Shown here: piece by piece, positions 1 to 64,000 of the stretch
Numbering within the stretch: position 1 is the first letter of the stretch
How the letters are laid out: each line of letters opens with the position of its first letter
Virus record (IMG/VR): IMGVR_UViG_3300032246_000381
Location: 1-64,000 of that record
Reading direction: 5' to 3' (one strand)
Length of the DNA: 64,000 bases
Source: a virus
Notes under the pieces: model-generated
Told to the model about the DNA's origin: nothing
Database searches by the model: none
Seen by the model: the letters and a program-made list of their open reading frames with translations, nothing else
Made by a program: the position numbers and the translations under genes

Positions 1-522
1 GATGAAGTCTTTTTTCACTTCTTCAAACTTAGCTTTGCTGTCACGGATTAAACGTACTTTAGTTTCTGCTAAGTCTTTCTTATCAGCGTGGAATTCTGCG
101 ATTTCTTTCGCTAGTGCGTCCACAATAAAAGATTCTAATTTTGCTACATTGCCTGCAACTGCTTTACGATCTTCGTGTAATTCGGCTAACTCTTTACGTA
201 AGTTATTCAAAACAAAAGACTCCATAGCTTTGGAATCCTGTTTCATTTTCTTTGCGTACTTTGCCCTGGCTTCAATTAGACCTTGACGATCTTCTGCGAA
301 CTCACCTAACTCTGCTTGTAAGCGGTCTGTTAGCATTTGTTCTACAGCTTCTACCATTGCTGATTTGTCGTGCTCATATTTTTGAGCAAATTCTTCACGA
401 AGTTCTGCAGTGACGTGATCACGGCTTTCTTGAATTCGGCTTTCCCAAGCTGATTCAATTTCCGATTTGATTTCTTCGGAAATCACATTGTTCTCGAAAA
501 GTTGTTTTACGATATCTAGCAT
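1..522 (-). CDS. Prohead core scaffolding protein (T4 gp22-like), runs off the left edge
   Basis: Not in ORF track. ATG at 522 with AGGAG upstream; reads MLDIVKQLFENNVISEEIKSEIESAWESRIQE..., Glu/Lys/Ala-rich coiled coil, directly downstream of the prohead protease. Confidence 0.8.
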   Translation of the reverse strand, partial: MLDIVKQLFENNVISEEIKSEIESAWESRIQESRDHVTAELREEFAQKYEHDKSAMVEAVEQMLTDRLQAELGEFAEDRQGLIEARAKYAKKMKQDSKAMESFVLNNLRKELAELHEDRKAVAGNVAKLESFIVDALAKEIAEFHADKKDLAETKVRLIRDSKAKFEEVKKDFI

Positions 523-541
523 TGTGATTCTCCTACTTTGG

Positions 542-1174
542 TTATCGAAGAGTTTTGATGATCTTCATCAAACTCTCTGCTATGTATTGCTGTGCCTTTG
601 GGTCGCCTTGAACTTCTTTTGCTATTCTAAATGCCTGATATCCACCTGTATTATTCATCAAGTGTTCATATACTGGAGTAGGGTAAGCGCCTGGTGCGCT
701 AGGTTGTGCTACAACATCTACAGTGATAATTTCAAAGCCTTGTACTTTGCCATCACCGTCAACCTCACCTGATCCTCTTGAACTTACACCTAATTTCACT
801 CCCGACTCTAACATAGTCTGAATTAACTGACCCATTGGAGTTGGGAGGATTTTAAGTTTTCCGTAGCCGTTTGGCCCGTCCATCCACATCTTGGTAATCA
901 TATGACTAACACGATCTAGATTGATACGTAAATCTGTAGGATGATCAACTTCTCCTAGTACAGAGTAACCACCAGCGATCTGCTCGTTGAGCGTTTTGAC
1001 AGCCTTGCCAATTTCTTGAGAAGAATAAACTCGTTGATTTGCATTGCGGATATCTCCTTGGATGCAAATACCGTTTAAATGTAGTGACTTTTTACCGTCA
1101 CTACCTTCTTCGCTCTCTAAGACAATCTTAGCCTGATCGTAACTCAAATGTTCTGCTAGGGTAAGTTTTTTCAC
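542..1174 (-). CDS. gp21: Prohead core protease (T4 gp21-like)
   Basis: Motifs GICIQGDIRNANQRVY, LGEVDHP, VSHMIT, GVSSRGSG, DVVAQPSAPGAY typical of T4 gp21. Confidence 0.93.
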   Translation of the reverse strand: MKKLTLAEHLSYDQAKIVLESEEGSDGKKSLHLNGICIQGDIRNANQRVYSSQEIGKAVKTLNEQIAGGYSVLGEVDHPTDLRINLDRVSHMITKMWMDGPNGYGKLKILPTPMGQLIQTMLESGVKLGVSSRGSGEVDGDGKVQGFEIITVDVVAQPSAPGAYPTPVYEHLMNNTGGYQAFRIAKEVQGDPKAQQYIAESLMKIIKTLR

Positions 1175-1186
1175 CTATTTGTCCTC

Positions 1187-2143
1187 TTAACGACGACCAC
1201 GGAAAAGTGATTGGGAGTTAACGCTAGGCTTATCACTTTGTGAACCTGTGCCACTTAGTACGCCTTCGCCACCACCCTTTTTCTCAGCACCGTGACCAGC
1301 GGAGTTCTTCTTGAAAGCATCTCCTGCTTTGCCACCTGGCACATTTAAATTACCTTTTGCATCTGGATTAGGAACTACGTTGCCTTTTGCAAGACCTGTT
1401 CCTTTTAGTTGACCTTGTGCTGATAGTACAGCGCCAGTGTCTTCATATGACTGGTTCAAGTTCTTTGCAGAACCGCCCATATCATTTTTACCAGCTACAA
1501 TTGATTTTGTATTCATTGTTGGCTTGTTGCCGTCTTTACCAGTACCTGAAAGTTGACCTTCTGGTCCGCCTTTACGCTCAGCACCGTGACCAGCTGGAAC
1601 TTTTTCTACGTACTCACGTACTGTTTCTAGATCAAAATCTTCCATTTCATTGTCAGCATCGTGATCGCTTGGGCCACCCATATTGTCCATATCTGGCTCT
1701 TCGTGATCGCCACCTTTTAGTTCGTCGAACTTAGCTTGTAGTTCGTCTACAATGCTGTCTAGATCTTGGAATAGTTCTTCTTCTGATTTGTCTGAGTGCT
1801 CGCTGTCCATTTCGTCGCCCATATCTAGGTCGCCTTCTAGGTCGTCAGTGGCATCGCCTGGCATTTCGTCATCGCCTTCGTAGGCAATATCTTCAAAATT
1901 TTCATCAAGATCTTCATCATCTTTGTCTTCATCTTCTTTAGATGCTTCGTCAACTTTGTCTTCTTCGTCTTCTTCGTCCATTGCTTCGTCTACTTCTTCG
2001 TCAGCAATTTCTGATTCGATTAGGTTTTCGTAGATTTCGCGTGATGCTGAAACTACGTATTCGTGGAATAATTCTTCCGCTTTAGCTTGGTCGTCATTGA
2101 CCAAGTTTTCTAGCATCTGTGCTAGTAAATTCTTATCTGCCAT
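1187..2143 (-). CDS. Acidic prohead core protein (gp67/gp68-like position)
   Basis: Very Asp/Glu-rich, strong AGGAG RBS, TAAATA promoter upstream, lies between portal and protease. Confidence 0.6.
   Translation of the reverse strand: MADKNLLAQMLENLVNDDQAKAEELFHEYVVSASREIYENLIESEIADEEVDEAMDEEDEEDKVDEASKEDEDKDDEDLDENFEDIAYEGDDEMPGDATDDLEGDLDMGDEMDSEHSDKSEEELFQDLDSIVDELQAKFDELKGGDHEEPDMDNMGGPSDHDADNEMEDFDLETVREYVEKVPAGHGAERKGGPEGQLSGTGKDGNKPTMNTKSIVAGKNDMGGSAKNLNQSYEDTGAVLSAQGQLKGTGLAKGNVVPNPDAKGNLNVPGGKAGDAFKKNSAGHGAEKKGGGEGVLSGTGSQSDKPSVNSQSLFRGRR
1283..1594 (-). repeat. 18-bp direct repeat from an internal duplication in the core protein
   Basis: ctcagcaccgtgaccagc at 1283-1300 and 1577-1594; both encode AGHGAE followed by xKGGxEGxLSGTG. 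Confidence 0.85.
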
Positions 2144-2183
2144 AGTTATATTCTCCTTAAAGATGGTTAGGCTGTCATCGTTT

Positions 2184-2189
2184 TATTTA
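2184..2189 (-). promoter_or_regulatory. Late promoter TAAATA
   Basis: Intergenic TAAATA about 40 nt upstream of the ATG at 2143; recurrent motif. Confidence 0.65.
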
Positions 2190-2211
2190 ACACTAAGATT
2201 ACAATTCGGGG

Positions 2212-2892
2212 TTAAATGATACTTTTTTGATTGATCTGATCTGAATATATAGCCGAGGGAAACTTTTTAAAAAAGTTCCTGTAGGTTAAATGTTGTAAAT
2301 TTGGTATTGCTTCAAACTCAGAGGGTATAAAAGATCCCGGTTCAATTACTCTATGGAACTGTATTCCTGAAAATTCTTTAATTGTTTTCTGTGTTTGACT
2401 TACCCAATTACCAAAGTAAGTTGCCGGATCATTACTCTTTTTATAGTTAAAAGTATCAGCGTAAACGTTGTTTAATAATCCAGCAGTGCCCTGAAAATCA
2501 AAGCCTAATATGTATATTTCGCTGTAATACCTGCTGGCTGCAAAGTGTAATGCAGTAGGTCCCGAGCTCCAGCCTTTGTGCGGGCTAAAGAAGTTTACGT
2601 TATCTTTACTAGCCACGCCCTTGTTAGGATTAGTCCATAGCTCGTTGTTTAGATGATAGCCTGTAGATATAATCTCGTTGACCATATTAACATCAACTGC
2701 TATCAAATAGTGGGGATTAAATTCTCTGTAGATTGCGTTGCAACCATATACAGCGCCAAGCTCTAACAGAGCGGTATGATCTGTTGCTAATCTACTGCGC
2801 CCGTTACCTAGTACAAATGCTGTGTTATTATGCTGGGGCAGATTCGGCTTCAACTGGAGTACTGTACATCTGTTGTATAAAAGCCTGCTCAC
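2212..2892 (-). CDS. MptE-like/Maf/sialyltransferase-like nucleotide-binding protein
   Basis: AFVLGNGRS, YGCNAIYR, YLIAVD, GWSSGPTA, IYILGFDF motifs; true start may be TTG at 2853. Confidence 0.55.
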   Translation of the reverse strand: MSRLLYNRCTVLQLKPNLPQHNNTAFVLGNGRSRLATDHTALLELGAVYGCNAIYREFNPHYLIAVDVNMVNEIISTGYHLNNELWTNPNKGVASKDNVNFFSPHKGWSSGPTALHFAASRYYSEIYILGFDFQGTAGLLNNVYADTFNYKKSNDPATYFGNWVSQTQKTIKEFSGIQFHRVIEPGSFIPSEFEAIPNLQHLTYRNFFKKFPSAIYSDQINQKSII

Positions 2893-3076
2893 TTTGCGTT
2901 TCTGCTTCGTGTGCTTCAGCTTGCAATCGGAGTTGATTGATTTGACGCAGTGTTAACCGTATTTTACGGGTATCGTCTTTTTTTAGAACAGAACTGTCCT
3001 TGCTATTGTCGTATCGACGATCAACCGCAAAGTCATTGTTCGAATCATTAAAATAAAGGAACTCTTTTAGAAGCAT
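2828..3076 (-). CDS. Small head-operon protein (82 aa, MLLKEFLYF...)
   Basis: ATG at 3076 just after the portal stop and a TAAATA; the ORF-track extension to 3286 overlaps the portal. Confidence 0.7.
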   Translation of the reverse strand: MLLKEFLYFNDSNNDFAVDRRYDNSKDSSVLKKDDTRKIRLTLRQINQLRLQAEAHEAETQSEQAFIQQMYSTPVEAESAPA

Positions 3077-3080
3077 ATTG

Positions 3081-3086
3081 TATTTA
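3081..3086 (-). promoter_or_regulatory. Late promoter TAAATA, 4 nt before the ATG
   Basis: Minus strand reads acTAAATAcaatATG. Confidence 0.55.
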
Positions 3087-3087
3087 G

Positions 3088-4794
3088 TTATTGGGCTGGC
3101 ATTGGTGCGGCTGCACCATCTTCTGCTCCTGCACCTGGTGCTGCGGCAGCTGCCATATCGTCTGGAGCTTCTGCTTCTTGACCGGCCATATCTCCAGCAA
3201 TACCGCCCGGAGTAATACCTGCAGATCGTAGTTGACCTGCTGCATCCGTTGGCTGTTTTAAGTTGCTTCCGTTTTCCTCTTTCCACATACGTTCGTTTTC
3301 TGTGATCTCTTCTTGGCTCATACCTAGGAAACGTTTCATAGCAAAACGCTTGCTGAGATGTGGAATTTCTTGTAGTTGTGCAAATATAGTTACACGAGTA
3401 GTATCTAGTTCTGCTTGACGATAGGCTGCAAAGTTCTGCGGTGCATTAAACTTTAGTTTGAATAATGTGCTGTCGATATTGATACCTTGATCCAGCAACC
3501 ATAGTTTAAATTCTAGATCAAATGTTTCAATGATCAAGGACTGCAAACGTTCGCAGTACTTGTTAAAACGCAGTTCTTGAATATAGGCTGTACCTACTTT
3601 ACCATCACTGACTTGGTTAGGACTTTCGTCAATTGCCGTTGGTAAGTAGCTGCTTGGAATGCGTAGGGCGCGGAACAGCTTGTTGGTAAAATAACGTAGG
3701 TCTGTAATTTCACCTAGGTTAGTACCGCCTGGTAGGGTGTCAACTTTTGATCCACGACCTTCTGCTGTCTGTGGAAAGAAGTAATCTTCGTTTACACTTA
3801 GAGGATTATAACTAGCGTCTATGACGTTTGCTCCACCGCCTGTAGCTGATGGAATACGTCTCTGTTGTATTTCGTTTTTTACACGTTCAACAAATGACAT
3901 CGCCATATGCGCTGGCATATTTCCAACGTCTACATAGAAAATACGTCTTTCTGGAGCTCGTTGTATACGATAGATAATGATAGCATCTTCAAGCAGTTCT
4001 TTCTGTTTGTAGACTTTGAATACTGATTCTAATAGACTGTTACCAAATGGATAGTTAGTATCAAGTCCTTCACTTAGACTGATATGAACCACGTGTTTGG
4101 CGTCAACTGTTACTTCGTTGACTTGATTGTTGAAGCGTGTGCCTGGAGGACGAGCAGCTTCACCTACAAAGCCTTTGCCAAATCCGCCGCCACTGGTATA
4201 TCCAGCTGTACCGCTTGGCTGTGTATTTGTTGTATTGTGTGGAGTTGTAGCAATTAGATCTTTAAAATTAAAGTTAATATCTTTGATCACATACTGCTCA
4301 GGAACTTTACCTTCGCTTTCGTTTACAATAATCTTGGTTACTTTAACTGGATCTACGTACAACCATTTTTTAGTTTCTGGATCACGTACAAAGAAACAGT
4401 CACCGTATTTGAACGTGTTACGCACAATACGGAATATACGTGTTTCAAACTGTTGATCCTTGGCCCATTTTTGTAGTGCGTCTTTAATCAGTTTAACTTC
4501 TGTAGAAGTTGGGGCGCCGTTATAACGGATATGGAAAGCTGTGTCGTTTTCTTTATCTGGCTGTGTGCAAAATTCTGTTAGAATATCTAGGGCAGCATTA
4601 ACTTCTGAATCACTATCCATTGTGTCATATTGAACATATCGATCAATACGGTTTGGTGATCCTGCATATACATCTGGTAAGTAGCTGGAATAGTTCATCC
4701 TAGCTGGGCCAACACGGCCGCCACCCGAAATTGGGCTGTAGCCTGTTGATTTATTGCTGGCGTCTACTGGGGTGAAATATTTTTTCCAACTCAT
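3088..4794 (-). CDS. gp20: Portal vertex protein (T4 gp20-like)
   Basis: LLEDAIIIYRIQRAPERRIFYVDVGNMP, EDYFFP, TLPGGTNLGEI, LRIPSS motifs of T4-type portals. Confidence 0.96.
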   Translation of the reverse strand: MSWKKYFTPVDASNKSTGYSPISGGGRVGPARMNYSSYLPDVYAGSPNRIDRYVQYDTMDSDSEVNAALDILTEFCTQPDKENDTAFHIRYNGAPTSTEVKLIKDALQKWAKDQQFETRIFRIVRNTFKYGDCFFVRDPETKKWLYVDPVKVTKIIVNESEGKVPEQYVIKDINFNFKDLIATTPHNTTNTQPSGTAGYTSGGGFGKGFVGEAARPPGTRFNNQVNEVTVDAKHVVHISLSEGLDTNYPFGNSLLESVFKVYKQKELLEDAIIIYRIQRAPERRIFYVDVGNMPAHMAMSFVERVKNEIQQRRIPSATGGGANVIDASYNPLSVNEDYFFPQTAEGRGSKVDTLPGGTNLGEITDLRYFTNKLFRALRIPSSYLPTAIDESPNQVSDGKVGTAYIQELRFNKYCERLQSLIIETFDLEFKLWLLDQGINIDSTLFKLKFNAPQNFAAYRQAELDTTRVTIFAQLQEIPHLSKRFAMKRFLGMSQEEITENERMWKEENGSNLKQPTDAAGQLRSAGITPGGIAGDMAGQEAEAPDDMAAAAAPGAGAEDGAAAPMPAQ

Positions 4795-4806
4795 ATATTA
4801 TCTCTT

Positions 4807-7539
4807 TTATCGTTTGAACAAGTTGCCTTGTAGCCCTTTAGCTGCATTAAACGTTTCATACGTATTCGTAGTTGTCTGCGCTGAGAATTTGAGTAACTGG
4901 GCCATCTTAGTATTTAACTCCGCTAACAAGGTCTCAGCGGATTCTTGAGTGGTTGGCTTCTTAGTACCTTCTTTGGCATCTTCTGCCTGTTTCTTTTCGT
5001 CTGCTGCTTTCTTTTCAACTGCGGCTTTTGCATCTGCTGTTTTCTTTTCACCGTCTGCTTCGATAGTTTTCTTGACAGTTTCTGCTCCAGTAGTAGATGC
5101 TGGTTTTTGATCTTTAATTAATCCACTACCGTTGGCTGCGGCATATTGTTTTAATAGATCAGCACCGTTAGCATTGTAATCAACTTTTAGAGCGGCTGCT
5201 TCGTCTTTAGCTTTCTTGTCGTCTTTATTAGCATCTTCTTGTTGTTTAACCCCAGACGCTTTGGCGCTTTGACCTTTTTGATGTATTTTTGCTTCAACTT
5301 CTTGTCTTTTCTTTTGGTCAGCCAATTCTTCTTTATTTGCTGCGGCTACATTATCAGCCATACGCTTAGACATTCCGGTTTCTAGTTTGGTCTGTTCTTC
5401 TTTAGATTTTAGAATTTTTTCTTCTTGATCTTCAGCTAATTTTTTATACTTGTCACCAAATGGATTAAGTTTATCCATTATTCTATAAACCATTGCTAAC
5501 ATTTCTCGACCAAACTGTTCTAGTTTAGTCCCTAACCAACTAAAGCTGTCGCCGACAACCTGCAGATCTCCGCCAAAGTGCTTGAATATAGCTATCAGTC
5601 CTACTACTGCGGCAATAGCTAGACCAATTGGCCACGTGATTCCTAGGAATGCTAATCCTGCAGCAATAGCACCGGCAGCGGTGGATACAAATCCAGCGAT
5701 AACCGGTAACGTGGCTATAACTAACGCATTCTTTGACGCTGCTTCTGCCCAGGAAGCAATAGTTAATGCAGCGGTAACTGCATAATAGGCACCTAATGCA
5801 CCGGCTACAACAACAAGAACTGCTGTTAAATTGTCAGTGATAAATCCAGCAACGGTCATAATAACGCCGCCAAGGAATTCTAATACTGGTCTTAAATCGT
5901 CAAATGTTTTTGCCACAGCTGGAATAAGATCAACAACTAGGAACGAAGTAAATTTTCCAATCGCAGGAAGCAGTACATCATTGAAGAATCCACCAACTCC
6001 GTTAACAGCAGGACCAAAACTATCTATTAACGAGCCAACAATAAGACCAATAGATGATGATAATACACTAAACAACGGAACAACATACTGCATTACAAAA
6101 TTAGCTGTAAATTTAAATGCTTCCATTAGTGTGTCAAGCATACCGCTGTTAGCCAATGCCATTTGGAATCCGTTGCTAAACTCTGCTAATTTTTGTTTAC
6201 TTTCCTCAACTGCTTTATTCATTGCATCAGTTTTTTTCTGTGCTTCTGTCTGTTGTTCTGCACCTTTCTTTAATGCATCAGTGTTTATAGTTGCTGTAGA
6301 TGCAAGACCTTTAACCACTCCTGTTAGTTCTGTCGATGCTGCTCCAGCATATTTGATATTTTGTAGAGATTTTGGTCCTTCAGTTGCTAATAAATTGTTT
6401 AGTCTATTTCTTTCTTCCTGAGTAACTGCTTCACCGCGTTGTGTCTTGGCATTAAATTCTGCTAACATTGCTGCCGACTTAGGTAGCATTGCCATTAGCT
6501 TTTGATTCTCGTCGGTAGTAGCAACACCGTTGGCCATAATATCTTTGGTAAAACTTTCAAGATCTTTTGGCACACCTGTGGCAACTGCCATAAATGAATC
6601 ACGAACTTTAGGTCCAAGACCTGCCATTGACGCTTGGAACTGTGCATCGAGTGCTAATGCTGCTTGTCGTGCTTCGATAGTTTTACGATCTTCACCTGTT
6701 GCTTTAGAAAGGAGGTCAAGTTCTTTCATATAGTTTTTAGCGCCAGCAGCCAGTTGATCGTTAGTCATTTTACCTTGCTGTCCTTGACTACGCATCAATG
6801 ATCCGTATTTGGCAAGACCTTCATTGATCTGTTGTGTAGAATAACCCAGAGCATACAAATCACTTGCGCTTGCTCTTAGTGCTTTAGAAGTTTTAGCAAA
6901 GTTTTTAGCACCATCTTCTGCGGTAGTACCAAATGCGCCCATACCAAATGCGTTCTGTGAAACTAACGCACCAAATTTTTCCATCGTCATACCGGCAGTA
7001 GTAGCTGCTGCTGAAAATTCGTTTACACTTCCACTAAAGGTTGCTCCTGATTGAGCAGCCTGTTGATATGCATCTGTAACACTAGTAACTGCCTGTGCAA
7101 CTGCACCAAACATTTTACCCAAAATAGGTATATTTTGAAATACACCTGCTGCGGCAGTAAGACTGTCACCAACTTGGGCAAATTTATTAACCGTATCTAC
7201 AGAACCTTCAGCTAGTCCTTGAAATCCGCCAAGTACCATTTTGGCAGCAGTATCGAGTTTTGCCATTCCTACACCGGCAGCAAATGCAGCTTTGCCTAGC
7301 AGAGATTGACTCTTTGCCGCAGTTCCACCGCCTGCACTACCACCTCCACCACCACCTGCACTGCCACCTCCACCACCTGCGCCACTAGTAGCACTCGCTC
7401 CTGCTTTTTTTCCACCGTCAGTAGACTTATCAAACTTACGCATTATTTTTAACATTTCTTGAAGCGTTGCTTCAGATGCGGCATTCTTGGCTTCTACTTG
7501 TCCAATTCCGGGAATGTCGATTAAAACTGTTTGTGCCAT
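4807..7539 (-). CDS. Tail tape measure protein
   Basis: 910 aa, Ala/Gly-rich helical, hydrophobic segments in the C-terminal half; divergent neighbour carries a chaperone-type frameshift. Confidence 0.8.
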   Translation of the reverse strand: MAQTVLIDIPGIGQVEAKNAASEATLQEMLKIMRKFDKSTDGGKKAGASATSGAGGGGGSAGGGGGGSAGGGTAAKSQSLLGKAAFAAGVGMAKLDTAAKMVLGGFQGLAEGSVDTVNKFAQVGDSLTAAAGVFQNIPILGKMFGAVAQAVTSVTDAYQQAAQSGATFSGSVNEFSAAATTAGMTMEKFGALVSQNAFGMGAFGTTAEDGAKNFAKTSKALRASASDLYALGYSTQQINEGLAKYGSLMRSQGQQGKMTNDQLAAGAKNYMKELDLLSKATGEDRKTIEARQAALALDAQFQASMAGLGPKVRDSFMAVATGVPKDLESFTKDIMANGVATTDENQKLMAMLPKSAAMLAEFNAKTQRGEAVTQEERNRLNNLLATEGPKSLQNIKYAGAASTELTGVVKGLASTATINTDALKKGAEQQTEAQKKTDAMNKAVEESKQKLAEFSNGFQMALANSGMLDTLMEAFKFTANFVMQYVVPLFSVLSSSIGLIVGSLIDSFGPAVNGVGGFFNDVLLPAIGKFTSFLVVDLIPAVAKTFDDLRPVLEFLGGVIMTVAGFITDNLTAVLVVVAGALGAYYAVTAALTIASWAEAASKNALVIATLPVIAGFVSTAAGAIAAGLAFLGITWPIGLAIAAVVGLIAIFKHFGGDLQVVGDSFSWLGTKLEQFGREMLAMVYRIMDKLNPFGDKYKKLAEDQEEKILKSKEEQTKLETGMSKRMADNVAAANKEELADQKKRQEVEAKIHQKGQSAKASGVKQQEDANKDDKKAKDEAAALKVDYNANGADLLKQYAAANGSGLIKDQKPASTTGAETVKKTIEADGEKKTADAKAAVEKKAADEKKQAEDAKEGTKKPTTQESAETLLAELNTKMAQLLKFSAQTTTNTYETFNAAKGLQGNLFKR

Positions 7540-7569
7540 TTGATTATTTTTTCCAGGGTAAAATGCGTA

Positions 7570-7597
7570 TATAAATACTCTACGTAATAGTATTTAT
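7570..7597. promoter_or_regulatory. Pair of face-to-face late promoters
   Basis: TATAAATA on + at 7570-7577 (full T4 late consensus) and TAAATA on - at 7591-7596, forming the inverted repeat ATAAATACT-N9-AGTATTTAT. Confidence 0.7.
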
Positions 7598-7607
7598 CGG
7601 AGATAAA

Positions 7608-8471
7608 ATGAGTGAAATTAACAATCAGCAATCAATAGCAAAGAATCCTCTAGCCAATTGGTTTAGACAACCTAAGATTTATGTACAGTTACCTAGCAAA
7701 GGTAGATTTTATCCTCCTAACACTTTAGATGTTAGCGAAAACGATGAATATCCAGTATTTGCAATGACTGCCAAAGACGAGTTAATGTTTAAAACTCCTG
7801 ACGCATTACTCAGCGGACAAAGTACAGTTGAAATTATTAAGAGCTGTATTCCAGCAATCAAGGATCCTTGGACAATGCCCAGCATTGACGTAGACTTTGC
7901 TCTTATCGCTATCCGTATTGCTACCTATGGTGAAAATATGGAAATTGGTACTAAGTGTCCTGGATGTGAAACTGAAAATGATTATGATGTTAATTTAACT
8001 AACTGGTTAGGTATGTTTAGTCAATTTACATACAATGATACTGTAGCTGTTGACCCATTAGTTGTTACCATTCGACCCTATACCTATAAAGAAATATCTA
8101 AGACACAGATTAAAACACTTGAGCAACAGAAAATATTCAACATCATTAATGATGAAAAACTAGATGATGAACAGAAAGTTGAACAGTTTGGTAAGAGCTT
8201 TGTGAAACTAACTGAACTAACTGTTGATATTATCTGCGACTGTATCACTAAAATTGAAACTCCAGACGGTGCTAGTACAGACAAAAAGCAAATTAAAGAG
8301 TTTATTGATAACTGTAGCAAAGATGTTTTTGAAAAAATTAGTGCTCATCTTACCGCTATCAAAGAGCAGATTGAATTAAAAGCTCAAAATGTTCACTGCG
8401 AGGAGTGTGGTCAGGACTATGAAGTTCCGGTCACTATGGATCAGTCAAATTTTTTCGGCGTAAGATCTTAA
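7608..8471 (+). CDS. Baseplate hub/tail assembly chaperone (T4 gp26-like)
   Basis: LPSKGRFY, MTAKDEL, LIAIRIATYGE and two CxxC pairs (CPGC, CEEC); ends at a slippery site. Confidence 0.75.
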   Translation: MSEINNQQSIAKNPLANWFRQPKIYVQLPSKGRFYPPNTLDVSENDEYPVFAMTAKDELMFKTPDALLSGQSTVEIIKSCIPAIKDPWTMPSIDVDFALIAIRIATYGENMEIGTKCPGCETENDYDVNLTNWLGMFSQFTYNDTVAVDPLVVTIRPYTYKEISKTQIKTLEQQKIFNIINDEKLDDEQKVEQFGKSFVKLTELTVDIICDCITKIETPDGASTDKKQIKEFIDNCSKDVFEKISAHLTAIKEQIELKAQNVHCEECGQDYEVPVTMDQSNFFGVRS

Positions 8472-8496
8472 ATTTATCTCTGCCAGAGATCTTACG
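8450..8496 (+). promoter_or_regulatory. Programmed -1 ribosomal frameshift signal
   Basis: In-frame heptamer T TTT TTC at 8450-8456; perfect 10-bp stem cgtaagatct (8459-8468) / agatcttacg (8487-8496). Confidence 0.75.
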
Positions 8497-8683
8497 AGAA
8501 TCAGAGAAGTTAGACAAAGAGGCGAGAGCTATAAAAAAAGACTGCCTAAAGCTGTCTTGGTATATGCGAGGTCTTAGCTATTCAGAAGTTATGAATATGA
8601 GCTACGAAGAACGAGAAATAGTCGGTGAGATAGTTAAAGAAAATCTCGAAACAACTAAGAAATCTGGACTGCCGTTCTTTTAA
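8456..8683 (+). CDS. -1 frame extension of the chaperone (gp51/gpT-like C-terminal part)
   Basis: Not in ORF track. -1 frame open 8423-8683: RRKILNLSLPEILRESEKLDKEARAIKKDCLKLSWYMRGLSYSEVMNMSYEEREIVGEIVKENLETTKKSGLPFF; first ATG only at 8564. Confidence 0.75.
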   Translation, partial: RRKILNLSLPEILRESEKLDKEARAIKKDCLKLSWYMRGLSYSEVMNMSYEEREIVGEIVKENLETTKKSGLPFF

Positions 8684-9054
8684 TGAAATTGTCTTCTAAA
8701 ATCTGTAACAGCCTGTTGCTGTTGCGGATTTAATTCTTGATTGCGAAGACCGGCTGCTAGAGCCGATTGCAATACTTGAGCATTGATATTCGATGCCGGT
8801 TTTAAAGTTCCATTTTGAACCTGAGCAGAAATTGTTTTTAAATTATTAACATCTGCCGGTAATAATTTTTTACCATTTAGTAGCAAAGACAATACATCAT
8901 TTAATCCGTTTTGAACTAAATTAGTATCTACTGGTTTTTCTTTGCCTTTAAACCAAGTGCTTGGACTGAACAGATTCTTTGTAGCCTGATAGGCAGTCTG
9001 CATAGGATCAGGATCTCCTGCATCTACTTTACCAACTACTTCATTAATTCTCAT
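8680..9054 (-). CDS. Hypothetical protein, probable internal head protein
   Basis: 124 aa starting MRINEV; tightly packed behind the two upstream genes. Confidence 0.6.
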   Translation of the reverse strand: MRINEVVGKVDAGDPDPMQTAYQATKNLFSPSTWFKGKEKPVDTNLVQNGLNDVLSLLLNGKKLLPADVNNLKTISAQVQNGTLKPASNINAQVLQSALAAGLRNQELNPQQQQAVTDFRRQFH

Positions 9055-9055
9055 A

Positions 9056-10192
9056 TTAGTGTGTTCTAAAAATGCTGATCTTACCTTCAGCTACCATTCT
9101 ACGTTTTTCTGCAGCAATGGCTTTCAGTAGTGTTTCAGCAAGATTATTTCCTGTTCTAATAATGCTGTCTGATGTTGGACCCATAACACGTTCACGTTCT
9201 GCATCAATCTCAGCTTGCGACTGTTGTGGAGCAGGCGCAGCAGCAGTTTTCTTATTACGAGTACGTTTTGGTTTAGCACCTTGCTCTTGCCCAGGTGCTT
9301 GTTGTGTTGCATCTGCTGCTGGTGCTGCTTGAGTCGCATCTGCTGCTGGTGCTTGTTGTGTTGCATCTGCTGCTGGTGCTGCATTTGGATTACCTGGCTT
9401 AGCTTTATTTGTTTTGCTAACCGGAGCATTAGCCATTGTGTTTGCTGTAGAAGGTGCACCTAGACTGGCGGCCATATTGCCCATTGCAGCGGCACCTGCT
9501 GCATCACCTGCCGCTGCTTTAGGATCTGGTGTTCCTAACGACTTGTTTAGCAATGCTAAAATTCTTTGCTTGCCTTTCTTATCAAGTTGCCCAACTTGTG
9601 ATTTAACTTGAGCGTATAGTGTTTGTCCTGCTTTTTCTGCTGCTGGATTAGCTGGAGGTGTTCCTGTTGCGCCGTTTGTAGGAGCTGAACCTGCTGGTGC
9701 AGCCGCGCTGCCGCCTTGGGCATTACCACCTGCTACATTAACATTTGTTGTACTTGGTGCTGCTCCACCTGCTGGTGCTGCTCCACCTGCTGGTGCTGCT
9801 GCCACTGGTCTACCGCTAGAATCAAATCCACTGCCACCTGCTGGAGCACCGCCACCTGCTGGTGCTGCTGCACCACCGCCCGCTGCTGGTGCTGCTGTAC
9901 CGCCGCCTTGAGCGCCTGCTGCTGGAGCTGCTGCGCCACCTGCTGCCTGTTGAGGATCTGCTGGAGTTGGATTAGGATCTGCATCACCTGCTACTCTGGC
10001 TTTACCTGATGCAAAGCCTTTCTTAAATGCACGTCCCATACCTGCAACACCGCCTGCTACTGCGCCAACCCCTTTAGCAACACCGCCTGCAACATCACCT
10101 ACAACGCCACCAATCTTGTTTAAGATTGGTCCTTCTTCAAGATATTGTAGTTCGTGTATTTCTGATTCTGTTAGTAATTCTGTTAGTTTCAT
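9056..10192 (-). CDS. Ala/Gly/Pro-rich low-complexity protein, probable internal head protein
   Basis: Starts MKLTELLTESE; repeats of APAGG and APAADATQ; shares modules with the 490-aa neighbour. Confidence 0.65.
   Translation of the reverse strand: MKLTELLTESEIHELQYLEEGPILNKIGGVVGDVAGGVAKGVGAVAGGVAGMGRAFKKGFASGKARVAGDADPNPTPADPQQAAGGAAAPAAGAQGGGTAAPAAGGGAAAPAGGGAPAGGSGFDSSGRPVAAAPAGGAAPAGGAAPSTTNVNVAGGNAQGGSAAAPAGSAPTNGATGTPPANPAAEKAGQTLYAQVKSQVGQLDKKGKQRILALLNKSLGTPDPKAAAGDAAGAAAMGNMAASLGAPSTANTMANAPVSKTNKAKPGNPNAAPAADATQQAPAADATQAAPAADATQQAPGQEQGAKPKRTRNKKTAAAPAPQQSQAEIDAERERVMGPTSDSIIRTGNNLAETLLKAIAAEKRRMVAEGKISIFRTH
9293..9383 (-). repeat. Coding tandem repeat, about 27-nt unit x3 (APAADATQQ)
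   Basis: gcatctgctgctggtgct recurs three times at 27-nt spacing. Confidence 0.85.
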
Positions 10193-10193
10193 T

Positions 10194-11666
10194 TTAAGCG
10201 GTTCCTAATTGTTTTTGCAGATAGCTTGCGATACGCTGACGTTGTTTCTTATTTAACTTCAAAACTTGATCTTTGACTTGTTTATATGCACTGGCTGCTG
10301 CTGGTGTTTCAGCGGCTGCTGCACCTGCTGAGTCTATTTTCATATCGGCATAGACTTTGTCGACTATGTCCGATGTTACTTCCATACTGGCTAAAAACTT
10401 TTTGAGTTCTTCAGAATCCGTCGGCGATCCGTCTAGTTTCCACCCAGCTAGTAATTTTTCATAGGTAACTTTGTTGGTAATATTCTGTCCAACACGATCA
10501 ATACCCTTGCCTACTGCTGCTGCACCTTTCTTGATCCAATCCATCGGACCTTCATTTAGTTGACTAGCAGCAACTTTCTTTAATACAACGTAGACCTGGC
10601 CTTCACTAAGTGGACGAGTCTGACGATAATAACTTTCTTGTTTTGCGGGCATCGAACTTGCGCCAGCAACCGCACCTTGACTCAGTGCCTGCCCTGCTTT
10701 GGAAACACCGTTTATCCATTGTAGCAAGCTGTCGTTGCTCAGTTGAACTTGTCGAGCACCCTGCATAATACTGCTGATAGATGACTTGTATTCTGGTGTG
10801 TTTATTTCTCTAGCAATAGTTTTTAATGTATCAAAGCCACCTGCTTGACCATCCCTAATAGCATTCATTGCCTGTGTCACAGCTTCTCGCTGTTCTGGAA
10901 ACACTGTGATATTAAATCCCTGTATTGTTTCTGTAGAACTCATTCCAGGTGCGGTCAGTGTTTGTGTTGCACCCCAGTTGACTTTTTCTAGTCCTGCATC
11001 TTTAGGTCCAAACGGTATTGCTTGTTCTCTAAATCCACCAACCCAATTGCCTAACACTTCAAAGGCTTTGCCAGATAGATAACCCAGTGCTGCGGTCTTA
11101 ATACCTTTACCGATGGCAGTTGAAAGTTTTTCACCTTTTAGTAATTCTGTAGCACCTTTAAGTACTTGACCAGCAATAGCGCCGCCAACAGGACCACCAG
11201 CGAGCGAAGCGAGGGCCGTCAAGATTCCGATTACTGCTGCGGTCTTACCAGGATTATCCTTAACCCAAATAGCCAAGTTTGAAACTCCGTCAAGTATTTT
11301 ACTGTCAGGGAACTTGGTATTAATGTCATTCTTTAGTTTTTCGAACTTGGCATCAAAGTTCTTAACAGGAGTAGTGTCCTGTAGCCATTTACCTGCTTTG
11401 TCAATAATGGCATTGACCTGTTTAACTCCGTCTACACCAAGACCCGCTAGTGTTCTGTTGTTTCCACCTGCTACGGCCTGTTGCTCAACGTTCTTGAATA
11501 TGTCTTTTACTTGATCAGCTGTCAGAGTTGCTTCGATTAAAGGCACGAATTCATTATAGATGTTTTCTACAATAGTTCTTTGTTGCTGTGTTAGTCCATC
11601 ACACGATTCTTTTAATAATTGCTTTCTCGAATAGTTGTGATTTTCTAATAATTGTTCAATACGCAT
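10194..11666 (-). CDS. Hypothetical virion protein, probable internal head/ejection protein
   Basis: 490 aa starting MRIEQLLE; hydrophobic Gly-rich segment TAAVIGILTALASLAGGPVGGAIAG; TAAATA upstream. Confidence 0.6.
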   Translation of the reverse strand: MRIEQLLENHNYSRKQLLKESCDGLTQQQRTIVENIYNEFVPLIEATLTADQVKDIFKNVEQQAVAGGNNRTLAGLGVDGVKQVNAIIDKAGKWLQDTTPVKNFDAKFEKLKNDINTKFPDSKILDGVSNLAIWVKDNPGKTAAVIGILTALASLAGGPVGGAIAGQVLKGATELLKGEKLSTAIGKGIKTAALGYLSGKAFEVLGNWVGGFREQAIPFGPKDAGLEKVNWGATQTLTAPGMSSTETIQGFNITVFPEQREAVTQAMNAIRDGQAGGFDTLKTIAREINTPEYKSSISSIMQGARQVQLSNDSLLQWINGVSKAGQALSQGAVAGASSMPAKQESYYRQTRPLSEGQVYVVLKKVAASQLNEGPMDWIKKGAAAVGKGIDRVGQNITNKVTYEKLLAGWKLDGSPTDSEELKKFLASMEVTSDIVDKVYADMKIDSAGAAAAETPAAASAYKQVKDQVLKLNKKQRQRIASYLQKQLGTA

Positions 11667-11689
11667 TTATGATCCAAAGATATATGTGT

Positions 11690-11695
11690 TATTTA
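11690..11695 (-). promoter_or_regulatory. Late promoter TAAATA
   Basis: About 24 nt upstream of ATG 11666, right after the last hairpin of the structured region. Confidence 0.65.
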
Positions 11696-11700
11696 TTAAG

Positions 11701-12153
11701 AACGAGCTTACGCTCGTTTGCTTTTTCGCTTGCGCTCAAAGCACTTTTTTTCTTTCTTTTATTATTGAACTTATAGTAAGTGCGAAGCACTTTAAGTATT
11801 ATGCAGATTGTTCAGTCACACTTAACCCAGGACGGGTTAAGAAGCATTATGCGAGTTGCACAGTACACTTAGCGTTAAAGCAGTTACAGAGGCGGTCATC
11901 CGGTACCTCGAGCTCAGTCAATATGACGGTGGATCAATACATATACGCTAACATACGTATCAACCTAAGGGTTTCTCTCCCTTCTTTTTGCCTTGTTTTT
12001 CTTTTCAAATAACCAAATCGCAGGGCTTAGTAGCGATCGTCATCCTTTCGGGTAGTGGTTAAGCACCTTTGCGGCAAGGTTTTCCATCCCTGTGTACACG
12101 TAGACCAGGTTTAGAGCGCACGAAATTAGGCCTGCGCCAGCCAAAAAACCGCT
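11701..12153 (-). ncRNA. Candidate large structured non-coding RNA (unassigned family)
   Basis: Only long intergenic gap in the window; at least ten stems; G-U pairs and GNRA loops read on the minus strand; starts at the GIY-YIG stop codon. Confidence 0.55.
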
Positions 12154-12588
12154 TTATTTTGCCTTTGGTTGTTCTAAAAGACGCTGTCTAAGTATATTTG
12201 ATCCGCCAACTCTGACGTTTATAATGCCATTATAATAGTCATCAGTTTCTAAAACTCTACGTTCAAACTGTTCTCTAGCTTCTAAATAACTTAGTTCTGC
12301 CTTGGATTTGCAAAGATATAGTATTTCTCTTGTGAATTTTTCCGGACCTAATGCTTGGACGTCTGCGTTTAACCTATCAGATGAACCCCAGTATTCGCGC
12401 CAATCGCTTTCTACTGTGCTTCTTCTTTTAAGTTTTTTGCCTTTGAGTGGGGGTTTTGTACGTTTAAACTGTGCTAGTTTCTTGCCTATGTACTTCTGTC
12501 CGGTTACGGTGTTCGTGATTATGTAAACAAAGCCAATATAGCCTTCTGGGATTTCATCTACGGGTTGATTTTGATACGTCCATTGCAC
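12154..12588 (-). CDS. Stand-alone GIY-YIG (Seg-like) endonuclease domain protein
   Basis: GFVYIITNTVTGQKYIGKK, YWGSS, FTREIL, LEAREQF, YYN; 144 aa with no C-terminal DNA-binding domain. Confidence 0.85.
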   Translation of the reverse strand: MQWTYQNQPVDEIPEGYIGFVYIITNTVTGQKYIGKKLAQFKRTKPPLKGKKLKRRSTVESDWREYWGSSDRLNADVQALGPEKFTREILYLCKSKAELSYLEAREQFERRVLETDDYYNGIINVRVGGSNILRQRLLEQPKAK

Positions 12589-12819
12589 TCATTTAGTTAC
12601 CTTGGGAGGCCTTCCAGGCTTGCCTTTTCTGGTTGCTTTACGTGCTTCTCGTTTTGCCTGTATTTCTGTTCGCCTAGTTGATGCCTCGTTGCGTATTTCT
12701 GATAGCCAATATCGTGCCTTAATGCCTGCTTCGTCTGAGCCTCTGTATTCAAATCGATCCTGCCACTTAAAATATTCCTGAAAAGCAGCGATCATCTTAT
12801 CGTGACTGTCTGTACTCAA
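12589..12819 (-). CDS. Small basic protein resembling histone H1-like (Hc1-type) phage proteins
   Basis: F..RGSDEAGIKARYWLSEIR...RRTEIQ pattern plus basic tail KGKPGRPPK. Confidence 0.5.
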   Translation of the reverse strand: MSTDSHDKMIAAFQEYFKWQDRFEYRGSDEAGIKARYWLSEIRNEASTRRTEIQAKREARKATRKGKPGRPPKVTK

Positions 12820-13436
12820 GGTTCTCGTCCAAGAAATACGTTACCTGATACAGAAATGCGTGTTTCTGTAGAATCGCTGAAAGGATATACACAGTGTCTC
12901 AATAGACTAGGAAACATCATAGTCTTTCCTACGCTGTTTTTGTCAACATTCATAGTTGCGCCCTGTGTGCGTCCTAGTATATCTGTATAGGTAAACTCCA
13001 ATTGACCACTAAACTGATCTTTAGTATAGTCTACTACATCGGGAATTCTAAGCCAGATAGTGTAACTCAGTACTCCGCCGTGCATATGATTGGGAATAAA
13101 CTCCCCAGCCTTTTGAAAATTGATCCAAGGACGTTCACAGTAGTATTCTGGAGTGATATTAGGAGCATCAAAGGTCATTAGATAGTGACAGCTATTTCTG
13201 TACAACTGTGTGCATTCTAGAATATACTGTTTTAGTAGATCTTCTGTAGGTTTAGTGAACCGGTAGTGCTTAGGTACACCTTTAGAAGTTAATCCTGAAG
13301 CAGTTTCTTCAGCTGATGCAACATCTTGTTCTATTTGATCTACTTCAGACAGCATTTTAACCAATAGATCTTTAGGAGCAGATGCCCTAAAGATATTCAT
13401 ATTAGTTAATGCTATGTTGCCGCTGTCAAATTTCAC
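12816..13436 (-). CDS. Putative 2OG-Fe(II) oxygenase
   Basis: WINFQKAGEFIPNHMH (HxH), FPSLLRHCVYP, RISVSGN. Confidence 0.8.
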   Translation of the reverse strand: MKFDSGNIALTNMNIFRASAPKDLLVKMLSEVDQIEQDVASAEETASGLTSKGVPKHYRFTKPTEDLLKQYILECTQLYRNSCHYLMTFDAPNITPEYYCERPWINFQKAGEFIPNHMHGGVLSYTIWLRIPDVVDYTKDQFSGQLEFTYTDILGRTQGATMNVDKNSVGKTMMFPSLLRHCVYPFSDSTETRISVSGNVFLGREP

Positions 13437-15211
13437 CCAACAATCTCCACGTCATTGCTATAACTGGTAAATCCGTTTTCTTTAATAACCTTGAGCACGT
13501 GATTAACACGACTGGTTAGATCATCACGATGTGAAATTAAGAATACATTCTTATCTCGTTCACGAGTCATCTTCTTAAGTACTGCAATTGAGCTTTCAAC
13601 CCCGGAACTATCCATCCCGCTGTCTACAAGTTCGTCGATGAACAGTAAGTTAATGCTGTGATATAGGTTCTCCCACACATCTCGGAATGCCCAGGACATA
13701 CTGAGTATCAAACGGTTACGTTCACCACGGCTTAAATTGTCAAAGTCTAGGTCTTGGCCTAGCTGTGTGATAATAACTGTTAGGTCATTCTGGAATTCTA
13801 CAATGTGCGGTAAGCCAATCTTGTCAAGATAGTAAGTCAATCGTTGATTCAAGAACGCTAGATTCTGATCAATAATTCGTTTACGCACAAAGCTGTCTTT
13901 GTTTGTCAGTAACTTATACAAGAACTCCTGATGTTCTTTAACACGTACCAGCTCATTGACCTGATTCCAATCAATTTCCTGCACCGCAGTAGTTTTCAGT
14001 TCAGTGATCTGATCGTCGTAGGGATTAGATTCGGCAACTTTAACAGTTAGATCACGTTCTAGACTGTCAATTGTGCTTTTATGATTAAGCGCCTGCTCTA
14101 GTGTGTCGTAGAACACCTTAGGCATCGGACCCAGTTCACCTACTTCTTTGAGAGCATCTGTAAGTTCAATCCACTGAGTGTTATCTGAGAGGTATTGTAG
14201 CGCAGACTCTTGTAGAGCTTTCTTTTTACCTGCCAGCACTTCTTCGTGTTTGGTATCGTGTAGGTCTTGACCACAGGCATAACACTTGTGATCTTCGAGA
14301 TCTGCAATTTCTTTTTTCAGTTTATCGCTTTGCTTGGTATCTCGTTCCATATCCAGCTCAGCACGAGCAATAGCTTTAGTTAGATCTGCGATGTCTTTGC
14401 TTTTGCTATTGTATTCAATTAATGATCTATGTGCTAGAATCTCTGAGTCAATATCAATATGACTCAGTGTTTCAATACTCTTACGTAGATTATCCAACGC
14501 ACTTTCTTTAGTTTCTTCCCACATACGCTGTTTTCTTTCCAGCGATTCAATACTCTGTTGAATACGTTCATTTGAAACTTTGATAGTTTCGATGCGAGTA
14601 TTTTCTGTAGTGATTGCATCCTTGGTAATCTTGGTCTGTTCTTTAAGAGCTTCTGCTTTTTCACTCAACAGAGTAATACCCAACAACTGCTCAATGATCA
14701 TACGCTGTTCAGCAGCCTTAGTTGCCAAGAACGGTTCTGTGTAGGTATTCAACGCCACTAGATGCTTGAACATCTCGTGCTTCATACCAAACATCTCTTC
14801 AATTGCCTTCTGTGTTTCTCTGCTGTCGCCCTGACTTTCGTCTAGATCTTCTAGTTCTTGTTCCTGACCGTTGACACTGAACTTTAGAACATTGGGTTTA
14901 CGACCACGCTCAATGTGATAGTCAATGCCATCCTTTTCAAAGCTGACAGTTACCAACATACCTTTGCCGTTGATCTTGTTAATCAAGTTATCACGTTTGA
15001 TATTTGTCAATGCCTGTCCGTAGATAGCATAGCTAAGACCGTTAATGATTGTGGTTTTACCTGTGCCGTTACGAGCTCCGCTGTCGTCTCCTCCTAGATC
15101 TAGGTTTTCACCTAGCACCAGAGTCAGCTGTCCTCGATCAAAGTCGATGGCCTGGGTCTGTGCGCCCACGCTCATAAAATTACGTACTGTGAGATTCTTA
15201 ATTTTTATCAT
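13433..15211 (-). CDS. gp46: Recombination endonuclease ATPase subunit (gp46/SbcC/Rad50)
   Basis: Walker A NGTGKT, zinc hook CYAC, signature LSRGE, Walker B LLFIDE, ISH. Confidence 0.95.
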   Translation of the reverse strand: MIKIKNLTVRNFMSVGAQTQAIDFDRGQLTLVLGENLDLGGDDSGARNGTGKTTIINGLSYAIYGQALTNIKRDNLINKINGKGMLVTVSFEKDGIDYHIERGRKPNVLKFSVNGQEQELEDLDESQGDSRETQKAIEEMFGMKHEMFKHLVALNTYTEPFLATKAAEQRMIIEQLLGITLLSEKAEALKEQTKITKDAITTENTRIETIKVSNERIQQSIESLERKQRMWEETKESALDNLRKSIETLSHIDIDSEILAHRSLIEYNSKSKDIADLTKAIARAELDMERDTKQSDKLKKEIADLEDHKCYACGQDLHDTKHEEVLAGKKKALQESALQYLSDNTQWIELTDALKEVGELGPMPKVFYDTLEQALNHKSTIDSLERDLTVKVAESNPYDDQITELKTTAVQEIDWNQVNELVRVKEHQEFLYKLLTNKDSFVRKRIIDQNLAFLNQRLTYYLDKIGLPHIVEFQNDLTVIITQLGQDLDFDNLSRGERNRLILSMSWAFRDVWENLYHSINLLFIDELVDSGMDSSGVESSIAVLKKMTRERDKNVFLISHRDDLTSRVNHVLKVIKENGFTSYSNDVEIVG

Positions 15212-16218
15212 AGTTCTTGGTAAATTCCTAACAGCAGATTTTTGTCATAGCTGTCACTGTCAATAGCATTGATCTGATTCATCACAATCGTGTCAACACT
15301 TTCAAAGTTAATGTCAATTGGTGTGTGGTTGCTTTCAACTTCTACTTTTTCTGGAATAAGCATCAGTTCACGCAGTTGGAATTCTAGCATAAACTTTTCT
15401 TTGATATAGTTTGCTTCTTCAAAAGTGATAGGCAAGTCGATGGTTACACGACAGTGCATTTTTTCACGCAGTAATTTTTCTGGTGTGTCGATGATCTGGC
15501 TTAATTTGTATGTTCTATATATCGGTTGAGCGTCCCAAGTTAAGTACTCAGGTTTCCCACCCCACTCGAGAATCATCATACCGCGATCATCATCGCCGGC
15601 ATCTGCATAATTGTGCGGAAACGCATTACCAATATAGGTAATGTTGCCTTTAGTCTGACGCTTGTGAAAGTGTCCACTGAATACATATTCCTGGTTAACG
15701 AAATCATCACCTTTCAACTGACCGTGATCGGGCATCTGTACCATAGCATTCATATAGAATAATGGTAATTCAAAGTGTCCAAACACATAACGGCTTTTCA
15801 GCTTAGGTACAGTCTTCCATTCATCACCGACTAGCCAAGGCATAATGGTTACACCACCTTCTGTCAGTGTTTCTTTAATTGGAATAACGTTTGGAAACAG
15901 ACGCATAAATTCAACAGAGTTGATTTCTCGCTTGTCTTTGTAGAATAGATCGTGATTGCCTAATATGAAATAAACCTTTTCAAAGCTCTGACTAAGTTTT
16001 TCCAAATTAGATACTGTATAGTTCATAGTACTAACGTCTGTAGTACTACGATTGTGGTGCCAATCGCCCAAGAAAATTGCTGTTTCGCAATTTTCCCGCT
16101 TCGCGGTTTCGCAAAACCAAGTCACAAAATCTTCGCAATCTTGATTATGGGTACGGCTACCAGATTTTAAACCGAAATGTATATCGGTAAAACACGCTAC
16201 TTTTTTGAATAGTTCCAT
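15208..16218 (-). CDS. gp47: Recombination endonuclease nuclease subunit (gp47/SbcD/Mre11)
   Basis: Metallophosphoesterase motifs DIHFG, GDWHH, GNHD, GHFE, SGHFH. Confidence 0.95.
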   Translation of the reverse strand: MELFKKVACFTDIHFGLKSGSRTHNQDCEDFVTWFCETAKRENCETAIFLGDWHHNRSTTDVSTMNYTVSNLEKLSQSFEKVYFILGNHDLFYKDKREINSVEFMRLFPNVIPIKETLTEGGVTIMPWLVGDEWKTVPKLKSRYVFGHFELPLFYMNAMVQMPDHGQLKGDDFVNQEYVFSGHFHKRQTKGNITYIGNAFPHNYADAGDDDRGMMILEWGGKPEYLTWDAQPIYRTYKLSQIIDTPEKLLREKMHCRVTIDLPITFEEANYIKEKFMLEFQLRELMLIPEKVEVESNHTPIDINFESVDTIVMNQINAIDSDSYDKNLLLGIYQEL

Positions 16219-16233
16219 ATGATCTCCTTTATT

Positions 16234-16262
16234 ATTGTAACACGTCTACAACAATAGATCAA
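16234..16262 (-). promoter_or_regulatory. Sigma70-type promoter for the gp47 operon
   Basis: Minus strand TTGATC-17 nt-TACAAT with extended -10 TG, then AAGGAG and ATG. Confidence 0.7.
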
Positions 16263-17119
16263 TCGAAATCCCCGCCTCCGCCACCGTCGATATTGCCAAC
16301 TGGTGCTGAAGGAGCAGCAGGTGCGCCGCCGCTGTTTTGACGTGTCCAACTTGGAGTCATACCGTTCATCTCGAGGATGTCGTCTCTAATATTTTGGTTA
16401 CGTTTTTCAATGTTGATGATACGTACGAAACTATTGGTAACAGCAGCAGTATAGTAAGCAAAAGGATTATCAGATTTACTTTCATCGAATTGGAGCCCTA
16501 TTTGAGTTAGTTGTAAAATGGCCTGGCCACGCATTTCATCATTATATGTATAGCCACGAACGTTACCGCGAGTAGCATATCGTTCACAGAGTTTAATAAA
16601 CATACGGGCCAGATTGTCGGTCATCTGACCGTGATCTTTACTGAACACTCCGTTAGACAATCCACCCTTCCAATGGCTCTTACCCACCAGTATAAGATTA
16701 TCATTGTCGTCAAACTTCCAATGTTGGAACGGAGGAAAGTTTACTTTGTCGTGACTATCGGCAGTATTTTTAAGTGTCTTTTTACGTCCAGGAGCAAGCG
16801 GTACGTGTTCAAATGTCATCACCCTAAAAACCACATCAGTCTTTGCGACTTTTTTGTAGTCAACTTCAAAGTCCTTAGCAGGTAATTTTTTACCGCCTGC
16901 TAGTACCGCAGCTTCGTGAGCAGCCTTGCCCATCTTGATAGCACGATTGCGTTTTGCTTCAGCGATTGTGCGTATATTGACTTTGTCTAGATTAGGTACG
17001 ATTAAATCGTAGTCGCTATATTCAGGCGCTAGGAAAGTACAATAGGTATTTTTACTTCGGTGTATTTCTTTTAATAAATCTTTATTAGTTAGGTACTTTA
17101 TTTTTGGGATGATAGTCAT
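16259..17119 (-). CDS. gp55: Late transcription sigma factor (T4 gp55-like)
   Basis: YLTNKDLL, GYTYNDEM, QFDESKSDNPFAYYT, IEKRNQ motifs; adjacent to gp47/gp46 as in T4-like phages. Confidence 0.85.
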   Translation of the reverse strand: MTIIPKIKYLTNKDLLKEIHRSKNTYCTFLAPEYSDYDLIVPNLDKVNIRTIAEAKRNRAIKMGKAAHEAAVLAGGKKLPAKDFEVDYKKVAKTDVVFRVMTFEHVPLAPGRKKTLKNTADSHDKVNFPPFQHWKFDDNDNLILVGKSHWKGGLSNGVFSKDHGQMTDNLARMFIKLCERYATRGNVRGYTYNDEMRGQAILQLTQIGLQFDESKSDNPFAYYTAAVTNSFVRIINIEKRNQNIRDDILEMNGMTPSWTRQNSGGAPAAPSAPVGNIDGGGGGDFD

Positions 17120-17142
17120 TAAATAGGGGTCTCCTGTTACTT

Positions 17143-17174
17143 ATTATAATAGCACATTTTGTTTAGAATAAATA
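17143..17174. promoter_or_regulatory. Divergent promoter region: TATAAT (-) for gp55 and late TAAATA (+) for the baseplate operon
   Basis: TATAAT on - at 17143-17148 ahead of AGGAG; TAAATA on + at 17169-17174. Confidence 0.55.
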
Positions 17175-17201
17175 GAGTTATAACAAGGAAATTCACTCAA
17201 A

Positions 17202-18302
17202 ATGGCGTTATCTATCAATCCTTTGTCAACATTAGTTAACCAAGTAAGTGCGTCAATCCAGACCGCTTCTAATGCAGCTAACTCAGCGTTGACAGATGCA
17301 ACAAACTCTATTGACAAAGCACAACTAGATGCCAAGATAAGCCAGTTGAGCGGTGAGCTTGGTAGTGGGCTTAACGGTCTCAGCGGCAATCTTAAAACAG
17401 CATTTGGTTCTTCTGCACTAGGAGACTTTGCTAATAAAGCATCAAGCTCAGTATCGGGTGCAGTAGGCAGTTTGCAATCTGCAGTTGGTAGCACTAGTAA
17501 CATTGCTGCTGACATTTCTGGAACATTAAACAAACTAACAGGCGGTAACCTAGCAGGTGGCCTACAAAGCCTAGCTGGACAAATTTCCTCAGCAGCTGGA
17601 ATGTTAAACAACATCCTCAGCTTACGTAGGGGAGCAAATTTACCCGGCGGCGGTGAAACTCTACTTAAACAGGGACAAGCAATTAAATTAAGACCAGGAT
17701 TCAAAGACGACTGGCGAGTAAGACTTCAAGCTCCTTGGGATCTCTTTAAAAGCGATTTATTTACACGTCTGTCAGCAACAGGTGGTGTTGTTTGGCCCTA
17801 TAACCCAAACATCACAGTAACTACCAAGGCAGAATATAACAGTCAGTCATTGGTGCATAGCAATTATAATTTCCAGTCTTATAAAAACAGTTCTGTAGAG
17901 GCGATCCAGATATCTGGAGAGTTCAGTTGCGAAACAGAAGTTGATGCTGCCTACTGGATCGCAGCAACTACATTCTTTAAAACAGCAACAAAAATGTTTT
18001 TTGGTACGGGACCTAATGCAGGTAACCCTCCTATCGTCTGTAACCTATCTGGTTACGGCAGCAGTGTATTTGATAATATCCCGGTAGTTGTTACAAACTT
18101 CAGTGTTGATCTAAAAGATGATGTCAACTACATACGATGCAATACATTTGGTACAAATACTTGGGTACCGATACTTAGTACAATTACAGTGACAGTAATG
18201 CCGGTATACAATAGAAGACGTCTACGTCAGTTTAGTTTAGAAGATTATGCACGTGGTGGAGTCGCTGGTAAAGCCTCCGGCGGTGGAATAGGATACTTAT
18301 AA
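17202..18302 (+). CDS. Baseplate/tail-tube initiator protein (gp48/gp54-like)
   Basis: Ser/Gly/Ala-rich N-terminus; C-terminal WPYNP...GNPPIVCNLSGYG...PVVVTNFSVDL tube-like domain; first gene of the baseplate operon. Confidence 0.6.
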   Translation: MALSINPLSTLVNQVSASIQTASNAANSALTDATNSIDKAQLDAKISQLSGELGSGLNGLSGNLKTAFGSSALGDFANKASSSVSGAVGSLQSAVGSTSNIAADISGTLNKLTGGNLAGGLQSLAGQISSAAGMLNNILSLRRGANLPGGGETLLKQGQAIKLRPGFKDDWRVRLQAPWDLFKSDLFTRLSATGGVVWPYNPNITVTTKAEYNSQSLVHSNYNFQSYKNSSVEAIQISGEFSCETEVDAAYWIAATTFFKTATKMFFGTGPNAGNPPIVCNLSGYGSSVFDNIPVVVTNFSVDLKDDVNYIRCNTFGTNTWVPILSTITVTVMPVYNRRRLRQFSLEDYARGGVAGKASGGGIGYL

Positions 18303-18303
18303 T

Positions 18304-18606
18304 ATGTCACAGAGATATTCTAAATATACACCTTGGTCATCAACTAAAGAAAATAATTTATATCTTGAACTGTTGTCAATTCGACCAGTGCCGGCCGAAG
18401 CCGATGACTTTAAGTATATAATTGAAAATCATTATAAACATCGTCCTGATTTACTATCATACGATCTATATGGTACTCCTAAACTATGGTGGGTATTTGT
18501 GCAAAGAAATATGAGTGTGCTACGTGACCCTATCTATGATTTTGAACCAGGTGTTACTATCTACGTTCCTAAAAAATCAAATCTTGAAAAATTCCTAGGA
18601 ATATAA
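18304..18606 (+). CDS. Baseplate wedge LysM-like protein (gp53-like)
   Basis: RPDLLSYDLYGTPKLWWVF...N...DPI motif. Confidence 0.8.
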   Translation: MSQRYSKYTPWSSTKENNLYLELLSIRPVPAEADDFKYIIENHYKHRPDLLSYDLYGTPKLWWVFVQRNMSVLRDPIYDFEPGVTIYVPKKSNLEKFLGI

Positions 18607-18607
18607 G

Positions 18608-21073
18608 ATGGCTGGATTTAGAGATATCGGTATACAGGTAGGTCAATATCTATCAGATTTAAGAAAACCCGACGGTACACAGATCCGTACTGACATTGTT
18701 GGAGCAGCAGTTTCTGCTGTAGGTTCCGCAGTTAGATCTACAGGCGCTACAGGCGCTACCGCAATGGCCTTGCTTGAAAACGGCAAAAGTTTTCAATATG
18801 TAAAACCTGGTACTACACAAATGGGCAAGGCCCTAGAGTTAGAAAACAGAGGATATAATACATTAGAACAGTTTGCTTCGTTTACACCGTTGTGGACAAT
18901 GGCCTGTTTAGAACCAAAGCAATTCAACGACCCACGATCATATAGAGATAGTCCTTCTGCCCTCAAGCACGTGGTATTTGCTTCCGGTGGACGGTTTGAC
19001 GAACAGCGTGTGAGTATTGAAGGACCAACAGCCGGTGGTCAAGTTCCAGAATACTTTGTCAACAATTTTCAAATGAACTGCGTTATTTCTGCCAACGACA
19101 AAAGCGGAAACTCAAATGCTATAAAATTTAGTTTTGATATCTATGAGCCATATAGTATGGGCCTGTTGCTACAGAGCTTACAGGTGTCTGCTAAAAAAGC
19201 AGGATATACAAACTATCTGCAAAATGCTCCATATGTTCTAAGATTAGATTTTATGGGCTTTGATGAAAATATGTTACAGTACAAAACTGTAAAACCTAAA
19301 TTCTTCACAATGAAATTAGTCAGCTGTAAGTTTTCAGTGACTGAATCAGGTAGTGTGTATAAGGTAGAAGGTATTCCCTACAACCATCACGGCTTTAGTG
19401 ATTCTGTAAACACAGTATACAATGACGTGAAGATCGAAGCATCTAAAACAACAGCACCAGATCTAATATATCCATCGGGCTCAATTGGTGATATCTTAGT
19501 CACTGGTGAAAACAGTCTATGTGCGTTCTTAAATAAAAACGAAGAAAAATTAAAACAAGAAGGAAAGATAACCTATCCGGATATCTACGAAATACAGTTC
19601 CCAGAAAATGCCAGTGATTATGATACTTCCCCTCCACCGGACCTTACTCCAAAAACTGCCACAGTAAATCCCTATGGACCCCCACCTAGAGTATTAGTTC
19701 AAGGTGGTGGAGCAGTGGCAACTAACGCCCCTCCTAAGTCATCAAACGAAGTTGGCAAGGCAATGATCACTTATCTTAATACACAAGGTGGTAATTTTAA
19801 ATTTGCTACAAATGAAGTACGTGATGAAAAAACTGGTAAAATTAAACGTGATAATATGACAGTTGACCCTAAGGCAAGAACATTTCAATTTGCACAAGGG
19901 CAATCACTTACCGCAGTTATTAATCAGATCATCCTAAGTTCTGACTATGCCAAGAAAGCGATCGATCCAGCTAATAAACAAGAAGGTTTTATTAAATGGT
20001 TTAGACTGGATGTGCAAATACAATTACAAGCAGATAAGTTTGATGATCTAATCGGTGATTATCCAATGAGGATAATCTATCGTGTTGTTCCTTTTTTAGT
20101 TCACGAAAGTATTTTCCAAGCGCCAAACTCTGCACCTACAGGATATAATGAACTTAAAAAGAAAATTCGTAGAGCCTACGAATATATCTATACAGGTAAA
20201 AACGTTGACATCATAAAATTTGATATCAATATTAATAATCTTTTCTTTACTGGTGCAAAAACGTCATCTGAATCCAAGACTGGATCAATTGCTGCGCCAG
20301 ACAATCAAGGACCCGGCGGAGCAAATCCAACCAAGGCCGTTAAGACAGGTAAAGGTGATGCTACCAAAGAAGCACAGACTGCTAATACTGGTCGATCAAG
20401 GCCTCAGCGTACTCCTGAAATGATGAAAACAGCAGTTGGTGGTGACGGTATGGGATCAGTAGAACGCGAAGTAGCAAAAACATTCCACAAAGCATTCCTT
20501 TCGGGATCAAGTGCTGATATGGTCACTGTTGATTTAGAAATACTAGGCGATCCGTATTGGATGGTTGATAGTGGAATATCAAACTATATGGCCAAGCCAG
20601 CAGATAGCAACGGTAAGGGTATATCTCTTATTACAGAAGACGGAACAATGAACTACGAAGGTAACGATGTTTACATCTATCTTTCATTCAAAACACCAGT
20701 AGATATAAACGAAACTACGGGGCTTTATGATATGTCAGCTCGAGAAGCTCAAAGCCCATTTGGTGGTATATATCGTGTAGTAATGTGTGAGAACACCTTC
20801 AATGATGGGCTGTTCAAACAAAAATTAAAATGTATCAGACAGCCTGGACAAGAATCAGATTATGATGGTGAAGTATTGACACAAGACAAAGGACAATCGC
20901 CTGCGGCAAAAGTTGAAGAAGAATTACGCGATGCAACTTCTCCACAAGATTCGCCTGTAGATAGTGAACAGAAGCGTTTATTAAGAGCAGCTAAGTCCGC
21001 AGTGGCATCTAGTGATACTGCTGCCGCTGCCGAAGCACTAGGCAGAATACGACAAAATAGAGGAGTTGCATAA
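18608..21073 (+). CDS. Baseplate hub protein (gp27-like position)
   Basis: Between the gp53-like and gp5-like genes; C-terminal LEILGDP...GIYRVVMCENTFNDGLFKQKL. Confidence 0.6.
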   Translation: MAGFRDIGIQVGQYLSDLRKPDGTQIRTDIVGAAVSAVGSAVRSTGATGATAMALLENGKSFQYVKPGTTQMGKALELENRGYNTLEQFASFTPLWTMACLEPKQFNDPRSYRDSPSALKHVVFASGGRFDEQRVSIEGPTAGGQVPEYFVNNFQMNCVISANDKSGNSNAIKFSFDIYEPYSMGLLLQSLQVSAKKAGYTNYLQNAPYVLRLDFMGFDENMLQYKTVKPKFFTMKLVSCKFSVTESGSVYKVEGIPYNHHGFSDSVNTVYNDVKIEASKTTAPDLIYPSGSIGDILVTGENSLCAFLNKNEEKLKQEGKITYPDIYEIQFPENASDYDTSPPPDLTPKTATVNPYGPPPRVLVQGGGAVATNAPPKSSNEVGKAMITYLNTQGGNFKFATNEVRDEKTGKIKRDNMTVDPKARTFQFAQGQSLTAVINQIILSSDYAKKAIDPANKQEGFIKWFRLDVQIQLQADKFDDLIGDYPMRIIYRVVPFLVHESIFQAPNSAPTGYNELKKKIRRAYEYIYTGKNVDIIKFDININNLFFTGAKTSSESKTGSIAAPDNQGPGGANPTKAVKTGKGDATKEAQTANTGRSRPQRTPEMMKTAVGGDGMGSVEREVAKTFHKAFLSGSSADMVTVDLEILGDPYWMVDSGISNYMAKPADSNGKGISLITEDGTMNYEGNDVYIYLSFKTPVDINETTGLYDMSAREAQSPFGGIYRVVMCENTFNDGLFKQKLKCIRQPGQESDYDGEVLTQDKGQSPAAKVEEELRDATSPQDSPVDSEQKRLLRAAKSAVASSDTAAAAEALGRIRQNRGVA

Positions 21074-22644
21074 TGGCAGAGTTTAAACGATCGGGATATG
21101 ACGAAACTTCCTCGGCGGATATTGGCACAGGCCCGTATCTTGCAAGGGTAATTAGTCACCTTGATACTACGTTTATGGGAGACTTAGAAGTTACACTTTT
21201 AAGAGACTCAGGTAATACGATGGGTGAAGATACAGAAACGTACACAGTACATTTTGCTTCACCTTTCTTTGGAGTAACCCCATTTGAATTTATGGGGCAA
21301 AACAAAACAGACTTTAATGATACACAAAAAAGTTACGGAATGTGGATGGTACCACCGGACGTTGGTGTAACTGTTATGTGTACATTTGTAAACGGTGACC
21401 CTGCACAGGGATACTGGTTTGCCTGCATTCCGCCTAAGTTTGCAAATCAAATGGTTCCAGCAATGGCTGGCACGACACAGGTTGAATTAACCGACGAAGA
21501 CAAGAAAAAATACAATACAAAAATGCCTTTGCCTACAGGCGAATATAATAAAAAAGTTAATGCTAAAACAGAAAGCAGTGTTGATGTTGATAAACTAACA
21601 AAACCTATTCATCCTATTGCTGAAGCATTTTTAAACGCAGGTTTGTTAGAGGATGATGTTCGAGGAATAACAACTACAACAAGTCGTCGTGAAGTACCAA
21701 GTATGGTATTTGGTATTAGTACTCCAGGCCCATTAGACAGAAGAATAAATGCCAAGAAAGGGTTTATAGGAAAAGTAAACGATCAGACAGCAACACCAGT
21801 TCCTGTAAGTCGATTAGGTGGAACAACATTTGTAATGGATGACGGTGATGATCGATATCAACGAGTAAAACCAGCGAATCAGGGCGGTATGGAGTATGTT
21901 GATATCACCGAACAAAAAACTGGACAAACCAGTCAACCAGATATTCCTTACAATGAATACTTCCGTGTAAGAACAAGAACAGGGCATCAAATATTGATGC
22001 ACAACAGTGAAGATTTAATCTACATCGCCAATGCTAAAGGCACTGCCTGGATTGAATTAACAGCCAATGGAAAAATTGATATCTATGCAGGAGACAGTAT
22101 TAGTATTCACACTGAAACTGATTTAAACATCCGTGCTGATAGAGACATCAATATCGAAGCCGGCAGAAATATTAATATGAGAACTGAAACAGGTCGCTGG
22201 CACGCCGAGGTTGCAACAAATTTAGAATTTTTAGTTAACTCTGAGACTAAGCTCACAGTCGGTGAAAACTGTCAGATATTAGTTGGTAAATCTACTAAAA
22301 TTTCTAGTAATACCAATTGCGAAATTAATACTAACGGAGATAATTTATTCAGTGCAGGAGCTAATACAAATATTGGTAGCGGTGGCAACCACGTAGAATC
22401 AGCAGCTGATATCTTTATGAATAGTCAGGCAGCAACACCTGCCACTACCGCTGATTTCGTACAACCATTAGAATTAAGAGATAATCCAGCAGTGACCACT
22501 CAAGTTGGATGGAATCCTAAAAAATATCAAGCCGGTGTTACTAAGAGTATTATGAAACGTATGCCGATGCACGAGCCTTGGCTATTGCACGAAAATATGG
22601 CTCCGCAATTACTAACTCCAGACCAAACAGATAGAGAGGTATAA
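21073..22644 (+). CDS. gp5: Baseplate central spike (gp5/VgrG-like)
   Basis: OB-fold motif GMWMVPPDVGVTVMCTFVNGD, RTRTGHQILM, then beta-helix repeats; no lysozyme domain seen. Confidence 0.8.
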   Translation: MAEFKRSGYDETSSADIGTGPYLARVISHLDTTFMGDLEVTLLRDSGNTMGEDTETYTVHFASPFFGVTPFEFMGQNKTDFNDTQKSYGMWMVPPDVGVTVMCTFVNGDPAQGYWFACIPPKFANQMVPAMAGTTQVELTDEDKKKYNTKMPLPTGEYNKKVNAKTESSVDVDKLTKPIHPIAEAFLNAGLLEDDVRGITTTTSRREVPSMVFGISTPGPLDRRINAKKGFIGKVNDQTATPVPVSRLGGTTFVMDDGDDRYQRVKPANQGGMEYVDITEQKTGQTSQPDIPYNEYFRVRTRTGHQILMHNSEDLIYIANAKGTAWIELTANGKIDIYAGDSISIHTETDLNIRADRDINIEAGRNINMRTETGRWHAEVATNLEFLVNSETKLTVGENCQILVGKSTKISSNTNCEINTNGDNLFSAGANTNIGSGGNHVESAADIFMNSQAATPATTADFVQPLELRDNPAVTTQVGWNPKKYQAGVTKSIMKRMPMHEPWLLHENMAPQLLTPDQTDREV

Positions 22645-22646
22645 TT

Positions 22647-23093
22647 ATGGCCTTAACAAAAAAACTTTATAACACTAAAATTGTAGCAGCAAATAAAGCC
22701 TCAGTAGGCACAGAGGGACAAAATACCTTTACCTACAAGGGATTTAGTTCTAACGAAACTGGTAAAAACTATAAACTTACAGACATTGATCTAGTAAAGC
22801 AAGACCTTATGAATCATTTTTATATTCGTAAGGGAGAGAAATTAGAAAATCCAGAGTTTGGAACAGTTATCTGGGATATGCTGTTTGAACCATTTACAGA
22901 AGAAGTAAAAAAGATTATTGCCAAGGATGTAGAGGATATTATTAACTACGATCCTCGTATCGCAGTGAATTCAGTAGCAGTTGACACAACTGAACAGGGT
23001 ATTAGAATACAAGCAGATCTAGTGTACATTCAATTTAATATCAACGAAAGAATGACATTTGATTTCGACAAAGCGAATTCTATCATTAAGTAA
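22647..23093 (+). CDS. gp25: Baseplate wedge/sheath initiator (gp25-like)
   Basis: LVKQDLMNHF..RKGEKLENPEFGT.IWDMLFEP, YDPRI. Confidence 0.9.
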   Translation: MALTKKLYNTKIVAANKASVGTEGQNTFTYKGFSSNETGKNYKLTDIDLVKQDLMNHFYIRKGEKLENPEFGTVIWDMLFEPFTEEVKKIIAKDVEDIINYDPRIAVNSVAVDTTEQGIRIQADLVYIQFNINERMTFDFDKANSIIK

Positions 23094-23111
23094 GTGGTTA
23101 ATTTTAAGTGG

Positions 23112-23117
23112 TAAATA
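23112..23117 (+). promoter_or_regulatory. Late promoter TAAATA
   Basis: Intergenic, 18 nt before ATG 23136; preceded by a TAAGTGGT direct repeat at 23091 and 23105. Confidence 0.6.
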
Positions 23118-23135
23118 TGATATCAGGAATAAAAA

Positions 23136-26100
23136 ATGACAACGACCAGCAGACAAAATAACCTTATTTTAAACCAAGATTGGACTAGGATCTATCAGAC
23201 ATTTAAAAATGCTGACTTTAAATCCTACGACTTTGAAAATCTTCGTCGGGTTATTATTACCTATCTAAGACAAAACTACCCAGAAGATTTCAACGACTAT
23301 ATTGAAAGCTCTGAGTATATGGCCTTGATTGACGCTGTGGCCTTCCTTGGGCAGAGTCTAGCTTTTCGTGTTGATTTAGCCAGTCGTGAAAACTTTTTAG
23401 AATTAGCAGAACGCAAAGAAAGTGTACTACGTATTGCTCGTATGTTGAGCTATAACGCCAAAAGAAACAAAGCAGCCAAAGGTCTTTTAAAATTCACATC
23501 AGTTACAACTACAGAATCTATTTTAGACGGTAACGGCAAAAATCTAGCCAACCAGATTATTCAATGGAATGATCCAACAAACAGCAATTGGCTAGAACAG
23601 TTTATTATTGTGTTAAATGCTTCTATGTCAGATAACACAGAGTTTGGTCGTAGCCAAGGATCTGCAACAATTCAGGGAGTTCCAACTGAACAATATAGAT
23701 TTAGAACTTTCTCAAATGATGTACCTATCTATACATATAGTAAAACTGTGTCTGGTAGGGGTATGGCATTTGAAGTTGTTAGCACTGCATTTAACGGTGC
23801 TGAAAATTTTTATGAAGAAGCACCAACGCCAGCAAATCAATTAGGTTTTGTCTATCGTAATGATGGGCGTGGGCCAGGGAGTCCTAACACAGGATTTTTC
23901 TTAATGTTCAAGCAAGGAAGTTTAGAGCTTGCAGATTTCAGCATTGACACTCCTACAACTAATGAAACAATTTCAGTTGGCGCACAAAATATCAACAATG
24001 ACGATATCTGGTTATTTAAATTAAGTTCTATCGGCGCACAATTAGACCAATGGACGCAGGTATCTAATCTAGTTGGCAATAATATTGCCTATAACAGTAT
24101 CAGTCAAAACATTAGGAATATCTTTTCTGTAGTAACAAAAGAAAACGATATGGTGGATCTGTCGTTTGCCGACGGAGTATACGGTAACTTGCCACAAGGT
24201 AATTTCCGTTTTTACTACAGAGTCAGTAACGGACTAACATATTCTATCTATCCTAACGAAATGAAAGGTATTAACATCTCTGTACCTTACTATAATTCAC
24301 AAGGAATTCCACAGACAATTACTGTTGGGCTTGGACTACAACAAACAATATCGTCTTCTGCTGCAACAGAAACAGTGGACAGTATTAGAACAAATGCTCC
24401 AGCGACCTATTACACACAAAATAGAATGATCACAGGAGAAGATTATAATCTTGCTCCGTTGTCAAGTAGTCAAAACATTTTAAAAATTAAAGCCATTAAC
24501 AGAACATCAAGTGGTATCTCTAGAAATTTTGAAATCATTGATGCCAGCGGAAAATACTCTAGTGTTAATGTATTTGCTGATGATGGTTACATTTATAAAG
24601 AAGCTGTAGAAAAAACTCTGTCATTTAAAAATTATGGAAATAGATTAGAGATCCTTAATTTCCTTGCAACAGGCGGAACGTCGGGATACAGCATTTTTGA
24701 AGATACAGATGTTTACAATTTTTATCTAACAAAGTATGACAAGATTTATTTTACAGATAACGTAGAATGGTATCAGGTAACAACCGGTACAAATATTACC
24801 ACAGGCTATTTTAGAAATTCTACAGATTTCAGCAAGCTCAAAGTCGGTGCATATTCTACAAACAGTTTAAAATATGTAACACCGGGAGCCGTTGTTAAAT
24901 TTACTGCGCCAGCGGGTAAAGCCTTTAGAAAAGGTAAACTAGTAACTGCTGATACTAGCGATTCAACACAAACGTCCTACATTTGGACAGAAGTTGTTAA
25001 GGTAGTAGGCGATGGAACTAATGCAGGACGCGGAGAACTTCCGTCAGGCCTAGGCCCAATAACATTTAACACGCAGGTTCCGATCGGCGCGATAGCATCA
25101 AGAATCGTACCTAAGTGGGTTAGCAGTTTAACAACTGCATTGGCGCAAGAAATTACAAATCAAATTTTTGAAGGATTGAATTTTGGTATTCGGTACGATA
25201 TCGTTTCTTCCTCTTGGAAAATTATCACAACATCGAATATTGATCTAATCAGTCCGTTTAGTTTGGGCAAGGCAGGTGACTCATCTAATGGTCACTTAGA
25301 CTCGTCTTGGATTGTGTCCTTTGTTAAACTACCAGATCAGTATCAGATAAGAATTAGAACGATGGCCTACGTGTTCGGTAGTGTCCAACAAAATAGATTC
25401 TACTTTGATTCTACACAACGAGTGTTTAATTCGCAAACTGGCAAAGTAGTTACGGATCAGGTAAAAGTATTAAGTATTAATTCAGGTAAAGATTTAATAT
25501 CTCCGTTGAAGTATGATATTCCTTTTGAAATTGATGATGCTATTAAGTTTGACGATGGGTATCAAAGTACAAAAGAAATTAAATTAGCGTTCCTTGATAG
25601 CAATAATAACAATGCTATTGATAATCCGGATTCTTTTGAAGATATTGTTGGCGACAACACATTACCAAGATTTTTATTTTTTGTCGAGACAACAGATAAT
25701 TCGGGAACAAAATCTTACGATATTATTGATAATACAAATGATACAATATTAGTTAGACAAACAGAAGCTACGACAAACCCAGCTGATTTTAATGACGGAC
25801 AGTTAATATATTTCTATGACAGTTTAGAAGACCGTGTAAAGAAAGTAGATAAAATGTCTAATACCTTAATATTGCAAACTCAATACAAGGCTAATAGAGG
25901 TAGAGATAAATTAAAATTTCAATATCTGCACAATGCTTCTGGTAATAGAAGAATAGATCCAAGCTCTAGCAACATTATCGATCTTTACATTTTACCTAGA
26001 GCATATGATACAGACTTCAGAAACTGGTTAGCTGGAGCGATTCCAACAAAGCCAGTTGGATTAGACCACGACGAGTTGCGTGATTCATTTGGTGCAGGTC

Positions 26101-26549
26101 TGAGTGCAATTAAATCTATCAGCGATGAATTAGCCTATCACTCTGTAAAATACAAAGTGTTATTTGGCGCCAAAGCAGATATTAAATTACAGGCACAATT
26201 TAAAGTGGTTAAAAATCCTAATAAATCTGTTAATGATAATGACATTAAAGTTAGAATTATTAATGCCATCAATGATTTCTTTGATGTTAATAACTGGGAT
26301 TTTGGAGATAGATTTTATCTAAGCGAACTTACAACTTATATTTTAAATATAACCGCCCCAGACATTAGTAACCTTGTGATTGTCCCGAGACAAACAACGC
26401 AGGTATTTGGTAGTTTGTTTGAAATTCAAAGTGCAGCTGATGAAATTTTTGTTAGCGGTGCTACTGTCGATGATGTTGAAATCGTAACAGCTATTACTGC
26501 TTCAGAAATCCGAGCTACTACTAGCTCAGTCGTTAACACAACTATGTGA
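23136..26549 (+). CDS. gp6: Baseplate wedge protein (gp6-like)
   Basis: DFENLR, FNDYIESSE, SVLRIARMLSYN, FADGVYG, SIRTNAP..YYTQNRMITGEDY. Confidence 0.88.
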   Translation: MTTTSRQNNLILNQDWTRIYQTFKNADFKSYDFENLRRVIITYLRQNYPEDFNDYIESSEYMALIDAVAFLGQSLAFRVDLASRENFLELAERKESVLRIARMLSYNAKRNKAAKGLLKFTSVTTTESILDGNGKNLANQIIQWNDPTNSNWLEQFIIVLNASMSDNTEFGRSQGSATIQGVPTEQYRFRTFSNDVPIYTYSKTVSGRGMAFEVVSTAFNGAENFYEEAPTPANQLGFVYRNDGRGPGSPNTGFFLMFKQGSLELADFSIDTPTTNETISVGAQNINNDDIWLFKLSSIGAQLDQWTQVSNLVGNNIAYNSISQNIRNIFSVVTKENDMVDLSFADGVYGNLPQGNFRFYYRVSNGLTYSIYPNEMKGINISVPYYNSQGIPQTITVGLGLQQTISSSAATETVDSIRTNAPATYYTQNRMITGEDYNLAPLSSSQNILKIKAINRTSSGISRNFEIIDASGKYSSVNVFADDGYIYKEAVEKTLSFKNYGNRLEILNFLATGGTSGYSIFEDTDVYNFYLTKYDKIYFTDNVEWYQVTTGTNITTGYFRNSTDFSKLKVGAYSTNSLKYVTPGAVVKFTAPAGKAFRKGKLVTADTSDSTQTSYIWTEVVKVVGDGTNAGRGELPSGLGPITFNTQVPIGAIASRIVPKWVSSLTTALAQEITNQIFEGLNFGIRYDIVSSSWKIITTSNIDLISPFSLGKAGDSSNGHLDSSWIVSFVKLPDQYQIRIRTMAYVFGSVQQNRFYFDSTQRVFNSQTGKVVTDQVKVLSINSGKDLISPLKYDIPFEIDDAIKFDDGYQSTKEIKLAFLDSNNNNAIDNPDSFEDIVGDNTLPRFLFFVETTDNSGTKSYDIIDNTNDTILVRQTEATTNPADFNDGQLIYFYDSLEDRVKKVDKMSNTLILQTQYKANRGRDKLKFQYLHNASGNRRIDPSSSNIIDLYILPRAYDTDFRNWLAGAIPTKPVGLDHDELRDSFGAGLSAIKSISDELAYHSVKYKVLFGAKADIKLQAQFKVVKNPNKSVNDNDIKVRIINAINDFFDVNNWDFGDRFYLSELTTYILNITAPDISNLVIVPRQTTQVFGSLFEIQSAADEIFVSGATVDDVEIVTAITASEIRATTSSVVNTTM

Positions 26550-26554
26550 GAAAT

Positions 26555-29500
26555 ATGGCAAAATCAATCTACCCACAAAGCCAATTACCAATAAGAAGAA
26601 CAGTTGAATTACTGCCATCGATATTCCGTACCGGCGCAAATTCGAAATTTATGTCGGCGGTTGTTGACCCCTTAGTTCAGCCCGGCGTACTGCAAAAAAC
26701 TGTTGGATATATCGGTCGTAGGTATGGAAAGACCTATCAAGGAAAAGACGTTTATCTTGACAATGATAATACTTTAAGAAGCAGATACCAGCTTGAACCA
26801 GGTGTTACCTATAAAATAAATGGTAAGATAACAAATTTCTATGATTACATTGATTTTAAAAATCAATTGAAATTCTTTGGCAACGACGATGATCGTGATG
26901 ATGCAATAACTAGCCAACAACACTATTCTTGGAATCCCCCAATTGACTGGGACAAGTACGTTAACTTCCGCGAATATTATTGGGAACCAGATGGTCCACC
27001 ACCGGTTACAATATTAGGACAAGCCGGTAAAATTACCAGTAGTTATAAAGTACGATTAGGTCTTGGATCATTTATTTTTACTCCTGACGGTGCGACTAAT
27101 AACCCTCAACTATTTTTGTTTAGAGGGCAGACATATAAATTTAATGTTAATGTGCCAAACAGCGGACTTGTAATTAGAACAAAGTACGATACTGGATCAT
27201 TAAGATACAATCCAAATCTTGGATATGAAATCGGCGCAGTAGTATTGTTTGACGAAAAACTGTGGAGAGCTAAATCTCAAATTCCTCCAGGCGATGGTAG
27301 TACTATTGATATTGACACTGCTGACTGGCAGCTAATCAGTGTTGCTGATCATACTACAGTTTTAGATTTTAACGAAGGTGTTACAAATAATGGTATCGAA
27401 AACGGAACAATAACATTCAAAGTTCCTTTCGATGCACCGGATGTTTTATTCTATCAGAGTAAAACCGATCCAGACAAGTTTGGACAATTTGTAATTTCTA
27501 ACATCGATGAAAACACGCAGCTAGATATCGATAAAGATATCATTGGCAAATCATCTTATGTCAGCAGCAACGGCGTTACACTTACTAACGGTCTAATTGT
27601 TGAGTTTGGAGGTAAGGTTACTCCTAGCCAGTATGCTTCTTCTAACTGGTTAGTCGAAGGTGTAGGGAACGCAATTACGCTAACTCTGTTTTCAGATTTA
27701 ATTGTCCCGGTTCTTACTAAAGATGTACCTGAGGTATTGTTTGATAACGAAGGATTTGATACACAGCCTTTTGATGATGCAACGGCATATCCTTCACAGT
27801 TAGATTACATCACAATCACTCGAAACAGCAAAGATTCAAATCCTTGGTCACGCTATAATCGTTGGTTTCACAGAAGCGTATTAGATTATGCACACGGTCT
27901 AAGAGGGGTAAACTATTCTGCTCCTGAAGATGCTAGAGCAAAACGACCAATTATTGAATTTAATCCTAATATTCAATTGTTTAATCACGGTGCAGTTTCT
28001 AAAAAAGTTGTTGACTATATTGATAACTTTACAACTGATATATTTTCAAAGATTGAAGGTAGTACTGGATACAACATTGATGGTGAGTTTCTATTTGAAG
28101 GTGCTCGAATATTAGTTGTTGCAGATACTGATTCGTTAGCAAATAATAGAATTTATAAAGTAAATTTTATTAAATTTAACAACAATGTACAAATTAATCT
28201 TAAGTTAGAAAAAGACGGAGAATCACTAACCGACGAGTGTGTATTAGTGAGACGTGGTACAACCAATGCTGGGCTGATGTATCACTTTAACGGTGATACT
28301 TGGCAACTGAGTCAACTAAAAACTAAAGTAAATCAACCTCCGTTATTTGATGCCTACGATAGTAATGGGATTAGCTTTGCTGACTTGTCAGTATATCCGG
28401 TTAGTTCTTTCTTGGGTACTACACTATTTGAGTATAATCAAGGCACTAGCGGAGTAAATGATTCACAACTAGGATTTCCACTAACCTACTTGAACATTGA
28501 TAATCTAGGCGATATAAAATTTAATTGGACTTGGGATTCTGATGTTTTCTATTACACTTCCAATACTAATATTACAGAATCAAAATTAATTTCTACAGGT
28601 TATTATAAAGAAAATGCAGAATATAAAAACGGATGGATATCAACCAATCTTGAATACATACAACCATTAATTGACAGTGTCCTAATATCCACACCTACTA
28701 ATGTTGTAAAATTAACAACATTGGATTGGGAAGCTGTTACTGACAGCAGTATGTTGGTAATCAATTTTTATCTCAACGGCACCAAGATAACTGATAATCC
28801 TTGGACTAGAGAACGCGGCATTTTTACATTTACAACGCCGTTTGCAGAAACAGATATACTTTCTGTTAAAATAATTACAGACGTTAATCACGTGACCGGT
28901 TACTTCGAAATTCCATCTGGATTAGAAAAGAATCCGTTGAATCAAAAACTAACATCATTTACATTTGGACAAGCGATTGACCACGTTGTTTCAGCACTAG
29001 AATTTGATGAAAGATTTCAAGGAACTGTTCCTGGTAAATCAAACCTAAGAGACTTAGTCGACTATCAAAATAATGCTAAACGTTTCTTAAAGCATTCCGG
29101 TTCAGCTCCATTGGCATTGGCATTATTGTGCGATAAAGAAAATAATATTATTAAATCTTTACAGTATGCAAAACAGCAGTATACTGAATTTAAAAATAAT
29201 TTTCTAGCTAGATCTGTAGAACTTGAATATACAAACTCTATTCCTGATTTTGTTGATAATATTATACAAAGCCTAACCAGTACCAAAACTGTTGCATCAC
29301 CGTTTGCTGATTCTGATATGATAGGCAGTGGAGCATATTCTACTGTAACATATACTGTTGAAGATACTGGAATTAAAACATTTGCATTGAAGCAATCATT
29401 TAGTCTTGAGCAACTAAGTCGTAATGCAGTTTACGTATACGTTAATGATCAACAATTATTAGTTAACAGCCAATACGAATTTAATGCTACATTTGGATTC

Positions 29501-32500
29501 GTAACTCTCAAAGTAGATCTAGTCGAAGGCGACTATATTGAGATACGAGAGTATATTTCTACATCACATTGTTTCATTCCGGCCACTCCAACCAAATTAG
29601 GATTATACAAAAAATATACTCCTATGATCTTTGTAGATGATACCTACAGAGAACCAAAAACAGTAATTCAAGGACACGATGGTAGCCTTACCGTTGCCTA
29701 CGGTGATTACAGAGATCAATTGTTATTAGAATTAGAATTTAGAATCTATAATAATATTAAACAACAATACGATACATCAATATTTGACATTGATGCAATT
29801 CTCGGTGGGTATTATGGAAATGCTCTATATAACAAGGATCATCTAGATCCAATTGTAGAACAAGAGTTTTTACAATGGATTAAAAATACAAATATTGATT
29901 ATACTAATAATTCTTATTTTATTGATACTGAACCTTTTACCTACACCTATAGTAATATGACCGATCCCGAAAGCAAGGTTAACTTGCCGGGCTATTGGAG
30001 AGGAGTATACAAATGGGCGTTTGATACAGATCGACCACATCGCTGCCCTTGGGAAATGCTAGGCTTCAGTGAAAAACCAACCTGGTGGGATATGCAGTAC
30101 GGTACCGCACCGTATACTAGCGGTAACCTATTGCTCTGGGAAGATCTGCGTGACGGAATTATTCGCCACGGTGATCGTGCGGGAACATATGATCGATACA
30201 AACGTCCAGGATTGCTTGATTATATTCCTGTAGATATCGAGGGTCGATTGGTTAATCCATTGGATTCTGGTTTTGCCGGAAACTTTATATTGATTAATAA
30301 TCGTGGTCCATTTAAACTAGGTGATATCGGACCTGTTGAATATGCTTGGAGATCAAGCTCGGAGTATCCTTTTGCAGTAGCAATCGCATTATGTTTGTTA
30401 AAACCTTTTGAGTTTATCACTGATAGCTTTGACAGGTCTAGAATTAAAATTAATCAGATAGGTCAAACAGTTAGCAAGGATACAGATTTATTTTTAACAT
30501 TGTCTGATTTGACAATTCCGTATCCTGGTGTTGACCTATCATCGGGACTTGTGTGCTATCTTGTAAATTATACACAGTCAAAGGGAAAATCTCTAGATAG
30601 TCTATCCGCAAAAATACAAAGTATTGATGTAAATCTTGCAACACGACTTAGCGGATTTGTTGATAAAGCTCAGCAGAAATATCTGTTAGACAGCAAGAGT
30701 CCAAAATCAGTATCTAGCAGTATATATGTTCCTGCAGAAAATTACGATATTGTATTCAACGTTAGTGCGCCAATCTCTACATTATCTTATAGTGGTGTAA
30801 TTGTTGAAAAGAATGATATCGGATGGCACGTTACCGGATATGATGACATTCATCCTTTCTTCTATTATTACGAAGCGCAGGCAAGCCAAGGAGATCCATT
30901 GCTGTCTATCGGCGGCATTAGCGAAAAATTTATTGATTGGCAACCTGGAAAAGAATTTACCAACGGAATCATCGTAAAAAACAACAATGATTTTTATCGT
31001 GCATTAAGCACTCATACTGATGCAGATGACGGTGCATTATTAGATAAAACTGTTTGGAAAAAATTAGCAAAATTACCTCTAATTGGATCAGTCGATGCTT
31101 ACAAGAGAAGAAAGTTCAATACATTTGAAGTTAGTAAAATTGGTTACGGAACAAGCTTCACTACAATACAGGAAGTTGTAGATTTCCTACTAGGTTATGA
31201 AGCATACCTACAGGGCCAAGGATTTGTGTTTACAAACTATGATCCGGTAAATCAAGTGTCACAAGACTGGACTACTAGCTGTAAAGAATTTATGTTCTGG
31301 ACAAGACATAATTGGGCTGTTGGTTCGCTGATAACTCTAAGTCCAGCAGCTACTAAGATTAACATTGTAAGAACTGTGGGAGTTGCTGATAGTTTATTAG
31401 ACGGCTTCTATGACTACCAGTTGCTTAAGAGTGATGGTAAACCGTTACAACCTCAGTTTATTAATGTTGATAGAACATTCCAAGAAGTAACTGTAGAAAC
31501 AACTAACACAACAGAAGGAATTTATTTCTTAAGATTATACTATGTTCTTAAAGAACACGTTGCTATCTTTGATGATCGTACAGTGTTTAACGATGTTATC
31601 TACGATAAGTCTACAGGATATAGACAACAACGAATTAAATCTCAAGGATTTAGAACAACAGACTGGTACGGTGATTACACCAGTCCTGGATTCTTATTCG
31701 ACAACGTAGACATTGATCTTTGGGAACCGTTTAATGATTATAAATTAGGCGATATTGTAGCCTACAAATCTTATTATTGGACCAGCCTGGCAAATCAACA
31801 GGGCCAAGAAACCTTTGATTATACCTATTGGTCAAAACTAGACAGTGTTCCTGAAAAACAATTAATATCAAATTTTGATTATAAAATTAATCAGTTTGAT
31901 GATTATCTTAATGTAGCATCTGAGGGCATAGGCAATACACAGCGAGAATTAGCTCGTCATACTATCGGTTATCAGGAAAGATCTTATCTTCAAGAACTTG
32001 CAGAAGATCCAGTAACACAGTTCCAATTGTATCAGGGCTTCATTCGAGAAAAAGGTACAAAAAATGCTATTTCAAAGGTGTTTGATAAACTAAGTCGTTA
32101 CAACGGAAACAGTATTGAACTACGTGAAGAGTGGGCATTCCGTGTTGGCCAATTTGGCGGAACTGATCAGTTACGAGAAATTGAAATTGAGCTTCAAAAG
32201 AACAATGTTAAAATTGATCCGCAACCGATCATCGCATCGATTGCTGCATCGGATAACGTAACCAGCGACAAATATTATAGAGTTGCAAAATCTGATTTCA
32301 CAATCTCTCCACTTCCGTATGTTACAGATATCCATCCAGTGACTTCTGAAGAAATGCCTAGTCAGGTTGCTGGCTATGTGAAAACTGATCAGATAGATTT
32401 TGCAGTTTCAACAATTGATGATATTTTAAAACTTGACATTGCATCGGTATTAGAAAATAATCATATTTGGATTACATTCAATGTACCAGACTGGACAATT

Positions 32501-35500
32501 TGGAGATTAAACCAATCGCCGATTTATGTGATAACCGGCGTGTCAAAAACATCAACTACTGTAACGGTTACATTGAATAGAGCACATAATTTAACAGTTG
32601 ATACGATTGTTGGGATACGTGATGTTTTCAATCTTATTGGATTTTATAAAATTATCGCAGTTACTAATACAACATTTAATGTAACAGTATCAGCCTCTGC
32701 ACAAACACCTGTTCTAGATCAAAGCACAATTTCGTCATTGCATTTGTTTACACCAGTTCGTTATGCAGACTATGGAAAATTAGATCCAGAAGCTATTGCA
32801 CTATTACCAGCAGGATCGAAGCTATGGATCGATGATAGTGGCGCCGGCGAGTGGGAAGTAATTAAGAAAAATAAACAATATAAATCTTCAAGTATTACAG
32901 CCTATGGTCTTACTTCACCGATCCGCACCGGTGCAAAAGTTCTTTACAACGATGCATTAAAACAAGTCGTTACAGGTATTCCGGGATCGGGATACGTAGT
33001 TGCCTACATAGAAGTATCAACTAGTACGCCCGGTGAGACAGCATTGAGCACTAAGCAGATTATCGCACCAGCAAGCGAATTCCTAACAGCGTCGATTGGA
33101 TCTTTTGGTTCGGCTATTGCTATAAGTCCAGATAATAAATGGATGGTAGTAGGTGCCCCGTTGGCTAGTGATATTCCTAGCAACTTTATGGGTCCTTTCG
33201 ATCCAATGGCAACGTATTTTCCAGACGAAGTAGTTTTATATAATGGTAAATTATGGAAAGCTAAAACTGATATTAATGCCGACGGAAGCACTAATGCAGC
33301 CTATGATCCAGATAACTGGGTGCTGGCTGAAATCATCGAAGCCTCGGCAAGCTATAGAGGTAAAGGATTCTACCAACAAGGTATGATATCTATCTATGAG
33401 TGGACTAATCAACAGTGGGAAATTGCAGGAACATTTGCAAGCCCAAGACCAGCTATTGGTGAGCAGTTTGGTTCAAATATTTCCATCGGGTCAGACGGAT
33501 CAACATACTTCTTATCTGTTTCAGCAGTAGGCTCGTTAGATGGCACCGGCAGAGTTTATCTGTATAAAGGAGTAGAAACATCGGTAGTTTCTCCAGGCGG
33601 ATATACATCGTCAATAACTACTTGGAAACATCACGATACACAATTATCATTACCTCAACGACTGGCATTAGTTGACGACGGGTCCACTCTTGTTCCAACC
33701 CCAGTTCCAGGACAGTTGGTTGAGATGTTGAAAGAAAATGATCAATTTGGTTACAGTGTTTCAATGAATCAAACAGGATCAATCCTAGCAGTAGGAGCTC
33801 CTAACAGTGACAGTCAGTTCTTTGTAAATTACAAAGGTATCTGGAGACCATCTATTACCTATGTAGGTGGCGATGTTGTACAGCGTGACACATTGTACTA
33901 CAGTCTAGGCTCAACTGTAATATCAAATACCAATGATGATCCTTCTAATTCAGCAGTCTGGGCATCTGTTGGCGATAGTACTCTACGCCGCTCGGGAAAG
34001 GTGTTTATCTATCACAGAAATATTTCCAATGAATTTGAATTAATGCAGACTATTGATGCAGCAACGCTGTCGTCGATCAGTGATATCAGCGATTCAACTG
34101 AAACCATTGATTCTGGAGATAAGTTTGGATTTGCTATCGCACTTGACTATTCGGGTAGAACAATGGTAGTAACTAGCCCAATGGCTGATTTAAATCTTGA
34201 ATATAGAGGATCTGCCTATGTACTACAAACAGAGTCAGTATCAACTCCAAGATTCAGATTAAAACAAAAATTAAAGAACTTTGAAAGTTATTACGACGAA
34301 TATTTTGGCCAGAGCGTTGCAATCACAGCCAATAGCGAAACGATTGTTGTAGGTGCAAAAAATTCTCCAGGTAACACTACGGGTGATGCAGGAGCAGTCT
34401 ATGTATTTGAAAGAAAAACAATACCTCTAAAAGATCGTTACGATCTTACTATAGGCGGAGCAGATTATTATTTCCTTGCTGAAAAATTAACTGCAACACT
34501 ATCACCGTTTGAATCTTTCGGCGCAAGCGTTGATTGCCAAGGTGCTGCTATTGTAGTCGGTTCTCCGGATTACTATTCAACTGCTGGAGCTAATACTGGT
34601 AATGTTAGATTATTCAAGAAAGACCCAACAGTTAACTCTTGGGAAAAAGTAACATATCAATTACCGGTAGTTGATATTGAAAAGATCAAGAGCATTGCAT
34701 TATACGACAATGTTCGTGACTTAAAAATACAGGATTTAGATATTGTAGATCCAGCTAAACTTAAAATTTTAAACGAAGCTGAACAAGAAATTACATTTAA
34801 AACACCATTTGATCCTGCGATATATTCTATAGGTACAGATGCACAGATAGTTATTCCAACACAGGAATGGGATAAACCATTTGTAGGAAAAATATGGTGG
34901 AATATATCTACTGCTAAATGGCTGTACTACGAGCAAGGTGATATTTCTTATAAGATCGGAAACTGGGGAGTACTAGCACCTGGCGCCAGCATCGACATAT
35001 ATGAGTGGGTTGAAACTCCGTTGCTTCCGTCAGAATGGGCCGCCGTTGCAGATACCAACGATGGAGTTGCTAACGGAATATCCGGCCAACCATTGTATCC
35101 AAACAACGATGTTTATTCGCTAAAAGTATTGTACAATCCAACAACAGGGTTAGCCACTAACACATTATATTATTACTGGGTTAAAAATAAGACTGTTACG
35201 CCTACAGGCCTAGCAGGAAGAAAAATTCCTGCTTCGACAATAGCTTCGTATATTTCTAATCCAGCCGGCGCTGGCACAGCATTTGTATCTGTTATTAGCT
35301 CTGATTCGATGTTGGTTTATAATTTAAGATCAGTTATGTCTTCGGACACTGCGTTATTAAACATACAGTACCATAAAGATAATAAATCTTTGAATGCAAT
35401 ACACAACGAATATCAGTTATTAGTTGAAGGCGATCCAGAAGGCGTTCCGGCAAAAGCACTAGAGGAAAAATGGCTTGACAGCCTAGTAGGATATGATGCT

Positions 35501-38500
35501 GTTGGTAATCGTGTACCTGATCCTGGGTTACCAGCGAAACAGAGATACGGTGTTTCTTTTAGACCGCGTCAGGGTATGTTTGTCGATCGAGCAGCAGCAT
35601 TAAAAATTGTTATACAGAATGTCAATCATTTCTTACTACAGCTTCCATTCGTTGATGTTGCAGATTTTACATATCTAAATTTAATAGATCCTATTCCAAA
35701 TAATTTATATAATTTGTATGATCTTTCAATAGACACTGTTGATCAGCTTTCAACTGTAGGTACGGTTAGAGTGAAACCAGCTATTCTTTCTGTAAATCTA
35801 GTCAACGGTGAAGTAGATACTATTGATATAATAGCACAGGGATTTGGTTACAAAGTTACTCCTCCAATTGTAATTGACGGTGACGGTATAGGTGCAACAG
35901 CTGAGTGTACTATTGATAATCAAGGTAAAGTTATCGCAGTAAAAGTACTGACTAGGGGAAAGAAATATTCAGTAGCTAACGGTATCGTACGTAAGTTTTC
36001 TGTGTTAGTAGTTTCTGATAGCACTGCTAATGGCAACTGGGAAATTTATTCCTGGGATACTGATAAACAGACATTCTATAGAAGTAAATCTCAAGCATAT
36101 GATACAACCAAGTATTGGTCTCTAGTTGATTGGTGGGCTACAAAATATGAAGTAGGCGATCTTGTGCCTATTCCATTATACAGCGACTCGTCTAGAATCG
36201 TTAAAGAAATACAAGATATCTCTTTAGAACCGACTATCTATACACAGATTGGTGATTTAATTAGAATTAAAGAATATGCATCTGGCGGCTGGGCCGTATT
36301 TTTAAAAATTGCTGAAGGTGGATCTTTCTCTGAAAATTATCAACAGGTAGGACGTAAAGAAGGAACATTACAAATAAGCCAAGAGTTCTATAGAGCTGCG
36401 TTGGCCGGCACAGGTTACGATAACAATCGTGCTTACGATACTAATTTATATGATGTAGAAAATGCTAAAGAATTAAGAAATATTTTAAAAGCAGTGAAAG
36501 ATAATGCCGCTAATCTAGGCTACGGCGAGCTATGGAGTAATCTATTCTTTATCAGTATAAGACACGTTCTATCAGAACAAAAGTATGTTGATTGGTTCTT
36601 TAAGACTAGCTTCTTAAAAGCTATTCACAATGTTGGATCGTTTGAAGAACGCTTAAATTATAAAAACGATAATCTAGCCAGCTTTCAAGCATACGTCGAT
36701 GAAGTTAAACCATATCGTACAACTATCCGTGAATATGTTAGCCGATATGACACTATAGAGCCATTTGGAGGAGCAACATCAGACTTCGATATTCCGCCAG
36801 CATATTCTCCAACAGAAGGTCGTATCAATGCTCTGTCGTTAACAGACGAAAGATTAAATTCTTATCCTTGGAAATGGTGGACTGATAATCATAAATTCTC
36901 TATCGTCGATATACAAATATCATATGCAGGTACTGAATATACAGCACCGCCAACTGTGGTAATCGATGGCGATGGCACAGGTGCAACTGCAAAAGCATAT
37001 ATTTCTAACGGCGAAGTATCTGGAATACAGATACTAACAGGCGGTGAAAACTATACAACAGCCACAGTTACACTTGTCGGGGGTAACGGCAACAGCTTGG
37101 ATAGAGCTAAAGCAGTGGCTATTTTAGGAGATACTAAATCTAGAACATTTGGTATCACATTGAAATTTGATAGAATTTCAAAAGAAGGAATCTATCAAGA
37201 ATTTTTACAACAACAGACATTTATAGCGCCAGGTGATTCTGCAGTATTTGAATTAAGCTATGCACCTACTAGCGATAAGAACAAAATTAAATTGTTTAGA
37301 AATGGCCAAGTAGTTTATAAAGATGAATATTCTATCAGTTTATATAAATCAAATACTGATTTGTACTCCTTGTTAAAAGGTAAAATCATATTCAAGCAAG
37401 TGCCTGCAGAAAACGATACGATATTAGTTATCTATGATAAAAATGATCAACTGTTAGACAGTGTTAATAGAATACAGAAATATTATCTAACAAATTCTGA
37501 TAACAGTGTTGCTGGGCTAGCCGGCAAAGAACTTTCACAGTTAATGACTGGATTTGATTTTGGTGGTGTACAGGTTCAAGGAACTACTTTTGAAGTAACT
37601 GGTGGTTGGGACGCTCTTCCTTGGTTTACGGATGGTTGGGATAGCGTTGAGTCATCTCAGGACATATACTATGTCTGTGATGGTAGTACCGCACAGTATA
37701 CTTTTGCGGTTGCTCCTCCTGCAGGAGATGTAATTAACATTTATATTAAGCGCAAGGGTACAACAGATGCAGTAAGAATCGACGACCCGATGTTTACTCC
37801 AATGTGGGATTCGTCAATGGCGACAAATCCAAATGCAGAACTACCTACATTTGTTGGCGACGGCTCAACTAGAGTTATTGAACTTGGTCAGTATATTAGT
37901 ACAGAAGCAGACGATATATTGATTTTTAGAACGCTTGACAGCGATGGTTCGGTATCTATTAACGATCCTAACATTCTAGACACCAAGTTATCAGGCGGCA
38001 CACTAGCATCAATGGCAGGTGCATACAGCACTGCTTCGGGTATTGCTGCAGAGGATATCGTGATCGAAGGCGGAGAATTTGTTAGCCCAGATCAAGTTCC
38101 TGCAACCGAAGAAAATGTTCCAGGGCAGGTATTAGATAGCCTAAGCATCAAAGTATTCCAAAGTTCTATTGATGGAGTCGCGCCAATTAATTCCAGAACT
38201 TTAATTAGCGATGGCACAACAAGAAATTATGACATTGGTATTAAGGTATTAGAATTTACATCAGTATTGGTATACAAAAATAAAACACGTATGCTGTTAG
38301 GTACAGATTATGATTTGTATCTTAAAACACAGAAATTAACATTTACAAATACTCCATTAGCCGGTGATGTTATTGAAATTATTGCATTGGGAATTGGCGG
38401 CCATTCGTTATTAGATTATCAAGAATTTGTTGCAGACGGCGACACTAGTTTATTTTTATCAAATGCTAATTTCTTAGATACATCGTCTGTATTTGTTACA

Positions 38501-40216
38501 GTTAATGGCGTATATCAAGATATTGGATTTATAGATAGTACCGGTGTTGTTGATGCAACTGGCAAAACGCTAGTTCAGTTTGGCAACAAGCCGACTGCTA
38601 ACGATGTAATCTTTATTTTAGTATTAGGTAGCAATTCTGGAGCAGTTCTAGATGGCAGAGGAGTTGTTAGAGTTAACCAACAGATATTCATCTACGACAA
38701 TAGCACAAGAGCATACAGTTTAGATAACTCAATTATTCACGATCCGCTATCGACTACACCAGTAACTTATAGTGCTAGTAACTTTACCAATATCGAAGGA
38801 GCGTCTGCAGAATCTTCGATGATAGTAGAAATCAATGGTCGAGCTCTAAACGGTCCAGACTCTACCTACTTTGTCTATGACGGAATTAAAAATGAATTTG
38901 TGTTAGGTGTTGATCCTTTAGTGCCGTCTGGTTCTATTCTAACAAGTAATATTAAATGTTATATCAATAATAGATTAGCATCATTTATTCAAGACTATGT
39001 ATTCGACGGTAGCTTTAAAACAATTACAATTTCTAAAACTTCATTAACTAAAAATGATGTAATTAAGATCGTAACAGACTTTAATTCAGAATATAGAATC
39101 GTAGACAACAGTATTGTATTAGACGAAGCACTAATTGTCCCTTCGACAGCAACTATCAAAGTTACTTGGTTTGGAGAATATCCTTCTATGAAATTTGTAT
39201 CAGACGAATTCACAGGTGGAAAAATCAAATATCAACTAGCACATTCTCCGTTGTCTGGTAGTTATGTATGGGTTTACAAAAACGGTAACAGATTAACTCT
39301 AGACCAAGATTATAGTGTTGACATCAATCGTGCAGAATTATATCTAACAGCTAAATCCACATCAGCTGATCAAATCAAGGTATTATTATTTGGATCTGAA
39401 ATATTTAAATTACCTACTGCTTGGGAAATTTCAAAAGATATGTTAAACATATATCATTTCAAGAGATTCTCACAGTCGAGCGATGTTGTTCTAGCAAGAG
39501 CGTTAAACTATTACGATACTGAAATTTTAGTAACTGATGCATCACAATTATCAACCCCAATTTTAACTAGAAATATTCCTGGAGTAGTTTTAATTAATGG
39601 CGAGAAAATAGAGTATCTACAAAAAACAGGAAATACTCTGAGACAGTTACGAAGAGGTACAGTTGGAACAGCAATTAAAGCAGTTCACGCTGCGGGTAGT
39701 TATGTAGTTGATGTAGGACCAGAAGAAACTATTCCATATAATGAAGAACAGGAAAGAGCTGATTTTGTTAGTGATGGAGTAGCAGACGATTCAACTATCG
39801 GCTCTTACAAAACTATCGGCCAGCTAGATTTTATACCCGTACAAGGCACACGTTCAACTGCTTGGTTTAGAGGTACGATTCCGAATACATTTGGTCCTTG
39901 CGATCAAATAGAAGTATTTGTTGCAGGTCGCAGACTTCGTAAGGATCCAGTAAATGTGTATAATGAAGCCCTTGGAGCATCAAGCCCTGTAGCAGATGTA
40001 ACGTTGGAAGCAGAGTTTTCAGTAGACGGAATAACTCCGTATATCCGATTAACTACAACACCTCCGGCTGGTACAAGAGTTACAATTATTAAACGGACAG
40101 GCAAAACCTGGTACGATCGTGGTGTAGATACAGCAACTTCGGGTGTAACGTTCTTAGAAAACGATTCCTCAATTGCTACTTTCATCGCAAAGCGTACAAC
40201 GAAATTGCCAGAATAA
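26555..40216 (+). CDS. Giant multidomain baseplate/structural protein (about 4,550 aa; gp7-like position)
   Basis: Single uninterrupted ORF after gp6 with FG-GAP-like repeats, CBM5/12-like modules and repeated beta-sandwich units; ATG 26555 preferred over GTG 26546. Confidence 0.75.
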   Translation: MAKSIYPQSQLPIRRTVELLPSIFRTGANSKFMSAVVDPLVQPGVLQKTVGYIGRRYGKTYQGKDVYLDNDNTLRSRYQLEPGVTYKINGKITNFYDYIDFKNQLKFFGNDDDRDDAITSQQHYSWNPPIDWDKYVNFREYYWEPDGPPPVTILGQAGKITSSYKVRLGLGSFIFTPDGATNNPQLFLFRGQTYKFNVNVPNSGLVIRTKYDTGSLRYNPNLGYEIGAVVLFDEKLWRAKSQIPPGDGSTIDIDTADWQLISVADHTTVLDFNEGVTNNGIENGTITFKVPFDAPDVLFYQSKTDPDKFGQFVISNIDENTQLDIDKDIIGKSSYVSSNGVTLTNGLIVEFGGKVTPSQYASSNWLVEGVGNAITLTLFSDLIVPVLTKDVPEVLFDNEGFDTQPFDDATAYPSQLDYITITRNSKDSNPWSRYNRWFHRSVLDYAHGLRGVNYSAPEDARAKRPIIEFNPNIQLFNHGAVSKKVVDYIDNFTTDIFSKIEGSTGYNIDGEFLFEGARILVVADTDSLANNRIYKVNFIKFNNNVQINLKLEKDGESLTDECVLVRRGTTNAGLMYHFNGDTWQLSQLKTKVNQPPLFDAYDSNGISFADLSVYPVSSFLGTTLFEYNQGTSGVNDSQLGFPLTYLNIDNLGDIKFNWTWDSDVFYYTSNTNITESKLISTGYYKENAEYKNGWISTNLEYIQPLIDSVLISTPTNVVKLTTLDWEAVTDSSMLVINFYLNGTKITDNPWTRERGIFTFTTPFAETDILSVKIITDVNHVTGYFEIPSGLEKNPLNQKLTSFTFGQAIDHVVSALEFDERFQGTVPGKSNLRDLVDYQNNAKRFLKHSGSAPLALALLCDKENNIIKSLQYAKQQYTEFKNNFLARSVELEYTNSIPDFVDNIIQSLTSTKTVASPFADSDMIGSGAYSTVTYTVEDTGIKTFALKQSFSLEQLSRNAVYVYVNDQQLLVNSQYEFNATFGFVTLKVDLVEGDYIEIREYISTSHCFIPATPTKLGLYKKYTPMIFVDDTYREPKTVIQGHDGSLTVAYGDYRDQLLLELEFRIYNNIKQQYDTSIFDIDAILGGYYGNALYNKDHLDPIVEQEFLQWIKNTNIDYTNNSYFIDTEPFTYTYSNMTDPESKVNLPGYWRGVYKWAFDTDRPHRCPWEMLGFSEKPTWWDMQYGTAPYTSGNLLLWEDLRDGIIRHGDRAGTYDRYKRPGLLDYIPVDIEGRLVNPLDSGFAGNFILINNRGPFKLGDIGPVEYAWRSSSEYPFAVAIALCLLKPFEFITDSFDRSRIKINQIGQTVSKDTDLFLTLSDLTIPYPGVDLSSGLVCYLVNYTQSKGKSLDSLSAKIQSIDVNLATRLSGFVDKAQQKYLLDSKSPKSVSSSIYVPAENYDIVFNVSAPISTLSYSGVIVEKNDIGWHVTGYDDIHPFFYYYEAQASQGDPLLSIGGISEKFIDWQPGKEFTNGIIVKNNNDFYRALSTHTDADDGALLDKTVWKKLAKLPLIGSVDAYKRRKFNTFEVSKIGYGTSFTTIQEVVDFLLGYEAYLQGQGFVFTNYDPVNQVSQDWTTSCKEFMFWTRHNWAVGSLITLSPAATKINIVRTVGVADSLLDGFYDYQLLKSDGKPLQPQFINVDRTFQEVTVETTNTTEGIYFLRLYYVLKEHVAIFDDRTVFNDVIYDKSTGYRQQRIKSQGFRTTDWYGDYTSPGFLFDNVDIDLWEPFNDYKLGDIVAYKSYYWTSLANQQGQETFDYTYWSKLDSVPEKQLISNFDYKINQFDDYLNVASEGIGNTQRELARHTIGYQERSYLQELAEDPVTQFQLYQGFIREKGTKNAISKVFDKLSRYNGNSIELREEWAFRVGQFGGTDQLREIEIELQKNNVKIDPQPIIASIAASDNVTSDKYYRVAKSDFTISPLPYVTDIHPVTSEEMPSQVAGYVKTDQIDFAVSTIDDILKLDIASVLENNHIWITFNVPDWTIWRLNQSPIYVITGVSKTSTTVTVTLNRAHNLTVDTIVGIRDVFNLIGFYKIIAVTNTTFNVTVSASAQTPVLDQSTISSLHLFTPVRYADYGKLDPEAIALLPAGSKLWIDDSGAGEWEVIKKNKQYKSSSITAYGLTSPIRTGAKVLYNDALKQVVTGIPGSGYVVAYIEVSTSTPGETALSTKQIIAPASEFLTASIGSFGSAIAISPDNKWMVVGAPLASDIPSNFMGPFDPMATYFPDEVVLYNGKLWKAKTDINADGSTNAAYDPDNWVLAEIIEASASYRGKGFYQQGMISIYEWTNQQWEIAGTFASPRPAIGEQFGSNISIGSDGSTYFLSVSAVGSLDGTGRVYLYKGVETSVVSPGGYTSSITTWKHHDTQLSLPQRLALVDDGSTLVPTPVPGQLVEMLKENDQFGYSVSMNQTGSILAVGAPNSDSQFFVNYKGIWRPSITYVGGDVVQRDTLYYSLGSTVISNTNDDPSNSAVWASVGDSTLRRSGKVFIYHRNISNEFELMQTIDAATLSSISDISDSTETIDSGDKFGFAIALDYSGRTMVVTSPMADLNLEYRGSAYVLQTESVSTPRFRLKQKLKNFESYYDEYFGQSVAITANSETIVVGAKNSPGNTTGDAGAVYVFERKTIPLKDRYDLTIGGADYYFLAEKLTATLSPFESFGASVDCQGAAIVVGSPDYYSTAGANTGNVRLFKKDPTVNSWEKVTYQLPVVDIEKIKSIALYDNVRDLKIQDLDIVDPAKLKILNEAEQEITFKTPFDPAIYSIGTDAQIVIPTQEWDKPFVGKIWWNISTAKWLYYEQGDISYKIGNWGVLAPGASIDIYEWVETPLLPSEWAAVADTNDGVANGISGQPLYPNNDVYSLKVLYNPTTGLATNTLYYYWVKNKTVTPTGLAGRKIPASTIASYISNPAGAGTAFVSVISSDSMLVYNLRSVMSSDTALLNIQYHKDNKSLNAIHNEYQLLVEGDPEGVPAKALEEKWLDSLVGYDAVGNRVPDPGLPAKQRYGVSFRPRQGMFVDRAAALKIVIQNVNHFLLQLPFVDVADFTYLNLIDPIPNNLYNLYDLSIDTVDQLSTVGTVRVKPAILSVNLVNGEVDTIDIIAQGFGYKVTPPIVIDGDGIGATAECTIDNQGKVIAVKVLTRGKKYSVANGIVRKFSVLVVSDSTANGNWEIYSWDTDKQTFYRSKSQAYDTTKYWSLVDWWATKYEVGDLVPIPLYSDSSRIVKEIQDISLEPTIYTQIGDLIRIKEYASGGWAVFLKIAEGGSFSENYQQVGRKEGTLQISQEFYRAALAGTGYDNNRAYDTNLYDVENAKELRNILKAVKDNAANLGYGELWSNLFFISIRHVLSEQKYVDWFFKTSFLKAIHNVGSFEERLNYKNDNLASFQAYVDEVKPYRTTIREYVSRYDTIEPFGGATSDFDIPPAYSPTEGRINALSLTDERLNSYPWKWWTDNHKFSIVDIQISYAGTEYTAPPTVVIDGDGTGATAKAYISNGEVSGIQILTGGENYTTATVTLVGGNGNSLDRAKAVAILGDTKSRTFGITLKFDRISKEGIYQEFLQQQTFIAPGDSAVFELSYAPTSDKNKIKLFRNGQVVYKDEYSISLYKSNTDLYSLLKGKIIFKQVPAENDTILVIYDKNDQLLDSVNRIQKYYLTNSDNSVAGLAGKELSQLMTGFDFGGVQVQGTTFEVTGGWDALPWFTDGWDSVESSQDIYYVCDGSTAQYTFAVAPPAGDVINIYIKRKGTTDAVRIDDPMFTPMWDSSMATNPNAELPTFVGDGSTRVIELGQYISTEADDILIFRTLDSDGSVSINDPNILDTKLSGGTLASMAGAYSTASGIAAEDIVIEGGEFVSPDQVPATEENVPGQVLDSLSIKVFQSSIDGVAPINSRTLISDGTTRNYDIGIKVLEFTSVLVYKNKTRMLLGTDYDLYLKTQKLTFTNTPLAGDVIEIIALGIGGHSLLDYQEFVADGDTSLFLSNANFLDTSSVFVTVNGVYQDIGFIDSTGVVDATGKTLVQFGNKPTANDVIFILVLGSNSGAVLDGRGVVRVNQQIFIYDNSTRAYSLDNSIIHDPLSTTPVTYSASNFTNIEGASAESSMIVEINGRALNGPDSTYFVYDGIKNEFVLGVDPLVPSGSILTSNIKCYINNRLASFIQDYVFDGSFKTITISKTSLTKNDVIKIVTDFNSEYRIVDNSIVLDEALIVPSTATIKVTWFGEYPSMKFVSDEFTGGKIKYQLAHSPLSGSYVWVYKNGNRLTLDQDYSVDINRAELYLTAKSTSADQIKVLLFGSEIFKLPTAWEISKDMLNIYHFKRFSQSSDVVLARALNYYDTEILVTDASQLSTPILTRNIPGVVLINGEKIEYLQKTGNTLRQLRRGTVGTAIKAVHAAGSYVVDVGPEETIPYNEEQERADFVSDGVADDSTIGSYKTIGQLDFIPVQGTRSTAWFRGTIPNTFGPCDQIEVFVAGRRLRKDPVNVYNEALGASSPVADVTLEAEFSVDGITPYIRLTTTPPAGTRVTIIKRTGKTWYDRGVDTATSGVTFLENDSSIATFIAKRTTKLPE

Positions 40217-40219
40217 ATA
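40214..40219 (+). promoter_or_regulatory. Late promoter TAAATA overlapping the giant-gene stop codon
   Basis: gaaTAAATAcaactATG. Confidence 0.6.
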
Positions 40220-40224
40220 CAACT

Positions 40225-40887
40225 ATGGAAACACAAGAGACTAATATGCCACAAAATAATGATCAAAACAAGCAGTCAGTACCCCCAAATGAGCAGGGCG
40301 GATTCCACGTCGAAGGACATATTAAGATATTTGATCCAGAGACTAAAGAAGTCATTATTGATAAACGCAACGCTATCCACTATGAAAATATGAGTTTAGC
40401 AATGGTAAACAGCCTTTCAAATCAAGGGTATGGTTGGATTTATCAAATGGATTTCGGTAACGGCGGAACTACGGTAGACCCAACAGGGCTTATTACGTAT
40501 TTGACCCCAAACACCATTGGTACAAATACAAGTTTATACAACAAAACTTACAGTAAAATTGTTGATCAGAACGATGCGGGTAATGCAGATCCGGTTAGAA
40601 ATAAAATGGAAGTTAGACACGTAAGTGGCGCAACTTACAGTGATATTCTTGTAAGCTGTTTGCTAGACTACGGCGAGTTAAGTGATCAGCAGGCATTTGA
40701 TAACAGTCTTGATATGAACGGAAACTTTGTGTTTGATGAACTAGGGCTTCGCAGTTATAACCCTTTAGGCACTGGACTATTGCTTACACACGTTATTTTC
40801 CATCCTGTGCAAAAAAGTTTAAACAGGCTTTTACAGATTGATTATACAATCCGTGTACAGAGCTTGACTGGATTTACGGGAGTTTAA
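40225..40887 (+). CDS. Baseplate/tail-fibre attachment structural protein
   Basis: GHIKIFD...KRNAIH, FGNGGT, FDELGL, HPVQKSLNRLLQIDYTIR; lies between baseplate and fibre genes. Confidence 0.6.
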   Translation: METQETNMPQNNDQNKQSVPPNEQGGFHVEGHIKIFDPETKEVIIDKRNAIHYENMSLAMVNSLSNQGYGWIYQMDFGNGGTTVDPTGLITYLTPNTIGTNTSLYNKTYSKIVDQNDAGNADPVRNKMEVRHVSGATYSDILVSCLLDYGELSDQQAFDNSLDMNGNFVFDELGLRSYNPLGTGLLLTHVIFHPVQKSLNRLLQIDYTIRVQSLTGFTGV

Positions 40888-40889
40888 TT

Positions 40890-43022
40890 ATGCCATATAC
40901 CGTAAATTATACAGATAAAAATAATACAAAACCAATCACGGTTTTTGATAATACATCGAGTCAAGATACAAGTTTAACATTTCCCGGTCGTAATGTCACT
41001 GGGTATGGTCAGATTATTGCTGAAAACTTTTTACACCTACTAGAAAATTTTGCAAGCATAAAAGAACCAGTCAATCCAACCGAAGGACAACTTTGGTACG
41101 ATACTGGAAACAATGTTCTTATGTTGTTTGATAATGTTGCTTGGAAAGCAGCATCGGGAATACAAAAAGGTCCAACTGAACCGTCGACACTAACATCAAA
41201 GGTCGGTGAACTATGGATTGACACTACTAATCAACAACTGCGTATTTTTACTGGAACACGATGGATTCTAGTCGGGCCAAGTGAAAGTAATATTGATGGT
41301 TTAAGATACGGCCCTGCGATAGAAGCAATATCTGACTCAGACAATATAACACGAAATATTTTAACATTATATATTGCGGATCAGCCAATTATTATTGTAA
41401 GTAAAGACAGCTTTACTCCGAAGATTTTAATCACCGGATTTTCAACAGGAATTAAAGCAGGGGTCAACGTTGCAACACCGCTAGGTGCAACAGAGGCAGC
41501 AGTATTCCAAGGTGGCTTCCTTCCTAAATTTTATGGTACTGCTACAACTGCTGAAGCACTTAAAGTTGGAAATGATACTGTTCTAGCTTCTAAATTTTTA
41601 CGAATCGATCAGCTAAACACAACAGAATACGGATTGACAATTGCCAGCAATACTGGTTTGACGTTAGGTGTTGATAGAACTTTTATTATTTCAAATACTT
41701 CAACATCTGCAACACTTTATAATTCCTTAGCAGGTAGCAGTCTAGATCTGCAAACAAATAAAGACGGCCTACCAAACACTGTATTAAGAATTAAAGAATC
41801 AAATGTAGGTATTAATGTTGCACAGCCCGAACAAGCACTAGAGGTCGGAGGTAACATTGGTGTTACTGGTTCGTTGATAGTTACTAATACTACAGAATCT
41901 ACTAACTTTGGAAACGGCAGTATTAGAACTGCAGGTGGAGCAGCAATTAGTAAAAACCTGTTGATAGGTCAAAATTTAAATGTTGCAGGAACAACTACTT
42001 CCGGAAATATAGTACCACAGACTACTGACATCTATGATATCGGTCTTTCATCTAAACGATGGAAAACTGTCAGAGCTAAAACAATTATAGCTGACGAAAT
42101 ACAAGGGGTACTAAGCGGAAGTATTACAGGTAACTCGGGTACCGCTACTGCTTTAAAAACCACTACAACTTTCAGATTGATCGGTGACGTAATTTCAGCG
42201 CCAATTACATTTGATGGTCAAGTTGGTGGCTCGACAAAAATATTTGATACAATCTTAACATCAAATCTTATTGCAAATAAAAATCCTCCGTCGAACGGGC
42301 GTTCATTCGCAGAAGACCAAGTGCTAGTATTTAGAGCATCTATATCGGGTGTAGGCGGCCAATCGGGACTATTAAGAGAAACTCGCGATACATTCGTTGG
42401 AGACCTTGGGGTTCCTATAGGAGGCATTATGCCTTACGCAGGTTCAAATGCCCCGTATGGTTATTTGTTATGCGACGGCTCAGAAGTAGAACAAGTTAAG
42501 TATCCAGATCTATATGATGTAATTGGAACTACATACAACGGTTCAGGCACACTGTCCGGTATTGGTACATTTAGGATCCCGGATCTGAGAGGTAGATTTG
42601 CACTCGGCCGTGATAATATGGATAACGGACAAACAGTACCAAACAGTACTGGCGGCTTTACAGATGCAGGCGGCGGAACAGCCGGTAGAGTACCAGACAT
42701 CAAAGCTCAGTCAGTCGGTGGTAGTGCTGGATCAAATGCCGTTACTTTAGACAAGCGCAATCTTCCAGAACACGAGCATTCACTATCAGTTAACGGAATT
42801 CAGTATGCTGCGGTGCGTGTAGATACTGCTATTAATTCACCAGGTAAGACTGGCCTTGGTCCTACAGCACCTGGACAGGGACAGTATTTAGAAGAATCCG
42901 GCGGTGTACAAATTGGCGAAGGTGTTACACTAGCACAGCCAATCGGTATTATGAATCCTTATCTAACTATAAATTATATTATTAGATCAGGTCCGCCGAA
43001 ATTCGTTACTACAACAAGTTAA
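40890..43022 (+). CDS. Short tail fibre with phage tail collar domain
   Basis: PIGGIMPYAG..APYGYLLCDG...YPDLYDVIGTTY...FRIPDLRGRF collar motif; shared fibre N-domain. Confidence 0.85.
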   Translation: MPYTVNYTDKNNTKPITVFDNTSSQDTSLTFPGRNVTGYGQIIAENFLHLLENFASIKEPVNPTEGQLWYDTGNNVLMLFDNVAWKAASGIQKGPTEPSTLTSKVGELWIDTTNQQLRIFTGTRWILVGPSESNIDGLRYGPAIEAISDSDNITRNILTLYIADQPIIIVSKDSFTPKILITGFSTGIKAGVNVATPLGATEAAVFQGGFLPKFYGTATTAEALKVGNDTVLASKFLRIDQLNTTEYGLTIASNTGLTLGVDRTFIISNTSTSATLYNSLAGSSLDLQTNKDGLPNTVLRIKESNVGINVAQPEQALEVGGNIGVTGSLIVTNTTESTNFGNGSIRTAGGAAISKNLLIGQNLNVAGTTTSGNIVPQTTDIYDIGLSSKRWKTVRAKTIIADEIQGVLSGSITGNSGTATALKTTTTFRLIGDVISAPITFDGQVGGSTKIFDTILTSNLIANKNPPSNGRSFAEDQVLVFRASISGVGGQSGLLRETRDTFVGDLGVPIGGIMPYAGSNAPYGYLLCDGSEVEQVKYPDLYDVIGTTYNGSGTLSGIGTFRIPDLRGRFALGRDNMDNGQTVPNSTGGFTDAGGGTAGRVPDIKAQSVGGSAGSNAVTLDKRNLPEHEHSLSVNGIQYAAVRVDTAINSPGKTGLGPTAPGQGQYLEESGGVQIGEGVTLAQPIGIMNPYLTINYIIRSGPPKFVTTTS

Positions 43023-43035
43023 TTAGGGCAATACA

Positions 43036-44916
43036 ATGTCATATACAATAAACAAAACAGACGGGACAGTTGTAGCTACTGTTGCAGACGGCCAAGTTGA
43101 TCAATTATCAACTAGTCTAACTTTAATCGGAAAAAACTACAGCGGATTTGGAACATTTCTAAATGATAATCTTGTAGGTCTTTTAGAAAACTTTGCAAAC
43201 ACTTCCAAACCTCCACACCCTATCAAAGGTCAAATTTGGTTTGACACCAGCGAAGGAAAACTTAAAGTTTACACTGGTACACAGTTTGTTCCTGTAAGTT
43301 CTGCCACAGTCTCGAGTACTAAACCTACAACATTAGGTGTTGGTGATTTATGGTTTAACGATGTTGACAAGCAGTTATTTTTCTTTGACGGAACATCAAC
43401 TATATTGTTGGCTCCGGTCTATTCAGTGAGTCAAGGCACAAGCGGTTTTCAAGTTTCAAGTATTTTAGATACATTGAACCAAACTCGTGTTATTACAACA
43501 TTATATAACAACGGAATACTGTTAGGCATTTTTAGTAAGGATTCATTTACACCTAAAAATGCTATCACTGGATTCTCGGGAAATATTATTCCTGGATTCA
43601 ATGCCGGCACACTAGCTGGATTAAAATTTAATGTCACTGCAACTAATTCAGAAAATTTAAATGCAATTCCTGCAGCAAATTATGTAAGAACGGATACTGC
43701 AAATAATATGCAGGGTCAATTAAAAATTACAACTGACTTAGGTATGATTATCGGTAGTGCTGGTCAAGCTACACTACGTGTTACTAGCGGTGATGTAATC
43801 ATTGCTAATACCGCTTCAAATAAAGATTTTTATGTCAACGTTAGAAAAGATATTACGCCAGAAACAGCAATTAAGGTTACTTCTAATACACGGACTATTG
43901 ATCTATATCCGAATCAAGCAAACAGCCAAGTTAATGTTGGTGGTAGTGTATCGATAACCGGTGACCTAACAGTCAACGGTACAACGACTACATTGAATAC
44001 CGCAGACGTTGTAGTTGAAGATAAAAACATTATATTGGCTAAAGCCACTGGTATTACTCCTAGCGATACATTCGCCGCAGGCGGCGGTATTATTCTTCAA
44101 GGTGGAACCAGACACGTATTCCTATGGTCGAATGTTATACAAAATGCAACATCCGATAGTGCAGGGGCTCTAGCAGAAGGATATTCAGACTCTACACCAA
44201 AACTATCAAGCAGTGCTTGGACTAGTTCAGACCATATTAATCTAGTATCAGGCAAATATTTTGCCATCGATGGTATTCCGGTAATAACAGGAAATTCACT
44301 CGGCGCCGGTATTACCAGTATTCCGGGTGTTACTTCTTTTGGTACACAGTCAGTTGTTAATATTGGACCATCACCTGCATCACCATATATTAGATTAGAA
44401 AATAATAGAATTTCTACATTAGTTACAGATCAAGATTTAGAAATTTCACCAAACGGCGCTGGAAATATTTCACTGCTAGGAAGCCCAAGAATTGCTGGTA
44501 TGGCAGATCCGGTATCTGGACAAGATGCTGCAACAAAAGAATATGTAGATTATACAATTCAAACAAGACCTTTAGTATTCAGTATTGACTTATCTGATGC
44601 GAAAGACAGCACATATATTGTCACTAATATTTTAGATAATATGGCTCCAGCCGCCGAATACAGAAACGGAACAGTTGCACGTATCCTGTGTAACATTTTA
44701 AGTGTTTCGTCAACATCATTAGATCTAAATCCTTTGATTAATCAAAGTACTTCGATTTTTAGTTCACCTACGGGAACTGCACCAGCAGTTACTAACGTAG
44801 CTATTAACACCGCTACTGTATCGCCTGGGTCGATATCAACAACACGTATCATTAAAACATATCAGATCATTGCAGGTCTCTGGGTGTTTGTATCTGATAC
44901 AGTACTACCAGCATAA
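43036..44916 (+). CDS. Tail fibre protein
   Basis: Shared N-domain LIGKNYSGFG..LLENFA..GQIWFD; GDLTVNGTTTT..VEDKNIIL; DAATKEYVD. Confidence 0.75.
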   Translation: MSYTINKTDGTVVATVADGQVDQLSTSLTLIGKNYSGFGTFLNDNLVGLLENFANTSKPPHPIKGQIWFDTSEGKLKVYTGTQFVPVSSATVSSTKPTTLGVGDLWFNDVDKQLFFFDGTSTILLAPVYSVSQGTSGFQVSSILDTLNQTRVITTLYNNGILLGIFSKDSFTPKNAITGFSGNIIPGFNAGTLAGLKFNVTATNSENLNAIPAANYVRTDTANNMQGQLKITTDLGMIIGSAGQATLRVTSGDVIIANTASNKDFYVNVRKDITPETAIKVTSNTRTIDLYPNQANSQVNVGGSVSITGDLTVNGTTTTLNTADVVVEDKNIILAKATGITPSDTFAAGGGIILQGGTRHVFLWSNVIQNATSDSAGALAEGYSDSTPKLSSSAWTSSDHINLVSGKYFAIDGIPVITGNSLGAGITSIPGVTSFGTQSVVNIGPSPASPYIRLENNRISTLVTDQDLEISPNGAGNISLLGSPRIAGMADPVSGQDAATKEYVDYTIQTRPLVFSIDLSDAKDSTYIVTNILDNMAPAAEYRNGTVARILCNILSVSSTSLDLNPLINQSTSIFSSPTGTAPAVTNVAINTATVSPGSISTTRIIKTYQIIAGLWVFVSDTVLPA

Positions 44917-44939
44917 TAAAAAATAGGAGCGATTAAGCT

Positions 44940-47297
44940 ATGTCTTATGTAATTAATAGATACAACGGAGATGAACTAGTAGTTCTAACAGATGGAACGT
45001 TAGACACGACAACTAGTTTGGGCCTTGTTGGTCGAAATTATGTTGGCTACGGCACACAACAGAACGAAAATTTCCTTTATCTATTAGAAAATTTTGCAAA
45101 TGATGCGCCACCAGCAAGACCTATATCGGGTCAAACTTGGTTTAATACCAGTAATAATTCGTTGAATGTTTACGATGGCGTTAAGTGGCATCCTGTTAGT
45201 ACTGAAGTATCCGACGTAACTCCTCTAAATCCAACTGCTGGTTCTATCTGGTTAAAAACACCAGTGAATCAACTTTATCTTTATGATGGCGCCAGTTGGG
45301 CATTTATCGGTCCAGAAGCAGTAGAAGGTTTTGGAATAACAAGACCTCGTGCAACATCATTGATTGATTCAACACAGCGTGAACGACCTGTAATTTTATT
45401 AACAATCAACGGTACAGTAGTTGCCATTGCTTCTGAAGTAGCATTTACTATCGATCCTTCAAACGGTATTGCAGGTTTTTCAAATCTCATCGCTGGTATT
45501 ACACTATCTACTTCAATGAAAGTGAAAGGTGATTTGCAAGGACTAGCAGATAGAGCAACGCAATTAGAATATGCAAGGACAATTAACGGTGTGCAGTTTA
45601 ACGGCACACACGATATTACTATTACTGCATCAACTACAGGGCAGCTAATCAAAGGTAATTATCTAGTAGGTATTAACTTCAATGGTTCAACAGATTTAAC
45701 TTGGTCTGTCGATGCAACACCATCCAATGTGATCGGTAAAGTTGTAGCACGTAATAGTGCAGGTGGATTTGCAGCAACATCTATTACCTCTGATCTAGTT
45801 GGTAACGTAACAGGTAATGTTACTGGTTCTACCGGTAAATTTACAGTTGTTGAAGCAACAGAATTCCGTGGGGCAACATTAACTGGTAATGCGTTTTCAG
45901 CAAGCAGATTACAAACGGCAAGATTTATTAATGGTATAAGTTTTGATGGTACTGCTGATGTAACAGTTCCAGCAGCAGCAAACACATTAACCACAACTTC
46001 ATTAGCAGCTAATGTAACATCGTCGAGTCTTAGACAGCTTGGATATCTTGACAGTCTGTCGGTGCAAGGATCAGGCGGTGTTGGAGTCGGTAATGGCATA
46101 ACAGATGCGTTAAGAATTACAGTATCTGGGTCAACAGCACAGATTAAAGGAACATCTGGATTTGATCTTAGTTTAGATGATCTATCAGTTCCCGCTGGTA
46201 TAGCAGCAATTAAATTGTTAACTGCTGATCAGTCTTTAACTGCAGGTGGCGAAGCAGTTACTACTGCTTTACCGAGCGCAGATCTTCAATGGAATTTAGG
46301 TATCCCATCTAAGAGATTTAATAAATTATACTCTAAAGATATCTACGGTGATCTAAAAGGTAATGCTACTACATCTACAACATCGATCACTGCAACCAAT
46401 TTAGCAGGTGGTGGAGTCGGTTCAGTTGCCTATCAAACAACATCTGGCACAACCTCAATGCTGCCAGCAGGCACACCAGGATACACATTAGCCACAGGTG
46501 GATCAGGTGCTCCGTATTGGACACCAAACTTCCAAAGTGCTTATTTTGGAACTACACAGGTTAGCTTTAATAGAGCTAGTGGTGCGTTAACATTAAACGA
46601 TGTTAGTATCACAGGAAACGCAGCTACCGTTACTAATGGTGTTTATACTACAGGCTCTTATGTCAACCCAACTTGGCTAGCAAGTTTAAGTTGGAGCAAG
46701 ATTACTGACATTAGTCTAGCTACAGTTGCAAGAACAGGCAGCTACACAGACCTAATTAACAAACCCGTCAGCTCTAATGCTCAACTACAGAATATCGTAC
46801 AGACAGTTATTGGTACTATAGACCTTTATACAACAGCAAGCGGCGGTAGCGGCTATACCGCAGGCTATCCAGACATCAGCGGTACCGTACAAAGCTGGTC
46901 TAGCTTTACCAGTGCTCCAGTTGGTAATACTACACGAACCGGCGTGTCTATGTGGAGTGGTAATAATGCAGGCCCTACAGTTACATTAACAGTTGACCTA
47001 GCAGCATTTATGGGATTAACAAATAATCCAACAGATTTAAACTGGAAAGGCAATTACGATTTTAACGTTGCACCTAGTCTTACTCGTGTTACAGACTTAC
47101 GTAATACCTATTACAGTATGGGATACGGCAATTGGGCCGTTTACAGCGAACCAGCAACTACATCAACTACTAGTCCAGCATATGGAAAGTTTTATATAAC
47201 AATATCAGTCACTGATACTCATCCATACCACGGTACTAATATCCAGGCAGGTTGGCTAGGCATTGGCAGCAGAGGACGAAATGTCTACAACCCATAA
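44940..47297 (+). CDS. Tail fibre protein
   Basis: Shared N-domain; fibre repeats LEYARTINGVQFNG and LQTARFINGISFDG; LATVARTGSYTDL. Confidence 0.78.
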   Translation: MSYVINRYNGDELVVLTDGTLDTTTSLGLVGRNYVGYGTQQNENFLYLLENFANDAPPARPISGQTWFNTSNNSLNVYDGVKWHPVSTEVSDVTPLNPTAGSIWLKTPVNQLYLYDGASWAFIGPEAVEGFGITRPRATSLIDSTQRERPVILLTINGTVVAIASEVAFTIDPSNGIAGFSNLIAGITLSTSMKVKGDLQGLADRATQLEYARTINGVQFNGTHDITITASTTGQLIKGNYLVGINFNGSTDLTWSVDATPSNVIGKVVARNSAGGFAATSITSDLVGNVTGNVTGSTGKFTVVEATEFRGATLTGNAFSASRLQTARFINGISFDGTADVTVPAAANTLTTTSLAANVTSSSLRQLGYLDSLSVQGSGGVGVGNGITDALRITVSGSTAQIKGTSGFDLSLDDLSVPAGIAAIKLLTADQSLTAGGEAVTTALPSADLQWNLGIPSKRFNKLYSKDIYGDLKGNATTSTTSITATNLAGGGVGSVAYQTTSGTTSMLPAGTPGYTLATGGSGAPYWTPNFQSAYFGTTQVSFNRASGALTLNDVSITGNAATVTNGVYTTGSYVNPTWLASLSWSKITDISLATVARTGSYTDLINKPVSSNAQLQNIVQTVIGTIDLYTTASGGSGYTAGYPDISGTVQSWSSFTSAPVGNTTRTGVSMWSGNNAGPTVTLTVDLAAFMGLTNNPTDLNWKGNYDFNVAPSLTRVTDLRNTYYSMGYGNWAVYSEPATTSTTSPAYGKFYITISVTDTHPYHGTNIQAGWLGIGSRGRNVYNP

Positions 47298-48279
47298 ATT
47301 TAGTATTCCTTACACACAGGGAATGATTGATGTATTGCCTGATCTAGACACTGATTCGATATTAGATGTCTATTTCAGCGATAATAAGTTTGGCAGTGCT
47401 AGAAGTATTTTTAATGGCAAAGAAATGTTTGAAGAAATGTATGCCATTAAAGCCAAGTACGGTATCAAAGTTCACTATCTAGTGAATCCAAGCCTGTATA
47501 GTAATCTATTTTATAAAAAAGTTCCAGATTTAATTGCCTATATTAAAGATATAGATGCTGATATTGTTACATTGAATAATACCTACCTTCTTAAAGCTGG
47601 TATTATTAATGATTTTAGATCAAGTAAACCGGATCTAGAATTAAAGAACAGCGTAAATAACCTAGTACGTACATTTAAAGATTTTATTTTTATGCACGAG
47701 GTTCTAGGATTAACCAGTATCATAGTTGACAGAAGTTTGAATAGAGATTTAGACACCCTTCGAAAGATGAGTGATTATGCTAAACCTAGAAACATCAAAA
47801 TAACTATGCTAGTAAATGAAGGATGTATTGTTGACTGTAAATGGAAACAATGGGACGACCTGATTATCAGCCAAACACAGGATGGTGATGATAGAGAGTT
47901 TACAGATAAAGTACATTCTGAACTAGGATGTATCAGCCACTTTAAAACCACACCCGGTGAATGGCTAAAGACAGCATTTACACTACCAAACGATCTTGAT
48001 AAATTCAATGGTCTAGTAGATGTTATTAAACTTGCTGGACGAGGATTTCCAGTAGATCGATGGTATCGTGTTGTTAACGCTTATCAGACAAAAAGCGGTA
48101 ATGTACAATTTGGAGAGATTTTAAGCACCACAGGTGACCTAAGTCTAGCTAGAACAACGGTAAATGAAATCACCGATCTAGGATTTAACGAATTAACAAA
48201 TAATTGTAAAACAGTATGTGGTATAGAATGTAACCACTGCGATAAAGTATATGAATCATTGAAGAGGAATTTTGTATGA
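47281..48279 (+). CDS. Peptidase U32-family (Fe-S, TIM barrel) protein
   Basis: SVNN, IIVDRSLNRDLDTL, MLVNEGCIVDC, IKLAGR and a C-terminal CxxxCxxxCxxC; ATG 47281 preceded by AGAGGA. Confidence 0.7.
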   Translation: MSTTHKFSIPYTQGMIDVLPDLDTDSILDVYFSDNKFGSARSIFNGKEMFEEMYAIKAKYGIKVHYLVNPSLYSNLFYKKVPDLIAYIKDIDADIVTLNNTYLLKAGIINDFRSSKPDLELKNSVNNLVRTFKDFIFMHEVLGLTSIIVDRSLNRDLDTLRKMSDYAKPRNIKITMLVNEGCIVDCKWKQWDDLIISQTQDGDDREFTDKVHSELGCISHFKTTPGEWLKTAFTLPNDLDKFNGLVDVIKLAGRGFPVDRWYRVVNAYQTKSGNVQFGEILSTTGDLSLARTTVNEITDLGFNELTNNCKTVCGIECNHCDKVYESLKRNFV

Positions 48280-48923
48280 TAACAGGACAAGTTACCACAG
48301 GATGGGATGCAGAGAAATTATACTCCGTTGCATACTCAACAGAAACAAGGCTAATCAGCGGATTGTACGGTGCTATTCTTCCATTAGGAGATGTGGTGCA
48401 TAGTGATACCGGAATTACCAGTCATTATATAGGTGCTATCACAAAAGATATCTACGACAATATTGCAGAAAGCATTACTACATCAAGTGCTCTAGCTTTT
48501 TGGAATCACGACAATACACTAAAAGTAAGAAAAATAATTGTAGATTTTGATAAAGACACATTCTTAGATGAAAAGAGACATTCGATTGTGGGTCTAAATA
48601 ATGTAGTTAAGTTGATTGCTAAATGTGTAGATCAACACGGTACGGTATGGAATGACATTCCGCAGGTACAGATAAAGAATATGGCGAAAAGAGAATTTGC
48701 TGTTAGCATAAACGGAGCAGATCCAGCGTCATACAAACTATCAGTTCCGTCAAATACATCAGTAGCATTTACACTACAGGATCAAGGACGAGTAACAATT
48801 AGATTTAAAGTTACGATTCCTGAACTGAGCAGTGTGTGGTTAACAGTATATCCTGAATTATATGCGTATAATACTGCTGATTTGGCAGCATTCAGTGCCT
48901 GGGCTAACAGCCAACCAAAGTAA
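48276..48923 (+). CDS. Hypothetical protein coupled to the U32 gene
   Basis: ATGA overlap with the U32 stop; 215 aa; no motif recognised. Confidence 0.6.
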   Translation: MITGQVTTGWDAEKLYSVAYSTETRLISGLYGAILPLGDVVHSDTGITSHYIGAITKDIYDNIAESITTSSALAFWNHDNTLKVRKIIVDFDKDTFLDEKRHSIVGLNNVVKLIAKCVDQHGTVWNDIPQVQIKNMAKREFAVSINGADPASYKLSVPSNTSVAFTLQDQGRVTIRFKVTIPELSSVWLTVYPELYAYNTADLAAFSAWANSQPK

Positions 48924-48938
48924 TGTGAGAAATTCTAA

Positions 48939-48944
48939 TAAATA
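48939..48944 (+). promoter_or_regulatory. Late promoter TAAATA
   Basis: Intergenic, upstream of GGAG and ATG 48970. Confidence 0.65.
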
Positions 48945-48969
48945 CAACGATTAAGGTGGAGCAAGCCAA

Positions 48970-50775
48970 ATGGCATATACAATAAACAAATTTAACGGTA
49001 CTTTTTTAGTTACAGTACAAGACGGTACAGTAGACACTAGTACAGACCTCAACTTAGTTGGTAAAAACTATGCCGGCTACGGTGCTATTGAAAACGAAAA
49101 TCTAGTATATTTGCTAGAAAATTTTGCAAATACTAGCCCACCACCTAAATCTTTAAGCGGTCAAATATGGTACGACAGCGGTAACAAAAAATTAAGATTC
49201 TATGACGGTACACGTTTTAGAGTTGCCGGCGGTGCTGAACCTAGTACATCGGCACCAGCAGGACTAACCGTTGGTGAATTTTGGTTTGATACAACAGCCA
49301 AGCAGTTATATACTTGGACGGGAACAGATTATGTATTAATTGGGCCACAGGCTAGTCCAGATTTAGGTGTATCTGGAGTTTCTGCACAGGTTGTTAAAGG
49401 CTTTCCGCCAGGCGTTACTACAGTTAATCAAAACTATACAATATTAAAATTACAAGCTGGCGGCAAAGTAATGGGTGTTGTCAGCCAAGACGAGTTTACT
49501 TTAGATGCATCAGTTAATACTATTACTGGGTTTGAGAATGGGATCAAGAAAGGTCTTACATTAATCAATACATCATCGACTGGTGTAACAACAAATTCAA
49601 ACTATTTCTGGGGAACAGCCAGTAACACATTACGATTCGGTGGAGAACTTCCTACTTCCTACGTAAAGAAAACAGATCCGTTTACTTCCGAGGTTGTATT
49701 TAAGAACCCAGGTTTTACATTAGGCGATAATAGCGATTTACGTTTATTCATCGATGGCACCGAAGGTGCATTGCTTGAGCATAGATTAGGTTATCCGATC
49801 AGTGTAAGAATCAACGTATCTGATATAGATAAAAGAATTGTTGCAAGATTCGATCAGGACGGACTATACCCAGGTGAGGATAATGCGTATACACTAGGAA
49901 CAGCGGGATTGAGATGGGGCGATGTTTTCGGTAAAGATATATATGCTACATTATTTCACGGAGATCTAACAGGTAATGTAGCAGGAAATGTTACTGGAAA
50001 TATAATTGCAACTAACACTAATATTTTGGTTAATGCCTCTACTGCACAGATTGGCTATGACGGTGCAACACTACGAGGTAACTTAGTCGGATCGGTAACA
50101 GGTACACTAACAGGAACTGCAACAAATGCAACTACTGTATCAAGTTTTGTTCCTTCGATCCAAATTCCAACATTATCGGCTACAGTACTTGATAAGAAAT
50201 CAGTACCAGTTAGAGATGAAAGCGGTAATCTTTATGCAACACAATTTATTGGCACAGCTAATCAAGCTGACAGATTAAAAATTAACGATGCCGCAGCAGA
50301 TACTGATCCGGTATATCGTTCGGCAAAAACTACAGCAACAGGAAATACCATCGCTGCTAGAACTGCTGGCGGAAATCTATTAGCAGTTCTATTTGATGGT
50401 ACAGCAACAGCAGCTAGATACGCTGACTTGGCAGAAAAATATTTGTCAGATGCAGAATATACTGTTGGTACGGTAGTGATGATTGGCGGTGAAAAAGAAA
50501 TTACAGCCTGCACCTGGGGCAAACGTGCTATTGGTGTAATTAGTGAAAATCCAGCGTTTATGATGAACAAAGATTTAGAAGGCGGTGTTTATGTTGCACT
50601 CAAAGGTCGAGTTCCAGTTAAGGTAATTGGTCGCATCAAGAAAGGCGATGACCTAATTGCAACTAATGACGGTTGTGCAATGATGGCAGTTCCACACGCT
50701 AGTGGTGTTTTTGCAGTTGCACTCGAAAGCAGCGATGATGAAGGTGTAAAAGTTGTTGAAGCGTTGGTGTTATAA
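48970..50775 (+). CDS. Tail fibre with C-terminal intramolecular chaperone/autocleavage-like domain
   Basis: Shared N-domain; C-terminal YADLAEKY...GVIS..PA..MN...VALKGRVPVKV..KGD. Confidence 0.75.
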   Translation: MAYTINKFNGTFLVTVQDGTVDTSTDLNLVGKNYAGYGAIENENLVYLLENFANTSPPPKSLSGQIWYDSGNKKLRFYDGTRFRVAGGAEPSTSAPAGLTVGEFWFDTTAKQLYTWTGTDYVLIGPQASPDLGVSGVSAQVVKGFPPGVTTVNQNYTILKLQAGGKVMGVVSQDEFTLDASVNTITGFENGIKKGLTLINTSSTGVTTNSNYFWGTASNTLRFGGELPTSYVKKTDPFTSEVVFKNPGFTLGDNSDLRLFIDGTEGALLEHRLGYPISVRINVSDIDKRIVARFDQDGLYPGEDNAYTLGTAGLRWGDVFGKDIYATLFHGDLTGNVAGNVTGNIIATNTNILVNASTAQIGYDGATLRGNLVGSVTGTLTGTATNATTVSSFVPSIQIPTLSATVLDKKSVPVRDESGNLYATQFIGTANQADRLKINDAAADTDPVYRSAKTTATGNTIAARTAGGNLLAVLFDGTATAARYADLAEKYLSDAEYTVGTVVMIGGEKEITACTWGKRAIGVISENPAFMMNKDLEGGVYVALKGRVPVKVIGRIKKGDDLIATNDGCAMMAVPHASGVFAVALESSDDEGVKVVEALVL

Positions 50776-50777
50776 TT

Positions 50778-51719
50778 ATGGTACAAACTGTAGCAACGGC
50801 ATCTGGTGATCCAATTGGCGCACTAGACTACAATACTATTAGGAATAAAATTATTCCTATTATCGGTGTCGGATCTGCTGACAAAGGCTATGGACAGGCT
50901 GTACAAAGCACAGCGGTATTTGAAAGAAACGTTGCAACTAAAGCTCAATGGGATGCACTGCGTTTTGATATTCTTAACGCAAAACTACATCAAGATGGCG
51001 TGATTCCTGCAATAGTAGAAATACAAAAAACAACGCCGATTAGATTCGGGCCTGGAAATCCAAATACTGACTACAGTATATTATCCGATATTGCAGTAAG
51101 TAATAGATTTACAGTGGCTCCTGGGCAGACAGTACTAAGTGCAAAAGCCAATAGAACTTTGGAAACAGCCTGGAGTACATTGGCAAGTTGTGAATTAACT
51201 TTGACTTTTCTAAACAGTAATGACGCTAGATATTTTTTTAATAGCGGCGGCAAAATTAAATTTACTTCGACCAGAACCGGCGGAGCTCTTACAGCACAAA
51301 ATGGTGCCTGGACATCTTTATTGTCAACAGTCGGTACACAGGCATTTAGTGCCGATCCAAATTTAATAGTTAATTTCTATAAATTAACAGATAGCTATCA
51401 GACATTTTATGTTAGATCATCTAGCACACCATACTCGGATAATAGTTTTAAACTAGAAGCTAAATCAAATGTTGCTGACAATATCGGCGGCACAGCATCA
51501 CAGGTGACAATTAAAATCAGTTGGCTTGATTCTTATGTAGATCCAGACACACTGGCTGCACCAGGATCATATCCTGCAAGTACACCGCCTGGAGACGTAG
51601 TTGACGGTATTTTATCTATCAACGTCGAAGAAACAAAAGCATCTGGAACACTGTATCCGTATGGTGGGTTTACTATCACAAGTCCTACATATTCACTATC
51701 TGCAATTTCATATACTTGA
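50778..51719 (+). CDS. Virion structural protein
   Basis: ARYFFNSGGKIKFTSTRTGG domain, paralogous to the C-terminus of the next gene. Confidence 0.65.
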   Translation: MVQTVATASGDPIGALDYNTIRNKIIPIIGVGSADKGYGQAVQSTAVFERNVATKAQWDALRFDILNAKLHQDGVIPAIVEIQKTTPIRFGPGNPNTDYSILSDIAVSNRFTVAPGQTVLSAKANRTLETAWSTLASCELTLTFLNSNDARYFFNSGGKIKFTSTRTGGALTAQNGAWTSLLSTVGTQAFSADPNLIVNFYKLTDSYQTFYVRSSSTPYSDNSFKLEAKSNVADNIGGTASQVTIKISWLDSYVDPDTLAAPGSYPASTPPGDVVDGILSINVEETKASGTLYPYGGFTITSPTYSLSAISYT

Positions 51720-51725
51720 TAGTGT

Positions 51726-51731
51726 TAAATA
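51726..51731 (+). promoter_or_regulatory. Late promoter TAAATA
   Basis: Intergenic, 23 nt before ATG 51755. Confidence 0.6.
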
Positions 51732-51754
51732 ACAGCCCAAGCAGAATTTAAAAA

Positions 51755-53713
51755 ATGGCCTTAAACACACTAACATTTACTACAAGCACAACGTGGACAG
51801 TACCGGCAGGATTGTCAGTAATCGACACGGTATTTGTTGTTGGCGGAGGTGGTTCAGGCGGCACAAATCGTGGCGGCGGCGGAGCCGGCGGCCAAGTAGT
51901 ATTAACAACTAACGTAGTAGTTGGAGCTACGGTTACAGTTACAGTTGGCGGAAGCAATCAAGCATCAGCATTCGGATCAGTAACAGCAGCAGCAGGCGCA
52001 GCAGGTGCATCAAATGCAGGTGCTGGTGGCTCTACAAGTTCAGTATTAAAAGGAGTAACCGCAAACTATTATGGCGGAGCAGCATATGGTTATACACCGC
52101 CAGGCCCAATTGCCGCAAGGTATGATGGTGGTGGTGGTGCAGGTGCTGGTCAAAGCGGGTATAATGCCGGCAACTATCCAGGTCGTGGTGGAGACGGATA
52201 TCGATGGCCTACAACTGGTACCTATTATGGTGGCGGTGGTGGTGGTGGGGCTGACTCTACTACAACTACAGGTATAGCTAATGTTAGTGCTCCAGCAGCA
52301 CAAGGCGGTGGCGGCGTAGGTGCAATTAGTGGCGGTGGCGGAGCCGGCGGAGCAAACTTAGGCGGTGGAGGCGGTGGAGGCGGCGACTCAGCAGGAGGCG
52401 GCGCAGGAGGAACAGGGGTTGTTATCATACAATACTTTGATCCTGTATATACGCTGTCATTAAATCAGCCTGGTGTCAGTGAAGGCGAAACCCTTACAGT
52501 TACTCTAAAAACCCAATATGTTACCAATGGGTCAGTTATAGCATTTACTCTTTCCGGTGGTGGTGTTACTGGCAGCGATTTTGCAGGCGGCCTAACAGGC
52601 AGCATTACTATAACCAGTACCGATGGCGGAATTACAGGAACTGGTTCAACAACAATTACATTAGTTAATGATAGTACTACAGAAGGTAATGAAGTTGTAG
52701 TACTATCATTAATAAACGGAAAAGCAGCGATAACATTTTTAGTCGGCGATTCTTCAATCGGTAACATTAGCAATGTTCTTTCAAAGACAATTTCGCAGTC
52801 GGATTATAATCTTATTCGTGCAAAAGTAGTTGGTGTACTAGGTTCAGGTGTAGGGAATTCGGGATGGGGACAAATCGTTCAGAGTTCAGCAGTTGCCGAA
52901 GGTACTACAGTTTCTATCAAAGAATGGAGCAGACTCAAATACGATATTTTTAATTCGTGGCTACATCTGTATAATACAACACCTTCATTGACAGCAATAT
53001 CCGAAGGTAATTTAGTTAGAGCCAATGCGATAAACTCACCATATTCGCAATACGATAGTTATGCTAATGTTATTGTATCTAATAGAATGAATTCTCCGGG
53101 TACTGGTCAATACATTACACGTTCGACCCCGCCAGCATCACGGACAGAAGTATGGGTAGCAAATTATAATACTCCTTGGGCTGCAAGACTAAGCACCATA
53201 GTTAGTGCTTCGTGGAGTAATGGAGATGCTGCTAGATATTTCTTTAACAGTGGCGGAGAACTACGTTTCACAACCAGTCGCACAGGCGGCACAGGCAGTA
53301 CACAGAATCTGTCCTGGACCACACTATTACAGAATGTAGGAACAGTGAGATTTGGAGGCGCGATTCCAGGTGGCGTAGTATCAAGCGGAGTTGGAAATTT
53401 TTACAGTTTAACAAATACATTCCAAACATTCTTTACAGTAGCATCATCAAATCCGTATTCAAATAACTCGTTTAAAATGTCAGCCAGAACACCGGGTGTA
53501 AACAATGTAAACGGTGGAGCAACATCATTAGAAATTCAAGTCGAATGGCTAGATGATCATCTTGGTATTGCTGGCGGCCCTGACTCCATTGACGGAATTA
53601 TTCAATTAGTAGTTTCTACATTGGAAGCCTCAGGACTACTGCAACCAAGCGGCACTGGAAACTTTACAGTAGAATGTCCGGTTATCAGCACCTTTACAAT
53701 TCTTAACGGTTAA
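51755..53713 (+). CDS. Glycine-rich adhesin-like structural protein
   Basis: N-terminal Gly-rich domain (VVGGGGSGG...GGAGGTGVVII), Calx-beta-like middle, ARYFFNSGG C-domain. Confidence 0.7.
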   Translation: MALNTLTFTTSTTWTVPAGLSVIDTVFVVGGGGSGGTNRGGGGAGGQVVLTTNVVVGATVTVTVGGSNQASAFGSVTAAAGAAGASNAGAGGSTSSVLKGVTANYYGGAAYGYTPPGPIAARYDGGGGAGAGQSGYNAGNYPGRGGDGYRWPTTGTYYGGGGGGGADSTTTTGIANVSAPAAQGGGGVGAISGGGGAGGANLGGGGGGGGDSAGGGAGGTGVVIIQYFDPVYTLSLNQPGVSEGETLTVTLKTQYVTNGSVIAFTLSGGGVTGSDFAGGLTGSITITSTDGGITGTGSTTITLVNDSTTEGNEVVVLSLINGKAAITFLVGDSSIGNISNVLSKTISQSDYNLIRAKVVGVLGSGVGNSGWGQIVQSSAVAEGTTVSIKEWSRLKYDIFNSWLHLYNTTPSLTAISEGNLVRANAINSPYSQYDSYANVIVSNRMNSPGTGQYITRSTPPASRTEVWVANYNTPWAARLSTIVSASWSNGDAARYFFNSGGELRFTTSRTGGTGSTQNLSWTTLLQNVGTVRFGGAIPGGVVSSGVGNFYSLTNTFQTFFTVASSNPYSNNSFKMSARTPGVNNVNGGATSLEIQVEWLDDHLGIAGGPDSIDGIIQLVVSTLEASGLLQPSGTGNFTVECPVISTFTILNG

Positions 53714-53740
53714 AATATTCTCAGACTAGTAGGATACTGA

Positions 53741-53746
53741 TAAGTA
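53741..53746 (+). promoter_or_regulatory. Variant late promoter TAAGTA
   Basis: 8 nt before ATG 53755, inside the small inverted repeat gatact-gata-agtatc. Confidence 0.4.
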
Positions 53747-53754
53747 TCTGAACA

Positions 53755-54849
53755 ATGTATCAATATCACGAAATTACATCATTAAGTCTTGAAGTCACAA
53801 GCAAGTGCCAAGCACGTTGTCCTATGTGTGCTAGGAATTATCACGGTGATGTAGAAAATCCGTTGTTACCTATAAATGATATTCCTATCGACCTATTAAA
53901 ACAAATAATTCCTGTAGATTTTGTTAAGCAATTAAGAGCTGTAACAATATGCGGAAATTTCGGAGATCCAATATTATACAAGGATTTAATTTTAGCCATA
54001 GAATATTTTGCTACAAATAATCCTAGTATCTATATAGAAATAGATACCAACGGCAGTGCTAGAACTAAAGATTGGTGGAGAAATCTTGCAAAGGCATTAC
54101 CGGATAATCACAGAGTACAATTTGGAATAGACGGACTAAGTGATACTAACCACATATATCGAGTAGGCACTGACTATAATACTATTATTGAAAATGCCCA
54201 AGCGTTTATCGATGCGGGCGGCAAAGCAAGATGGAATTATATTATATTCAAACATAACCAGCATCAACTAGAACAGGCCAAGCAGATAGCCAACGATCTA
54301 GGTTTTGAAAGTTTTCGAGAAAAAGAATCTAGTAGATTTATCGGAAGTAAAAGTTATGATGTATTAGATCGCAATGGAAATGTGGCATATAAATTAGAAG
54401 CTCCTACAGAACAGCGTATAACTTTTGTTACCAAAGAAATAGTAGAAAATTATAAACAAATCTTTAGCCAAGCAACAATTAACTGCCAGGTAAAACAGAC
54501 CAAAACGATACATATCAATGCTCAGGGCTATGTTTGGCCTTGTACATTTGTCGCAGCCATTCCTTACCTCTATGAAAAACCAGGCGAATTAGTTTATAAT
54601 TATATAATGGATTCTAGAAAGAATTTAGAAGAATTTTTAGATAGTAAATTTGGCGGAATGGAATTTCTTAATTTAAGACACACTACAATTGAATCTGTCG
54701 TTAATAGTACACAATGGCAGACTGAATGGGATAAAGTATTTCGAGATAATTCGGTATATGTATGCACTCGTGCCTGCGGTAAGTTTACTGAAGATGTTAT
54801 AAGTCAATGTAGAGACCAATTTTTAGATGTACAGAACTTTATTGGATAG
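53755..54849 (+). CDS. Radical SAM protein with C-terminal SPASM/twitch-like domain
   Basis: CQARCPMC, GNFGDP, TNGS, FGIDG; C-terminal C..INAQGYVWPC..CTRAC. Confidence 0.9.
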   Translation: MYQYHEITSLSLEVTSKCQARCPMCARNYHGDVENPLLPINDIPIDLLKQIIPVDFVKQLRAVTICGNFGDPILYKDLILAIEYFATNNPSIYIEIDTNGSARTKDWWRNLAKALPDNHRVQFGIDGLSDTNHIYRVGTDYNTIIENAQAFIDAGGKARWNYIIFKHNQHQLEQAKQIANDLGFESFREKESSRFIGSKSYDVLDRNGNVAYKLEAPTEQRITFVTKEIVENYKQIFSQATINCQVKQTKTIHINAQGYVWPCTFVAAIPYLYEKPGELVYNYIMDSRKNLEEFLDSKFGGMEFLNLRHTTIESVVNSTQWQTEWDKVFRDNSVYVCTRACGKFTEDVISQCRDQFLDVQNFIG

Positions 54850-54876
54850 AGTACCGGGTTAGAAATATTTTCACCC

Positions 54877-54910
54877 TTAATATAGCACGGTAAATAAAGT
54901 GCTATGTTAA
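54877..54910 (+). promoter_or_regulatory. Late promoter TAAATA in the loop of a 12-bp hairpin
   Basis: ttaatatagcac (54877-54888) / gtgctatgttaa (54899-54910), TAAATA at 54891-54896. Confidence 0.6.
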
Positions 54911-54921
54911 TAGGAGATAAT

Positions 54922-55272
54922 ATGGAAGACCAACTTCAAACTGCGCTAAACTTTGCCAATTACCGGCAATCTTTTTCAATCCAACGTAAAACCCTAAAAG
55001 AAAAAATCGAAGCTAAACTAACCTACGGCTTTGGTGGCGGCATCTTTAAAATTGATAGAGAGTTGATTAGTTTTACACAGACCCTAATTGACAAAGAGCG
55101 TGCCTTTGGTGTAGTTATGTTAGATCAAAATGATAATCCCGTGTTAGTAGATGATCTACAGCATTTCCAAGATGACATTATTTCAAGATATTTCGAAGCA
55201 ACAAACGAATATTTTGAACAGTATCAAAATTTAAAGAAAAGCAGAACTGTGGAAAAATTATTAGACCTATGA
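54922..55272 (+). CDS. Hypothetical protein, first gene of the glycosyltransferase operon
   Basis: AGGAG 6 nt before ATG 54922, preferred over ATG 54904. Confidence 0.7.
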   Translation: MEDQLQTALNFANYRQSFSIQRKTLKEKIEAKLTYGFGGGIFKIDRELISFTQTLIDKERAFGVVMLDQNDNPVLVDDLQHFQDDIISRYFEATNEYFEQYQNLKKSRTVEKLLDL

Positions 55273-56135
55273 AAAAAGGTGCATTGATTTTTGCTCACAA
55301 TAATAGAGACGTTGACTATGCGTTGATGTCCCTAATTTCAGGCGGCCTAGCTAAAAAGCATCTAGGAATTCCAGTGACATTAGTTACAGATGAAACTACG
55401 TTAGCCTGGATGAAGCAGTCGAACATATATCAACGATCTACAGAAGTATTTGAAAATATTATTACAGTTGAAAAACCAGTTACTGAGAATCAACGTAGGC
55501 TATGGGACGGAGTTGAACTTAACAAAGTAGTGCCTTTTGCAAATTCTAATCGAGCATCGGCCTACGATATCACTCCCTATGATCGTACACTGCTGTTAGA
55601 TAGTGATTTTTTAATTTTTTCAAATAGACTAAATGAGTTTTGGGATTCTGAAGAAGATGTATTGATTGCAGATTCAATGAATGATATCTACGGTCCTAGT
55701 CGCGTTGGATATCACGACAAATATATTTCAGATACTGGAATCCATATGTTCTGGGCCACTACTGTTATGTTTACTAAAAATGAATATAGCAGAGAATTTT
55801 TTAATCTAGTGAATTTTGTTAGAACCAACTATCAATATTACGGTGATCTTTTTAGATTTAATACTCAGCAGTATAGAAATGATATTGCATTTAGTATTGC
55901 CAAACACATAATGTCTGGTTTTGAAACCGATCGAACAACAGCCTTACCGCCATTGCTTACAACTATTGATAAAGACATTTTACATAGTGTAGACTCTAAC
56001 GGTAAATTAACATTTTTAGTTTCTCCTATGTTTGATTCTAATATGTGTGCCGCTGCAATTAAAAATACTGATGTACACGTTATGAATAAACAAAGTCTTG
56101 TGCGTAACGCAGATGCACTATTGGAGCTAATATGA
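55269..56135 (+). CDS. GT-A fold glycosyltransferase-like protein
   Basis: TPYDRTLLLDSDFL (DxD), RNDIAFSIA, HVMNK. Confidence 0.7.
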   Translation: MKKGALIFAHNNRDVDYALMSLISGGLAKKHLGIPVTLVTDETTLAWMKQSNIYQRSTEVFENIITVEKPVTENQRRLWDGVELNKVVPFANSNRASAYDITPYDRTLLLDSDFLIFSNRLNEFWDSEEDVLIADSMNDIYGPSRVGYHDKYISDTGIHMFWATTVMFTKNEYSREFFNLVNFVRTNYQYYGDLFRFNTQQYRNDIAFSIAKHIMSGFETDRTTALPPLLTTIDKDILHSVDSNGKLTFLVSPMFDSNMCAAAIKNTDVHVMNKQSLVRNADALLELI

Positions 56136-56971
56136 ACTTTGGATATCTAATAGTTGTTTCGACCTCGAGTGAAGTTGATTACACACAGTTAGCCTATGCG
56201 CTGGCCTTAAGTATTAAAAACACACAGAAACCAGGTTACGATAAAGTTGCATTGGTGATAGACGATCCACAACAGATAACACGCTTTAATTCTACCTGGG
56301 TATTTGATCACGTAATTCATTGGGACAAGGAAGTGTATTGGGATGGTCGTAGTTGGATGGATCAATTATCACCGTTTGACGAAACAGTTTGCCTTGATGC
56401 CGATATGTTATTTTTAAGAGATTACAGTCATTGGATTGATTATTTTGTTGAAAATGCGGAATTGTATATCGCAAACAAAGCCTATACCTATAGAGGCGAG
56501 ACAGTTACCTCAGACGAGTATAGGAGAACATTTACTAAAAATAATTTACCTAACTTATATTCGATGTATACCTTCTTTAAAAAAGATAGCAAATTAGCTA
56601 AAGAGTTTTTTACTCTAGGAAGATATATTCTTAAAAATCCAAAAGAGTTTAGTAATTTATTTTTATCAGTAAACAAGCCAAAGGTAGTTGGTACAGACGA
56701 AGCGTTTGCTCTATCTGCTAAACTACTTGACATAACAGATGATGTTGCCTACGAATTAGAGTTTCCAAGGATAGTCCATATGAAGCCAATGGTACAGAAT
56801 TGGCCGTGGCCTGCAGACAGTGTATCAGACCACGTGGGATTCTATCTTAATAAAAAAGGTCAGTTAAAGATAGGAAACTATCAACAATCGGACATTGTGC
56901 ATTATGTTGAAAAAGATAAGATTAATACAGAAATGATCAATATCTTAGAGGAGATAGCGTGGAAGAAATAA
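56132..56971 (+). CDS. GT-A fold (GT8-like) glycosyltransferase-like protein
   Basis: SPFDETVCLDADMLF (DxD), TDEAFAL, VHMKP; paralogue of the upstream gene. Confidence 0.72.
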   Translation: MNFGYLIVVSTSSEVDYTQLAYALALSIKNTQKPGYDKVALVIDDPQQITRFNSTWVFDHVIHWDKEVYWDGRSWMDQLSPFDETVCLDADMLFLRDYSHWIDYFVENAELYIANKAYTYRGETVTSDEYRRTFTKNNLPNLYSMYTFFKKDSKLAKEFFTLGRYILKNPKEFSNLFLSVNKPKVVGTDEAFALSAKLLDITDDVAYELEFPRIVHMKPMVQNWPWPADSVSDHVGFYLNKKGQLKIGNYQQSDIVHYVEKDKINTEMINILEEIAWKK

Positions 56972-57591
56972 TTGACGATTTTGAATCTTGGCTAAAAAAC
57001 TATACTCCCGTAGAGATAGATTATTATGCAACGTTCGATCCTGATACTGGTAAGGTCACTTCGGTAGGACCATCCTATGCGTTTGCTGATGAAAAGAATA
57101 AAATTGCTATCGACAGAGAAATGGCAGAGTTAATATTAGAAGGAAAGATCAATATACATTCTTGTGTAATCGATATGCGATCAAATACACTTGAAATCGC
57201 AGAATTAAAATCTGTGTTTAAGATCGACGATGTACTGCATAGAATAATTTCTAAAGAATGGTCTGAAATCGAAAAGCCGGATATCTATATCACATACGAT
57301 AGAAGTAAAAAATCTTTGAAATTTCAAATGACTGAGGAATTTTCTGGAACTTATAAATTAGATAAACAGTTCCAGCCTGTAGTGCAGCGTAAGATTTATT
57401 GGGACGGAGAAACAGTAATGAATTTTTTAATAACTGATTACAACGATCCTAATATTTTACACAAAATGATTTCTTTAAAAATATCCGATTTAATTGCAGC
57501 ATCTAAAACTTTTAGAAGTTTAGATCTACCAGAAGCATTTAGCGTTTACACCAGACGCATTTTTAAAAATTATGTTATTGAAATAAAATGA
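56959..57591 (+). CDS. Hypothetical protein
   Basis: 210-aa ORF overlapping both neighbours, GAGGAG upstream. Confidence 0.65.
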   Translation: MEEIIDDFESWLKNYTPVEIDYYATFDPDTGKVTSVGPSYAFADEKNKIAIDREMAELILEGKINIHSCVIDMRSNTLEIAELKSVFKIDDVLHRIISKEWSEIEKPDIYITYDRSKKSLKFQMTEEFSGTYKLDKQFQPVVQRKIYWDGETVMNFLITDYNDPNILHKMISLKISDLIAASKTFRSLDLPEAFSVYTRRIFKNYVIEIK

Positions 57592-58481
57592 AAATTATAG
57601 AATTTGATGTTGTATTTTTAAGCTACGATGAGCCGAATGCTGATCTACACTATGCAGATTTATGTAACAAGGTTCCTTGGGCAAAGCGTGTTCACGGAGT
57701 TAAAGGCAGCGACCACGCACATAAAGCAGCAGCAGAAATGAGTGAAACAGAATGGTTTATTACTGTAGATGCTGATAACATTGTAGATCCTACGTTTTTC
57801 AATCTAGAACTTGATATGACAGATCCTAAGATACAGGTCTATGGATGGTGTGGTCGTAATAGTATCAATGGTCTGCGTTACGGAAACGGTGGACTGAAGA
57901 TCTGGAAAAAAGACTTTGTGCTTAATATGAAAACCCACGAAAACTCAGATAGCGATCGCGGCCAAGTAGACTTTTGCTGGGAAGATGGTTATAAAAACTT
58001 TCCACGTATCTACAGTGAAAGCATTATTACAGGATCTCCATTCCAAGCCTGGCGGGCAGGATTCCGTGAAGGCGTCAAGATGACTTTACTTGACGGAGTT
58101 AAAGTTCCTCCACAAGAAATTAAAGAACGCATATGGTGGCATAACATTCATAGACTGCGTATGTGGTCAACAGTTGGGGCCCACGAAGAAAACGGAATCT
58201 ATGCAATTCTTGGAGCTCGACTAGGGACGTGGATGACCAATTGTACTGATTGGAATTATGTTGATGTGCGTGACTTTGAAATATTGAGAACTATGTATGA
58301 AGAAAATATCAAGCACGATAATATTGAAGCGGATATTATAGAGGTTGGAGAAAAATTAAAAGTAGAGTTGGGTCTCGATTGGCCACTGCTTGATGCAGCA
58401 CAAAGCAAGTACACCCTAGATTTATACGATGAAACAATTAATCTAGGTTTAACCTATTATAGAATGCCTGACAATGTATGA
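57588..58481 (+). CDS. Glycosyltransferase-like protein (GT-A)
   Basis: DVVFLSYDEP, GVKGSDHAHKAAA, FITVDADN, YGNGGLK, WRAGFREGVK. Confidence 0.7.
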   Translation: MKIIEFDVVFLSYDEPNADLHYADLCNKVPWAKRVHGVKGSDHAHKAAAEMSETEWFITVDADNIVDPTFFNLELDMTDPKIQVYGWCGRNSINGLRYGNGGLKIWKKDFVLNMKTHENSDSDRGQVDFCWEDGYKNFPRIYSESIITGSPFQAWRAGFREGVKMTLLDGVKVPPQEIKERIWWHNIHRLRMWSTVGAHEENGIYAILGARLGTWMTNCTDWNYVDVRDFEILRTMYEENIKHDNIEADIIEVGEKLKVELGLDWPLLDAAQSKYTLDLYDETINLGLTYYRMPDNV

Positions 58482-59544
58482 TATTTTTTATGTTGGTAAG
58501 GGGGCGATCAGCAATACTGCTTGGGAAGAATTCAGGCAGAGATATCCTAACGCACAAAAATTAGAAAACGTAAAGTCTTTTGAAGAAGTAAAACGCAGAG
58601 CTTTTACTAAAATGTTTTGGGTAGTATGGGATTATGTTTTATTAGACCCAGAATTTAATTTAGATTATCGTGTGCCTAAGTGGGATGAAAAATACGTTCA
58701 CGTATTTAAGAACGGCAACTTCTATGACGGTATCTGTATATTTCCTAAGAATGCACGTATACTGCAACGAGAATGGGAATATAGATTCTTTACAAATAAA
58801 AAAGAAATGGACACAGTGGCCAGTTACCCAAGAAAATATGACGTAGTTTTTATTTCGTACAATGAACCGTCTGCAGAGACAAATTTTTCTGCACTGCTAA
58901 CACATATAGATGGTAATCGAGTACATTGGGTTCAAGGAGTTAAGGGCATACACCAAGCACATATTGAAGCGGCTAAGCGTGTTTCCACAGATATGTTCTA
59001 TGTTGTAGATGCTGATGCTGATATTGCAGATAGTTTTAAATTTGATTATCAAATCCCGCATTTTGATTTTAATGCAAAAAACACAGTGTATGTTTGGCAA
59101 AGTCAAAATCCAGTGAACGATCTAGTATATGGATATGGTGGAGTTAAATTATTACCAACGCAGATGACTATTGATATGGATCTGTCTAAAGCAGATATGA
59201 CAACTAGCATATCAAAGCTATTTCGTCCAATGCCAGAAATTAGTAATGTTACTCGATTTAATACTGATGCATTTAGTACCTGGCGTAGTGCATTCCGTGA
59301 ATGTTGTAAATTAGCCAGCAGAGTAATTGATCGTCAAGACGATAAAGAAACACAGCAGCGATTGGAAGCGTGGAACACACTCAATGAATCTGTACCATAC
59401 GGTGCTTACGCATATATGGGTGCAATAGCAGGAAAGTATTTTGGCCTGTTCTGGCAAAACGCACCTGCTGAGTTGGCAAAGATAAATGACTTTGACTGGC
59501 TGAAAGAACAATTTGAATTAGCAAAGGAAAATCTAAATGGATGA
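58474..59544 (+). CDS. Glycosyltransferase-like protein with a duplicated N-terminal domain
   Basis: DVVFISYNEP, GVKGIHQAHIEAA, YVVDADA, YGYGGVK, WRSAFRECCK; degenerate copy at the N-terminus (YDIFYV...FWVVWD). Confidence 0.7.
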   Translation: MYDIFYVGKGAISNTAWEEFRQRYPNAQKLENVKSFEEVKRRAFTKMFWVVWDYVLLDPEFNLDYRVPKWDEKYVHVFKNGNFYDGICIFPKNARILQREWEYRFFTNKKEMDTVASYPRKYDVVFISYNEPSAETNFSALLTHIDGNRVHWVQGVKGIHQAHIEAAKRVSTDMFYVVDADADIADSFKFDYQIPHFDFNAKNTVYVWQSQNPVNDLVYGYGGVKLLPTQMTIDMDLSKADMTTSISKLFRPMPEISNVTRFNTDAFSTWRSAFRECCKLASRVIDRQDDKETQQRLEAWNTLNESVPYGAYAYMGAIAGKYFGLFWQNAPAELAKINDFDWLKEQFELAKENLNG

Positions 59545-60901
59545 CAAGGCACGGATACAAAAATTCATTCCTATAATGAATGAAATCAGTCCTACGTTTT
59601 GTCTAGCGAAATGGCATCATACGACTATCTATTTGCAAACAGGAGAAACACATAGTTGTTATCATCCTGCTCCACATAAAATTCCGTTAGAAGAAATTGC
59701 ATTAGATCCTAGTGCATTACATAACACTAAAGAAAAGATTAATCAACGTGCTGAAATGATGGCAGGACAAAAACCTAGTGGTTGCAATTACTGTTGGAAT
59801 ATCGAAGCAATGGGCGAAGACTATATCAGCGATCGCAAAGAACGTAATGCAAGTATCTATACTGAAGAAAGACTAGGAGCTATTAAAGCCGATCCCCTAG
59901 CTCCGGTAAATCCGCAATATATTGAAATCAGTTTTGGCAACGAGTGCAATTTTAAATGCGGCTACTGTCATCCTAAACATAGCAGTGCATATCATAAAGA
60001 GATTAAAGATTTCGGACCATATAATATGGTTAAGAATCATCGTAATGATATTAACTGGTTTACAGTCTATGAAGAAGAAACCAATCCCTATGTTGAAGCG
60101 TGGTGGCGTTGGTGGCCCGAAGTTAGCAAGACATTGACAATTTTACGCATCACTGGCGGCGAGCCGCTGCTACAACAATCAACTTGGAGACTTTTAGATG
60201 AGCTTAATAATAATCCTAAACCTAATCTTGAGCTTAACATTAATAGCAACTTCGGGGTCAAACCGATCCTCATCGATCGACTCGTAGAGAAAGTAAACAA
60301 ACTATTAAGTGAAAAGAAAATCAAAGACTTTAAACTGTTTACTAGTATTGATACTTGGGGCAAACCTGCAGAATATATTCGAACAGGCCTAGATATTGCT
60401 GTATGGGAAAAGAATCTAGACACCTACCTAACAAAAACTAATCTGCCAGTTACATTTATGATTACATTTAATATTTTAACAGTAACAACTTTCCAAAGTC
60501 TATTAGAAAAGATTCTAGAATGGCGTGTAAAGTACAATGGTAACGATCAAAACAAATGGCAACGCATACGCTTTGACACACCGTTTTTGAAAGAACCGTT
60601 GCAGTACGATATGAATATACTGCCCAAAGATGAGTTTATGAACTATATGAAAAACCATCTAGACTTCATTCTAGCCAATCTAGACGATAAAAACCGCAGC
60701 AAATTCAACGACTTAGAGTATGCTAAATTTGAAAGAGTTGTAAAGTATATGGAAACGACTCAGTATACTAACGAGAAGCTGTTAGAAGGCAAACGCGACT
60801 TCTTTAATTGGTTTACCGAATATGACCGCCGTAGAGGCACAGATTTTGTTGCAACCTTCCCAGAATTGGAAAACTTTTATTATGACTGCCGCATCGTCTA
60901 A
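59537..60901 (+). CDS. Radical SAM protein with N-terminal twitch-like Cys domain
   Basis: CNFKCGYC, ITGGEP, INSN, TSIDT; N-terminal FCLAKW...SCYH...CNYC. Confidence 0.9.
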   Translation: MDDKARIQKFIPIMNEISPTFCLAKWHHTTIYLQTGETHSCYHPAPHKIPLEEIALDPSALHNTKEKINQRAEMMAGQKPSGCNYCWNIEAMGEDYISDRKERNASIYTEERLGAIKADPLAPVNPQYIEISFGNECNFKCGYCHPKHSSAYHKEIKDFGPYNMVKNHRNDINWFTVYEEETNPYVEAWWRWWPEVSKTLTILRITGGEPLLQQSTWRLLDELNNNPKPNLELNINSNFGVKPILIDRLVEKVNKLLSEKKIKDFKLFTSIDTWGKPAEYIRTGLDIAVWEKNLDTYLTKTNLPVTFMITFNILTVTTFQSLLEKILEWRVKYNGNDQNKWQRIRFDTPFLKEPLQYDMNILPKDEFMNYMKNHLDFILANLDDKNRSKFNDLEYAKFERVVKYMETTQYTNEKLLEGKRDFFNWFTEYDRRRGTDFVATFPELENFYYDCRIV

Positions 60902-62075
60902 GACATTCTGTATCCTACCCTGGGTACACTTCTACTCCAATCCGGATGGCAGCGTCCTGCCCTGTTGTATTGGCGATCATAATAAGCCCTTAGGTAATGT
61001 TCGCAATAATACTGTAAAAGAAATCTGGAATAACGATCAGTATAAAACAATGCGTTTAAAGATGCTCAATGGAGAACGCTGTGATGAATGTTCTGCTTGT
61101 TATCATAGTGAAGATAACGGTATAAAAAGTTCACGTCAGGTAAAGAATTTAGATTTTCAAGAGTTTAATAAATTTGCCTATTTTACAAATCCGGACGGAT
61201 CTCTAGACGAAATGAATCTTAAGTATTTGGATATTCGGTGGAGCAATATATGTAATTTTAAATGCCGCAGTTGCAGTGGGACGTATTCGAGTAGTTGGGC
61301 CACCGAGGATAATAAAAACGGATTTAATCGAGATGTTTTTATATTCTCCGGAGGTGTTAATAATGACAGCCTGTATGAACAGTTATTGCCGCATATTGAT
61401 ACAGTTAAAGAGATTTACTTTGCTGGCGGAGAACCATTGTTAATGGACAAGCATTACGAAATGCTACAACATTTAATCGATACCGGCAACACCAATGTGC
61501 GTATTCGTTATAGTACAAATCTAAGTACGATCGAGTATAAAAGAAAATCCATAGTAGACTATTGGAAACATTTTTCACGAGTAGAAGCGTTTGTCAGTTT
61601 AGATAGTTGGGCCGACCGAGGCGAGTATATCCGTGAAGGAACCGATTGGCCACTGTTAGAAAATAATATAAGATATATTAGAGAACACGCACCGCACATT
61701 AAACTTGAAATTGCATCAGTTATTTCTGTGTTTAATGTCTATACCTTACCTGAGTTTTTAAATTATATCTACGATAATAATTTGTTTGATCGTACAATAT
61801 CACGTCCAAGTTTTTACAATTTGATAAACCCGCACTACTACAGTTACAGTATTTTAAATGACGATTTAAAAAATAGAATAATAGAAAAACTTTCAGCAGT
61901 ATCTTATAGTCCAGCAATTGATAATCAAATTAATAATGTCCTATCGCATCTTAAAAATTCAATCTATAATGAAGAACTAAAAAATGAATTTTTAAATGTG
62001 ACCGACCATTATGATGAAATTCGAAACAGACATTTTGTAAAGACATTTCCAGAGTTAGCGGAGTTATATTCTTGA
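60882..62075 (+). CDS. Radical SAM protein with N-terminal twitch-like Cys domain
   Basis: CNFKCRSC, FAGGEP, YSTN, VSLDS; N-terminal FCILPW...DGSVLPCC...CSAC; ATG 60882 preferred. Confidence 0.9.
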   Translation: MTAASSKTFCILPWVHFYSNPDGSVLPCCIGDHNKPLGNVRNNTVKEIWNNDQYKTMRLKMLNGERCDECSACYHSEDNGIKSSRQVKNLDFQEFNKFAYFTNPDGSLDEMNLKYLDIRWSNICNFKCRSCSGTYSSSWATEDNKNGFNRDVFIFSGGVNNDSLYEQLLPHIDTVKEIYFAGGEPLLMDKHYEMLQHLIDTGNTNVRIRYSTNLSTIEYKRKSIVDYWKHFSRVEAFVSLDSWADRGEYIREGTDWPLLENNIRYIREHAPHIKLEIASVISVFNVYTLPEFLNYIYDNNLFDRTISRPSFYNLINPHYYSYSILNDDLKNRIIEKLSAVSYSPAIDNQINNVLSHLKNSIYNEELKNEFLNVTDHYDEIRNRHFVKTFPELAELYS

Positions 62076-63310
62076 AAGCATACTTTGACAATTTAAAATT
62101 TTATGATTCTAATATGATTCATTTAACAGAGAATGGAGACAACAAGTTCTGGCTGGTATCTCCGGGATCTATCATCAAGAATAGATTATTAGAATACGGT
62201 ATTCCGATCGCTACAGTTGATGAAGTTACTGACCCGGGCTGTTATTTTATTGACGTAAATGGCGACCCGCAATGGTGGAACGGAGTTTTAAAAGATAAAG
62301 GTACTCCGCGAGATCATATTATATCAGTTATTCCAGATAAGATTAAAAAACTAGTTCGTAAGCGTTTATTAAGAATAGTCATTGCCGGTGATAAAGAAGG
62401 CGGAATGTTTGTGTCTCAAGATTTTGATTGTTTCCGAGCTACTACTGATGCTATCCGTAATGCAGAGTTTCCAGCAGGATCTGTTTTGATATTACAAGGT
62501 AATATGAAAGTAGAACAGCAATACACCGAATGGTTAATAAAAAACAACGAACAGAGATTGTTTGAAGTTATGTATTCTAATACATTTTTAAAAGTATTCT
62601 TTGATAAAGATGTTCCGCCTACGCCAGTGGTAACCTATTCTGTAACAAATCCTAATGCATCGGATTATAACAGCCTTAACAGAATATTCAGACCGCATAG
62701 AGGAGCACATCTTTACAAGCTAGTTAAAGACAAGATATTAGACAAGGGATTAGTGAGTGCTAATCAAATATCCAAGTTAGATCGTACAGCAGTGCATCTA
62801 GCAGATACCAACCTAGTAGACTACGGAATAGTTATGACAACAAACTTTCCTAAATTTATAGATGGTGATTGGTCACAAGATAACGCAGGCGGACAATACA
62901 ATATTGATATCTATAAAAACAGTTTAATGACAGTTATTACAGAAACTAAGTTTAATGAAGATACTATTTTTCCTACAGAAAAGATTTACAAGCCACTGGC
63001 ACTAGGACATCCGTTAATTTTATTTGCATCGGCAGGTACATTGGCCGCAATGAGAACACTTGGTTTTAGAACAGATTGGTGTGGAATAGATTCGTCATAC
63101 AATGATATTGAAGATGATATAGAACGTATGCAGGCCACACACAATATTTTATTAGATTGGGTTCGATTGCCTAGAGATGAAAAAATTAAAAGAATAATGT
63201 CATCAATGCCAACAATAGAACATAATTTTACATTATCTCGTAACAGCGATTTTCATAAAGACTCGTTACTTGAATCATTAAATAGATCCTTGAGGTACTT
63301 TAATGATTGA
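62072..63310 (+). CDS. Glycosyltransferase-like protein (GT10-like C-terminus)
   Basis: VITETKF...FPTEKIYKPLALGHPLI resembles the fucosyltransferase-type TEK motif. Confidence 0.5.
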   Translation: MKAYFDNLKFYDSNMIHLTENGDNKFWLVSPGSIIKNRLLEYGIPIATVDEVTDPGCYFIDVNGDPQWWNGVLKDKGTPRDHIISVIPDKIKKLVRKRLLRIVIAGDKEGGMFVSQDFDCFRATTDAIRNAEFPAGSVLILQGNMKVEQQYTEWLIKNNEQRLFEVMYSNTFLKVFFDKDVPPTPVVTYSVTNPNASDYNSLNRIFRPHRGAHLYKLVKDKILDKGLVSANQISKLDRTAVHLADTNLVDYGIVMTTNFPKFIDGDWSQDNAGGQYNIDIYKNSLMTVITETKFNEDTIFPTEKIYKPLALGHPLILFASAGTLAAMRTLGFRTDWCGIDSSYNDIEDDIERMQATHNILLDWVRLPRDEKIKRIMSSMPTIEHNFTLSRNSDFHKDSLLESLNRSLRYFND

Positions 63311-64000
63311 ATTTAAAAAATATAAACGATTCTTTGCGTTTGGTTGTAGTATGACTGACTATTGGTGGCCTACCTGGGCAGATATAATTGGACAAGAAGT
63401 TAATGAATATTATAACTTTGCACAAAGCGGTGCTGGTAACGAGTTTATTGCTCTACAGGTAGCAGAAGCCAACCAACGATATAATTTTAGTAAAGACGAT
63501 CTAGTTATGATTATGTGGTCTAGTACTACACGAGAAGATCGTTATGTAAAACAGCGATGGGAAACTCCCGGAAATATCTATACACAAAATTATTATACTG
63601 ATGAATTCATTAAGAAGTATAGCGACCTTCGCGGATATTTAATTAGAGACCTTGGATTGATAACTTTAACGTATCATATGTTAACTAAGTCGGAGTGTGA
63701 GTATCATATGCTTAATATGAGTCCATTTGTTGATCGTCCATCTAGATACAATCATTATAATTCTGATGACCCTACTCAAGGGCTAGATGATGTAATGAAT
63801 TTATATGAGCCGGTACTTAAACTGATTAAACCGGATCTGTTAACAGTAGGATGCAACGGTCAATGGCCGCAGATAAAAATGTATCATAATGAAAATCATA
63901 CAATAGATTATCATCCGTCCCCAGCAATGCATCTTAGATACATTCAAAATATATTCTCTCAACTGGCGTTATCTGAGGAAACACTTAAATGGGTACAGTT
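63303..64000 (+). CDS. SGNH hydrolase/acyltransferase-like protein, runs off the right edge
   Basis: Not in ORF track. ATG 63303: MIEFKKYKRFFAFGCSMT...AQSGAGN...MWSS..RED...DYHPSP (blocks I, II and V). Confidence 0.7.
   Translation, partial: MIEFKKYKRFFAFGCSMTDYWWPTWADIIGQEVNEYYNFAQSGAGNEFIALQVAEANQRYNFSKDDLVMIMWSSTTREDRYVKQRWETPGNIYTQNYYTDEFIKKYSDLRGYLIRDLGLITLTYHMLTKSECEYHMLNMSPFVDRPSRYNHYNSDDPTQGLDDVMNLYEPVLKLIKPDLLTVGCNGQWPQIKMYHNENHTIDYHPSPAMHLRYIQNIFSQLALSEETLKWVQ

Follow-up and report, generated by a model that had tools for sequence, protein, structure and literature searches.

A ~445-nt structured RNA that extends the Polynucleobacter-1 motif in T4-like phages and bacterial chromosomal islands

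The gap that follows a small GIY-YIG nuclease gene in the 64,000-nt stretch of viral DNA analysed here (the window) encodes a real structured RNA of ~445 nt, whose strand, fold, extent, family membership and distribution are described below. The RNA is a longer version of the Polynucleobacter-1 RNA, with the catalogued motif as the front end of a larger molecule. The gene and the RNA are independent of each other: the nuclease family occurs without the RNA in several phages, and the RNA occurs without the nuclease in bacterial chromosomes. We favour, with rather better than even confidence, an autonomous, trans-acting RNA for which the nuclease gene is an operon mate and not an obligate partner. 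An earlier note had read the pair as a new ribonucleoprotein built on a minimal nuclease; that reading is no longer the most likely one and is ranked below the autonomous RNA, which merits attention by itself.

The RNA and its fold

The gap that the earlier note had described as non-coding (11667-12153) is real, with no minus-strand ORF between the stop of the GIY-YIG gene (12154) and the next start (11666). Its further claim that other gaps are shorter than ~85 nt was overstated, because a crude ORF cover of the window leaves other ORF-free stretches of 255, 208 and 195 nt. The RNA is the last element of a minus-strand unit that runs from an Mre11-like (gp47) gene and a Rad50-like (gp46) gene to the GIY-YIG gene, and conservation begins ~12 nt past the stop codon rather than at it, as had been proposed. 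The candidate late promoter in Table 1 resembles the T4-type late promoter, TATAAATA. The block AATAAATA, 3′ of hairpin P14, is conserved in the relatives' alignment A2.

The structure was evaluated in an alignment of 70 relatives, with 94 pairs and with slid partners as controls. Pairing is found in 92.1% of cells, against 35-42% in the slid controls; 76 of the 94 pairs show double-sided changes; and the covariation score of 0.438 (0.06-0.08 for slid partners) was reached by none of 500 shuffles. Compensatory changes support every stem that had been listed from the single sequence, and all 11 coincide with helices derived from covariation, to which the analysis adds two pseudoknots and two long-range helices. 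Three observations place the RNA on the minus strand, co-oriented with the GIY-YIG gene, as first suggested. Among 6451 helix cells, G.U/U.G cells number 484 and A.C/C.A cells 109; folding the single sequence gives a z of -3.17 for the minus strand, matched by none of 100 shuffles, and of -1.42 for the plus strand, where 9 of 100 do as well; and the Rfam match lies on the minus strand.

The fold combines ~17 helices with two pseudoknots; its unpaired parts include invariant blocks and a pair of identical single-stranded repeats, R1 and R2 (Table 1). The long-range helix P0, with 90.3% pairing and two of its three pairs changed on both sides, is the weakest of the model. Pseudoknot PK1 is kept with other letters in the bacterial copies. 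The invariant unpaired blocks include CAGGGAUGGAA, CACUA and GGUACCGG..ACCGCC, and a variable A-rich linker directly follows P12. An A-tract precedes P14 and a U-rich tail follows it (UUCUU on the minus strand of the window, 3-5 U in relatives), and a terminator scan lists the same hairpin on the plus strand, with 8 pairs and a T-run; P14 would probably work in both directions.

The variable letters of R1 and R2 are identical in 66 of 70 phage representatives, and also in bacterial copies, and the variable single-stranded letters of the RNA are limited to 4-5 positions of these repeats. Co-varying direct repeats of this kind are unusual, and no standard RNA model accounts for them. A search for a cis partner among 10-mers with at most one mismatch gave nothing that covaries, and a search among 7-mers with G.U allowed, within 1.5 kb, gave a single candidate, the invariant GGUUGUUUGAA, for which there is no covariation. 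Sites resembling R1/R2 number 44 in the window (41 expected), show nothing consistent in bacterial loci within 8 kb on either side, and in four whole bacterial genomes equal the counts of the reversed-pattern control. Small ORFs or C/D-box-like motifs were considered by eye as readings of R1 and R2, and were dropped because the frames are not kept in bacterial copies.

The 5′ third of the RNA matches Rfam RF01718 (Polynucleobacter-1 RNA) over the entire model (1-141 of 141; 101.5 bits, E 8.5e-21, gathering score 37 bits), and a search of the whole record gives the same result. Within this part P1-P4b are kept with compensatory changes in the 70 relatives. Nucleotide similarity of 70-78% extends through the gap in distant relatives, conservation continues for ~300 nt past the Rfam model (alignments A1 and A2), and a 3′-core model, itself labelled R1, scores 171.5 bits in the window's own record. 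The earlier note had named a match to a known Rfam family as an observation that would speak against its reading; such a match exists for the 5′ third, as RF01718, and Rfam has no entry for the other ~300 nt. Ribozyme and intron families of Rfam gave no match to the RNA, even at E up to 10. A group I intron carrying the GIY-YIG gene was considered and rejected: no intron model matches at E up to 10, and the flanking ORFs are different, complete genes.

The Polynucleobacter-1 motif was reported as 141 nt long from 16 sequences (Weinberg et al. 2010, PMC2864571), and in the table of that paper it is marked cis-regulatory ('y') and placed in Burkholderiales of fresh water or estuary. Among the literature searched, this original paper alone describes the motif. 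One of our matches in a bacterial genus shares its coordinates with a genome-derived member of the alignment accompanying PMC2864571.

Table 1. Features of the RNA and its immediate surroundings (positions in the window; doubly changed pairs are those with changes on both sides)
Feature	Position	Strand	Basis or remark
SegE-type GIY-YIG gene, 144 aa	12154..12588	-	Pfam PF19835; upstream neighbour of the RNA
Whole structured RNA, ~445 nt	11698..12142	-	Start of Rfam match through U-rich tail after terminator-like hairpin P14
5′ domain = RF01718 (P1, P2, P3, P4, P4a, P4b)	12007..12142	-	101.5 bits
P0, long-range 3-bp helix	12140-12142 with 11843-11845	-	Closes 5′ and central domains
P1	12115-12138	-	Covariation helix; same as stem of earlier note
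P2	12089-12109	-	Covariation helix; same as stem of earlier note
P3	12065-12080	-	Covariation helix; same as stem of earlier note
P4/P4a (GAAA loop)/P4b	12011-12060	-	Covariation helices; multiloop of earlier note
P5 hairpin	11967..11982 (earlier note: 11967-11983)	-	4/4 pairs changed on both sides
P6 hairpin, conserved loop UUAGCG	11934..11962 (earlier note: 11934-11963)	-	9/9 pairs doubly changed
PK1 pseudoknot	11945-11951 (P6 loop) with 11869-11875	-	97.3% paired, 7/7 pairs doubly changed
PK2 pseudoknot	11923-11927 with 11895-11899 (P9 loop)	-	92.5% paired, 3/5 pairs doubly changed
P8, enclosing P9	11912-11915 with 11878-11881	-	Covariation helix
P9, holding invariant GGUACCGG...ACCGCC	11889-11909	-	Covariation helix; invariant columns in A2
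R1, direct repeat A-CUC-NN-AU-RAN-G	11846..11858	-	Single-stranded in model; identity covariation with R2
P11 hairpin between R1 and R2	11821..11841	-	97.3% paired, 4/8 pairs doubly changed
R2, direct repeat A-UCU-NN-AU-RAN-A	11798..11810	-	Identity covariation with R1
P12 hairpin, UUCG-type loop	11778..11792	-	Inner 4 pairs 80.5% paired, 4/4 doubly changed
P13 hairpin	11720..11742 (earlier note: 11719-11743)	-	Two covariation helices
P14, terminator-like hairpin, GUAA loop	11701..11718	-	98.8% paired, 6/7 pairs doubly changed
Candidate late promoter AAUAAAUA	11690..11697	-	Ahead of next gene, start 11666

Distribution of the nuclease gene and the RNA

The protein encoded upstream of the RNA matches PF19835 (SegE_GIY-YIG) with residues 3-123 on model positions 1-123 of 123 (E 2.4e-36, 125.1 bits, gathering cut-off 25 bits) and falls in phrog_447; many records mislabel members of the family as 'NAD synthetase'. 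The conserved motif of GIY-YIG enzymes consists of Tyr, Tyr, Arg, Glu and Asn, with catalytic residues among them. In 12 sequences that include RNA-less relatives, Y22, Y33, R87, E103 and N120 never change and R56 hardly does, and the family residues are invariant in protein alignments A3 and A5. An AF2 model (pLDDT 78.9) has GIY-YIG domains as its top PDB folds in Foldseek, weakly (E 0.6-1), the I-TevI catalytic domain being among the structural neighbours (TM 0.62-0.65 by target length, E ~1); by sequence, the PDB held no relevant match. Pfam shows the catalytic domain only in the 144 aa, and no joined DNA-binding domain was found. The basic insert to which the earlier note drew attention is present as a Lys/Arg-rich stretch, but it does not set the RNA-linked members apart: the homologue in phage Melnitz, which lacks the RNA, carries nearly the same stretch, and the window protein is 64% identical to that homologue versus 51-59% to the other RNA-linked clade.

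When uncultured T4-like freshwater phage contigs were sampled by the RNA (loci with at least 250 nt upstream), the RNA directly followed a SegE-type GIY-YIG gene at 53 of 57 loci. At three further loci the gene lies 0.7-1.0 kb upstream with an ORF inserted, and the gene is present in every RNA-bearing locus with enough upstream DNA, bar one that is undecidable. Extra ORFs between the two are found in L039, L045, L049, L265 and L287, and the order is kept where nuclease identity is only 49-60%. Sampled by the gene, in counts that include some contigs twice, 144 of 151 loci have the RNA on the gene's strand, and in 139 of these 144 the distance from the tblastn end to the RNA is 9-100 nt (with one overlap of 20); six of the other seven loci end at most 44 nt from the gene, and the seventh is Melnitz. 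Close relatives of the gene occur in at least 595 IMG/VR stretches, and the RNA is present in 74 of the 80 that were fetched, the other six stopping at the contig edge. In phages no nearby adjacency is as well conserved as that of the gene and the RNA, and both flanks vary. The same-strand gene downstream, where present, differs by locus (p490, p378 and others), and 13 loci (L003, L013, L021, L024, L027, L030, L034, L042-L045, L054, L059) have only convergent genes after the RNA; the convergent gene beyond the RNA in phage loci is a T4_baseplate gene. A search of RNA libraries gave 20 entries from 16 studies, 18 of them on record as RNA; these 18 contain 13-27% of the sampled words. Contigs from four of the runs include pieces over the nuclease gene, the RNA and its flanks, two of which bridge the gene/RNA border; contigs of this kind show neither strand nor transcript ends, and DNA carry-over is possible.

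The nuclease family is also found in 455 cultured-phage records, at one place in each, which is not the sporadic presence typical of a homing endonuclease. Among T4-like genomes with the nuclease, Melnitz, S-RIM8, ACP17 and BUCT608 were searched whole; RF01718 is absent from all four, and the 3′-core model gave weak matches of at most 22.2 bits, away from the nuclease gene. The S-RIM8 match is partial and scores 22.2 bits, and the one in Melnitz scores 14.7 bits; both lie far from the nuclease gene and are taken as chance. The linkage on which the earlier note depended is conserved in the contigs sampled by the RNA, but not in these four genomes. All phage carriers of the RNA are one lineage, and therefore synteny and function are inseparable among them; the tight adjacency is equally compatible with a functional tie and with an operon.

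In one bacterial genus, very probably Polynucleobacter, RF01718 scores above the Rfam cut-off in 17 of 151 genomes; in a family sample, likewise of 151 genomes, it does so in one. Eleven chromosomal places in the genus carry a full-length or 5′-domain homologue of the RNA with the GIY-YIG gene absent from the fetched DNA; no such gene lies within ~8 kb of the bacterial copies. For the eight fetched loci, from seven genomes, the alignment spans the entire RNA, with R1/R2, P11, P13 and P14, and the main helices are also predicted when RNAalifold is given the bacterial copies only. Their context is conserved as well: a DUF6641 gene is followed by the RNA and then by the gene of a 188-aa tyrosine recombinase, on the same strand and 0.3-1.3 kb past the terminator, sometimes with an opposite-strand ORF between. 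In these bacteria the RNA is a stand-alone gene of integrase-flanked chromosomal islands. The 188-aa protein matches models of small tyrosine invertases, and no close relative of it was found in viral contigs. The bacterial copies, like the phage copies, adjoin a DNA enzyme consisting of a catalytic domain only, an observation that keeps alive the idea of an RNA that helps a minimal enzyme. PADLOC gave only weak generic matches for the island proteins and the nuclease. A pattern scan of genome contigs returned at least 120 loci, none of which was matched by the RNA profile and all of which are taken as chance.

Possible roles of the RNA

The reading that we prefer is that of an autonomous RNA, acting in trans, which is common to phages and host islands. 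In phages it would probably be read through from the nuclease gene, and the unit would end at P14, a boundary between it and what lies beyond, either the next genes or convergent baseplate genes. The molecule may serve as a folded particle or scaffold, in which R1 and R2 together may bind two copies of one trans partner, either nucleic acid or protein. We infer this co-transcription, the 3′ end and the action in trans, as we do a role in conflict. Such a role is suggested because phages and the islands of their presumed host both carry the RNA, and we conjecture that the RNA could act in a contest between the two, for example as a mimic or decoy. Since the RNA stands in bacterial chromosomes without the nuclease gene, the nuclease is probably not its partner but a conserved neighbour, which shares an operon with it in a single phage lineage.

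The foremost alternative, which we nevertheless regard as unlikely, is a partnership between the RNA and the GIY-YIG nuclease, with the RNA as scaffold, guide, regulator or substrate in a ribonucleoprotein of this phage lineage. The tight order and common strand of the two would be explained, and a 144-aa protein with a Lys/Arg-rich stretch and no DNA-binding domain might use an RNA. Against this, the same protein family, basic stretch included, exists without the RNA in Melnitz, cyanophages and others, the same RNA exists in bacterial chromosomes without the protein, and ORFs can be inserted between the two. Neither a variable, guide-like end of the RNA nor a matching target was seen. T4 endonuclease II is a GIY-YIG enzyme of ~136 aa that acts without an extra domain, and it therefore does not follow that a small, domain-free enzyme needs a partner. 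Of the earlier proposal, the large structured RNA on the strand of the gene and the conserved order are supported; a general linkage of nuclease and RNA is not.

Somewhat less credible is a cis-acting mRNA element, either a 3′ untranslated region serving the nuclease operon as stabiliser or terminator, or a 5′ leader in control of the gene downstream. The position of the RNA at the 3′ end of its unit, the terminator-like hairpin, the same-strand recombinase gene in bacteria and the cis-regulatory mark in the 2010 table all agree with such a function; a leader placement is the role suggested in that table and is not part of the RF01718 model. A length of ~445 nt with two pseudoknots and invariant loops, however, exceeds the needs of a stabiliser or terminator. 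The RNA follows a gene in phages, the 13 loci with convergent genes offer no same-strand gene to be led, the downstream gene varies elsewhere, the bacterial recombinase gene begins well past the terminator and at times behind an opposite-strand ORF, and no alternative-pairing partner for a switch was found.

It is also conceivable, with a probability that we consider low, that R1 and R2 bind two copies of a site and bring in the neighbouring enzyme, in the manner of a bridge RNA. Two unrelated DNA enzymes reduced to their catalytic domains, a GIY-YIG nuclease and a tyrosine recombinase, adjoin the same RNA family, and the shared letters of R1 and R2 have no partner in cis. Matching sites, however, do not exceed chance in the window or in whole bacterial genomes, and none was found in the bacterial loci; variation is limited to 4-5 positions; most of the nuclease family comes without the RNA; and tyrosine invertases of ~200 aa, of the kind whose models the 188-aa protein matches, exist without RNA. 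The fuller version, a portable module exchanged between phage and host that lends target recognition to whichever of the two enzymes it adjoins, has in our estimate a slim chance of being correct; if true, it would represent bridge-RNA-like logic outside the IS110 family.

An equally slim chance is given to a ribozyme, self-processing or acting on another RNA, with incidental neighbours. RNAs of such complexity have often turned out to be catalytic, and the large size, the pseudoknots and the invariant unpaired blocks are in keeping with this; the ribozyme and intron families of Rfam are unmatched, however, and no split gene surrounds the RNA. Finally, a DNA-level element (a replication origin, packaging site or set of iterons) is highly improbable: co-changing direct repeats are typical of repeated protein-binding sites and the region sits where transcription units meet, but compensatory pairing is confined to one strand, with its excess of G.U over A.C cells, the long-range and pseudoknot pairings covary, an RNA covariance model is matched, and the element is kept in bacterial islands that have different replication and packaging needs.

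Comparison with known systems

Like SegE of the Seg GIY-YIG homing endonucleases of T4, the window protein matches PF19835 over the whole model, and the I-TevI catalytic domain is among its structural neighbours; it differs in having no C-terminal DNA-binding part and in being single-copy rather than sporadic. IscB and IsrB with HEARO (omega) RNA, and TnpB with its 3′ RNA, are precedents for a nuclease paired with an RNA. Like these, the present arrangement places a nuclease gene beside a large structured RNA in a mobile context, and as in TnpB the RNA is 3′ of the gene. Here, however, the nuclease has a GIY-YIG fold in place of RuvC/HNH, a variable guide end and transposon ends are both absent, and the gene and the RNA are each widespread in the absence of the other. 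The pairing is not obligate in either direction, in contrast to OMEGA-type systems, and neither complementary nor identical sites above chance were found for R1/R2 as a guide.

In the IS110 bridge RNA, two loops each read a DNA site. The RNA described here likewise has two elements that could read DNA sites, and its bacterial copy is likewise upstream of a small recombinase gene. Compared with the bridge RNA/seekRNA (treated in PMC11208158 and PMC13604230), the recombinase belongs to the tyrosine rather than the DEDD type, the RNA is longer by a factor of ~2.5, the letters of R1 and R2 agree instead of reading two different sites, and no target was found.

The 141-nt orphan motif of 2010 is redefined by these results as the front of a pseudoknotted RNA about three times its length, in which it forms the 5′ third. 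Contigs of T4-like phages account for most of the copies found, and there the RNA is placed 3′ to a GIY-YIG gene, often with no gene downstream. The RNA is abundant. Both large uncultured freshwater T4-like phages and mobile islands of a cultivable genus carry it, which makes its role testable at the bench.

By size and complexity of fold it belongs with the few large orphan RNAs of bacteria and phages, which have often led to new biochemistry. With GOLLD, ROOL and OLE it shares size, many helices, pseudoknots, discovery by comparison, presence in phages or prophages and orphan status. It matches none of them by sequence or model, and in contrast to them it is fixed after one gene in phages and has a second fixed context in bacteria.

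Structure and extent of the RNA

The RNA adjoining the GIY-YIG gene belongs to a known but uncharacterised RNA family, of which it is a new and far larger form. A comparison with Rfam, proposed in an earlier note as a check, did return a known family as the single match of the whole window: RF01718 (Polynucleobacter-1 RNA; 101.5 bits, E 8.5e-21, gathering score 37 bits, model positions 1-141 of 141). The other ~340 nt gave nothing credible, even in a permissive search of 11500-12400. In the portions of the literature searched, the motif is described only in a 2010 catalogue, whose table marks it 'y' as an RNA, 'y' as cis-regulatory and '?' as a switch, and gives 16 representatives, from Burkholderiales and fresh water or estuary (PMC2864571). 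The supplementary alignment holds a single genome-derived member, with coordinates, and no descriptive text on the motif was found in the parts of the supplements searched (PMC2864571). The accession is mentioned in two further papers, from titles and abstracts apparently as automatic annotation.

The nuclease gene's stop codon is separated by 487 nt from the next minus-strand start (11666), and no minus-strand ORF was found in this gap. Relatives were gathered by an IMG/VR scan with one conserved segment of the motif, and the RF01718 model confirmed 35 of the 49 searchable records. In the confirmed loci the gap has 70-78% nucleotide similarity to the window across 300-500 nt, the neighbouring protein is 49-60% identical to the window's, and the next ORF start comes at a comparable distance in most loci, regardless of which ORF it is. 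The RNA extends far past the catalogued motif.

From 96 near-full-length copies, 70 representatives less than 97% alike were taken for covariation analysis, and the covarying columns define about 17 helices. All 11 stems listed in the earlier note are among them, together with four additional elements (see table). Pairs were counted on MAFFT alignment A2, which is not fitted to structure, although the model was itself derived from these same sequences: its 94 pairs are formed in 92.1% of 6451 cells, compared with 35-42% after sliding the 3′ partners by 1-3 columns, and 76 pairs show changes on both sides (36-42 in slid controls), including all seven pairs of PK1. The covariation score is 0.438 versus 0.06-0.08 for slid and 0.18 for shuffled alignments, and was reached by none of 500 shuffles. 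Three independent results point to the minus strand, where the earlier note had put the RNA, in the orientation of the GIY-YIG gene: 484 G.U against 109 A.C cells in helices, folding z-scores of -3.17 (minus) and -1.42 (plus), and the strand of the Rfam match. We regard the existence, fold and family membership of the RNA as nearly certain.

Two further co-changes were seen. Nucleotides 12043 and 12053 (RNA positions 113 and 103), beside P4a, change together as C..U or U..C, not a standard pair, and may form a tertiary contact; the second concerns 11930 with 11837 and 11825 (positions 225, 318 and 330), where position 225 co-changes with the 5′ arm of hairpin P11 and is able to pair with the 3′ arm of that hairpin, a hint of a triple or of alternative pairing. 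An antisense ORF of 108 aa inside the RNA is very probably not a gene, because three clusters of comparable antisense ORFs stay open in no more than 10, 4 and 3 of the mapped loci.

Single-stranded 13-nt direct repeats, R1 and R2, lie on either side of hairpin P11. Their variable letters (NN = GC, AG, GA, GG or AC; RAN = AAT, GAA, GAG or GAT) are identical within a sequence in 66 of the 70 representatives; bacterial copies behave likewise with four other variable letters. Covariation of this kind, by identity, suggests one partner common to the two repeats. No covarying partner was found in cis, and neither the window nor the bacterial loci nor four whole bacterial genomes showed an excess of matching sites.

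Features of the RNA and its surroundings (window coordinates unless stated)
Feature	Position	Strand	Remark
RF01718 match	12007-12142	-
P0			long-range closing helix; additional to the earlier note
P8			helix; additional to the earlier note
PK1			pseudoknot, P6 loop with downstream strand; additional to the earlier note
PK2			pseudoknot, upstream strand with P9 loop; additional to the earlier note
R1	11846-11858
R2	11798-11810
P14	11701-11718		last helix
AATAAATA block	11690-11697		behind P14
Antisense ORF	11686-12012	+	108 aa
Cassette gene	10194-11666	-	490 aa
Cassette gene	9056-10192	-	378 aa
Cassette gene	8680-9054	-	124 aa
Baseplate hub protein	7608-8471
SMC/AAA_23 protein	13433-15211		Rad50/gp46-like
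Metallophosphoesterase	15208-16218		Mre11/gp47-like
ORF-free stretch	287-541		255 nt
ORF-free stretch	2893-3087		195 nt
ORF-free stretch	8472-8679		208 nt
DUF6641 gene	~170 nt upstream of bacterial RNA	divergent	island
188-aa protein	0.3-1.3 kb downstream of bacterial RNA	same as RNA	island; matches tyrosine recombinase catalytic domain only
Two unknown genes, RFC-like AAA protein	follow the 188-aa recombinase		island
423-aa integrases	island flanks

The nuclease gene and its phage setting

The 144-aa protein, encoded on the minus strand at 12154-12588, matches the whole of Pfam PF19835 (SegE-type GIY-YIG domain; E 2.4e-36), and the motif residues of the family are invariant in alignments. With its AlphaFold model (pLDDT 78.9), a structure search of the PDB placed GIY-YIG domains at the top, including PD-T4-3 and the I-TevI catalytic domain, with weak E values of 0.6-1. 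This large, unexceptional family comprises 6453 clusters at E <= 1e-5 and occurs, at one place each, in 455 cultured-phage records, 337 of them from Synechococcus phages. Many cyanophage records label this gene 'NAD synthetase', which looks like a propagated mislabel.

The gene content of the window is that of a T4-like myovirus, with the Methylophilales phages Melnitz as its closest named phages; an ARAGORN search of the window turned up neither tRNA nor tmRNA. The 72-kb IMG/VR record is estimated by CheckV to be 18% complete, and the nuclease gene is carried by contigs as long as 281,658 nt (L277) and 351,068 nt (P0093), so that these T4-like freshwater phages are probably very large. A crude ORF cover leaves three ORF-free stretches elsewhere in the window. 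Radical SAM genes, in some cases two tandem copies, lie between the Rad50-like and GIY-YIG genes in 11 related loci (L043:1368-2465 and relatives).

Conserved sequence sets in about 12 nt past the nuclease stop codon, close to but not exactly at the start proposed in the earlier note. The RNA ends with P14, a covarying G+C-rich hairpin preceded by an A-tract and followed by 3-5 U, which a terminator scan listed on the plus strand. Because only convergent genes follow the RNA in 13 relatives, the conserved one encoding a T4 baseplate protein, the RNA would close the gp47-gp46-...-nuclease unit. The genes separating the RNA from the baseplate gene in the window form a variable cassette at a transcription-unit junction, since relatives have different genes or none there. 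None of the three proteins has a family match; the 490-aa protein has a weak, below-cut-off tape-measure-like match, and the 378-aa protein has a very high content of Ala, Gly and Pro. Assembled contigs of RNA libraries cover parts of the nuclease gene, RNA and flanks, without giving strand or ends.

Copies of the RNA in bacterial islands

Within the genus to which one lake-water MAG belongs, 17 of 151 genomes have RF01718 above cut-off, some of them in two copies; a sample of 151 genomes from the wider family gave one, itself belonging to the genus sample. The genus is very probably Polynucleobacter, as one match has the exact coordinates given in the 2010 alignment for its single genome-derived member. 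All eight chromosomal loci examined, from seven genomes, can be aligned to the phage RNA from end to end, including R1/R2, P11, P13 and the terminator hairpin. Pairing in PK1 is retained with different letters, and an RNAalifold fold restricted to ten bacterial copies yields the main helices again.

No GIY-YIG gene lies within about 8 kb of the eight chromosomal RNAs. The sole bacterial-labelled locus with one, L334 (G170:C80), is phage-like, carrying a Rad50-like gene, a 76-aa gene, the nuclease gene and the RNA, and represents a phage contig placed in the bin of its probable host. The eight loci (L335-L342; genomes G089, G163, G076, G174, G155, G187 and G078) share a conserved island, for example L341:3769-13613, which may be an integrative element or phage satellite; G163 has two copies 18 kb apart. 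Neither the phage loci nor the window encodes any of the island proteins, and IMG/VR holds no close relative of the 188-aa recombinase. A conserved AAAATCACCAC motif right after the RNA terminator in L336, L337, L339 and L341, flanked in L337 and L341 by inverted repeats TAGGTAG and CTACCTA, may be a recombination site for this small recombinase.

Association of gene and RNA, and possible roles

Among the phage loci sampled, gene and RNA are closely linked. Among 57 loci chosen by the RNA, with at least 250 nt upstream, the nuclease gene is directly upstream on the same strand in 53, lies 0.7-1.0 kb upstream beyond an intervening ORF in three, and cannot be placed in one with too little DNA. 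Among 80 loci chosen by the protein (81-99% identity), the RNA follows in 74 and the remaining six stop within 44 nt of the gene. Adjacency is constant although both flanks differ among loci. The linkage is not general, however: Melnitz, S-RIM8, ACP17 and BUCT608 have the gene with no long gap after it, their whole genomes yielded no RF01718, and a model of the 3′ core gave only weak, non-adjacent matches in them (at most 22.2 bits; 171.5 bits in the window's own record), while the bacterial loci of the one genus have the RNA without the gene. The window's nuclease shares 64% identity with its counterpart in Melnitz, which lacks the RNA, versus 51-59% with a second RNA-linked clade, and its Lys/Arg-rich stretch is nearly identical in Melnitz, which argues against this basic insert as an RNA-linked trait.

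The observation made in the earlier note is confirmed and extended, and its interpretation as a ribonucleoprotein system partly supported. The RNA is likely independent of the nuclease. Both gene and RNA are widely found where the other is absent. Most simply, the RNA is an autonomous gene that phages and islands of one host genus have in common and that, in one phage lineage, ends the operon holding the nuclease gene; we consider this reading somewhat more probable than not. Such an RNA might act in trans, and conjecturally could have a role in phage-host or phage-island conflict. A bridge-RNA-like pairing module, in which the RNA serves the neighbouring DNA enzyme, seems quite improbable; it has room because a catalytic-domain-only DNA enzyme adjoins the RNA in both the phage and the island context. 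A literature search on RNA-guided tyrosine recombinases gave reviews and IS110 papers.

TAAATAA is invariant 25-60 nt upstream of the bacterial RNA (L335-L342), as TATAAATAA in two loci, and the AATAAATA block behind the phage RNA is conserved. Both sequences resemble T4-type late promoters; were a phage late promoter to drive the RNA of the island, infection would elicit a response from the island.
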